Source: Anolis carolinensis
Taxonomy: Eukaryota
Length of the DNA stretch: 64,000 nt
Assembly (NCBI RefSeq): GCF_035594765.1
Contig: NC_085843.1
Span: forward strand, 267,383,971-267,447,970
Direction: 5' to 3'
Notes under the pieces: model-generated
Database searches by the model: none
The model's input: only the letters and a program-made list of their open reading frames with translations
What the model was told of the DNA's origin: nothing
Program-made: the position numbers and the translations under genes
In this document: piece after piece, positions 1 through 64,000 of the stretch
Numbering within the stretch: the first letter of the stretch is position 1
Layout of the letters: every line of letters begins with the position of its first letter

Positions 1-741
1 GTTCCAGACAGAGATGCTTTCTTTTTTATTGTCCATGTCAGTTCTCAGCAAAATATTTTTATAACCCCACTCCTCCTCTAAGTTGTTTGGTAAGGCATTC
101 TAGAAGCATACGTAACTTCCCTTTGCTGACTGGACACTTAACAGGATTTTTGTAAACATTGACTTATTTGCAAATATACAAGTTCAGCATTGCTAGAGGC
201 AAACAACTCCATTCTCTGACAGCAGCAAAATTGGAATTCTACCTCAAATTGAGAAACCTCTGGATTTAAAGTGTAAACCCAAATGCTGTTAGCTTGTCAG
301 CTCAGAAGCTCAGAACTAAGCTTATTCCTTTTCCCATTTATCAGGTTATGTACAATTTCCTGGAAGTAAACCTCACTGAACTTAGCTGGATTTAATTTGG
401 GGATAGACATATATAAGAGGACATTGTCAATCTCACACTCTCAAACCACAGCCATTCCTCCCCCTTTACTGTACACACACAAAGAAACATAAATTACCTC
501 CTCTTCAGATTTGTCATTTTCTGGTGAAAGAATAAGAAACTGCTGGAAGTCACTGTGTGAATAATTTGCTAAGGTGAGAGGAAACAGATTTTACTCTCCT
601 TGTGTGTCCCCCTTTCTTGGAAGGACTAATCATATGAAAAATAGTCCCCATTCCTGTCTTATAAGCAAATCAGGTGGAATGACTAATCTACACACAGCTG
701 TATTATCTGGAATACCATATAAGAACCTTAGAAAATAATTT

Positions 742-869
742 AGAATCATAGAATAGTAGAGTTGGAAGAGACCTCACGGGCCATCCAGTCCAACCCCCCA
801 CTAAGAAGCAGGAAATCGCATTCAAAGCACCCCCGACAGATGGCCATCCAGCCTTTGCTTAAAAGCCTC
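742..869 (-). mobile_element. CR1 LINE 3' end
   Basis: Reverse complement of the (ATTCTATG)n-type tail; near-identical to the copy at 37.5-37.7 kb. Confidence 0.85.
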
Positions 870-3800
870 TGAGCTAGGGCTTGTCTACAGTGGCTCACAA
901 CCCAATATGGACCAGATGTTGATCTTTAAAATCTAAATGACATCCATGGACATTATGGATCCATCATGCAGAGAACTGGGTTAACCCAGTTTTACCCCAC
1001 ATTACACAACGCTGGGGAATATGCCAGAGCTTCCATGAAGCTCCAGAACAACCCCACACTTCAGAGTGGGTGTGGACAGGTGGATCAGCTCTAATCCAAC
1101 TGGTTAACTGTCCAAAAAGGCCAGTCTTTTTCCCTGCACTTGGCAGCACAGGATAAAGGGGATGTATTAGGCCTGTGTGATCTTCCCATAATGGCATCAG
1201 ATGACCACAGATATCCCTTGCTGCTGACAGACAGGAAGGGAGATGGCTACAAAGCTTTCTTGGAGTTTTCTGGCCATCTGGTAGGTGGGATGGGTGCGGC
1301 CAAGGTAAGCTGACTACCCAATTTCAACTCTGCTAGATGGTCTGGACTATACACTGCTATGAATGTGGGATGGAGATGGTCAGTGCAGTTGCTCCTAGAT
1401 GTCCTCCGATTTACTGGCATATGTTGATGCACTTTTGCTTCAAACTTCTTTCAGTTGCTTTTTAAGATGCCACAAGATTCCTTTGCATACCACTTTATAC
1501 ACATTTATCCTTTATGCCCAGTTTAGGTCCCATATCCCAGCATGGTGAAGAGAATGCCAAGGCCCTGGCAGCTTTTACTGCATCACAGCTGTCATCATAG
1601 CTGATGCAGCTTTACAATATTGGTGCAAAATATTGTGTTACCCTGAAAATCAGACTCACATCCAGAGGTGTAGCAAGAAAATTTTCATGGGATGAGGAGA
1701 TAACATTCAGGGAGAGAAGGACTTCAGCACCAATAAGTAAAAATAATTTCTTATCATAATATTTTCTTGGTAAAAGACATTGAGAAATGGGTTATCAGTG
1801 TCTCCTTCTGCTTAGTACCAGCAACTGTTAACTAAAGTGCCATTGCTTCTCAAGTATCCTCTGCCAATGTCACTCCTACATGCACCACTATTATTTGCCC
1901 AGTAGCTGTTTCCACTTGTCAGCTAACTCATTAGAGTAATTGCCTTATTGTCAAAGACAGAAATGCTTGGTAAGATGGAAGGAAGTGGGACATATCTAAG
2001 AGGACAAAAGGAAGGTGGCTTTACAGGGTGACAGAATCAGTCAAGGAAGCCACAGCTGTGAGCTGGCAAGACTAAGCAGAGCTGTTGGTAACAGGCTGAC
2101 TTGGAGATCTCTTATCCACATGAGTTGCCATAATTTGAAACAGAGTTGGCAGCAATTAAAAACAACACACTATAAAGGTGGTTTTGTAGGGAAAAAATAT
2201 AGGAATTGCAAAGTATCCTCTAGTTAATGAATTTTAATTAGAAATACATTCTGAAACTCTCAAAAAAGCTTATCAATTAAAAATACAGCATTTTCCCCAT
2301 AAAAAATACTGATATGAACAAAATAATAGTGTCAAGCAAGTACATCCATATTGCACAAGTCATCTTACCATAATTAATTATCTAAACATTTAATAAAATT
2401 TAATGGCTGATATCTCTGCAAACGATTCCCTTGAAATCCTTTCAAATGTGTCACTTTCAAAAATGAAGATTACAAATTTGCTTTTCTCTTATGATGCATT
2501 GAGCAACTGTATGCTGTCATGTGCAAAAGTTGAGAATTAATTTTCACACATAGCTGTGGATGCATCCCAGGTGGATTCTGTAGCACACAGTGTGGACTCA
2601 TGGAAAGGTTTCCTTGACCGTGTATAAAGTTTTGGTAAATTCATCCTGTGGGATTCTACCATATTCTTTTATTTGTTTGCCTCAGTTGTACTTCAACTGT
2701 ATTGCTAGAAATTCAGGGATGGAAATTTCATAGGAGAGACACAATTCTCATTTGCAGAGCAATGCTCTCATTTTTGCCCTCCAAAACTATGATATCCCCC
2801 TCTTACAACCTTACTCCCTGGTCCTTTTCTGTTTATTTGTTAATGCATTTACATGTGCTAGTACACATGACTTCCAACTTTTCCTAGACAATCTGGACCT
2901 TCAGGGCAAGGTACTAATAAAGGGAATCTTCCTGAAAGCAAGAGTTTGTTGGTAAGATAGTCTTCAAATGCATCTGTTCCAGAATTGCATTGCCATGACA
3001 GTAGTTTATACAGTTAGAAATCATGTTAATGTTCCTTCAGAATAATGTCTGCTGTGATACTTATATCCATAATCTGAAAAGAAGCAAAAACACTTTCTTC
3101 AGAACTGTTATTTTACTTATATGAAAATCTAAAAAAATTAATTGGCCAATTAATTAACATTGGTGTGATTAATTAACAAAGTGTAATGGAGTGACAAGCA
3201 TCTCTCATACTACCAGCATATAGAATGTGAATCAGATAGTTTTAGCACTGGCAGCATGTTAGACAAGTTGATCCGACAGGAACTGTGCAGTTCGATCATT
3301 CCAGATGTACAAGGATGTACAAGTCATACTTAAATGTTGTAATGTCCTACCATATAGTTAATTAGCAGATGGCTTTTTAACGAATTAAGGAAATACACAT
3401 GTGATAGATCACTCAAATGCCCATGAGAGTTAAATGTGAACCCCATGTTTAACCCTGTTGTCTAAACTTTTTATGTATGTTATAATTTAACACATGAAAC
3501 ACACACTATTATCCCCACTTACCAGGTAGCAGTTACTGCAATCGACAGGAATCTGTCCGTCTATTGCTCAGAAAGCAGCCACCTGCCATTTCTGCTGTCT
3601 CCCATCCTAGTCACCTATAATGTTCTGAATTACACTATGGTCATCTAAATGTTTTATTTTCACATTTACAACCGATGTGCCATTGTCAGAGCTGTAAATG
3701 TCCCTGAACCACCCAACAACATCCAGTCAACTATTCTGAGCAACTAGAGTCCGTGGCACTTGTGTGCAGACTGGCTTTCATGATGGGTTTCAGGGAGTGG

Positions 3801-4913
3801 ATTGGGAAATGAAACATAGCTACAATATTGTAACTATGCCTCTGATGCAGAATAGTGGGTGAAATTAATCAAGGACCTTTCCAAGCTCTCTCAGTTACCT
3901 TCACTGTCAGTTCTGTGCTCTCCCCAGGGATATCCATGTCATACAGTATGTTGACAACCACAATCTTTTATGTCACTTGTTTCGCTTTCCGTTTCAAAAC
4001 CAATAGTTAATTATACTTCTAGGGGTATCAGTGGATCTTGGTGCCTTGACTATGCATGAGTTCAGGGTTTGTTGTAAATTGTCAGTGTCCTAGCCTCTAG
4101 CCTTCTCACAAAATTGATTACATTTATTTATACCACTCTTTTAATCCTTGGCATATACTATCTGTGAACTTCCATTCCGTGTAGTCAGCATTTTCAAGTT
4201 ATTAAGTATGGTACAGTGTACACCATGTGAATGTGAGTGGGTGAATGTTTCATTTGTGATCTCCATCCAAGATAAACACACACAAATGCCTATCCTGACT
4301 AGAGATCACAAATGAAAAATGATGGCTCTGAAACTGCATGTGTCTCGTAGTTCCCACAATTGTGCCTCTGTGCACTTTACACATGTATCTAAGCTGATCA
4401 AAGCATCTATGTGTATATGAGTTAAATTCCTTCTTTTATCTTTTAGTACTGATAGCAGAGGCATATTAACCACAGCCTGTGTAGAGTTATTAATCGTGCA
4501 AATGACCAAGTATATGAACAAATGGCAGCTACTTTATAATGAATAAATGAATGAGGAAAAATGATTTTAATCTAGTTAGGAGTGAGATGGATAAAAAAAC
4601 ATAGTCTGCTTATTCTGAAGTGCATTACATCTTCAGCAGTGTTATATCTTTTTATATGCCTCAGAGCTGCAGCGGCCAAAAGAGAGCTTGGAGGGCCACT
4701 CTGAAAAGTGGTAAAATTGCTTCCCATGCTGAAAATGATCTTTAGAGGAGAGAAAAAACATTAAAATGTGTGGTATACTAGGATACTACGGGAGCCTCAA
4801 AAATGGTCTTTGGGCTTGCATGTTTTTCACTCTTGCTCTTCTGTCAGACAAGATATAGAGGTAGGGTGAGAATGTTTTTGTAAATTCCTGCTTCCCTTTG
4901 TCATATATAGTTC

Positions 4914-4917
<4 letters not shown>

Positions 4918-4950
<33 letters not shown>
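4918..4950. repeat. (TG)n microsatellite
   Basis: Seen directly. Confidence 0.95.
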
Positions 4951-4954
<4 letters not shown>

Positions 4955-7900
4955 TTGCACAAAGTTTCTTATTCCATAATGCACATAGATGCATGTTGCG
5001 CATAGGTCTTATTGTTTATTTTTTATTTTAAAAATGTATTTATTAAAATACTTATATCCCAGCCTTTATCCAGAGATCCTAGGGCAGCATACAGTAAAAT
5101 AAATCTGACAAATTTAAAACAGTGTAAATAATAAAATGTTTGAAAGGCTAGCTTATATGTTTATGTCTCTGTATACATTATATTATATTTTTATGGCCTT
5201 GGCTTCATCTTACAGCATTGATTTATTCTTGGTTGTGTAATCATAACAATTTACTCTTGATTTTCTTGTGGTCATGTGCTTTTATAGTATTGGCTTGTTT
5301 TAAAAATGATTAAATAATTTAACCACTTAAAAATGGACTAAAAGAGTTTTTAAAAGTTCAACATTAATTGCACATTGCATATTATCGATGGAGAGGCACG
5401 TGCGCATTTAGTTGCTCATTAAACTGTGCAGTGTCACTACTCACTAATCAGTGATTGTGATCTCATTCCATGAGCAAAAATCTATGCCCATTTGCTTGGT
5501 GTATGATCTCCATCACTGTGTTACATTGTTTTACAAACAAAAAAAGTTCTCCATCCAGTTTTCCTTATATCTTTTCTTTTCTGCTGGGAGAGAAATTGAA
5601 AGGACCAAGATCTGGCATAGACAATTGCTCCAACTCATTGTAGAGTTTCTGTTTTTTAGAATGTGTTTATTAGTGAGACAGGTATCCATTGGAAGTACTT
5701 CAGATAAAGAGAATCCTATCTCGGGACTAGAAGAAGCTCTGGATGATCCATTAAATGCCTTCCAACTCCTCAATTCACTCTTCTGTTCTTCTCTCCTGTA
5801 TGCATCATCCATCACTGCAATCACTGTGCTCAACATTAGCCGGTTGGTGGCTACTCCGTAGTCCATGTAGATCCCATAAATCATAGGTGAAGCAGGTGCA
5901 TCTAGAAACAGGCTGATCAATCAAGGCCCTCATCAATTCCAGTGTTGCACACAGCGTCCTTGGGCAGTCTTTAAAAGGCAAACACTTCTTCACGACCAGC
6001 TTCTGAACTAGGATGTAAAAATGCTGGGAAGAAATGACTAAGATAACCAATAAACAAATGCCTCGGGACTCCAGGCACCTGTAAGATGAAACGGGATACA
6101 GACAGAAGAAATAATGACCTGCTACTCCCAGTAATGGGAAGAACAAAACTAGTGATTGTACTCGCAAGCAGGCCAAATTATTTATTTATTATCTCTTCAG
6201 TTTATAGACTGCTTATCATTTCTGGAGGGGAAAAATAAATCTCCAAGCAGAAGATGAAGAAAGGAAAACAGATACGATAAAGATGGAAAATGCCACGAGA
6301 ATTAAATACAAAGCTTCATTAATTGAAATATTCCTTTTAACCCGCAATGTGCTACTTAGCCGGCCAGTCAGGGGTGACTTTGATAAAGGGTAATATTGGG
6401 AAATCAAGAGCGCAGTTACAAATGTGTATGTACTCAGTTGTATAAAGAATATATGTGGGCCCAGAGGAAGGAAAGAAAGAAATGCAGTCAATATCAATGC
6501 ATTTTGATTAAAAGAATCAAAGAATCAAGTAAACATGATGGGAAAACCTCCTTGCCCTTTAAAAATGGGTTTAAAGCTGCACAAAACACTCAGGGGGAAC
6601 AGAATTCTATTTAATATTTTAAATAAATGAAAACTGAACAAAGTAAAAAATAAGGTTGTCAACAGAACAAAACCACAGAATATGTTAAAGTCAAAGCTAG
6701 GATTTAAACACACAAAGCACCCATTACCATAAATTTGCTTTATTTTGCACAGAAAGAGTGGTTTTCAAATTGCCAGATTTCACAATTGCTCATTCCCCAA
6801 TCAGGGCTCCTTCTCAGCTATTGGGAGCCACATACTCTCCATAGTGCTCACATTTTCCTTAACCTGTCTTCCTCCACATCTGAAAAGAGCAAAAGGTAGT
6901 ATCTGTAATTTTTCTCTTCTACCGATCTTCTTGAGGAGGCAATCAAGGAAGGATATTTCTTGAAATAGCCTATTGACTGAGGAAGCAGGGCTTGCTTGTT
7001 CACTAGGTATGAAGAGGCAACTGCCCCATGTAATATATTTGAAAAGCCATGAAAGAGTACTGAATACCTTATTATTGCTGTACTTTTACTAACAAGTATG
7101 GAGAGTGGTACTTGTGTATTTTCTGCCTCATGTGCCAAAATTTGAACTACTGTGAAATTTAGTTTGATTCTATTTGTTGTTCTAATTCAAATGTCAAATG
7201 TATTAAGCAAGACAAGAAAGGAGGAAAAGAAAGGAAAAGTCAAGGACATCTGTTTCTAGTCATGCTTGTTCACTACTAAACTGTAGCAATGGGCCTTTAT
7301 GTCTTCTCTGGGAAAGAAGAGGTAGTGGCTCTTGTGCGCCAAGTCCCATCATGACAGGTGCTCAAAAACAGGGTACAGGTGTCAGTGGTTAGTAGCATCA
7401 ACCAGTGATTCTGCTGCATTAGGGTTATGAATCCACGCTGGGTTTCTGGGAGCTTTCAAAGGTGCTACCTTTTATCCCCAAATCAGGTTCAGCACAATTG
7501 AGGACTCCCATAAAATGGTCTGAGAAATCAGCATGGGGGGAAGGCTTCTATTTCGAAGGCATCCACCTTTGTTTGAAGTTTTGTCCAGTCCACAGAAATC
7601 ATTTGGGAAAGACACCAGAGACCTCAAGCTTCGCATCCACAGTTGAGCAGGCACACATTTCACCTGCTAACATCATTGTCACTATGGTAAGAGCATGACT
7701 GAGATACTACATCTTAGATATATTATCTACAAATGTGTAACTACATGTCATCTTTATGTCTCTATGGGTAGAGCAGTGACAGGCAAGAACTTAGTCTGTC
7801 CTAGGAGAAGCACTGACCCCTCTACTCTCTGTCATGCTGCTACTTCCAGGCTGTTTGAATGCCTAGGTGGAAAAAAATGGTGGTCAGGGACCACTGTCTT

Positions 7901-8731
7901 CAAGGCAGCATTGGTGTTTCCCCCACTCTGCAGAATAACCCTTGACTTATCCATAGGTCATATCAAAATCCATAATTTTGACCCCAAAACCTGCCCTTGA
8001 CCTAGATATGATCTTGATTTATACATGAGTATATATGGCAACTGTAATCATGAAGCATCTTCTCCTTGGTATTTTCATTTATTTTATTAATGTTACATCT
8101 CAATATCATGGGATTCTACTCCTTTCCATTAGTACAGAGGGCCAATGAGAGGTTAATAAAGGAATGGACTTCTTAGTGGACAGAATCCAAAACATTTAGT
8201 TTTCCTTCTATATCATAATTGAAAACTGCCCCAGCATTTTACATTTCCTGGCAATATGAGACTGAATTGCACCATCCAATAAATAACAGCTGGAGGAATA
8301 GGGAAGAATAGCTTCCAAATCATGACCGATGGTTTGCAGAATAACTGTGTTGAAAATTAAAGTGAACTAAATCACCCTCAGCAAAATAAATGTGTTATTA
8401 AGAAGTTCTCACAGAGAGGCTTGAAGACGAAAAAGCCTTTCCAAGAGGAGAAAAAAAAATTAAATTAACCGAATGCCTTCATATGAAATGCCAGCTAAAT
8501 GCCAAAGTGGAATCACAGACTTCTTATTTACTTGTTCACTTCTTTCCTTGTTTCTTTTCAGATACTTTCTGGAAGTTGCTCCCATCCAGTTAATTTTAAA
8601 TACCCAAAGGCACATTACTAGCTTTGCTTTGATTTCTAAAAGTTCAGTTGTTTGAGTTAAAGAGTTCATGATTTGTGAATATTTCAATTCTCTTAAAATC
8701 TGAAAAAAAATGCCTTAAATAATCCCGGTTA

Positions 8732-8905
8732 CAGTGGGCCCTTGGTATCTGCTGGGGTTTGATTCTAGGACTCTCTATGGATATCAAAATCCATGGATAC
8801 TTAAGCGCCATTATACATAGTGGCAAATTAAAATAGCGTCCCTTATATAAAACAGTAAAATCAAGGTTTTCATTTAGAATTTTAAAAACATTTTCAAGCT
8901 GTGAA
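8732..8905. mobile_element. Tc1/mariner (Tigger-like) MITE fragment
   Basis: TA followed by CAGTGGGCCCTTGGTATC terminus; the other end was not found. Confidence 0.55.
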
Positions 8906-9141
8906 CAGTTCTTTAGAGTTTGGAGCACCTTCTAAAACATCAAGCAACTGGTAGAAATGAACATTGCAATGTGAATCTAATCTTCATTGATCTTGGTGGG
9001 ATGCCACCACCACGAATATGGAAAAGCATTCCAACACAGAGCCATCAGTTGTGCACTTATGTGTATGTAGATACATTGAACTTGCAGTTTGTTTCAGTGG
9101 GATTAAGCCACATGTCACTTTAGTTCTGTAAGGCTCTTGAC

Positions 9142-9243
9142 CAGTGGTTCTCAACCTGTGGGTCCCCAGGTGTTTACCAGCTGTTAGAATTGCTGGGAGT
9201 TGAAGGCCAAAATATCTGGAGACCCACAGGTTGAGAACCAATG
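9142..9243. mobile_element. hAT-type MITE, internally deleted
   Basis: TIR CAGTGGTTCTCAACCTGTGGGTC; perfect 8-bp TSD CTCTTGAC. Confidence 0.9.
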
Positions 9244-10255
9244 CTCTTGACCAAAGACTGGTAAACAGTAACCATTCAGAAGTTGCTGGACTTCATTGTC
9301 TTTGCCAGTCTCATAGGGAATTATAGATATTTCAGTGCATGAACATCAGAAGAAACATGGGTTCCCCAGCCCTGCAGTCAACAGGTTGTTTTTTTTAAAA
9401 GAAAAAAAATCTCTCAAATTATACACTTTAGAGATTTCAGAATAATGTGCTTGCTAATACTTGTGTCTTCATGATTGCAACTCTCTGCCATTTTAAAACC
9501 CATATACTTGCTCAAATTGCAGTCCCACTTAACCTCAGAGCAAATGTTTACCTCTAAGTTGACATGTATAGCTTATTATGCACATTCCCCTGCTGGATTT
9601 TGTAATGGCTGCAGAGGCTGCTTTTCTGTTGGAACATTTCAGAATTTAATGTGCATAGCAAACAAAAGCAAATGAAAACCTGCTTGTTCTAATCTCATTG
9701 CAAAACATCCTTTGATTTACCATCTCTCTTGATATTTCCTATTAAGTTCAATGACATTTCAGAGTATTGAGGCAGAAATTAATTGTGCCTGTTCCATATT
9801 TTTATATGGAACTATTTAAAAAAGAATCAGTATATTTGTTAGCATGATGATCCCTGACTAGATTAGCTCCTGTACTTTATTTGAGGGTAAATAGTTGTTC
9901 TGCATGGATTACTGTTCTATGTTCCAACTAGATATCTGGGAACAGGTGCAAAGTCAGAGTTAGAGGACATTGACAGTTGGAAATAACATAGGTTGATACT
10001 GTTTGAATCATACACATTTAACAGTTGTATGATAGGCAGAAAGCTATGGAAATGTATGTATAAATTTCCTAACCTTCTTCCCATGCTAAGGAATGGCAAG
10101 AAATGCTTAAGTACCATTATAAATAAACAATTTCATATCTCAATGAGATTTTTTCCTGCATTAGGATAAATAGTCAACGTATAGAGCCAGAGCTTTTAAA
10201 TGTTGGCTAACCTTTGTTCATAAATGGGATTTAACAATCCTTTAATCTTTGGGAT

Positions 10256-11143
10256 TGTGACACCCCTGGCTGCGAGAGCACTGGAAACCAATACACCGAG
10301 GCCAATAAACAATCTAATATCTTTATTAAGGAATTAAGAAATTAAAATGAAAACAAGTAGAAGATATAGTTCATCAATAGACCTTTCAGGAAAGGTCAAA
10401 TATAGTCCAGTCATATATTGTCCAATGTATAATATTAGAGTTTAAAGTTTGTAATCCAAAAACCGAAACACACTCAAACTTCCAAGCAGTTTGAGTGGGG
10501 AAAACATTCAAGTCTTTTGCTAGAGTTCAATGTAAGTCCAAGGCAAGGTATTGAAGACAAGGCTGGAATCACAGCGAGGCAAGGCAAGGAAACACGGCTA
10601 GGCAAGACACGGAAACACGGCCAGGCAAGGCACAGCTAGACTGGAATGTAGTGGAACTAAACGCGGTCCACACTTGGCTGGAAATGAAGTTGATCCTCCA
10701 ACTGACACGTTGACTCCGCGCTGGCTAGCCAGCGCACAGAACTTTTGAGGAACTTCAAATCTTTTCACAGAGCAGGTGTCCAAATGCTCTTTTCCCAAGG
10801 AAAAAGAGCTAAAACATCTTCACCAGATGCGATCCTCCCTGAGAGTTCTCAGGGGAAAACAGGTTAACCAGCAGATTCTCTAGCTGCTAATCGCGCGCTC
10901 CTTCTCCTGCCAGCTTTCTCAGACCTGCAAGTTTCTCAAAATATTCGTCTATCAAAGGGAGGGGAACTGGTGGGAGAAGGCTCCGTTTCAAGGGCCTTTT
11001 TAATGAGCTGTGGACTAGAATTGTCAATAGGAAGCAGCTGGAAAGCGGCAGAGTCTTGCTGAATCGGCACAAACCCCATGTCCTCGTCACTGTGGTCCAT
11101 AATGGAGGCAGGATCACGGCCCAAGGGTTCAGGGGACATCACA
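10256..11143 (-). mobile_element. Solo LTR (Gypsy-like), 888 bp
   Basis: TG...CA ends with imperfect terminal IR (TGTGACACCCCTG / CAGGGGACATCACA); 5-bp TSD GGGAT; minus-strand AATAAA at 10322-10327; internal CAAGG repeats. Confidence 0.88.
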
Positions 11144-14100
11144 GGGATTAACCAGATTTATTTACAGTGGTTAAAGATTGAACATGAATCTGAAAACTTA
11201 TGTTTTCATGCAGTCACTGCCTCAGTCAAAGGGTATATAAGACATTCCAGATTGGGGCATTGAGAAAAGATGTATCCCAGTAACAGGCACATTAAGAGAA
11301 TTACAGTAGGATCTGAGAGGCCTGCCTGTTTTCAATGCACTGCATTGGGAGACCACTGGGAGCATAGTTTCCAAGTGCCCCAAATCTGGGAGGCTTCACA
11401 TAATTTTCAGAGGGTGTGCTGCTTGGTAGAAAAAAGTAAATTTCGCTAGATGTTATTTTCACACATAGCTAGAACTAGGCAATTCTTTGGTAATAGTTAT
11501 ATCCAATGATGCAGGAATACAGCCATTACATTTTGCAGACAACAACCAGTACATTCACGGGAAAAACATGGCCGAGGGCTTCTGGGAGCTAGAATCAAAA
11601 AAGTAACTCTTTCAACAAGATTTGTTGGCATGAATACCAAATGTATGGATGGGGGTGTGATGCCAATCTTGACATATCTGTACATCTCTCAGCACTACCC
11701 AGATGCCTCTGTGCACAGCATGACATCTGGAAAGTAGGTTATGCATACAAAGCAAGAGGATGTAGCTACAATGTAACAAGGTTAAAAATGTAGAATTATA
11801 TTTTGCAATTTTTATCAATTATGCTGAACCAAAATGTTCATTATTGTAAGGCCTTTCTTGTCTCCATCTTCAAAGGATCTAATTCAACACTTAAATAAAT
11901 ATTATGAAGATTTGATTTCAGTCCGCTTGATTGAAACTCATTTGGAAATTGCCAAGCACTGAAAACTCACAGTTGTAATCTCTTTTTTTTTCTCAGATTA
12001 AAAGAGTTTCATCTATTACCATTGTGGAAAAACTAGCCTACCAGATAAAGGCCACCACAGGGACATAGATAGATACAATTTTTTTCAATTAGGTATCCAT
12101 TTATTATATATGTAATACGCACACAAAATCTAAAGCCATGTTGTTTGAGACTCAGTGACAACATTTGAAGTTTTAAAGTAATCTATTTAACAGGAGAACA
12201 GACATCATACAAATAATGGTTTTGTACTGTAATATTGAACTGGCATATAAATCTTGAAATTCAGTTTTTTATGTATTTTAATTATTAATTCATTTTGGGT
12301 TTTGTCTCAACGTTCCCCCCCCCCCCACCAAATAACGATTCAATCTGTTTGTTCCTAAAAATTAAAATAACTTTAAAGACACTGGCTATCCACCCAGCCT
12401 GGAAACAAGCACAGGTAGATATTGAGCCAAACATGCAGTTCTTCACATGTTAGCTGAATGCATGGAAATTTTGAACATCCCTCATGAAAGCAACTTTCTT
12501 CCAATTGCAAAGAACACTTTGGGAAAACAAAAGAGAGGGATAGAGATTTATCAGCTGCTATCAAATGTCACTAGGATTTCCTTACATCCCTGGACATAGT
12601 ATCTCAAGCAGTAGCTAGAATGAAGTGGAAAGACAATCTTCTATTCCTAATACAATATTAAAATCTTTGTCACAGAAGCCTTTTCCTACTTAAGTCTATT
12701 ACTGAGTTTCAAGTTCTTGTTTCTTTAAGTCGGATTTGCCTACTGGAGTGTTCATCATGGTTGTAAAAGATGAGTGAACTAAAATAATATTCCTCGGCGG
12801 TTATATCGGGCAACATCTGGCCACATATAGCCAGCTGATTTCAATCAGTCAGGTTTATTTGCTTATTTGCCTGTGGCAAATAAAAATTATCTCCACATGA
12901 ATGAACTAGAAGTTCTTTAAATTAGCCAAACATGCCAATCATTTCCCTCTTTTCATCCCAGTGATACATTGTAAATGACATTTAAATTTACATACAATAT
13001 TTTAGATACCACCTTGTGTTTCAACAAGCTCCAAAGCAGCTAACAAGACTTAAACAAAACAATGGCTGAGATTCTGCATCATAGGCTACCTTTTGTAACT
13101 TTATGGATCCATCACAAAATTGAAGAAATGTAAGAAAACTCAGTTAGTGAATTGAATAGATACACGTCCAGGCAAGTGTATTCTAATGTGCATAAGGCAC
13201 TGCTGTTGTATTTCATGACTTCCTAGCCAATGTCTTGATGCACATCTGGGAACATTCCCAATGTACACTCAACTATTGCATTGTGGTTGCTCAAGTGTCT
13301 ACTATTGCACAATGGATGCATACATGGCAGCCCCTAAATGAATATGTATGTTACAAAACTATTCTATTCTGTTTCTCATACATGTCCTTCCTTGTATGAA
13401 AATGTGTATCTCATGCTGAATTGCAGCCAAACATCACTAGGTAAATGGTAAATTTTCGAGTAAGGTGTTCATCACAATGATTCCCACAGAAAAACATCTT
13501 TAAAATAGCAATTCAAAGACAGAGGAGGAGGGAAAGATACTAATTTCCAGGACTATAAAAGAAGGGCAAGAAGCAGGAGGAAGGGTGGACAGGAAGAGAT
13601 TAATTTGCAGGCATACAAAAGAGGGGCAATTGGGAGCTCCAAATGTGCATAAATATATCTGGATTAATTCTAGTGGCAACAGAACCTTTAATTATTATAT
13701 AGTGATATGAAAAGCATGGATTGAAATTGAGTTATTAGAATTTGGCTGAGATCCTATATGGCACTGTATAGTGCAAACATTTGGCATATGAAGCTACACT
13801 ACACCTGGTCATTCAACACCTCTTAAATTTACTTTTGAACCATTATAGCTTCCTTGCCAGTCCATGGCTAGTGGCAAGAGTAGGTTGCATTATCCACTGA
13901 GATCTGCTGAGGTATTACAAAGTCCCCAGAAGATGATGTACCCATTTTGCATCTCATATGGGGACTTATTGAGGTGCTTCTTTGATCCCCACCCCCTCTC
14001 TCCACCAGGCATGGAATGAATCCAGGATATGGAAGCTGCAGCAGCTCAATGGCACATCAGAGGAGTTTTAGGTTTTTGCAAAAGGAGTAGAGGAAAATCT

Positions 14101-14574
14101 ACCTCCACAACAATCCAAGAAAATATATACACAGGAGTAAGGTGGATTTAGATCAGTGTATACCACTGCATAGTGTACATCAATACATATGGTATGTACA
14201 TCACTGTGTGCATTGTGTATTGTGTAACGTGCATTGTGCACTGATGCACATCTCACACTTTACTGGTTCTGCTACATAGTAACATATAGGTACTCCTCTA
14301 CTGGATGCAGATGTTCATAAAATTGCACAATTCTAATTCCCTCAGATGTAAGTCCACTTACAAAGACAGAGGATATTCTGGCAATACCTAAGTGGCACCA
14401 GCTGTTTTAGCACATATGACCAAGAATTAGAGGCAATGTTCTTTTTTTGTTCTTATTTCCATCTATAGTGGGGATACCCAGAAGCAAGTGCATGATGAGA
14501 TTAATGTGATTTAAAAGCCAGTGCAAGCTGAGATGAATGTGATTACCCTATAAAATATCATTCCTGATCCAAGT

Positions 14575-14642
14575 ATGGCATCATTATACTTGGTATCATT
14601 ATATGTGGCATCATTATACATCATTATACATTATACATTATC
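14575..14642. repeat. Degenerate tandem repeat of (TGG)CATCATTATA with shrinking units
   Basis: Seen directly. Confidence 0.7.
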
Positions 14643-14719
14643 GAGATTACAGCTATTTAAAAATATTATTCTCCCTTCTAGTTGCTTTCTACTTTCTACG
14701 AATGGCATAAGCACTTTGC

Positions 14720-14895
14720 ACTATTTTAAATTTTGTATATTGTATATTATAACTGTTTTAACTGCTTTAATGTTATTTTATTGTACTATGGTGTATCGGC
14801 ATAAATTGCCAGTCTGTAAGCCACCCTGAGTCCCCTCGGGTGAGAAGGGCGGGGTAGAAATGATATAAATAAATACATAAATAAATAAATAAATA
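14720..14895 (+). mobile_element. L2 LINE 3' tail
   Basis: TGTAAGCCACCCTGAGTCCCC...GGGCGGG stem-loop followed by (TAAA)n. Confidence 0.75.
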
Positions 14896-15399
14896 CAAAG
14901 CCTAACTGGTTACTATTTATAACTGGAAAGAGAATTCTACCAAGCGTTTAAACAGTAATGTTTGGAATGTTTATCTAATAGAGAAGTTGACCTATGAGAT
15001 TAGACAAGCAAAAAAACAAAAAGTCAGCCCCACATTTTAAGTAATTTGGGATTCTTTTATTGAACACATGAAAAGGATAGAGAACATTCAAAGATATATA
15101 CAAGTAACAGAAGGAACAAGAGTCTATTTCCAAAATTGTATTCTTGAATACAACTGTTAACTGAATGTCTTTGCCTATAACAATCAAGGCAGTGACAATG
15201 ACAAGGAGGATGCAAGAATCCATATCCCCACTCTTTTCTTGGTGAATTTGCTCTGTTAAAAGTTAAAGGCAACATCATGTAACTCCTGCTAGTGCCTTAC
15301 AGTAGTGTAAGTCCAACATATGAGGTCAGAATTCTTTACTGATTACATAGCAATCACATTATTTCCCAATTTACCTCTTAAGCAATGTAGTTGCATATC

Positions 15400-15875
15400 G
15401 AAGGTCTGCTTTGGCCGCCTGGAATATTGTGGAATAATAAATCACTCTGACCATGAGGTTATGAGTTCGAGGCCAGCCCATGGCGGGGTGAGCACCCGTC
15501 AATTAAAAATAAAAATTGCCCCTGCTCGTTGCTGACCTAGCAACCTGAAAGATAGTTGCATCTATCAAGTAGGAAATAAGGTACCACCTATAAAGTGGGG
15601 AGGCAAGTTTGACTAATTTATGACCTGGAATGAGGAAGTGAGGAAGTGCCATCAGAGTGGATGATGAAGCAGCTGCTCCGCCCTGTGGCCAGAATCGAAC
15701 ATCCCCTCAGGAGAAGGTTAAACTGCCTCTGCGTCTGTCTGTCTCGGTCTCTGTTTGATGTGTTTATGGGCATTGAATGTTTGCCCTATGTGTGTATAAT
15801 GTGATCCGCCCTGAGTCCCCTTCGGGGTGAGAAGGGCAGAATATCAATACTGTAAATAAATAATAATAAATAAAT
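15400..15875 (+). mobile_element. SINE with L2-derived 3' tail (Anolis SINE2-like)
   Basis: B-box-like GAGTTCGAGGCC near 15463; 3' end shared with the L2 tail at 14815-14895; (TAAA)n tail. Confidence 0.75.
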
Positions 15876-15879
15876 GTCC

Positions 15880-16135
15880 AGAGGAGGGGACCAAAATGAT
15901 AAATGGTCTGGAAGTCATGCTTAGAGTCAATTAAGAAGTATGACATGATAGCAATGTCTAAATATTTGAAAGGATGTCATACTGAAAATAGAGTAAGCTT
16001 GTTTTCTGCTGTTCCAGAGATTAGGGTATGGATTGATTCAAACTGCAGGAAAAGATATTTCACCTAAACTTTGTTAAAAACAAACATTTTGATAGTACAT
16101 ATGCTGCCTCACTGTGGTGGAATCTCCTTCTCTGG
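15880..16135 (+). mobile_element. Degraded CR1 fragment
   Basis: GACATGATAGCAATGTCTAAATATTTGAAAGGATGTCA resembles the CR1 ORF2 C-terminus. Confidence 0.6.
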
Positions 16136-18069
16136 GTCACAAGAGGATCAGCAGAGCCACACCCAACTATTTTCTTATAGATGGATGCAGTTCAAGAAGG
16201 TTGTCTGCAGGGACCTGTGCATGTCTGTTGCAACTGCAAAGAATTGGAACAGGATTACTCCCAAAGGTCCTAATACCAAGATAATTTTATTGCATATGAC
16301 TATGACAATGAGGAAAACATATGGCAGTTGGCTTCCAGCATTGCTACAACATATGGCAACATATGGAAGTCCTTAACCCTGGCCTTGTGGTTGTAGGCGA
16401 GTGATTAACTTCCCTGTGGAAATTCTATAGGTCTAGAGATGGCAACCCTATCCAGGCCCTTAGGGTATCTCCCACACATCACTGCTGTATTTCACGGTAT
16501 CTGATCCTTAAAATACAAATCCATTCATGTTATAAAGTCATCTGTGTAAGCTAGACTGCACAATGCACAACAGTATTAGATGTCTGTGCAGATGGGGGTG
16601 TTAATTGGTAGCTGAATGATCAGTAAACAGAGACGTGCAAAGAAAGCTAGATGGAATCTTGTGGAAATTAGAACTGGCTCCCGTCCAAAATTAAATTATT
16701 CTGCTAAAACAAACACTAAAGAAAAGGAAAAGAATGGCATCTAATGCTTCCTTACTGCAAATAAGAAATCATGTTTTGTGTTTGAAGACTGTATCTCAGA
16801 CCAAATTCAGGTGGACAAATGCATCTTATTCCTGAGGTGTTTCAGAGGAATTTTGTAATTCCTTTGTAGATTACTTGATTTCGAGGTCATAATTAAATAG
16901 CATGTATTCTGACATATGATTAAAGAATGGAGAAATCCACTCTATTACTATTTATAAATCTCTGTGACTGAATATTAAAGAATATTGAAAATCAACTGCT
17001 CTGAGGAAATTCTGAGGCAGTCCAGCTCCTTGGGTAGAAAATTGACTGCTCCCAGATAGAAGAAAGTAAGTGTGAGGAGAGATAGGTGCATAGATAGATA
17101 TAATTCTTTAGGAAAGGTTAATTACATGTTTTCATGTTTGTGGTATGTTGCATGGTCTTTTGAATTTTTTACCCAGGTACATGAATCCTTAAGTTACATT
17201 AATGTTTAAAGTACATATTACATATATTTCTATTTATCAAGTGGTGTTAATGGGGAAACGGGTGTGCCACACTGGAGTGTTACTTGCTTTGAACTTGTAT
17301 AATGTGTAGAAACAGGAAAAAAGATTTTTTGGAGACTTAGGAAAACAGACTGTTTAGGGACTTAACTGTGTTCATCTTTTGGAGAAATAATCCCAATGAA
17401 TATTCCAGAGGCTGAAAGATTAACACATTTTATTTGACATTATCTTTCCTTGATGCGCTATTGCTTAATGTGAAAGCAGATTCACCAGCCATGCAAAATT
17501 AGATGAAGAAAAATACCATAAGCCTCAAAATCTTCACAGAAACTGCATTTTTCAACCAATTCCAGATAAAACATTTAGAAAATATCAAGGATGCCAACTA
17601 TTCAGGAAGCCAAGGGCAACAAATTCAGCATATGTGCAAGTTTAAATGAGAGTTGTGTCATAAGTTACAAAATCTGCTTACAAATAATTCTCTACTGCCC
17701 ATTCCAGACAAAACATCTAGGTTCTGGAAAATAGCCCAGAATACCAACATTTCCAATAGCCATTTTTACCAAATGCACCAATTGGGGAATAATAAAACAG
17801 TGTAGTGCAAACAAACCAGGGAAAAAAACAGTAAGAATCAGAGCCAAACTTCTGTATTCTAGAACATAGTCTAAGATACAACTTTCCTAGGAAGCCATGT
17901 GTAAGTGGGAACAAGGAGGGGGGTACCTGTTGAAATGTTTTGTCTTTTTGTTTCATCTAAATATGTGTTTGTATTAAATTGATATATATGACTAATTAAA
18001 TTTCTTCCGTAGTTTACAGAATACACATATTGTCCATAAATTAAACCAATAAGTTAATAAAATGTACAT

Positions 18070-19115
18070 TTGCACAAAATTACAAATAGCCTACACAATT
18101 GGAAGTGGAAGATGGAGAAGCTCCATTCAGTCTGCAAAAAGGGGATCAAAAATTAGAGTAAAGCTAAAGAACAATAAACCAACCGCTGTGCCAAAATTCA
18201 ATATGAAGAACATCCTTGTAGAATTTAAAGACAATGTAAAATAGATTTGTACTGTCAAGCCTAATTGACAAAATTGTCAAGAACTTTGTCAGGGAAGAAT
18301 AGAAAATGATACTATCTGCAGCCAAAAAGAAAGAGAAGCCTCAAAGGATGACTGATGAAACTCTTTAAACAGTTAAGGAAAGAAAAAGGTGACAGAAGAT
18401 CAGAATCTTGAAGATAACTGCTAAGCAACAGGTATACAAGAACAAAGATTACTATAATGATAACTGCAAAGAAATAAAAGATGACACCTTGTCTGCAAGA
18501 TCAAAGAAATGAAAGGGAAATTTAAACCAGTAGTTGGATTGCTCTGGGCGCTTCCAGACAAGGCTTAACCTGGAGTTTAAGTCCCCACACCCTACCCAAA
18601 ACAACAGGGCTTTTCTTGTTGGTGTTCCCCTACTAGTGCAGTAACTTCGACACTAGTATGGGACCACCGAACCCCCTCTCCCAAAAGCTCTTAAAATAAG
18701 AAGAAATTTACCAGGCACCAGGCCTCCTGGCACATCATTTCTATATGGCAGGAGGCCTGCTGGAGAGGCTTCATGGCACTCAATAAGTTTATTTTTATTT
18801 TAAGGGCTTTTGGGAGGGGGGGTTGTGGAGGGGGGGGGTGCTCTCTTCACTTCTTTCAGGAAGGCCCAGGTCTAATGGGTTATCTATTTAACTTGAGACA
18901 AAGCAGGGTTTTCCTGCTTTGTCCCAAAGTAATCCTGTTTTACCTAAGGCATTGTTTGGATGCCCCAGATAAAAGTCTGACAAGGTCCACATTTTGGGTC
19001 CTGTCTGGAAGGGCCATCTGTGACCAGCGGGATAACACACTACATGACCAAGTAGAAATAAAAAGATGGTGGAAAAATGCATTGGAGAGTCAAATACAAA
19101 ATGAAAGAATGAAAG
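18070..19115 (+). mobile_element. Degraded RTE/BovB-like LINE fragment, interrupted at 18546-19016
   Basis: Peptides ...RWRSSIQSAK...KIRVKLK and DQRDNTLHDQVEIKRWW resemble the RTE endonuclease-RT linker. Confidence 0.7.
18546..19016. mobile_element. PIF/Harbinger-like MITE
   Basis: TIRs GGGCGCTTCCAGACA / TGTCTGGAAGGGCCA match 13/15; 3-bp TSD TCT; removing it restores the local RTE frame. Confidence 0.75.
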
Positions 19116-19119
19116 ATTA

Positions 19120-20530
19120 TCTGTATTCTGCACTGTTAGTCCTCATCTGTGTACTGCATTCAGTTCTGGTCACCTCTTTTTTAAGAAAGATATGTACAAA
19201 TTGGAGCAGCTTCAGAGAAGGGCAGCAAGGAATGGGGAACAAAACATGAGGAAAGATTGAAGGAGCTGGCCATTTTGATGAAGAAAAGATTGAGGGGTGA
19301 CATGATTATACTTGTGAAATAGTTCAAGAGCTGTCCCAGAGAGGAGGGGCTAGGTCTGGTCTCTGCTGCCCCAGGGTGTAGGACCAAGTCTATGGACTCT
19401 CAGAGGAGAGTAGATTTCAATAGGACATTAGAAAGTAAGAATGATTTGGCAATAGAAGCAATTCTCATTTGGGATGTCTTCACAGCTGCCTGCTGCCAAT
19501 ACTTTAGCTGAAGGTCCTTGTGAAGAATTGTATAATTATATTTTGTTTATAGATGACATGTTTATTGTATTTTGTTTAAACAGTCAGGTTTGGCTAAAGT
19601 TTAAAATGGTGAGTATTTGAATTGATGATGTGTGGGGGAAGGTAGCCATCTTAGAATGCTAAGACAGGTTACCCTAGCAACAGGGGCGGAGCCAACCGCC
19701 GCCTGGAAAGGAAAAGGGGGAATATTTAAAAACCCAAGGCAGTCTGTGATTTTCCAGTCACAGTGGAGGATCTGATTCTTGTGAGGAGAATCAGGCTGGC
19801 TTAAATAGAAGGATTTGAGTCAGATTTAGATTAGACCAGACTAGGCAAGTTAGGTGACTTGTCTAGGATCATTTATAGAGCCTGTGGATTAGGGAAAATT
19901 AATCCCAGGGGATCCAGGAGTATCAGGGTTTAGTGTAATCCAGAGAAAGGAATATTTTGAAAGTTTGACCACCTCATATCCGTTTGTAACCATTAAGCGA
20001 AGTGCCTTTAACAAGTTATATGAAACCATCAAGCTCTGTACCTGCAATAAACTTGTTTTGATTTTATTCTAACCAAGCCTCTGTCATACTCTTATATTAA
20101 GTTAAGTAACAACAACATCTGAAGTAAAACAAATAGAGACAGCTTAAAAGAACCAGTGCCATCTGCCTGACGTCTCCTCCATTGGTGGCAGCGAAGAAGA
20201 TAGTCAAACAAATAATTAATTAACATCATCTCTCATAAAACATCTTTATTAATTGGTGGTATCTGTGTGTGTGTGTAGGATCAGAGGGATTCCATCTCTG
20301 TCACACATTCCTGTCAGACACCTCACCTCTGTACATATTGGTGGCAAACGGAGGGATTCAAAAGGGATTCCATTCCCTGTCACCCTCAGTTCTGTACAAT
20401 TTGGTGGCAGCGGTGGGATTCAAAAGGGATTCCATTCCCTGCCACATCAGTTCTTTACAGTCCTTCATTGAGCAGTGGGTTGGACTCAATGGTCTTTGAG
20501 ATTCCTTCTAACTTTATGATTCTATTATTT
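19120..20530 (+). mobile_element. CR1 3' fragment split by the solo LTR at 19519-20459
   Basis: CR1 ORF2-end motifs at 19120-19518; 3'UTR and ATGATTCTAT tail resume at 20465. Confidence 0.75.
19519..20459 (+). mobile_element. Solo LTR, 941 bp, with internal tRNA-Leu PBS-like repeats
   Basis: TGTGAAGAA...TTCTTTACA ends; 5-bp TSD GTCCT; AATAAA at 20046-20051. Confidence 0.9.
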
Positions 20531-20595
20531 CAGGTAGCAGGCATCAGAAAAGATGTCTGACAGACACTCTACAGAATCTCTGACAGACTCTATAC

Positions 20596-20731
20596 CAGTA
20601 GTTCTCAACCTGGGGGTCCCCAGATGTTTATGGCCTACAATTCCCAGAAATCCCAGCCAGTTTACCAGCTGTTAGGATTTCTGGGAGTTGAAGGCCAAAA
20701 ACATCTGGGGATTCCAAGTAGAGAACCACTG
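20596..20731. mobile_element. hAT-type MITE
   Basis: Same TIR family as 9142; 8-bp TSD CTCTATAC. Confidence 0.9.
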
Positions 20732-21981
20732 CTCTATACAATGGGTTATATAGCCATCCCAGTCCAAAATAGAACACTTCTTCTTGTATTAGATGGTCTT
20801 CTTGGTTTTGATTTCTACCACTTAATGCAAACAATCAGATTTTTATATCAAATAAAATCATCTCTGCCCATAGAAAACATACTCTTCAGGAGGAAAAGTT
20901 GAAGATTAGTTTGCTATTTATAGGGAAGTTTTCAAAAACATGATTGCCAACCTGTAATTTGAAGACAATTCTACGATGTCAATTAACTATCTTATTCTGC
21001 ATGACTAGAATGACAATATGATGCCTGGAGTGAGAGGACTATCACTGAGAAATGCTGAACTCAAATGAACAGTTGGTCCTAAAGGAGTAGTTAGTTACCT
21101 AGTTCTCAAAGTAATAACTGCTCACAGCTGCAGAGCACAGTTGTTTTTTCCACAAAACTAAAAACAGCATGAATATATTGTTGTACTCATTGGATGTATA
21201 TTTAGTTAATATTGTGTTACCTACTATATTTAGTTCATACTCAGCAAGGAAAATGCATTCTAACAAGCACAACATCACTTTTTACCTCCCACATGATTCC
21301 CCCCCCCCCCCCGCATTATTCCCAGACGAAAGCAATGTGCTTTAAAAGTAGCATAAAGAATTTTGCATCTTTTGTTTGGCCTAATAAAGGTTTATTGCCA
21401 ACATGTCTACTGCTGCATACACTTAATTTGAAAATGTCAAACTTAGAATTGCTGAACAGGAAAATCCTAATCTGGATAGAATTAACTGTTTCACTGGGAT
21501 CTCATTTTTCAGTCCAAGGTTGGCTCTTATTAACATATTTTACCTGTTACACCCAAAACGAAGAAAAGCAAAGGGTCCTCAAAGTAAACCATCCTGAAAA
21601 GACTAGAAAACGTAAACAAAACACACTTCAAACACAATTAGTAGGTAATTAAAATCTGAAAACCTCGGGAGCTCTCTCCCATGCGTCCTCTCCTGCCGAA
21701 AGCAGGAAGCTCCGCCTCAAACACAATTAGTACTTAAATATTAAATACAACAAAATATATGATGACAGAAAGTACAAAATGCATATAAATGCTCACAATG
21801 GGAGATAACAGCAAACTATAAGGAATATAGCGATGCTAGGTACAGTGGCTGTGGAGACATACTAAAGAACAAATCTGATCAATGAGAAACAGTGTTATAA
21901 GTGAGGTTTCAAGAAGTAGAAAACAGTCTTAAATACATTGAGCAGATTTTTTGAGTTCAGGAGTGGATAACTTCAAATTAC

Positions 21982-21984
<3 letters not shown>

Positions 21985-22028
<44 letters not shown>

Positions 22029-22030
22029 AT
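21985..22030. repeat. (TTA)n microsatellite
   Basis: Seen directly; probably a retroposon tail. Confidence 0.9.
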
Positions 22031-23904
22031 ATTTATTTATTTATACCCCTCTTTCCTCTCTTATCAAAGAGAGGCTAACTGCATAGTGGCTGAGGGTCAG
22101 TTTTTTCCATCTCTACTTTACCAGTGAACATCACTGGTGTATAGCCGTAAGTCATGTCACAGCATTCAAATGTTGTGACGTGACTTATAGCCACTATTTT
22201 GATTAATATTTAGTTGATTTTTTTCTTTGTTTGTGAGAGTTTGAAAACTAAAATAATAAATTTGCACCTTCTGGTTGGTCTAATAAAAATGAATTAATGT
22301 TGACCATTAAACACGAACTGAATTCAATGTTTAATGGTCAACACACCATTCATTCATTTATTACTTCTTTGAAATATTGTTCTTCATAGGCATAGCATTG
22401 GAAGGAACTACTATGGCCATCTATTTCAATCCCTCTATGCATTGTCCATAATTAAACAGATTTTTCAGGGTTTGTATGAACCTAAAAAACCTGTTTGACC
22501 TTGTATGTTAGAAGAAATAAAATAACACATATAGGCAGGGCGTATACTGTAATATCTTCTTCAACACTTAAAAACGTGCATCTCCACCCAGGATAATGTG
22601 GTCTTTGCAATGAAAATGAAGTTTTAAGTAGTATAATCTTTCTTCCAGCTGCACTTCTCATAGGTGCAATGAGAGATGCATATCTGTCCAGATTTCTGTT
22701 CTTAGCATCTGGAAATTTTGATATTAAATATGAAGTATGCCAGCACTGCTTTTATATTCCAAGACTCAGCTAAAACCCATTGATGGCATTTAAATTCCAA
22801 TAAAAATGTAAGCATGCTTTTTGAGTTGATGTGGCAGGCACATTTATTTTTATACTCTTTTAAAAATGACTGATGGTGACTGAGAAAACAATGAATAATT
22901 CCAAAACTGAGCCAAGCCCCCCTCCCCAATGTTGAATGTCTTCCAGGAAAATTGTTTGAAGTCAAATTATATGTCATGCAAATTAAAGGGAATGTTTTAT
23001 TTTGCTGAAGTTCAGCTGCTTTGGGTGTTTGTTCTTGACATTCTGTAAGTATTTCAGATGTCAAAATATAAATGCTCTTATTTATACAGAGTGAACAAAC
23101 ATGCACATTTTGAATTGGGTGGGGGGATCATCTGAAGGACACTGAGAAAAAAATCACAGAATCATTGTCGCCTGGACTGGAAAATTAATGTATCGTGGGT
23201 TGGATTCAGATTTAGTCCAGGGGTGAATCCTGCTGAAACATTACACCAGCATAAGTCTAGGATGCACTGGAAGCTATACTCTATACATGCGTGCACAAAA
23301 ATGTATGCAGCATCCTGTGACATAAGCACCTCTACAAAGATTTGGCTGGTTATTTAGAATATGAGGAAAATTAACTCTCATTGCCATTCCCACCCCCATT
23401 CCACTCACTCTTATCCAGGAAGTCTCTACTGGCCCACTTTTTAATATTTCATTCTCTCCAGAGTTCTTTAGTCCCTCTCCCAAACTCCCAGTTCTTCTGG
23501 AACATGTAACCCTCCTTTTAAGAAACTATGAGATTATTCCTTTCTTTCCATATTCATCCCTTCCCTTCTCTCCTCAAGATCTTCTCCTTTGTTCTTGTAA
23601 CTTTCTTCATTCATATATAGACATACACGTATGGATGTGTCTTTAGTCATCTGAGGGATAAACCCAGAAATAGGCCTATCCCTAATTGCTTTCCATTAAT
23701 CATAGTCCTTGTGTCATTTTGGATTGTGTCACCCAAGGATTTTTGTGGTAAAAAACATACAGAAGTATTGACCGATGCCTCTTTCTGCATATTAGTAAGA
23801 AGTGTTAACCAAGTATCACCCTCAGCTTGTGCTATTTGGAACATTTTTGTCTGGCTTCTCATCAAAAGCCTGTCTTCTGTGGGAAACTTTACCAGCAGCA
23901 AAGC

Positions 23905-24890
23905 CACTCCAGTATGCTAATTATAATGTAATCTGTGCTCATTCAAAGAAAGACCTACAAGCCACTTTAAACACCTTTGCAGAAACATACAAAAACCTTG
24001 GCCTTTCGCTGAACATCAAGAAAACAAAAATGCTTTGTTTCAGGCACCAACAAATCCCTTTGCAATGCCCGATATAAAGCTTAATGGTGCAATGCTACAA
24101 AATGTTAACCATTTCCCCAACTAGGCAGCCACCTCACCACAAGTCAACATCAACATCAAAATACATCACCACCTGAGCTCTGCTAATGCAACATTTTTTA
24201 ATGAAGCAGAGAATGTTTGAAGATCAGGACATCCATAGGGAAGATGCTTTTTTATAAAGCTATTGTCCTTCAACCCTGTTGTATGCTTGTGAAACATGGA
24301 CCCTCTGCAAATGTCACTCTCAACTTCTGGAAAGATTCCAACATCATTTCCTCCAAAATAAATCCTGCAAATCTCTTGGGAAGATAGAACAAACAACAGT
24401 GTTCTGGAAGAAACAAAGACGACCAGCATTGAAGTGATGAATCTCTGCCATCAACTTTGCTGGACCGGCCATGTTGTCTGAATGCCCAATCACCAGTGAC
24501 TCTACTCTCAGCTCAAACAATATGTTGGTGCACAGCAAAAGAGATGCAAAGATGGGTTTAAAGCTAACCTTAAAAACTGTGGCATAAACACCAAGAACTG
24601 AGAAACCCTGGCCCTTGAGCACTCTAACTCGAGGTCAGCTATTACCAATAGTGCTGTGGATTTTGAAGAGGCACAAACAGAGGGCAAATGGGAGAAACAT
24701 GCCAAAGTGAAGGCACATCAGGAAAACCCTTGTCAGGACTGCCTTCCATCTGTAAAATGTATATCCTCACTGCGAAAGACCATGTGGATCCAGGATAGGG
24801 CTCTACAATCATTTGTGGACCCACCTCCAAGACTCTACACTTGGAAGACAATTGTACTCAGCCACGAGTGACAGCCTATGATTATGATGT
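23905..24890 (+). mobile_element. 5'-truncated, degraded RTE-clade LINE
   Basis: LQYANYNVICAHSKKDLQATLNTFAETYKNLGLSLNIKKTK is a decayed YADD RT region; frameshifts and stops follow; (ATG)n-like tail. Confidence 0.85.
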
Positions 24891-24979
24891 TTGAAGATGA
24901 TGCATCTTGGTCTTTGAGGCATAAATACATTTTACATTTGTCTCCATTGAATTTCATGTTATTCTGTCCAATTTTCCAC

Positions 24980-25375
24980 CATAGATGCTCATGTACAAGT
25001 TGACTTCATGTATAAGCCAAGGGCAAATTTGGGGCCAAAATTATGGATTTTGCTATGACCCATTCTGTGAAGAGGGGAAAGCTTCAATGCCACCTCAGAA
25101 GGCCTACCATTCTTAGTTGTGCAGCTACCATTTCCCTGCCCAGGCATTCAAAAATGCCAAATGTAATGCCAAGGCGAGAGAGTGGAGGAGGTTGCATGTC
25201 TTTTAGGTTCATTTGGGATGGACTGAGCTCTCTCCGAATCTCCTTTTGCCACTTGACTCAAAGAAAGGTCTGGTTCCTTTCTTGACAAGAGTACATTACT
25301 CATATTGATTCGGGGATAAGTTGACCCAGATTTTTGAGTTGATTTTTTTTTACTAAAATCTCTAGACTTATACAT
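24980..25375. mobile_element. Degraded Tc1/mariner-type MITE; related fragment at ~7935-8040 in the opposite orientation
   Basis: Shares CCAAAATTATGGATTTTG..ATGACC and GACTTATACAT subterminal motifs with 7935-8040. Confidence 0.55.
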
Positions 25376-25759
25376 TTATTTAAGGTCCTTTTGGATTCTA
25401 TTTTCCAATGTGTTGGCCACCCTTCACATTTTTATGTCACCATTGAGGATGAATGTTTGAGCAGTGTTTCAATTAATTATCTGGAAATGTTCCCACCTTT
25501 TCCACATTTAATCAAATTGCTAATCAAAATATTGTAAGCAACCTTATCAAATACTTCCATGAAGTCCAGGTAAATGATAACATAGCATTCTCATCTACTA
25601 AATTAGTGACCTGATCGAAACAAGGAATAAGTTTAGCTTGGTAAACCCATGCAGGATTCCTTCTGATCACTGAACGATCACTGGCCAAAGGAACTCACAG
25701 TTGTCACCTGTCCCCAGATCAAGGCTCTCCCCCAAGAAAGTCATCACAGACTAAAATAA

Positions 25760-39539: not shown

Positions 39540-39707
39540 CACTAAATGCTCATCCATTTCAGGGTTTTGTTGCTTCTGGTTATTTGATTTTAGCTGCTTA
39601 TTCTCATCAGGTAGGTTCTCTTCTCTCTCTTGTTCTGCTTCTTCAAATTCATCTTCACCCTGATTATTGGGATCATCGGCTGGGTTGACATCATCGCCAC
39701 CTGTCTT
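39540..39707 (-). CDS. GOLIM4: GOLIM4 exon 13 equivalent (168 nt), KTGGDDVNPADDPNNQGEDEFEEAEQ...EHLV
   Basis: attcag acceptor, gtgagt donor, phase 0-0; NPADDPNNQGEDEFEEAEQ is a conserved GOLIM4 motif. Confidence 0.94.
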
Positions 39708-40154
39708 CTGAATTTAAAAAATAGGTTTTAAAATGTCAACATTATGAGCATTCTGTTAGGCTGAGACCCAACACATGATTCAATATGCTTGAGGTTTCCG
39801 ACAATATGCATAATAGAAACCTCTGTTTCCATTGTGTCTTTTACATACAAAGAATCTCACCATATTTGTGTTAATTTGATCATTCTGAAAACTGTTGCCA
39901 TATTTTACTTCCACTTTGAGAACATGCTGCTTCTAATAGCAAGAAATGCACAAATAAAAAAGACCACAGCATATGTCGTAAACGTGTTCTGATTTATCTA
40001 GTAAGTAATCTCTTCTTATAATATGGCCAAAGTATAACCGCCTCAGTTTAGTCATCTTGACTTCATAGGAGATTTCAGGATTATTTATTTTGGGTCTCAT
40101 TTAATTGTCATTTTAGCCGTTCATGGTATCCTGCAGTACCACCTTTAAGATGAA

Positions 40155-40570
40155 ATAATAATAATAATAGTAATAATTTATTTCTTACCCGCCTCTCCTC
40201 ATGTCTCAAGAAGGGTTATAGAACAATTAAAACACATAAGCACAGCAAAAACACACATATTAACATACCTCTATAGAAATTACACACCAGTTACACTATA
40301 AAGTACATACATATACACAAAATAGAGATTAAACAAAAGACATGCATTTAAAATTCATGTTTAAAGACTGTCTGGGTAGGCCTGCTGGAAGAGATAGGTC
40401 TTTACATGGTTTTAAATTCTGACAGCTCATTTAGTTGTCAGGAGTTCTTCCGGCAGGTCATTCCAGTCATGGGACGGTCGATGAAAATGTCCTTTGGGTG
40501 GTGGTTGCTAGTCGGGTTCTGGCTGGTTGGAGCAGATGCCCCCCAGAAGAGCAAAGTGTGTAGGGAGAAT
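40155..40570 (-). mobile_element. L2 LINE 3' fragment
   Basis: (AAT)n tail, CCCGCCTCTCC stem and decayed ORF2 end. Confidence 0.65.
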
Positions 40571-40784
40571 TGATTTTCTTCCTATCATCTTTTTTCAACA
40601 ATACATAAAGATGATGTTAACTTGGTATACTCTAAATGTTTTAAACTACAACTCCCATAACTCTGTGCCATCATGGAGAATAGGTAAGGATTAGGAGAAT
40701 TGTAGTCTAGGCTAACTGTCTATGTATATTTTAAAGTTGCCAAAGAAGACATATTAAATTTTAGTAGGTGCCACTGCTACTCAC

Positions 40785-40900
40785 CGGATCATCATTCTGC
40801 TCACTCAAAGCTTGGTGGTCCAGTTCCCGATCATGTTGTTCATTTGCATTATTTTGGTCTTCCTCTGCTTCATCCAAATGCTGGTTCTGCCGCTCATAGT
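40785..40900 (-). CDS. GOLIM4: GOLIM4 exon 12 equivalent (116 nt), YERQNQHLDEAEEDQNNANEQHDRELDHQALSEQNDDP
   Basis: catcag acceptor, gtgagt donor, phase 1-0. Confidence 0.92.
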
Positions 40901-41835
40901 CTGATGAAGAATAATTTTATTGTATTTTTGAAACACCCAGAGAACTGTCTATTACACAGTATAAAAATATAACAAATAGTACATTCAAACATACATTTTT
41001 TTAATTCAACCATCCCCACATTTAGAAAAACCAGAACAAGCTGAGCATCATAGGAATAGGGACCATAGGAATGGGCTCTCATTTATGAAGTCAAGACTAA
41101 AATGCCAGACTTACAGGTAAGAGACACTGACATTCATGAAAGGATATACAAACATTCAAATAAATGAACAAATCACATTGTCAAGTCTCTCAACAGGTTA
41201 AGCTGAGCTTTGATATAGGATCTATCAATCAAAAAGCTTTAAAGCCCTCAAACTTTTCTGTCTGTCTGTCTGTCTGTCTGTCTTTCTCTCTTTCTTTCTT
41301 TCTTTCTTACTTTCTTTCTTTCAAGTTGGAGGTATTTTTGACCTAACAAGAATTTTCATGTATTGAGGGTCAGGATCATAGTTAAGAGTCACAACGTAAC
41401 TCTTTTTGTACAGGGTGCTTCAAAAACATGGACTCATTTTGAAACAAGTATATTTCACAATGGACATATGTTACAATTACACAAGTTACAAACTGCTTAA
41501 TGGGTTATCAAGCTTCATTAACCAAAAACAAATTTAAAAAATAACCCTGCAAGTGGAAAATATCTCATTAGGAGTCACCATTGTGTGAGGCTAGGGGCCT
41601 TTTGTGCGCTGTGAGAGGTATCTACCACTAATCCATTGAAACTCTATGACTCACTATTTCAAATGGTAACAATTTCATTCACGAGCAGTTCATGGTCGCA
41701 GAGATATAGCGATTTCCATCTTTTAAATGTCCTGTATTTCCTAACTTCAGTGAGAACCCTGAATAGGGCCAACTCGATATGACCAGAGAATGAAATTGCT
41801 GCTTTGGAGCACTGTCATGGGACACTTTTTGTCCA

Positions 41836-42615
41836 AATTTATTTATTTATTTATTATTTAAACTTAGATGCCGCCACTCCCCTAGGGCTCGGGGCGGCTT
41901 ACAAGAAAGGCTAAAATCTAACAATTTAAAAACATCTTTAAAATATCTTTTAAAAAAAATCTCAAAAACACTCCCCCAGGGCTCGGAGTGGCTTACAAAA
42001 ACAGCTAAAATCTAAGCAATTTAAAAACAGCAATAGCGGAGATCAAAAGCCTGTTGAAACAGGTGTGTCTTACATGCCCTGCGGAAGACTGATAAGTCCC
42101 GCAGGGCACGAATTTCAGGCGGCAGAGTGTTCCAGAGTAATGGCGCCACTGATGTAAAAGCTCTACGTCTAGTTGCTGTTAGGCGCAAGGTCTTAAAACT
42201 GGGAACTTCCAATAGATCTTGGTCCTCCGAACGGAGGGATCTCTGGGGTTGGTAGGGGGTGAGGCGGTCCCTCAGGTACATTGGCCCTAGACCATGTAAG
42301 GCCTTAAAGGTAAGCACCATCACTTTAAAAGTGATCCGGTGCTCAATTGGTAACCACTGCAGCTGTAGGATTGGTGTTATATGACATCTCATCGGGACTC
42401 CCACAAGAAGTCGAGCAGCTGCATTTTGTACCAACTTGAGCTTCCGGATCACTGACAAAGGAAGGCCAATGTAGAGGGCATTACAGTAGTCCAGTCTTGA
42501 GATGACCGTGGCCTGGATCACTGTAGCTAAGTCGTCCCTTGACAGATAGGGGGCCAGCCGTCTAGCCTGCCGCAGGTGAAAGAAGGCGGTTCTACTAATG
42601 GCGGAGACCTGGGCT
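41836..42615 (-). mobile_element. 5'-truncated L2 LINE (ORF2 C-terminus plus 3'UTR)
   Basis: ORF 42021..42656 with SRLDYCNALY.GLP...QNAAARL motif; (TAAA)n tail. Confidence 0.93.
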
Positions 42616-43096
42616 TTTGACTGAATGGAGCATGATTCCCTTCCTGACAATAACACTCTCCAATTTCAAAAATGTGTCATTTCAACTAATACAGAAAAGT
42701 AGCACCATGGCGAAGAACCAGATTTACTGGGGGGGGGGGGGGGGGGGTTCAGTCCTGGACTGATTGTTTTGTTTTTTGTGAAGAAAAAAGTATACATAAG
42801 GAAGTTTCATGTAACAATGCAAAATGTTGTGAAATGTCTAAACTGTAGATATAGTTTAGTTTAGTTTATCACTTGTAAACATTTATTTATTATGATTGAA
42901 TGAATGAAAGACTACCTTTCTTCTGACATGGGGACCAACAATTTTAAATAAATTCATATTAAAATGTTCCATCCTCTTCCAACAACATAAAACAGATTAA
43001 ATGTAGAAGGAATTTGAAAAGCAATGGGAACAAATCAATAAAGGCAAAAAACCCATATATATTAATTAGACAGAAAAACTTTAAAAAGTCAATTAC

Positions 43097-43176
43097 TTTC
43101 TTCCTCTTCTTCCTGCGCACCTTGTTCTTCTCCTTGTACAATATCCTGATCTAGGTTGTCATAATGGGATTGTTGG
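43097..43176 (-). CDS. GOLIM4: GOLIM4 exon 11 equivalent (80 nt), QQSHYDNLDQDIVQGEEQGAQEEEEE
   Basis: tttcag acceptor, gtaatt donor, phase 2-1. Confidence 0.92.
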
Positions 43177-43941
43177 CTGAAAAGTTTACATGAATGGGTT
43201 AATTCAGATACACAGAAGGTCTCTCTTTTTTAAAGCTAAGGTAGCACACAGTATCATCATCATTATCATCATGCCTTTCTCCCAAAATAGGGACTCAAGG
43301 CACCATACAATTTAAAGAACAATACAGCTAAATATTCAGCCAATTTTTAGAAAGGCCATGCAAGGTGAAAACTGGCTCCCATATCTTTTGCAGATGCCTC
43401 AAGTAGTGTGCTTGCCCACCGCCACCCACAAATGCTTTGACAAATATACTAACACATAACTAATGAAATGTGAATGGTACCAGCTATGTTGGCATCAAGC
43501 TCCAACACACCAGACCATTTGACTGAATGGAGCATGATTCCCTTCCCGACAAGAACACTCCAATTTCAAAAATCCAAGGTATGGGGATGTTACGACAGAA
43601 ATTCAATGCACTATGTGACGAACCTTATATAACAGAGGGGAGATAATGATTTTTAACAAGGCATTTTAAATGCCACTTTACAGCAGTTTGTTCCAGAAAC
43701 GTATTATTCAGAGAATGATCTGGTGCTATTCAAGCATCTGGCAAGAATCAAATGATGCTCACCACAAAATGTCCATACACCATGCCCTCAAAATGGCTGC
43801 ATCACCCCCAGTCCTGTCAAGGAAATGGCGTAAAAAGTAGCAACATGGTAGAAGCTTCTGGCCCTAACAGAGTTACCTAAATCTGGAAACCCTCAATTTA
43901 TCCCAGTTAAGTGAAAGCCCCAAGTTCCTTTTAAAGACAAC

Positions 43942-44186
43942 CTCAGTTGGTGCTTAAAGTGTTCTTCATCCCGCTCTGCTTGCCTCCGTAGGGTCAATTC
44001 TCTTTCTTGAAGCTGCTGCTGCCTTAACAACTGTTCCTGTAGCTTCCCCTGATGCAGAGATTCCTGTCGTTCCCGGAGGCGGTTGGCTTCTTCTGCTCTC
44101 TGTGCAGCCAACTTCTGTTGCTCCAACTGCTCTTCATAGGGTGATTTGTACCTATGTACAGTTACAGTCTTTGCAGTCGGGGGATC
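43942..44186 (-). CDS. GOLIM4: GOLIM4 exon 10 equivalent (245 nt), DPPTAKTVTVHRYKSPYEEQLEQQKLAAQR...HFKHQL
   Basis: ctctag acceptor, gttgtc donor, phase 0-2; SPYEEQLEQQ motif. Confidence 0.92.
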
Positions 44187-46509
44187 CTAGAGAAAGACAA
44201 AGGCATTCCTTACATTGAATAAGAACTATGGATAGTGCAGCTGGGAACATGGAAGAAGAAGCTAACCCCTTTTCCTGAGCATTTCATGACAGACATCCAG
44301 AAAAGGTTAAGTACATTTTAAAAGCCTAGAAGGGAAGCAAGTGACTATATGTTAGAACAAAACCCAGTAACTGCCTATGATGATTCTTTGTGCTATTGTT
44401 TGAAGAAAGAGCTAGAAGTTGATTATTTGTTCAAAAGGAGAACACTATTGCTGGCTCTCCTCAAACAAAGATTCCAATTTGATCATTTGGTGCTCTTAGT
44501 TTATTTGACTTTATAAAATTTGAGTTCGCTAAACTCAAGAGGAATGACCATAAAATCAAACAAAAACGAGTACCACTGCAACATAAAATAGATTGAGGTA
44601 CAAGAGACATTTCAAGAGCAACTGAAGCACACCATATAGTCAATGAATACAACATTGCCTATCTACAAGCTTCTTTCCTGATCTAACTTAGTTGACAAAG
44701 TTTTTCCTGAATAAAAATAAGTCACCTTCTTGTCTGCTGGAAGACAGCACTATAGGAAGGTGCTTTCTTCATTTGGAGACTGACCTCATGGTTCCCAGAC
44801 AGAGGTATGGGTCAAACACTCTACTCTCCCTTTTCCCTTCCACTTGGTCAGCAATGCAAAGAGGACCAGATGGGTAGGGCATCCTATGTAAAACAACCAG
44901 TAAAGGATACAGCGAGCATATAACAACTTTCTATCTTATTATTGGAAATGTTCAAGGCGTACTGTATTGGATAAGAATTTGAGAGAGGACAGGGTTGAAA
45001 CCCAGTCAACTCTGAATTTACTAGGTAATTTTGGGTCAGTCACAGTTTCTCTGGCTAAACAAATTTAAAGGGCTGTGATGAAAACTTTGTCAAGAGTATA
45101 ATAAAAGCCAAGTTTGCATTTGGAAGAGAATTAAAAAAATTGAAAAGTGTGGTGGCCACCACACCACTTATCTTCACTCCTTTACCAAAACCATTTCAAA
45201 AAGCTGGAGTATTCATGGGAACATTGAAAGAAAGAGGAAAATGACAAGAAGCAAATGCCAAATCAGGCTAGATGACTGGATCTCTCCCTCCAATCTTTCT
45301 TTCCCTCCCATCCCCAAAAATAAATATGTGCTGTTGGTATCAACGAACTGGTATTTAGGGGAAAATCAGAAGGCTGCGAGCAAGAAAGCACAAACAGATG
45401 GACAAACACATCAGGGGAAGAAATTTCATGTAAGAAAGCAAACAACAGCTAAATCATGGGCTGCAGGACATGCCTGAGTCCTAATGAAGCTTGAAATAAC
45501 AGGACAACTTTGTGAGTTGGCTAAACATCAGCAAAGATCTAGGTGGAAACCAAAGAAACAAGTACAGTTTGGTGCCCCTGAGACATGACCCAGAAGGCAA
45601 AGTCATTTTTCTGAGATTCTATTTACAGATTGACACAAAACATGCCCTATATGCTCTATACTCTGAAGACATCAGCTCCTCAGGGCATGCCACTTTTAGA
45701 AAGCTAAAACAGCCAGCCAAATTGTTAGGGCATACTGGATAGAGAGAAGGACAATGAAAAATACTGGGCTGTCTTTTTTGTGCTTTTGCGTAAACACATC
45801 TGCACACCACATCTTAAGCTTATGTGTATCTAACAAGCTCATTTTTAAAGTGGCTTTTATTTTCAAAGTTACTTATAACTGAGGTTGTCTTTAACACCAT
45901 GTATTAAAGAGTTAAATCACTGATGGACAGCCTATTTTGTTCTCCTCCCCTCAGGATGTACAAGAGGCCATATCTGAACTGAAAATGTAGAGTTTAAAAG
46001 CATTTTAAACAAAAATGAACAGAAGTTCATTTCTGTTTTTGAACAGCACTCTCCAAAAGGTCAAAAGTTGGTGATGTAAGACCTCATTCCTGCTTTGGAG
46101 TACAATTGCAACTCCTAAAAGTACCCACTACTGTGATTCTACTTGTTTGGAAGAAAGACAGTGTCAGCAGGAGGAAGGGAACATATCCAGGGCTGCACAT
46201 GACTCACTGACCACCTCTTGCCAACACCTACATTGAAATCAGACTGCTGAGATTTTTTTTTTAGCCAAAGGTTAGACTTTGGGATAGGGAGAAAAAAAAT
46301 AGAGTGCCTTATAGTGAGCCAGTTCATTGTTCCAACAGGTTGGGAAATATCAATGTGTGTGTTTTTTTCCACTTTTTTCCATACAAATGTATATACCCTT
46401 AACTTGAATAAAGATAGTAGAGAATAGTTGCAACTTTAACCCCTAGAATTTGCTAGCAAGCTTTCTTTTAGGAAAGGACAAAGAATGAACAAGAGAGTTG
46501 AAGTTAATA

Positions 46510-46831
46510 CAGTAGAGTCTCACTTATCCAACACTCGCTTATCCAACATTCTGGATTAGCCAACACATTTTTGTAGTCAATGTTTTCAATACATCGTGAT
46601 TTTTTGTGCTAAATTCATAAATACTGTAATTACTACATAGCATTACTGTGTATTGAACTACTTTTTCTGTCAAATTTGTTGTATAACATGATGTTTTGGT
46701 GCTTAATTTGTAAAATCATAACCTAGTTTGATGTTTAATAGGCTTTTCCTTAATCTCTCCTTATTATCCAACATATTCGCTTATCCAACGTTCTGCCGAC
46801 CCGTTTACGTTGGATAAGCGAGACTCTACTG
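46510..46831. mobile_element. Tc1/mariner-type MITE
   Basis: TIR CAGTAGAGTCTC(A/G)CTTATCCAAC; TA TSD. Confidence 0.92.
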
Positions 46832-46851
46832 TAAAAAGGAAAACAGAATAC

Positions 46852-47208
46852 CTCTGAGTGATTGTGTTCCTGCATAATCTTGGTCTCTTCTTCAGTCCGA
46901 TCTTTTTCCTTCCAGTCATGTTCCCCAGGGACTTGGTCGAGATCCTCTGTTAAGTGCTCTGGTTGTCCTGCTTGCTCCATTTCCTCTTCCTCAAGTTCCT
47001 TTTTGTGTTCCTCTGCAACCTGCTCCACATGTTGCTCTTCATCCTCTCCAGCTTCCTGCTTCTCCTGGATATTTAACTCCCGCAACACATGACCTTCAAA
47101 TTCTTTTCTGCCAGGATGGAACAGTCCAGCTCTCTCTTCTCTTCCTTCTGAATGAACTCCTCTATTGGTTTCTTCTCCTCCTAGTGGCTGTTCACCATTC
47201 AGCACAAC
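46852..47208 (-). CDS. GOLIM4: GOLIM4 exon 9 equivalent (357 nt), acidic region VVLNGEQPLGG...MQEHNHSE
   Basis: Inside ORF 46750..47214; gtgcag acceptor, gtattc donor, phase 0-0; Glu/Gln-rich. Confidence 0.88.
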
Positions 47209-47575
47209 CTGCACCCATACAGAAGATTCAATCTAGGTGGTTTGTTTCAAATACCAGGTTTCTTATTGGATGTACTAAATAAAGACAATGCACTGTAGAA
47301 CATGTAACTTAGTTCCTGTAACCTTTTATTGAGTTTTCTGGGATAAACATACAGACTATGTGAAAGAATAAGGTACGAAGGAAATAAGAAAGCACCATAA
47401 GATCATTCTCGGGGGGCACCTTTCCGTGAAGGTTTAAAGATAGATCATCCAAAAATTAATATGGTTAAGTTAAACAATGACACATATTAAGCAATTCAAA
47501 CCTGAGTCCTAAATTATTTGACAAATCTCAAATTAAAATAATCCAAATATAAAAAGAGGTAGGAAACAACTAATA

Positions 47576-47950
47576 CAGTGTTCCCTCACTTATTGCGGGG
47601 GTTACGTTCTAGGACCAACCGCGCAAAGTGAAAATCGGCGAAGTAGGGATGCTATATTTATTTTAATATTTATACCTTATTTTAGTAGTTATACACTATT
47701 ATTTGCTGCCTGGCTACCTCCCAACATGCTTATTTCAGCTTCTCCTTGCCATCTGCTTCAAGGGAGGAGGAGGGGCTTCTTAAGCAGTCTCAGCAAAGCC
47801 TCTGCCTCTGCCATTTCTGTGTGAAGGAGAGGAAGAACGGAGGGGGAAGCGGTATGTGTATCTATATACCTTTCGGGGGGGAGCGGAGTTGAAAACCTGT
47901 GAAACAGCGAGTGTGCAAAAAGCAAACCGCGAAGTAGCGAGGGAACACTG
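47576..47950. mobile_element. Tc1/mariner (pogo/Tigger-like) MITE
   Basis: TIR CAGTGTTCCCTC; TA TSD. Confidence 0.9.
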
Positions 47951-48115
47951 TACTTAACAAAATAGTGCCACCTGTAGGACACCTGTGGATCTACTTCAAA
48001 TTACTATCATTGGAATTGTTGATCATTACGATACAAGCCTTTAAAAACGAACACACAAAAGATAGTCATCACTGCACTTGTGACATTGAACAGTTAAATT
48101 CAACTTTATGAATGA

Positions 48116-48602
48116 CTAGCTGTGCCTGGCCACGCGTTGCTGTGGCGAAGTATGGTGGTATGGGAAAGAAAGAATTGAGGAATTGGTGGTAGTTAAGGTA
48201 AAGGGTAAAGGTTTTCCTCTGACATTAAGTCCATTATAAATGGGTTATATAGCTGTGTGGAAGGGCCTTGAGTCTACACTGCCATATAATCCAGTTAAAA
48301 TCAGATAATCTGTATTTTATAGGCAGTGTGGAAGAGGCCTAAGTGAGGCCTAACTCTGCCTGTCCCCTGGGCTGTGTGGGTTGTTAGGAGACCAAGTGCG
48401 CGGAGCTTAGCCTTCTAACTGGCAGCAATTAGATAAAAACAATTATTCCTCTCCCTCTAATTAGGATTTTATATATATATTTTGTTGTATGAACATAGAG
48501 GCATGGATGAGGGGTTGTGCTGCCAAGTTTAGTGTTTCTGGAATGTGTAGTTTTGTTGTTTTGTCCTAGGCCAAAATTTCATTACCCTTTTATATATATA
48601 GA
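48116..48602 (-). mobile_element. Non-autonomous Helitron
   Basis: Minus strand A|TC...CTAG|T; subterminal hairpin GCCAC-N8-GTGGC at 48129-48146; no TSD. Confidence 0.75.
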
Positions 48603-49860
48603 TTAAAAAAGCACTGATCTGCCAAATGTTTTGGGGTTCAGACCCCAAACATCTCAGCAACATGGTAATACTAAGAGATTATGAGAGTTATGGCCCAAAT
48701 CATAAAGGGTCAAACATTTCTCAGACCTGTTTTATGGAACAAATGCATAGTTGTGTATTTTTCCAAAAGCAACAGAACAAAACATGGGGCCGTCTGACTT
48801 GCCACTACTATAATAAAACTTGGAACTCAAAAGAAGCAGTGATGGGGAATCTCCAGATGGGATTCTTGAAATCATCATATCACTTTCTACAAAACATCAT
48901 GATTTGGTGGTTCCCAGCTTTTGCACATCTTCCCCATTCTAATACATGTAAATGCATCTTATCCTAAAACGTAGGTACCAGATGTAGCTAAAATATTTAA
49001 GTATTATGGGCCTTATTCAGTACTAAAATCAAGCACATGCCCCCACCCCACACAAAGAACTAATCTGACATTAAACTTGCACTTGGGCTGAAAAAGCAGT
49101 GCAAGCAGTTATCTAAAGGTGACTTCACACGTGCTTCCTCTGCTTTCCTATCACCTGACATGACCCTGAAGGACAGTGGAGATAGTTGATGCATTCATCT
49201 ATGAACTGGAGCAGCAAAGTCACCAAGCATCAGAATATCAACTGCCAGATATCCAGGTGTGAAATCACCCCTAAGAGAAATAATCTTATTTTGATTCAAA
49301 TATCCTCCAAATAGAATTGAGCTGTCTAGACAAATCTTTCATGTTTAAACTGCTTATGGTTTTCTGCTTTGCAGCCATTACATATCAGCAATGGACTCCT
49401 CTTGTCCTAGTTCGCAACTAGCATTTACTGTCAGGAACTAGTTTTTGTAGATCTATGGAAGCATATAATTGTCTAGTCCAAAAATTTGAAAAATTAGAAT
49501 AAATACCACATACAGAGTGTATACATTTTTATATAAAATACACAAACCCTGAAGTTTGCTCTATGCAAATATGATGGACATTGAGGGGGTTTAACAGCTT
49601 TCTCTTGCTTAAAGTGACATTTGCAAAGAGCAAAGATTTTCAATGGTTTATTAACCACAAGCACTCCAAAAGGGGTAGTTACTGAATACACATGGCCATC
49701 TACACACTAATCAGCAAAGGATATTAGAATTTTCTTCCAGACTAAATCAAGCCTATGCTAAAATAAACACTTGTACTAGGAATTGCTGGTTCAGCCTGCT
49801 CTTTGGGAAAAGTTGGATTTTCTTGCTGCAATTAAAAAGGCTTCTTTCAACACTCTTATA

Positions 49861-50120
49861 GCCCCCAGATGGCGTAGTGGACTAAGTGACTTGAAGGTTG
49901 AGTTGCTGACCTGAAAGCTGCCAGGTTCGAATCCCACCTGGGGAGAGTGTGGATGAGCTCCCTCTATCAGCTCCAGCTCCATGCGGGGACATGAGAGAAG
50001 CCTCCCACAAGGATGGTAAAAACATCAAATCATCCGGGCGTCCCCTGGGCAACGTCCTTGCAGACGGCCAATTCTCTCACTCCAGAAGCAACTGAGGTTG
50101 CTCCTGACACGGAAAAAAAA
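49861..50120 (+). mobile_element. Young tRNA-derived SINE with poly-A tail (possibly Vingi-dependent)
   Basis: A-box TGGCGTAGTGG, B-box GGTTCGAATCC, 12-bp TSD AACACTCTTATA. Confidence 0.92.
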
Positions 50121-50485
50121 AACACTCTTATACTGTATTGAAAAATGGGGAGGAATTGCCAGGCAACAGGAAGTGGAGTCCAAGCCAACTCCTGGGTGTG
50201 GCGATGGAAACCACCACATCTGCTGAGCAATCCATTTTCCTGGATTGGGCTACACTCCCCCTGAGGGATCAAGTCATTCAGGGGCCTTTTTGGAGTTCCT
50301 ACAAGTTGGCCTTCCAAAAAGTTCAAAGGGCCTTCTCGGAGGTGCCCATAGGCTCTTGAACGTCTTTCCCAGGAAGGCTAGAACAGCCCACTCCTTGCAT
50401 TCTTTCCATTAATAGACAAGGACATTTTTTTATGGTTGGAAGGCTATTAAATACTCTTATGTTTTTGAAGAAAGAGCTCTTAGGA

Positions 50486-50574
50486 CAGTTGTTGTCAACC
50501 TAAGGGTCCCCAGATGTTTTGGCTTTCAACTCCCAGGCCAAAGCACCTGGGGACCTACAGGCTGAGAACCACAG
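50486..50574. mobile_element. hAT-type MITE, internally deleted
   Basis: Same TIR family; TSD TCTTAGGA/TTTTAGGA. Confidence 0.75.
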
Positions 50575-51260
50575 TTTTAGGAGGATACTAATCTATTTTT
50601 ATTATTTTCAATTACTTTGTATCATTTTAGCTGCAAGTTTTAGATTGTTCTGGCAAGTCAGTTCCGCTTTAATGATGAGCTTTTACATGCTTTAAGTATA
50701 TTGTTTATAAATGTGGAAGCCACTGTTAGCACAAATTTTCAGAATGGTTAGGGGATATAAACAATAAACTATCACTACTATATTTATCACCTCTTTCACT
50801 TAAAACTCAGTTGTGACTTGAAATGCCTGGGGACAGATTCTACAGATTTACAGAGATTACCTTACTCTTCCAAACTTACAGGCAAGCCATGGTTTAGCTA
50901 GATTCCTCTGCATTGATTTTTAACTTGTTCAACGCACCAATTTTTATGATGCATTATTATGGTCTGTCAATACAGACATAATATCAAATGATAGTTAGCA
51001 CAAACCATGGTTTGTGAACAACAATTTCAGCATCTAATTTTCTAATTCTGACATCACTAATCAGTTAGAGTGAAAAGTTCCCTTAAGTTTGGCCATCCCT
51101 ATTGGTGTGCCATTGGTAATAACAACTGACTCAGTTTACAAACCAGCTATAAGGATTACTTGATAATATGCTGTTGTTTTTGAACACTCAGAAGGTTCTG
51201 TATAAATGCTAATGATTACGGTTAAGATCAAAGATAGCTTTTTCAGTCAAATATTTGTAC

Positions 51261-51422
51261 CTGCTTGTCATCAGCACCTGCGCCATGTGCTTTGGAATCA
51301 CTTAGTGGAAAAGGCGTTGGTGTTTCTAGCTGAGAATGTGGCTGGTTAAAACTTTCAGGCTTCTGGAAACTGGGCATCTTTTTCAGGGTGTCCTTCAACT
51401 GCCTGTATTCCTCCACCTGGGA
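51261..51422 (-). CDS. GOLIM4: GOLIM4 exon 8 equivalent (162 nt), SQVEEYRQLKDTLKKMPSFQKPE...GADDKQ
   Basis: ttctag acceptor, gtacaa donor, phase 0-0, open frame. Confidence 0.9.
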
Positions 51423-52161
51423 CTAGAAATTCAAATGCAAGCATTAGATAGCACTGTCAAATGAACCGCTTCTTGTTAAAAACTGCATGGAAGCTCACAG
51501 CTCAGAAGCAATGTGGGATTTTAACTTAAGCATGCTCATCAGATTAAAATGCCCATCTGCTGGAACTACATATTTCTATGCGCCAGAGTGCACCAATTTA
51601 ATACTTTACAGCAGGCATGCAAAGCAGAAAACCCCACCACCCAGAAACTGGGATTAGTTTTTTTTAAGAAAAGGAACAAAACTGTCAAAAATGAAATATT
51701 GTGTTTCTCTTCAACCTTTCAAACAGAAGAAATTCACAAACAGAAAGTTCGATGGAGTGAATACATAACCATTACAACCCTTGAGAAAAAGCATAACGAT
51801 TAATTTCATGCACTTGTTCAAACATTTGCAAGAAAAACAACTTCCCATTTTTTAAGAAAATTGCTTATGTATGAAAACTTAAGAAGAGTCCTATTTGGTG
51901 AGTCTAAGAGCCTGCTTATTCCAGCAGCCTGTTTGCCATTATGGAAAGGCAGTTGCCCACAAGAATCTTATAAGGAACATACAATGAAACAAATCACTCC
52001 ATAACACAAGGCAAAGTGGTGGAACATGGGTGGTTCAATAACACCATCTCGGTGCAGCATACCTATTGGATCACAATTAGAAATATAGAGCAGTCTCCAC
52101 TACCAGATCCTATTTTACCCACAAACCTTTACATCACTTGCCACATCATAGTGTGTGGGAG

Positions 52162-52427
52162 GAGCCCCCAGATGGCGTAGTGGACTAAGTGACTTGAAGG
52201 TTGGGTTGCTGACCTGAAAGCTGCCAGGTTCGAATCCCACCTGGGGAGAGTGTGGATGAGCTCCCTCTATCAGCTCCAGCTCCATGCGGGGACACGAGAG
52301 AAGCCTCCCACAAGGATGGTAAAAACAACAAAACATCCGGGCGTCCCCTGGGAAACGTCCTTACAGACGGCCAATTCTCTCACTCCAGAAGCAACTCCGG
52401 TTGCTCCTGACACGAAAAAAAAAAAAA
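52162..52427 (+). mobile_element. Young tRNA-derived SINE, near-identical to 49861-50120
   Basis: A/B boxes, poly-A, 14-bp TSD ATAGTGTGTGGGAG. Confidence 0.92.
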
Positions 52428-52848
52428 ATAGTGTGTGGGAGATCTTTGCGGGTTCCTCATTCCCAATCCTAAAGCAGCAGCATAAGTACAATTGCTAGTT
52501 CAAATCAGAGTAGATTTACTGAATTAAAGGAAATTCTATAATTGATAATTCACCATGCAATCGTTGATTCAATCAGTTGGGATTTGCAAATGCATTTAAG
52601 TATTACATGTGACACTGACAGTCACTACTACAGCCTACACCCACCCTTGCTCCATTCACATAACTTTTCCCACTCAAAAAAAAAAAAAGTGCCGCATGAA
52701 TAAGACAGAATGCAAGTTCTATGATGGCACAATGAGAAAGCATGATAACTTTGCAAGCAATCATGCCTTTAAACAAAAACCTAACACTTGTACACTGAGA
52801 ACATCAGTGAGATGTACAACAACAACTCAACATTTGAATATTGGTGTA

Positions 52849-53200
52849 TAGGCAGTTCTCAAGTAACGAACAAGATAGGTTCTGTAGATTTGTTCTTAAG
52901 ATGAATTTGTATGCAAGTTAGAGCTGGTACATTTTTAAGGGTAGCTCCAGCCATACATTGGATATGTAGCTCCAACCATATATTGGATAGCATAGCGAAG
53001 AGTTTGTTTGTGGAGTTCGTTTTTCTGCCTGTGCTCCTGTTCAGAAGATTTCAGCTCACTTTCTGTCCCTATGATAAAGCTTCAGTGGAGATACCTTTTC
53101 CCTTTTGAGGATTACATTCCTCTCACTCCCTGTTGTCTCACCCCCGTTCATAACTATGAGTAATTTGTAAGTCAGATGTTTGTAACTTGGGGACTACCTG
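52849..53200. mobile_element. Tc1/mariner-type MITE
   Basis: Imperfect TIRs TAGGCAGTTCTCAAGTAAC / GTAACTTGGGGACTACCTG; TA flanks. Confidence 0.75.
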
Positions 53201-53290
53201 TACAAGAAAAGTAGAAGCAAAAAGGCTACAAAAAAAGTCATTAAATGGATGTGAGAAGTCAAAAGTCTCACGTGAGAAGACTACAGGAAT

Positions 53291-53510
53291 TGGGTTGTTG
53301 TGAGTTTTCCAGGCTGTTTGGCCATGTCCCAGAAGCATTCTCTTCTGACGTTTCACCTACATCTATGGCAGGCATCCTCACAACCTCTGAGGATGCCTGC
53401 CATAGATGTGGGTGAAACGTCAGGAGAGAATGCTTCTGGAACATGGCCAAACAGCCTGGAAAACTCACAACAACCCAGTTATTCCGGCCATGAATGCCTT
53501 CGACAACACA
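53291..53510 (+). mobile_element. Penelope-like terminal-repeat remnant in inverted arrangement
   Basis: 90-bp inverted arms (53291-53380 / 53388-53477); same sequence at 61838 and 63530. Confidence 0.75.
53384..53424 (+). ncRNA. Minimal type I hammerhead ribozyme motif
   Basis: CCT-CTGAGGA-stem II-GAAA-CG-TC-AGG: intact core, 3-bp stem I, palindromic ACGT stem III. Confidence 0.65.
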
Positions 53511-55261
53511 TAGTACAGGAATTTCTTTGGATACATATATTGGCACATTACTGCTCTGACACAGGTTGCATAGATGATTATGAATAATTGTGAATTTTGC
53601 AAAAATGAGGTGAGGGAAAAATCCTACTAAAATGATGGAATAAGAAACAAAAAAAAGGTCAATGGATGATTAATGGAACTGATCCATACACCCCTATGTA
53701 CCTAACCAACCCCAAAAGGTCTTCTATAATCATATTTGTATTGAATTCGTGTCTTGTATTTCTATGTGGAAGCAGGCTTAGCATTTACTGTGAATCCCCC
53801 AAAGAACTGTTTGTTATTGGATAGCATAGAAATGTTGTAAATAAATATAAAATAAATACTTCATCCATTCAGTAATAATTCAGTAGCCTGGGGTGCATTA
53901 TAACTTTGATATAAAAAACATCCTAGTACACTTGAGATCAACCTAAGGTACTCATTGACCATAAAATCTTAAAAGGAAAGAGACGCATATATTTTCATCA
54001 AATAGGAAAAACCTTGTGGGAAGAAGGTTCAGTAACAGAGTAGAAGCAAAGGGGTGGGAATCAAAGACATTGCAGGGCAAATGACGGTGCCGAATTCAAA
54101 GGATTGTTCCCAGTTGCATGCAGGAGACAGACAGTAACTTAAAGGAGTTAAGAAAGATATGGATTACCCATTGTTTCTAACACAACAAAATACTCTTGCC
54201 TCTTTGGTATCGTTGTCATGTCTAGTGAAAAAGGGACTCCACAAAAGCCTAGGAACAGAGAGGATAGAGGGAAACCAGATCTCTATCATACGCCTTTCTT
54301 CTCCTTCTTCTCCGAAGCACACGTTTCTCAGAAACTATTACTCACCTGATATATCAATCAACAAGCTGTTTACAAACTCTCCCTGTGACTCACATCCATC
54401 CTGGTGTGAATGCACCATCAACAACACCCCACCCAATGCTGATGTATGGGTTGGAGCAGGAGTGAAGAGCTTGTACAATCAAGTATAGATGAATGTCAAA
54501 GCATAAATCGGGGAATATGATACTTTACGACAGCTGTAACACAGCAAATCTCCCTGGTTATTCTGGCTAGGGCTGATGGGAAATGCACACTGTTAATTAT
54601 TGGGTGTGGCCACAAGTTATCCATTTTTCCTGTTGTGGGGCCTAATTTCAAAGCCCCATCAAGCCATAAAGCTCACACGACAGCCTTGGCAAAGTTGGTG
54701 TTTGTAGTGATCTTCCATGGAGGAAGCGTGGAGCACTGCAGAAAACCCCAGCACAGATGGAGACTGATAAGAACCAGTTGTGAATCTAGAGTAGGTCCTT
54801 CAATATTTAGTTGAACCCACTACTGCTTTAATCTGAATGTTGAAGGAGCTCTCTAATTCAGATAATCCCATCTCCGAAAAAAGAAAGGTTCCGCCCCTTG
54901 GTTAATTCTTTCAGAGCAGATTTACCACCTCACTGTCACAGAAGGCACCATCAGCTGCTAATGAAAGCATTAGGTCCACTTCCCTCATTGGATAATGACG
55001 AAGATGATGCCAATTATGATAATGACATTAGACACAGCAATTTACAGTTCAAATAACTTGCAAGTTGCCCCTGCTGCATTTTGATTGCTATTGAAATTTA
55101 TTTATTTAACAAGCCCAATATTTCTGCTTTCGCCCCCAATGTCCCAATAGATTTTGGGGCCCAATGATTTTCTAGGTGACAAAGCAGTCCTATCAGCAGG
55201 AATTTTTTGGGGCAAAGTGGTCTACTCGGGAAAAGTAAGACAGAAGAAGCCAGACAAAATC

Positions 55262-56834
55262 CAGACTGGACCAATCGCAGTCTGGCTTCAGACCTGGTTA
55301 CAGTACTGAGACGGCTTTGGTCGCCTTGGTGGATGACCTCCGCAGAGAACTGGACAGGGGGAGTGTGACCCTGCTGGTTCTCTTGGACATCTCAGCAGCG
55401 TTCGATACCATCGATCATGGTATCATTCTGGGGCGGCTCTCCGGGATGGGTCTTGGGGGCACTGTTCTGCAGTGGCTTCAGTCCTTCCTGGAGGGTCGCA
55501 CCCAGATGGTGAAGCTGGGGGACACCTGCTCGGACCCCTGGCCATTGACCTGTGGGGTCCCGCAAGGTTCTATTTTGTCTCCCATGCTTTTTAATATCTA
55601 CATGAAACCGTTGGGCGAGGTCATCCGGAGTTTTGGAGTTCGGTGCCACCTCTACGCAGATGACACCCAACTCTACTACTCTTTTCCACCTAAATCCAAA
55701 GAAGCCCCTCGGATACTGGACCAGTGTCTGGCCACTGTGTTGGCCTGGATGAGGGCGAACAAGCTGAAACTTAATCCTGACAAGACAGAGGTCCTCCAGG
55801 TCAGTCGTACGTCTGATCGGGGTATTGGGTGGCAACCTGTGCTTGACGGGGTTGCACTCCCCCTGAAGGCGCAGGTCCGCAGCTTGGGGGTCCTCCTGGA
55901 TTCGGGGCTGACGCTTGAAGCTCAGGTGTCGGCCGTGGCTGGGAGGGCCTTTGCACAAGTAAAACTTGTGCGCCAGCTGCGACCATACCTCGAGAAGTCA
56001 GATCTGGCCATGGTGGTCCATGCCTTAGTTACCTCTAGACTGGATTACTGCAATGCACTCTACGTGGGGCTGCCTTTGAAGACAGCCCGGAAATTACAAC
56101 TAGTTCAATGTTCGGCAGCCAGGTTTCTAACTGGAGCAAATTACAGGGCGCGTTCAACGCCACTGTTTAAGGAGCTCCATTGGCTGCCATTTATTTTCCG
56201 GGCCCAATTCAAGGTGCAGGTTATCACCTACAAAGCCCTAAACGGTTTGGGACCCACCTACCTTCGAGACCGCATTTTCCCCTATGAACCTGCACGACCT
56301 CTTCGCTCATCGGGGGAGGCCCTCCTCTCGCTCCCACCACCTTCACAATCACAGCTGATGGGGATGAGGGAGAGGGCCTTCTCCGTCGTGGCCCCCTGGC
56401 TCTGGAACTCGCTCCCCGGGGAGATTAGGCAGGCCCCTACCCTCCTCTCCTTTCGGACGAGCCTGAAGACCGCTCTTCCGGGAGGCTTTTGGTGACTGAT
56501 CTCTGTATCATTGACCGGCTGTCCATTTCAGTGAACGCCTTCCCCAGTATTATAATAGCACTTTATAGCCATTACAGCTGAATAACTTCCTTCCTCTGAT
56601 GATATGATTTATTTGCACTCTTAGCACTTTGGCCTAGATTCTTTGAACTTTATCCATGATTTTAACATTTTATCTTGTATGTGGTTTTTATGACTTGTTT
56701 TTATGGTTTGATTATTGGTTTCATTGGTTTCTTGTCTTGTTTTTATTGTTCTATTCGGGCTTGGCCCCATGTAAGCCGCCCCGAGTCCCTTCGGGGTCTT
56801 ATTCGTATAAGAATAAAATTATTATTATTATTAT
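55262..56834 (+). mobile_element. 5'-truncated young L2 LINE with open RT frame (55317..56495)
   Basis: LLDISAAFDTIDH, GVPQGSILSP, YADD, SRLDYCNALY motifs; TGTAAGCCGCCCCGAGTCCC 3' stem and (ATT)n tail. Confidence 0.95.
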
Positions 56835-57590
56835 AGATCAGCAGAGGATTGTTTGGAAGAGGAAAGGGTACACAAGAAGAATACAAACTCTTTCATTTCT
56901 TCTGGGTTCTTGTACAGATAATAGTTCCCTATCTAATCGTGGTGTTGACTGAACTTCTTACTAGTTTTCCCTATTTTGCTTGAGGAGAAAATGGAACAAC
57001 AATTGATCTTGTTCCAGGAAAGTTAACACACAATCCAACCAACACAGAAAACAAATTACAACACAATGAGTCTGCTTCCATTTTGAAATGATTTTTGCAT
57101 TAGAACCAAAGAAAACTTACTTGTAAATCACATGTATGCACACACATGCAAATGCACAAACATACATTGGGAATGACTTATTTCCAAGCACAAAAGAACT
57201 GAGTCCCTATGTTATACAGGCTGCCGAAGAGAAAACCACCACTAAAGATTTCACAGTCTTCAGAAAAGAAAAGATTCAGCTTTTATCCATAGATGCATTC
57301 ACTCAAGCCCATAATAGAGCTGTCAAGAAACAACAACAATTTATTGTGCTATAATTTTGGCTTAGCAGAAATGCTTCCAGGCATGGATTTCTCTCCCCAA
57401 GAGTGCAGCCAGTTGTTAAGCGGTGATCCCCATGCAAAAATAAAAATGAAAATATGCATGCACCAAAGTTGCCATCAGCAGAAAGAAAGAGGAAAGGCAT
57501 TTTAGGAAGGTATTACTGAGGTAGAAGAAAAAACCCCAAACCCAATTTATTAAAAGTGGAGGCTAATTCAAAGCCACTTCTCTGGCTGAC

Positions 57591-57674
57591 CTGCGCAGCG
57601 TCTAGCGCACTCTTGTGTTCTTCCAATGTCACTACAAGCTGGTCATGTTGGGAGAGCAAATTCTTATGCTGCAG
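57591..57674 (-). CDS. GOLIM4: GOLIM4 exon 7 equivalent (84 nt), LQHKNLLSQHDQLVVTLEEHKSALDAAQ
   Basis: atgtag acceptor, gtcagc donor, phase 0-0. Confidence 0.93.
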
Positions 57675-59111
57675 CTACATAAAAGAAAACACCACATCAA
57701 ATTTGATCCCAAGTGTACTTCATCAAGGCAAGTGCCAATCATTTTTCAAAGCCTAACAAATATATACTTAGGGTTGTCCACTTGACTGGAAAGATGATTC
57801 ACCAGTTGCCTACTAACCAATTCACTAACTATAGTATTTCCAATTTTATCCAACCTTTAGTTACAATGGGGTTGGTACAGATATAATTATGATTAACAGG
57901 CTAGGAACAGGCTGTGAAGTTTATTTATTATCCTTACTTCACATATACTGACCTTACCAATAGAATTTCTATTCCTACCTTAATCAAAAATAAAGGGTAA
58001 ATCAACCTTAGCCATGGTTAATATTAACCAGGTTCCTTCCTAAATAAGGGGTTGATATATGTTTCAAACCCTAGTTAAGCATAAACCCTTGATAACATCA
58101 GCCCAGAGCATTTGCTTACCACCAAGACTGTTTACCAAGTTTGCTTACTATCACCCTCATTTTGAAAAAAAAAATTGTAAAGGTATTTTAGAGGATTATT
58201 AATAAAAAGGTTTTCAAATTCATGCCTATCACTTATCAATCCTGCGATGGCAGGCAATCCACAAAAAAAGCTAATGAAGATGATTACAAATGGAAAAACA
58301 ATCACAATGAATAATGGGAATGAATTACTTGGCAAACGCTACAACAAATAATGGGAATAAATTACATCTTTAAACATGTATTTTTCCAAGCTTTATATCA
58401 TCATCGTTAGGGTTGGAATAAACATATGCATTACCTAAAATTAAATGAAAAATTCTTAGTTCAGAAAGAGAGCATATCTTCCTGTTGCCAGCTTCCAGTG
58501 TCTCTTAACCAGGAACAGGAGTCATGCAAGATTCTAAATATTGCTGGACTGCAATTCCCAGCATGACTCACCACTGATGATGCTAACAAGGACTATAGCC
58601 CTACAACAGCTGAAGGCCTGCAAGGCTCACATTCTTGCACTTAATCATGGTGACACATCTCACACAGAGTGATTACACTGAAAAAAGTGAGAGATGTCAT
58701 ATTTGGCAAAAGCTACCATGCACCATTAGGTGAAAATGCCATCTCTCTTAATACTTTTTATTCCTTCATAACCTAATACACCAGAATCCAAACAGCATCA
58801 AAAATTAAATAGGGTTGTCCTCACTTAATAAAATGGGACTACAACTCCTAGAATTTCCCAGCCAGCATGGCCAGTGTAGGAAAACGAATACATGTTATTT
58901 CTGCATTGTACATATGGCTTGAAGTCATGTATTAATCTCCCCAAGACAACACTATATGTACTTAAGAAGTTTCTCCAAACATTTTCTTTCTATTAAATTA
59001 AGAAAATAATATTTGAATCATCAATTCCACTTGCAACATTTCTATACTCTTTGGCAAACGGAAGATATTGCCCCTCCCTCAATAATGCCTTGCAGGGATT
59101 TGGGAACTTAC

Positions 59112-59194
59112 CTTCACATCTTGTAGCTGGGTATGAATATCTTGGTGGGCTTTCCTCAACTGCCTGTTTTCTTCTCGCAGATTATACATGGATT
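59112..59194 (-). CDS. GOLIM4: GOLIM4 exon 6 equivalent (83 nt), ESMYNLREENRQLRKAHQDIHTQLQDVK
   Basis: ttaacag acceptor, gtaagt donor, phase 1-0; frame continuous with the previous exon. Confidence 0.95.
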
Positions 59195-59372
59195 CTGTTA
59201 AAATTCAAATGTAAACAAATCTTGATCCTAGAGATATATTTGATGGAGGATCTGAATCGCTGAAGGTTTAAATATTTACGTTTGACTCCTACTAAAAACT
59301 GGCAATCAAATAACATATATTTCCCCTCCTGCACCCAAAGTTTAATTACAAATGAATAACTGCATTCAATAC

Positions 59373-59523
59373 CCTTTATCTTTGACAGCTCTTGCTCTTT
59401 ATCTTGCTGTAGCTCTGCATATCTCTGTTTGTGATCATTGACTACACGGTTAAAATCTTCTCCTTGTCTCCTATGATCCTCTTCCAGGTCCGAATGCTGT
59501 TTCCTTAATTCCTCATGTTGACT
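59373..59523 (-). CDS. GOLIM4: GOLIM4 exon 5 equivalent (151 nt), SQHEELRKQHSDLEEDHRRQGEDFNRVVNDHKQRYAELQQDKEQELSKIK
   Basis: ttacag acceptor, gtattg donor, phase 0-1; inside ORF 59182..59538. Confidence 0.95.
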
Positions 59524-59789
59524 CTGTAAGCAATGCAAAATAAAAATAAAAAAATGAAAAGGTGTACCATAACAAATTTGTTATAAAAAAAATAAACTAA
59601 ACACTGAAAACATAGTAATTCAACTTTTATACTAGAGCAGCACAACAGTCCATTATTGTAGCAGTTATTATTGGCTCTCTTTTACAGAGCGGAGTAAGAG
59701 GAAGTGGCTGTCAGCTTTGAGGCCCCTAATTCTGTATTTCTGGTTAGTGAAGGTCCTCAGAACTGAGGAAACCAGAGGTGGCAACTATG

Positions 59790-60020
59790 GACTAAAATAA
59801 TAGACTCAGAATTGGAAGAGGACTCATGAGTCAATGTCCAACCACTGCTCAATGCAGAATCATAAGCTGTGCCAGCTGTCTGATGTCTTTCTTGAGACAT
59901 CCAGAGAAGAAGCCCTCACCACCACTCCAGGCTATTGGTTCCATTCCTAGTGTCAAGGTGTTCCTTCTGATGTTTAATTGGCATCTACTCTCCTGTAACT
60001 TCAAACCTTTAGATACCATC
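59790..60020 (-). mobile_element. Degraded CR1 3' fragment
   Basis: GLKLQESRCQLNIRRN peptide typical of the CR1 ORF2 end. Confidence 0.65.
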
Positions 60021-61027
60021 ATAAGATGCTGGTGATTAATATCTAAACGACCATGGCTGGTCACCGCTACTTAAAATATTATACATCTATTTATATGTTT
60101 GAATATTCAGTGCAGAATTTCTTCAGGTTACACAAAATTTTAAAATAGGGGTATAATGACTTGAGAGTGGGCCTGGTTAAAAAGGAAAGTCAGGTACCCT
60201 TCCAAATTACACAATTATAGTGCTATGATCCCATTTTAACTGCTGTGACAACATCTACAGAATCTTGGTATTTGCAGTTTAGAGAGGGGAAGTGAAAATA
60301 CACAACTAGAAAGCTCTAGTCCCTCATGTTGTTATTTGTCATTGACTTCCACCTATGATGAATCTTTCAATAGCCCCAGTCAATGGCTTCTTAGGTCTTG
60401 TCACCTCAAGGCCCTCACTTCCTTGACTGAATCAATCCAGCTGTTATATGGCCTTCATATTTGCCAGGTACTTTCAAATTTTTGCTCAAAGATCCATTAA
60501 TTTGTGATGTTAACCACAGAACTTCTCCAGCACTACATTTCAAATACGTCGATTCTATTTCTTTGTTGCCCAAATTTTACAGCCGTACACAGAAATTGGA
60601 ACCAAAGGATTCTATAGGAGGTTGCCATGGTAATTAAAGTGAAATCACATCAAAATAATTGTGGTGTGTGAAAGGTTGGTGCAATATCCCAGCATGCACA
60701 CAAGAAGTTCTTCTTCACTCTACAGTGCACAGAAATTTGTGCACATGGGAAATGGAGAAGCAATATTTTTGCAAAAGGAAAGAGGACTTCTCAAAGCACC
60801 CAGAAGATTTAATTGAGTTGAAAAATTAGTTATTTCAACAAGAGAAGAGCCTGAATATCACAATTTTTCTAAATTCCCAATGAAGAACTAGCCCCCCACC
60901 CCCCTTTTGGGTGTATGGTAGTATAAGAGGAAGCAAAGTAGCGTCACAGGGAGAGGTGGGAAATAAATGTATTATTATTAATATTATTATTAAATGACTA
61001 GATTTTTACAACAAAAATCATATCTAC

Positions 61028-61081
61028 CTTCAGCATCTGGTGTTGAACATTCAATGCACTGTATCTACTATTGGAATCTTG
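61028..61081 (-). CDS. GOLIM4: GOLIM4 coding exon (human exon 4 equivalent, 54 nt), QDSNSRYSALNVQHQMLK
   Basis: Flanked by cag acceptor and gtagat donor, phase 0-0; peptide matches the GOLIM4 coiled-coil stem as I recall it. Confidence 0.93.
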
Positions 61082-61837
61082 CTGGAAATGAAAAAGAGAA
61101 ATACAGCATTAGTTCATATGCAATGCATTCCTACAAAGGTATGGAAACTTTCTTGAAACTGCAAAGAAATGGCAACCTCACTGTTGGAATGTAGGAAATA
61201 ACTGGGATTCGAGACCCAAATGAATGTTGTTTTTCCTAGGATGAAATCCCCCCACTCCAAGTGTTGGACGAAAAATTCCATTGTCTTAGTTTTATGGAGA
61301 TGAAATGATCCCAATACCTCCAATTAGTGCTATATTGAGGAAAGGATGTCCTAATGTTTGCTTTCTGTAGTACCAAACCAAGTTGCTGCTCTGCCATAAT
61401 ATTCAGTTACTCAATTGCAAGACATACAGGACTGCTTGAGATTTTCACCCACAACTAATTAATTTCAATGTCAAAGAGATAGAAGAACAAATCTCTGAAC
61501 TGCACAGCAGCTGGTCCAGCTGGTGCAATTGATATAGGCACTTCCCTGTTTAGTGCCCTACTGCTGAAGTAACCCAGTCACCTTTTATATCTCTTGAATT
61601 CTCCACTGCCATCTGAAAACTATCAGCGAGTTGCCACTTCCTCCATTTATTCCCAGTAAAATTCCAAAGAGGACACAGGGATTGTTTGCCTTGACTTCCA
61701 TAAATGAAGTGTGTTCTGTTCAGGGCCCAGAATTCTCTCTTCTTTTTTTTTTTAGCATGATCCACAGTCAATTCTGACATGGCTTCTTAAAAAATTATAT
61801 TCTCATTAGAGAAACAGCAGGAAATATCCCCCAGTAG

Positions 61838-61972
61838 CTCACAACCTCTGAGGATGCCTACCACAGATGTGGGCAAAATATCAGGAGAGAAGGTTTCTGG
61901 AACATGGCCATGCAGCCCGGAAGACTCACAGCAACCCAGTGATTCTGGCCATGAAAGCCTTTGACAATACAT
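61838..61972 (+). mobile_element. Penelope-like remnant with mutated hammerhead core
   Basis: Homologous to 53380-53510; GAAAC is changed to AAAAT. Confidence 0.75.
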
Positions 61973-62981
61973 TATCCTCAGTAGATTGAAAATCAGTCAG
62001 ACAGATAGGAAAAACTCAGTACAAGCTGAAACAGGTGGACAAAGTTTATTCATGTCCATTTTCTGTGAAGAGTAAGGGAGCTCAATTTGTGCATATTTGA
62101 GTAGGAAGAGAGTAGACTGTGTGAATGAGGTTCATGTAGATTTCTTACTGTAGTATAAGGATTTTTGCCTGAGCAATGGATGAATGAGTGTGAAATAGAT
62201 AGATTCCCATGAAACTGTTCTGCACTCTTGATTTAGTAACATAAATGTGAAATAGTCAAATTTTTTCACTGTGCAATGTTAGATGTTGGTGGAACAGAAA
62301 ATGTTACTCAAAGTAGTCTTTGGGTCGCTTTGAAGAGTCTCATCAACATCCTTATGCAGAGGGGTGAGTTACACTGAACTGAAATGAATTGCTGTTTTCC
62401 CTGTAATTGACCTTGCATGTGGACACAGAGTACATGGACGGTTGTTAACCGTCCTGAAGTCATACAACTAACAATGAGATTAATCTGATCTTCGCTGTTG
62501 ATGTTGTGTGCCTTCAAGTTGTTCCAATTTATGGCAATACTAAGGCAACCCTATCACAGGATTTTCTAGGTTTAAGAGTATGTGATTTGTCCAAGGTCAT
62601 CCAGCAAATGGAGAATCAAACCCTGGTCATAGTCCAACACTCAAATCACTATGCTATGCTGGCACTCTTGCTTATCTGATCTTATTTGTCTAATCTTATT
62701 GGACTAGAAATCAAAGGAAGTGCTCCTTACAATGAAGAGATCTTCCAATTTCCCTGCTGCAAATCACGTCATCTTTTCCCTTGGAATAGCATCTATGTAA
62801 ACAACAGAAGCCTAAATCCAATTGCTAGACATCCCTAGAGTAGTATAGTTGAATCAATTCTAGAATGGTAAATCAACACTTCTGTTCCTGTGACCTATTC
62901 TAATTGGGACTAGCAACTGGATTCAACCTAAAAGCTACTATAAGAACTTCCCTTCAAATACAACTATGCTATAAATTATGG

Positions 62982-63101
62982 TAGTGGTTCTCAACCTGTG
63001 GGTCCCCAGGTATTTTGGCCTACAACTCCCAGAAATCCCTGTCAGTTTACCAGCTGTTAGGATTTCTGGGAGTTGAAGACCAAAACATCTGGGGACCACT
63101 G
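62982..63101. mobile_element. hAT-type MITE
   Basis: Same family; TSD AATTATGG/TATTATGG. Confidence 0.85.
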
Positions 63102-63489
63102 TATTATGGATTGCCCATTCCTGAAAAAATATAATAGTTCTCCTTCCTGCCATTTTTCATACCTTCAGTTAGCTCTGAATAAGTGCCTTACACTATAGCA
63201 TTGGCAAAACATTATAATGTGTCTATTAAGCAAAACATTTTGTGTTCACTGTTTACAGTGCAGAATTAGATTTTAAACTCTTGCAAATTTGCTGCTGTCC
63301 CAAAGATTACTTTCCTCAGGATTTGTGTTTCCAGTGGAGTTCAACACAAAACCATAGTCAGTCCTGCAACCAGAAGTGGATATCTTTCCAGTGTAGCAGG
63401 TCAGGGACTGCACTGAATATAATCTGAAGAGATCATTAGTATACCCATTAGAGAACAAACATGCCACCAGAAATTATCTTGGCTTTGTT

Positions 63490-63630
63490 TTGTTAAAAGC
63501 TTTCATGGCCATAATCACAGATATATACTTCACAGCCTCTGAGGATGCCTACCATAGATGTGAGTGAAACATCAGGAGAGAATACTTCTGGAACATGGCC
63601 ATACAGCCCAGAAAACACACAACAATCCTA
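63490..63630 (+). mobile_element. Penelope-like remnant with hammerhead-like core
   Basis: CTGAGGA at 63539-63545, then GAAACATCAGG; homologous to the 53380 copy. Confidence 0.7.
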
Positions 63631-64000
63631 TCTTGGCTTTTCTGCCCCAATGGTTTCTAGTACCAAAAAAGCCAGGTCACTCTGAATTGAACAGAGATTT
63701 GCCTCTTAATGTCTCTTACTGGTTCATCAATACAAACAGGAACCAAATAAGGTAACAGTTCTGCAGTGGCAACCTCAAGTTTTTAATATAATCTGCTTTG
63801 AATTAGAGCATGTGTCAAACACAAGGCCCATGGGCCGAATCTGGCCCATCACAGCATCATATGTGATCCGCAAGGTTCGGTCACATTTGGGAGTTGTAGC
63901 ATTTTGGTTTGCATTTTGTTTAGTGTTTGTTGTTATTTTCAGAACATGTTCAAATGATGAGGATGATGTGTGACGTGGCGTCCCAGATTATTTAACAATA

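What the first reader, a model, noticed from the sequence alone, without database searches (positions are those of the whole stretch)
20180..20459. Solo LTR carrying an internal array of [LTR end + tRNA-Leu PBS + anti-PBS hairpin] modules
Seen: the element is bounded by TG...CA and a GTCCT TSD, yet TGGTGG-initiated motifs recur inside it at 20183, 20254, 20339 and 20402. The last, TGGTGGCAGCGGTGGGATTC, is the exact complement of the 3' 20 nt of vertebrate tRNA-Leu(AAG) as I recall it, CCA included. The last two motifs each sit just after a copy of the LTR terminus (TCTGTACA versus the true end TCTTTACA). Each is followed by an AAAAGGG loop and ATTCCATTCCCTG(C/T)CAC, a mimic of the tRNA 3' end that can fold back on the PBS. 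Copies decay with distance from the end. Established: a PBS normally lies outside, just 3' of the 5' LTR, and is lost in solo LTRs. Inference: U5 has grown by repeated duplication of the end/PBS unit, so priming at the outermost PBS internalises older ones. The modules might give alternative priming or integration ends, hairpin-gated priming, or decoys for 3' tRNA fragments.
Basis: partly seen in the sequence, partly recalled or inferred. Interest (0 to 1): 0.72.

Follow-up and report, generated by a model that had tools for sequence, protein, structure and literature searches.

The report
Retrotransposon ends stacked with primer sites
A lizard-type jumping gene carries a variable stack of copies of the short signal where its DNA copying starts (none to eight per end repeat), each full copy predicted to fold into a hairpin; the stack was likely seeded when the element copied its own tRNA primer into its DNA by mistake and likely grows and shrinks by slipping between copies, and no adaptive role has been tested.

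Summary
Confirmed and family-wide. Window 19519-20459 is a solo LTR (TSD GTCCT) of a young Gmr1-like Ty3/gypsy family. Its 3' end holds a variable array of ~62-bp units: tRNA-Leu PBS, short loop, anti-PBS arm, LTR terminus. TSD-flanked ends follow 0-8 units. The two LTRs differ in unit number in 6 of 20 resolved elements. Unexpectedly, the normal leader-adjacent PBS is perfect in only 2 of 42 copies, while 302 perfect PBSs sit inside units. Five independent junctions carry 25-46 nt copied from tRNA, one specific to a single tRNA gene. Related LTRs stack sites for other tRNAs (Leu-CAG, Ser-AGA). Best reading (0.6): tRNA-tailed plus-strand DNA, a dead end in yeast Ty3, is sometimes transferred out of register and seeds perfect inner sites; slippage and inner priming then add or remove units; the hairpin partly masks inner sites. 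Plain tandem duplication explains long arrays and remains the main rival. Two-sided covariation is not shown within the family, and function is untested. The scan noted similar stacks in two other genomes. Five targeted literature searches found no description.

The parts
19514..19518 (+). 5' target-site duplication GTCCT
19519..20459 (+). Solo LTR (941 bp, TG...CA) of a Gmr1-like SCAN-bearing Ty3/gypsy family; 94% identical to the 5' LTR of full-length copy L031
   Evidence: no coding remnant of the family in the window
20046..20051 (+). AATAAA, likely the poly(A) signal, which would place all modules in U5 (inferred; transcript ends not mapped)
20183..20193 (+). Oldest relic: 11-nt perfect PBS fragment after an old CCA end; no hairpin
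20254..20335 (+). Decayed module with a (TG)n expansion; copy L134 has a perfect-PBS module at the same position
   Evidence: fold not above shuffles
20339..20398 (+). Module M1: PBS with 3 edits, loop, anti-PBS arm, copy of the LTR terminus
20402..20421 (+). Module M2, 5' arm: perfect 18-nt PBS plus 2 further letters matching the tRNA-Leu(AAG/TAG) complement
20427..20445 (+). Module M2, 3' arm (anti-PBS), predicted to pair with the PBS across a 5-nt loop (17 pairs, -23.9 kcal/mol, z -3.6)
20446..20459 (+). LTR terminus used for this insertion, ending TACA
20460..20464 (+). 3' target-site duplication GTCCT
29384..30319 (+). Second solo LTR in the window, of sister family B (TSD GTATT), with its own PBS-relic modules at about 30140-30319
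   Evidence: family B

Best explanation
This is a solo LTR of a Gmr1-like gypsy retrotransposon whose 3' end is a variable stack of primer-site units, likely seeded when plus-strand DNA that had copied the tRNA primer was transferred out of register, likely lengthened and shortened by slippage between units and by priming at inner sites, and predicted to hide each inner site partly in a hairpin. Steps: (1) shown by sequence: tRNA-Leu primes, and the RT of this clade sometimes copies far into it. (2) Inferred from Ty3 (PMC5371799): the usual transfer uses a tail-less plus strand, so the mismatched outer PBS is inherited, and the 5' U5 can come from a second RNA. (3) Inferred: now and then the tRNA-tailed strand lands on an inner PBS-like site, giving a perfect PBS plus a recopied end ahead of the old outer PBS. 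(4) Inferred: later priming at the outer site fixes the unit in both LTRs, and priming at an inner site drops it. (5) Shown by sequence: single units also duplicate or drop out in cis. (6) Predicted: the anti-PBS arm roughly evens out inner and outer sites.
For: Outer PBS perfect in 2 of 32 5' LTRs, inner M2+ perfect in 17 of 22, last inner better than outer in 17 of 18. Genome-wide, 302 perfect PBS plus hairpin heads against 2 perfect among 42 leader-adjacent sites. The same mismatched outer PBS spans two well-supported clades. Five independent junctions carry tRNA copied past position 58: 40 of 40 nt to one Leu(TAG) gene versus 31 or fewer to four other genes, 45 of 46, 41 of 41, 33 of 35 and 25 of 25. 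In L089 the tRNA copy sits inside an LTR (TSD 4 of 5) and is followed by a recopied U5 end. L136 has an inner Leu(CAG)-type site with a matching anti arm, while its outer site is the decayed family type. Family D stacks Leu(CAG) and Ser(AGA) sites on one leader start. Unit counts are unequal in 6 of 20 TSD-resolved LTR pairs, and 3 more differ in the last 25 nt (2, 5 and 9 edits) despite 0.1-0.6% core divergence. L241 has the predicted growth shape: an extra 5' unit identical to its neighbour. Opening cost averages 16.9 kcal/mol for near-perfect inner sites and 11.4 for outer sites.
Against: In 16 loci fetched for their arrays, 9 of 48 adjacent units are within 1 edit versus 0.85% across elements, so plain in-cis duplication makes much of the length and would also propagate an already perfect PBS. 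Two of 139 inner sites carry the outer site's insertion. No family-A module birth is proven to be tRNA-templated; the third read-through letter matches the tRNA in only 7 of 68. A 5'-longer element fits growth, inner priming or mixed RNAs equally. The folding model picks the observed priming site in 10 of 17 (duplex alone 5 of 17), worse than 'always outer' (14 of 17) (scored by hand). Two-sided covariation is not above shuffles, and 43 of the 45 pair-keeping changes come from two inherited sites. The L089 junction was not confirmed in other runs.
Confidence: 0.6

Rival explanations
1. Plain tandem repeat: an ancestral perfect end/PBS/hairpin unit expands and contracts by RT or DNA slippage and unequal exchange; tRNA templating is a rare side event.
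For: Exact neighbouring duplicates in L235, L236, L241, L247 and L251. L235 reads as an L248-like array with three single-unit duplications. L055 and L056 lack one middle unit in the 5' LTR. Old clades already have a perfect inner unit (L063, L065, L134).
Against: Does not explain inner sites for other tRNAs (L136, family D), deep tRNA copies at LTR ends, 9- and 11-nt PBS fragments followed by recopied ends, or occasional repair of the outer PBS toward the tRNA (5 of 32 within 1 edit). In the main sample neighbours are no more alike than random (P 0.83 and 0.74).
Confidence: 0.25
2. Adaptive design: the outer site is kept mismatched to escape 3' tRNA fragments or PBS-binding zinc-finger proteins, and the hairpinned inner sites are selected as decoys, spare primers or primer-activation helpers.
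For: Mismatched PBSs dominate active mouse ERVs (PMC7472051, section 4.3). Lizard SCAN zinc-finger proteins were predicted to bind a Gmr1-like PBS (PMC4592553, passage). The anti arm keeps pairing in 98% of cells versus 39-57% when slid.
Against: Copies with none or one full unit are the majority (25 of 40 hits picked without regard to modules, scored by hand). Perfect inner sites in DNA would add, not remove, zinc-finger targets. No functional data.
Confidence: 0.1
3. The 5'/3' differences and perfect inner sites come from ectopic gene conversion among hundreds of LTR copies after insertion.
For: Large young family (891-994 first-look candidates); units are shuffled between copies (83 distinct unit bodies among 117).
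Against: Differences cluster in the last unit while the 470-850 bp cores differ by only 0-1.8%; conversion has no reason to spare the core or to leave the outer PBS mismatched.
Confidence: 0.05

Closest known systems
Gmr1-like Ty3/gypsy retrotransposons with a SCAN-like capsid domain (PMC4592553, passages; the primary paper was not held)
   Same: One ORF with SCAN, protease, integrase, RT and RNase H in that order in relative L031; tRNA priming; TG...CA LTRs.
   Different: I found no description of a PBS array inside the LTR in what I could read. Repbase and the primary paper were not available, so a prior note there is possible.
Yeast Ty3/Ty1 plus-strand transfer (PMC5371799, section 2 read)
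   Same: The genomic PBS is inherited rather than recopied from the tRNA, as the persistent mismatched outer PBS here suggests; a tRNA-tailed strong-stop DNA is made.
   Different: In Ty3 that product is called a dead end and copies 12 nt; here tRNA copies of 9-46 nt appear fixed in genomic LTR ends.
Mismatched PBSs of mouse ETn, MusD and IAP (PMC7472051, section 4.3 read)
   Same: The commonest leader-adjacent PBS has 2-3 mismatches or indels, with occasional reversion and primer switching.
   Different: One PBS per element, outside the LTR; no perfect inner copies or hairpin units are described in that section.
Drosophila gypsy with two PBSs (PMC1635307, abstract only) and the bipartite Ty3 PBS (PMC5371799)
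   Same: More than one tRNA-binding site per genome.
   Different: Their second site is at the 3' end of the RNA and fixed; here the sites are tandem, variable in number and each preceded by an LTR end.
Stacked LTR-end/PBS junctions noted earlier by this scan (e1-9523320, e1-9554435; unchecked AI notes, other genomes)
   Same: Inner copies of the end plus PBS; sites for different tRNAs.
   Different: Those concern non-coding elements; here an autonomous family, with counts, LTR-pair asymmetry, tRNA read-through and hairpins measured.

Membership tests
Gmr1-like Ty3/gypsy | Integrase upstream of RT and RNase H in pol (defining feature recalled, not from a call) | tested here: met
   L031 ORF: RVP 420-507, integrase 619-966, RT 1092-1251, RNase H 1316-1445; its 5' LTR is 94% identical to the window LTR
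Gmr1-like Ty3/gypsy | SCAN-like capsid C-terminal domain | tested here: met
   PF02023 at 209-293, E 7e-12, above cut-off; link to Gmr1 from PMC4592553 passage
Gmr1-like Ty3/gypsy | TG...CA LTRs, TSD, PBS after the 5' LTR, polypurine tract before the 3' LTR, no env | tested here: met
   the single ORF ends just before the 3' LTR
Gmr1-like Ty3/gypsy | RT tree placement with named Gmr1 elements | not tested
   no named reference sequences were in hand
ERV-L / class III endogenous retrovirus | tRNA-Leu PBS and 5-bp TSD (recalled) | tested here: met
ERV-L / class III endogenous retrovirus | Retroviral order RT, RNase H, integrase (recalled) | tested here: not met
   integrase precedes RT; not filed here
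Tf1-type self-priming elements | tRNA-independent priming by the transcript's own 5' end | tested here: not met
   tRNA-gene-specific copies at LTR ends show tRNA priming; anti arms lie over 300 nt downstream of the likely poly(A) signal; transcript start not mapped
Two-site or bipartite PBS systems (Drosophila gypsy, Ty3) | Second tRNA site at the 3' end of the RNA, in or near U3 | tested here: not met
   all units lie downstream of AATAAA at the LTR 3' end; the 18-mer at up to 3 mismatches occurs only at 20402
Rfam RNA families | Match to a covariance model | tested here: not met
   one chance-level hit outside the LTR, E 0.54

The most novel reading that the evidence does not exclude
These gypsy elements run on a renewable primer-site ratchet. 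They prime mostly at an inherited, mismatched outer site that host tRNA fragments recognise poorly, while the primer tRNA itself keeps donating perfect sites into U5, masked in hairpins. These act as spare priming sites, redefine the LTR end each cycle and let the element switch primer tRNA (Leu-AAG/TAG, Leu-CAG, Ser-AGA) without first losing priming.
Probability: 0.25. Interest if true: 0.8.

Novelty: new variant of a known kind. Interest (0 to 1): 0.6.

Why it matters
Textbook LTRs are identical at insertion, end at one fixed place and leave the PBS outside. Here the end moves, and 9 of 20 resolved LTR pairs differ at the tip although their cores are about 99% alike, which matters for LTR-based dating and annotation. 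If the reading holds, the genome keeps a fossil record of the 'dead-end' tRNA-tailed intermediate of gypsy reverse transcription, down to which tRNA gene primed. It would give a concrete route for primer switching and a natural panel (perfect masked versus mismatched open sites in one RNA) for testing the priming-versus-silencing trade-off. It also means many solo LTRs here keep a perfect tRNA-fragment target that solo LTRs normally lack.

Tried and rejected
1. First-TACA end or chance TSD: rejected. 2. ERV-L: rejected by domain order. 3. Outer PBS matching another tRNA: two T-arm pattern searches found only AAG/TAG, CAG, TAA and intron-bearing Leu-like genes, none with the outer variants; not exhaustive. 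4. Excess similarity of neighbouring units: absent in the main sample of 50 pairs, present in the long arrays; both are reported. The one search count includes two leader-adjacent segments of L237/L238 that the script did not exclude. 5. Two-sided covariation in family A: not above shuffles. 6. Equilibrium folding as a predictor of the primed site: only partly. 7. Expression: no RNA holder listed. 8. L089 junction in other runs: 1521-1542 without cover, which proves nothing because tRNA-like sequence is filtered. 9; contigs of two runs join the downstream flank at exactly 20460 after 280 and 573 letters that did not lay on the stretch; this may be an empty-site allele, not verified. 10. Literature: searches for internal, tandem or duplicated PBSs gave nothing that describes this (39 was swamped by other meanings of PBS); others were for context. 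Three primary papers were not held. No supplements were read, and Repbase notes or Gmr1 supplements could already mention the arrays. Rows left out before counts: 14 loci without a clear TSD, duplicated, or mis-parsed. In one search, two rows (L061, L064) were corrected by hand. Pairs not resolved and left out of the 20: L031, L048, L058/67/68, L060, L066, L071, L237, L238, L239 and copies with one LTR only.

Full report
Observation. The window holds a 941-bp element from TG 19519 to CA 20459 between two GTCCT copies. Against tRNA-Leu genes found in this genome they match for 11, 6, 8 and 20 nt from the start. The last unit folds into a 17-pair hairpin (z -3.6); the earlier three do not beat shuffles on their own. 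Earlier scan notes call the host a green anole; I did not test that.

What the element is. A search with the module region gave 994 candidates, 40 scored. Copies followed by a leader led to full-length elements. One has a single ORF with SCAN, protease, integrase, RT and RNase H in that order. That is the Gmr1-like Ty3/gypsy layout; the order is recalled, and the SCAN link is from a passage of PMC4592553. LTR cores of 18 pairs differ by 0-1.8%, so the family is young.

The array is a family trait and it moves. Of 51 non-leader LTR rows, 41 have a 5-bp TSD (38 exact). Among 40 hits picked with a query upstream of the modules, 2 have no full unit, 23 have one, 11 two, 3 three, and 1 cannot be scored (hand count; it includes both LTRs of some elements and one segmental duplicate). 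Arrays chosen for many perfect sites reach 7 and 8 units with exact TSDs. Of 20 elements with both ends resolved by a TSD, 14 have equal counts, 4 have one more unit at the 5' end (L033, L045, L052/53, L241) and 2 one fewer (L055, L056). Three equal-count pairs differ by 2, 5 and 9 edits in the last 25 nt. The 20254 motif is a true old unit: L134 has a perfect one at the same place.

The surprise. The PBS next to the leader, the one that should prime, is perfect in 2 of 32 5' LTRs, while inner sites from the second unit on are perfect in 17 of 22. The first unit is mostly decayed (6 of 31 perfect). Genome-wide there are 302 perfect sites with a hairpin head, and 2 perfect among 42 leader-adjacent sites. 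One mismatched outer form spans two supported clades. Only 2 of 139 inner sites carry an outer-site signature. The copies are related, so these are not independent trials.

Evidence that tRNA is copied into LTR ends. Of 15 matches to a tRNA-Leu 3' pattern, 7 are tRNA genes and 8 follow LTR-like ends, from 5 independent events. One matches a single Leu(TAG) gene for 40 of 40 nt and four other genes for 31 or fewer. In L089 a tRNA copy (33 of 35 nt, running on with mismatches) lies inside a TSD-flanked LTR and is followed by a recopied U5 end; other runs did not confirm this junction. In L136 the last inner site is of Leu(CAG) type, its anti arm has changed with it (z -4.2 and -3.3), and the outer site is still the decayed family form. 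An unrelated family stacks Leu(CAG) and Ser(AGA) sites on one leader start. Passages of PMC11251516 state that plus-strand synthesis normally stops before m1A58 and that read-through spoils transfer.

Mechanism. Section 2 of PMC5371799 describes Ty3 making a tRNA-tailed strong-stop DNA that is a dead end, transferring a tail-less one instead, and so inheriting its PBS. That fits the persistent mismatched outer site and, by inference, 5' ends copied from a second RNA. I infer that the tailed strand is sometimes transferred, either in register (5 of 32 outer sites are within 1 edit of the tRNA) or onto an inner site, which adds a perfect PBS and a recopied end. L241 has that shape, but inner priming gives the same shape. 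Slippage also acts: in 16 loci fetched for their arrays, 9 of 48 neighbours are within 1 edit against 0.85% across elements, although the main sample of 50 pairs shows no excess.

Hairpin. In 45 distinct perfect-PBS units, 43 fold better than tail-shuffled controls at z below -2. Arm substitutions keep pairing 45 times and break it 7 times, with 11 gaps; 43 of the 45 come from two inherited C/T sites. In 46 aligned units 98% of cells pair, against 39-57% when slid, but two-sided covariation is at shuffle level, as expected with a tRNA-fixed arm. Opening costs average 16.9 kcal/mol for 26 near-perfect inner sites and 11.4 for 32 outer sites, cutting the inner advantage to about 2.6 kcal/mol. 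The net model picks the observed site in 10 of 17 elements, duplex alone in 5, and 'always outer' in 14 (hand-scored). Gating is therefore plausible but not shown. The arm may have begun as the ordinary U5 partner of the downstream PBS (recalled from retroviruses, not tested).

Known or new. The element is a Gmr1-like gypsy by the features tested. Mismatched working PBSs are known in mouse ERVs (PMC7472051, section 4.3 read). Two fixed PBSs are known in Drosophila gypsy (PMC1635307, abstract only). Passages of PMC3212995, PMC12853362 and PMC8931336 did not describe arrays inside an LTR. Searches found no description; three primary papers were not held, Repbase could not be seen, and no supplements were read. 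The scan noted similar stacks in two other genomes; these are unchecked notes, not support.

Verdict. Real and family-wide; a new variant of a known kind. Best explanation 0.6, interest 0.6. The bolder ratchet reading gets probability 0.25 and interest 0.8.

Noticed in passing
window 29384-30319: Solo LTR of sister family B (TSD GTATT) with its own stack of PBS relics. In 30 family-B loci the ends fall after 0, 1 or 2 units (21 exact TSDs), and a short unit is a 9-nt PBS plus a recopied end.
   Followed up: partly
L231, L233, L234; L189-L216: Unrelated family D (LTR about 1 kb; exact 4-bp TSD in 9 of 16 with a start found; no ORF of 110 aa in L234) stacks four PBS-like sites: Leu(CAG) inside the LTR, Ser(AGA) 18 of 18 to a genomic tRNA, one unidentified, one decayed.
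   Followed up: partly
L145 (also L084-L086, L128): Tandem LTR-internal-LTR-internal-LTR array in which a 40-nt copy of one tRNA-Leu(TAG) gene leads straight into the integrase region, deleting gag.
   Followed up: partly
L136:7927-8963 and 657-1697: Full-length family C element (TSD TATGC) with five inner PBS relics; the last is of Leu(CAG) type with a matching anti arm.
   Followed up: yes
L004, L009, L036, L100, L241; L007, L035, L051, L054: Several copies sit at what looks like the same one or two positions of another repeat (near-identical downstream flanks), hinting at a preferred target.
   Followed up: no
L079, L239, L241: Short elements in which the leader or gag start joins directly to the 3' U5 units; in L241 through a 7-nt microhomology.
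   Followed up: partly
window 20610-20718: 44-nt inverted repeat, 86% complementary, MITE-like, 150 bp downstream of the LTR.
   Followed up: no
window 55239-56492 (+) and 42024-42665 (-): Open frames that look like non-LTR retrotransposon RT fragments by eye; not scanned.
   Followed up: no
L003, L005, L007, L010 and others: A U3 duplication of about 90-110 bp makes a longer LTR variant (1036-1081 bp versus 930-940 bp).
   Followed up: no
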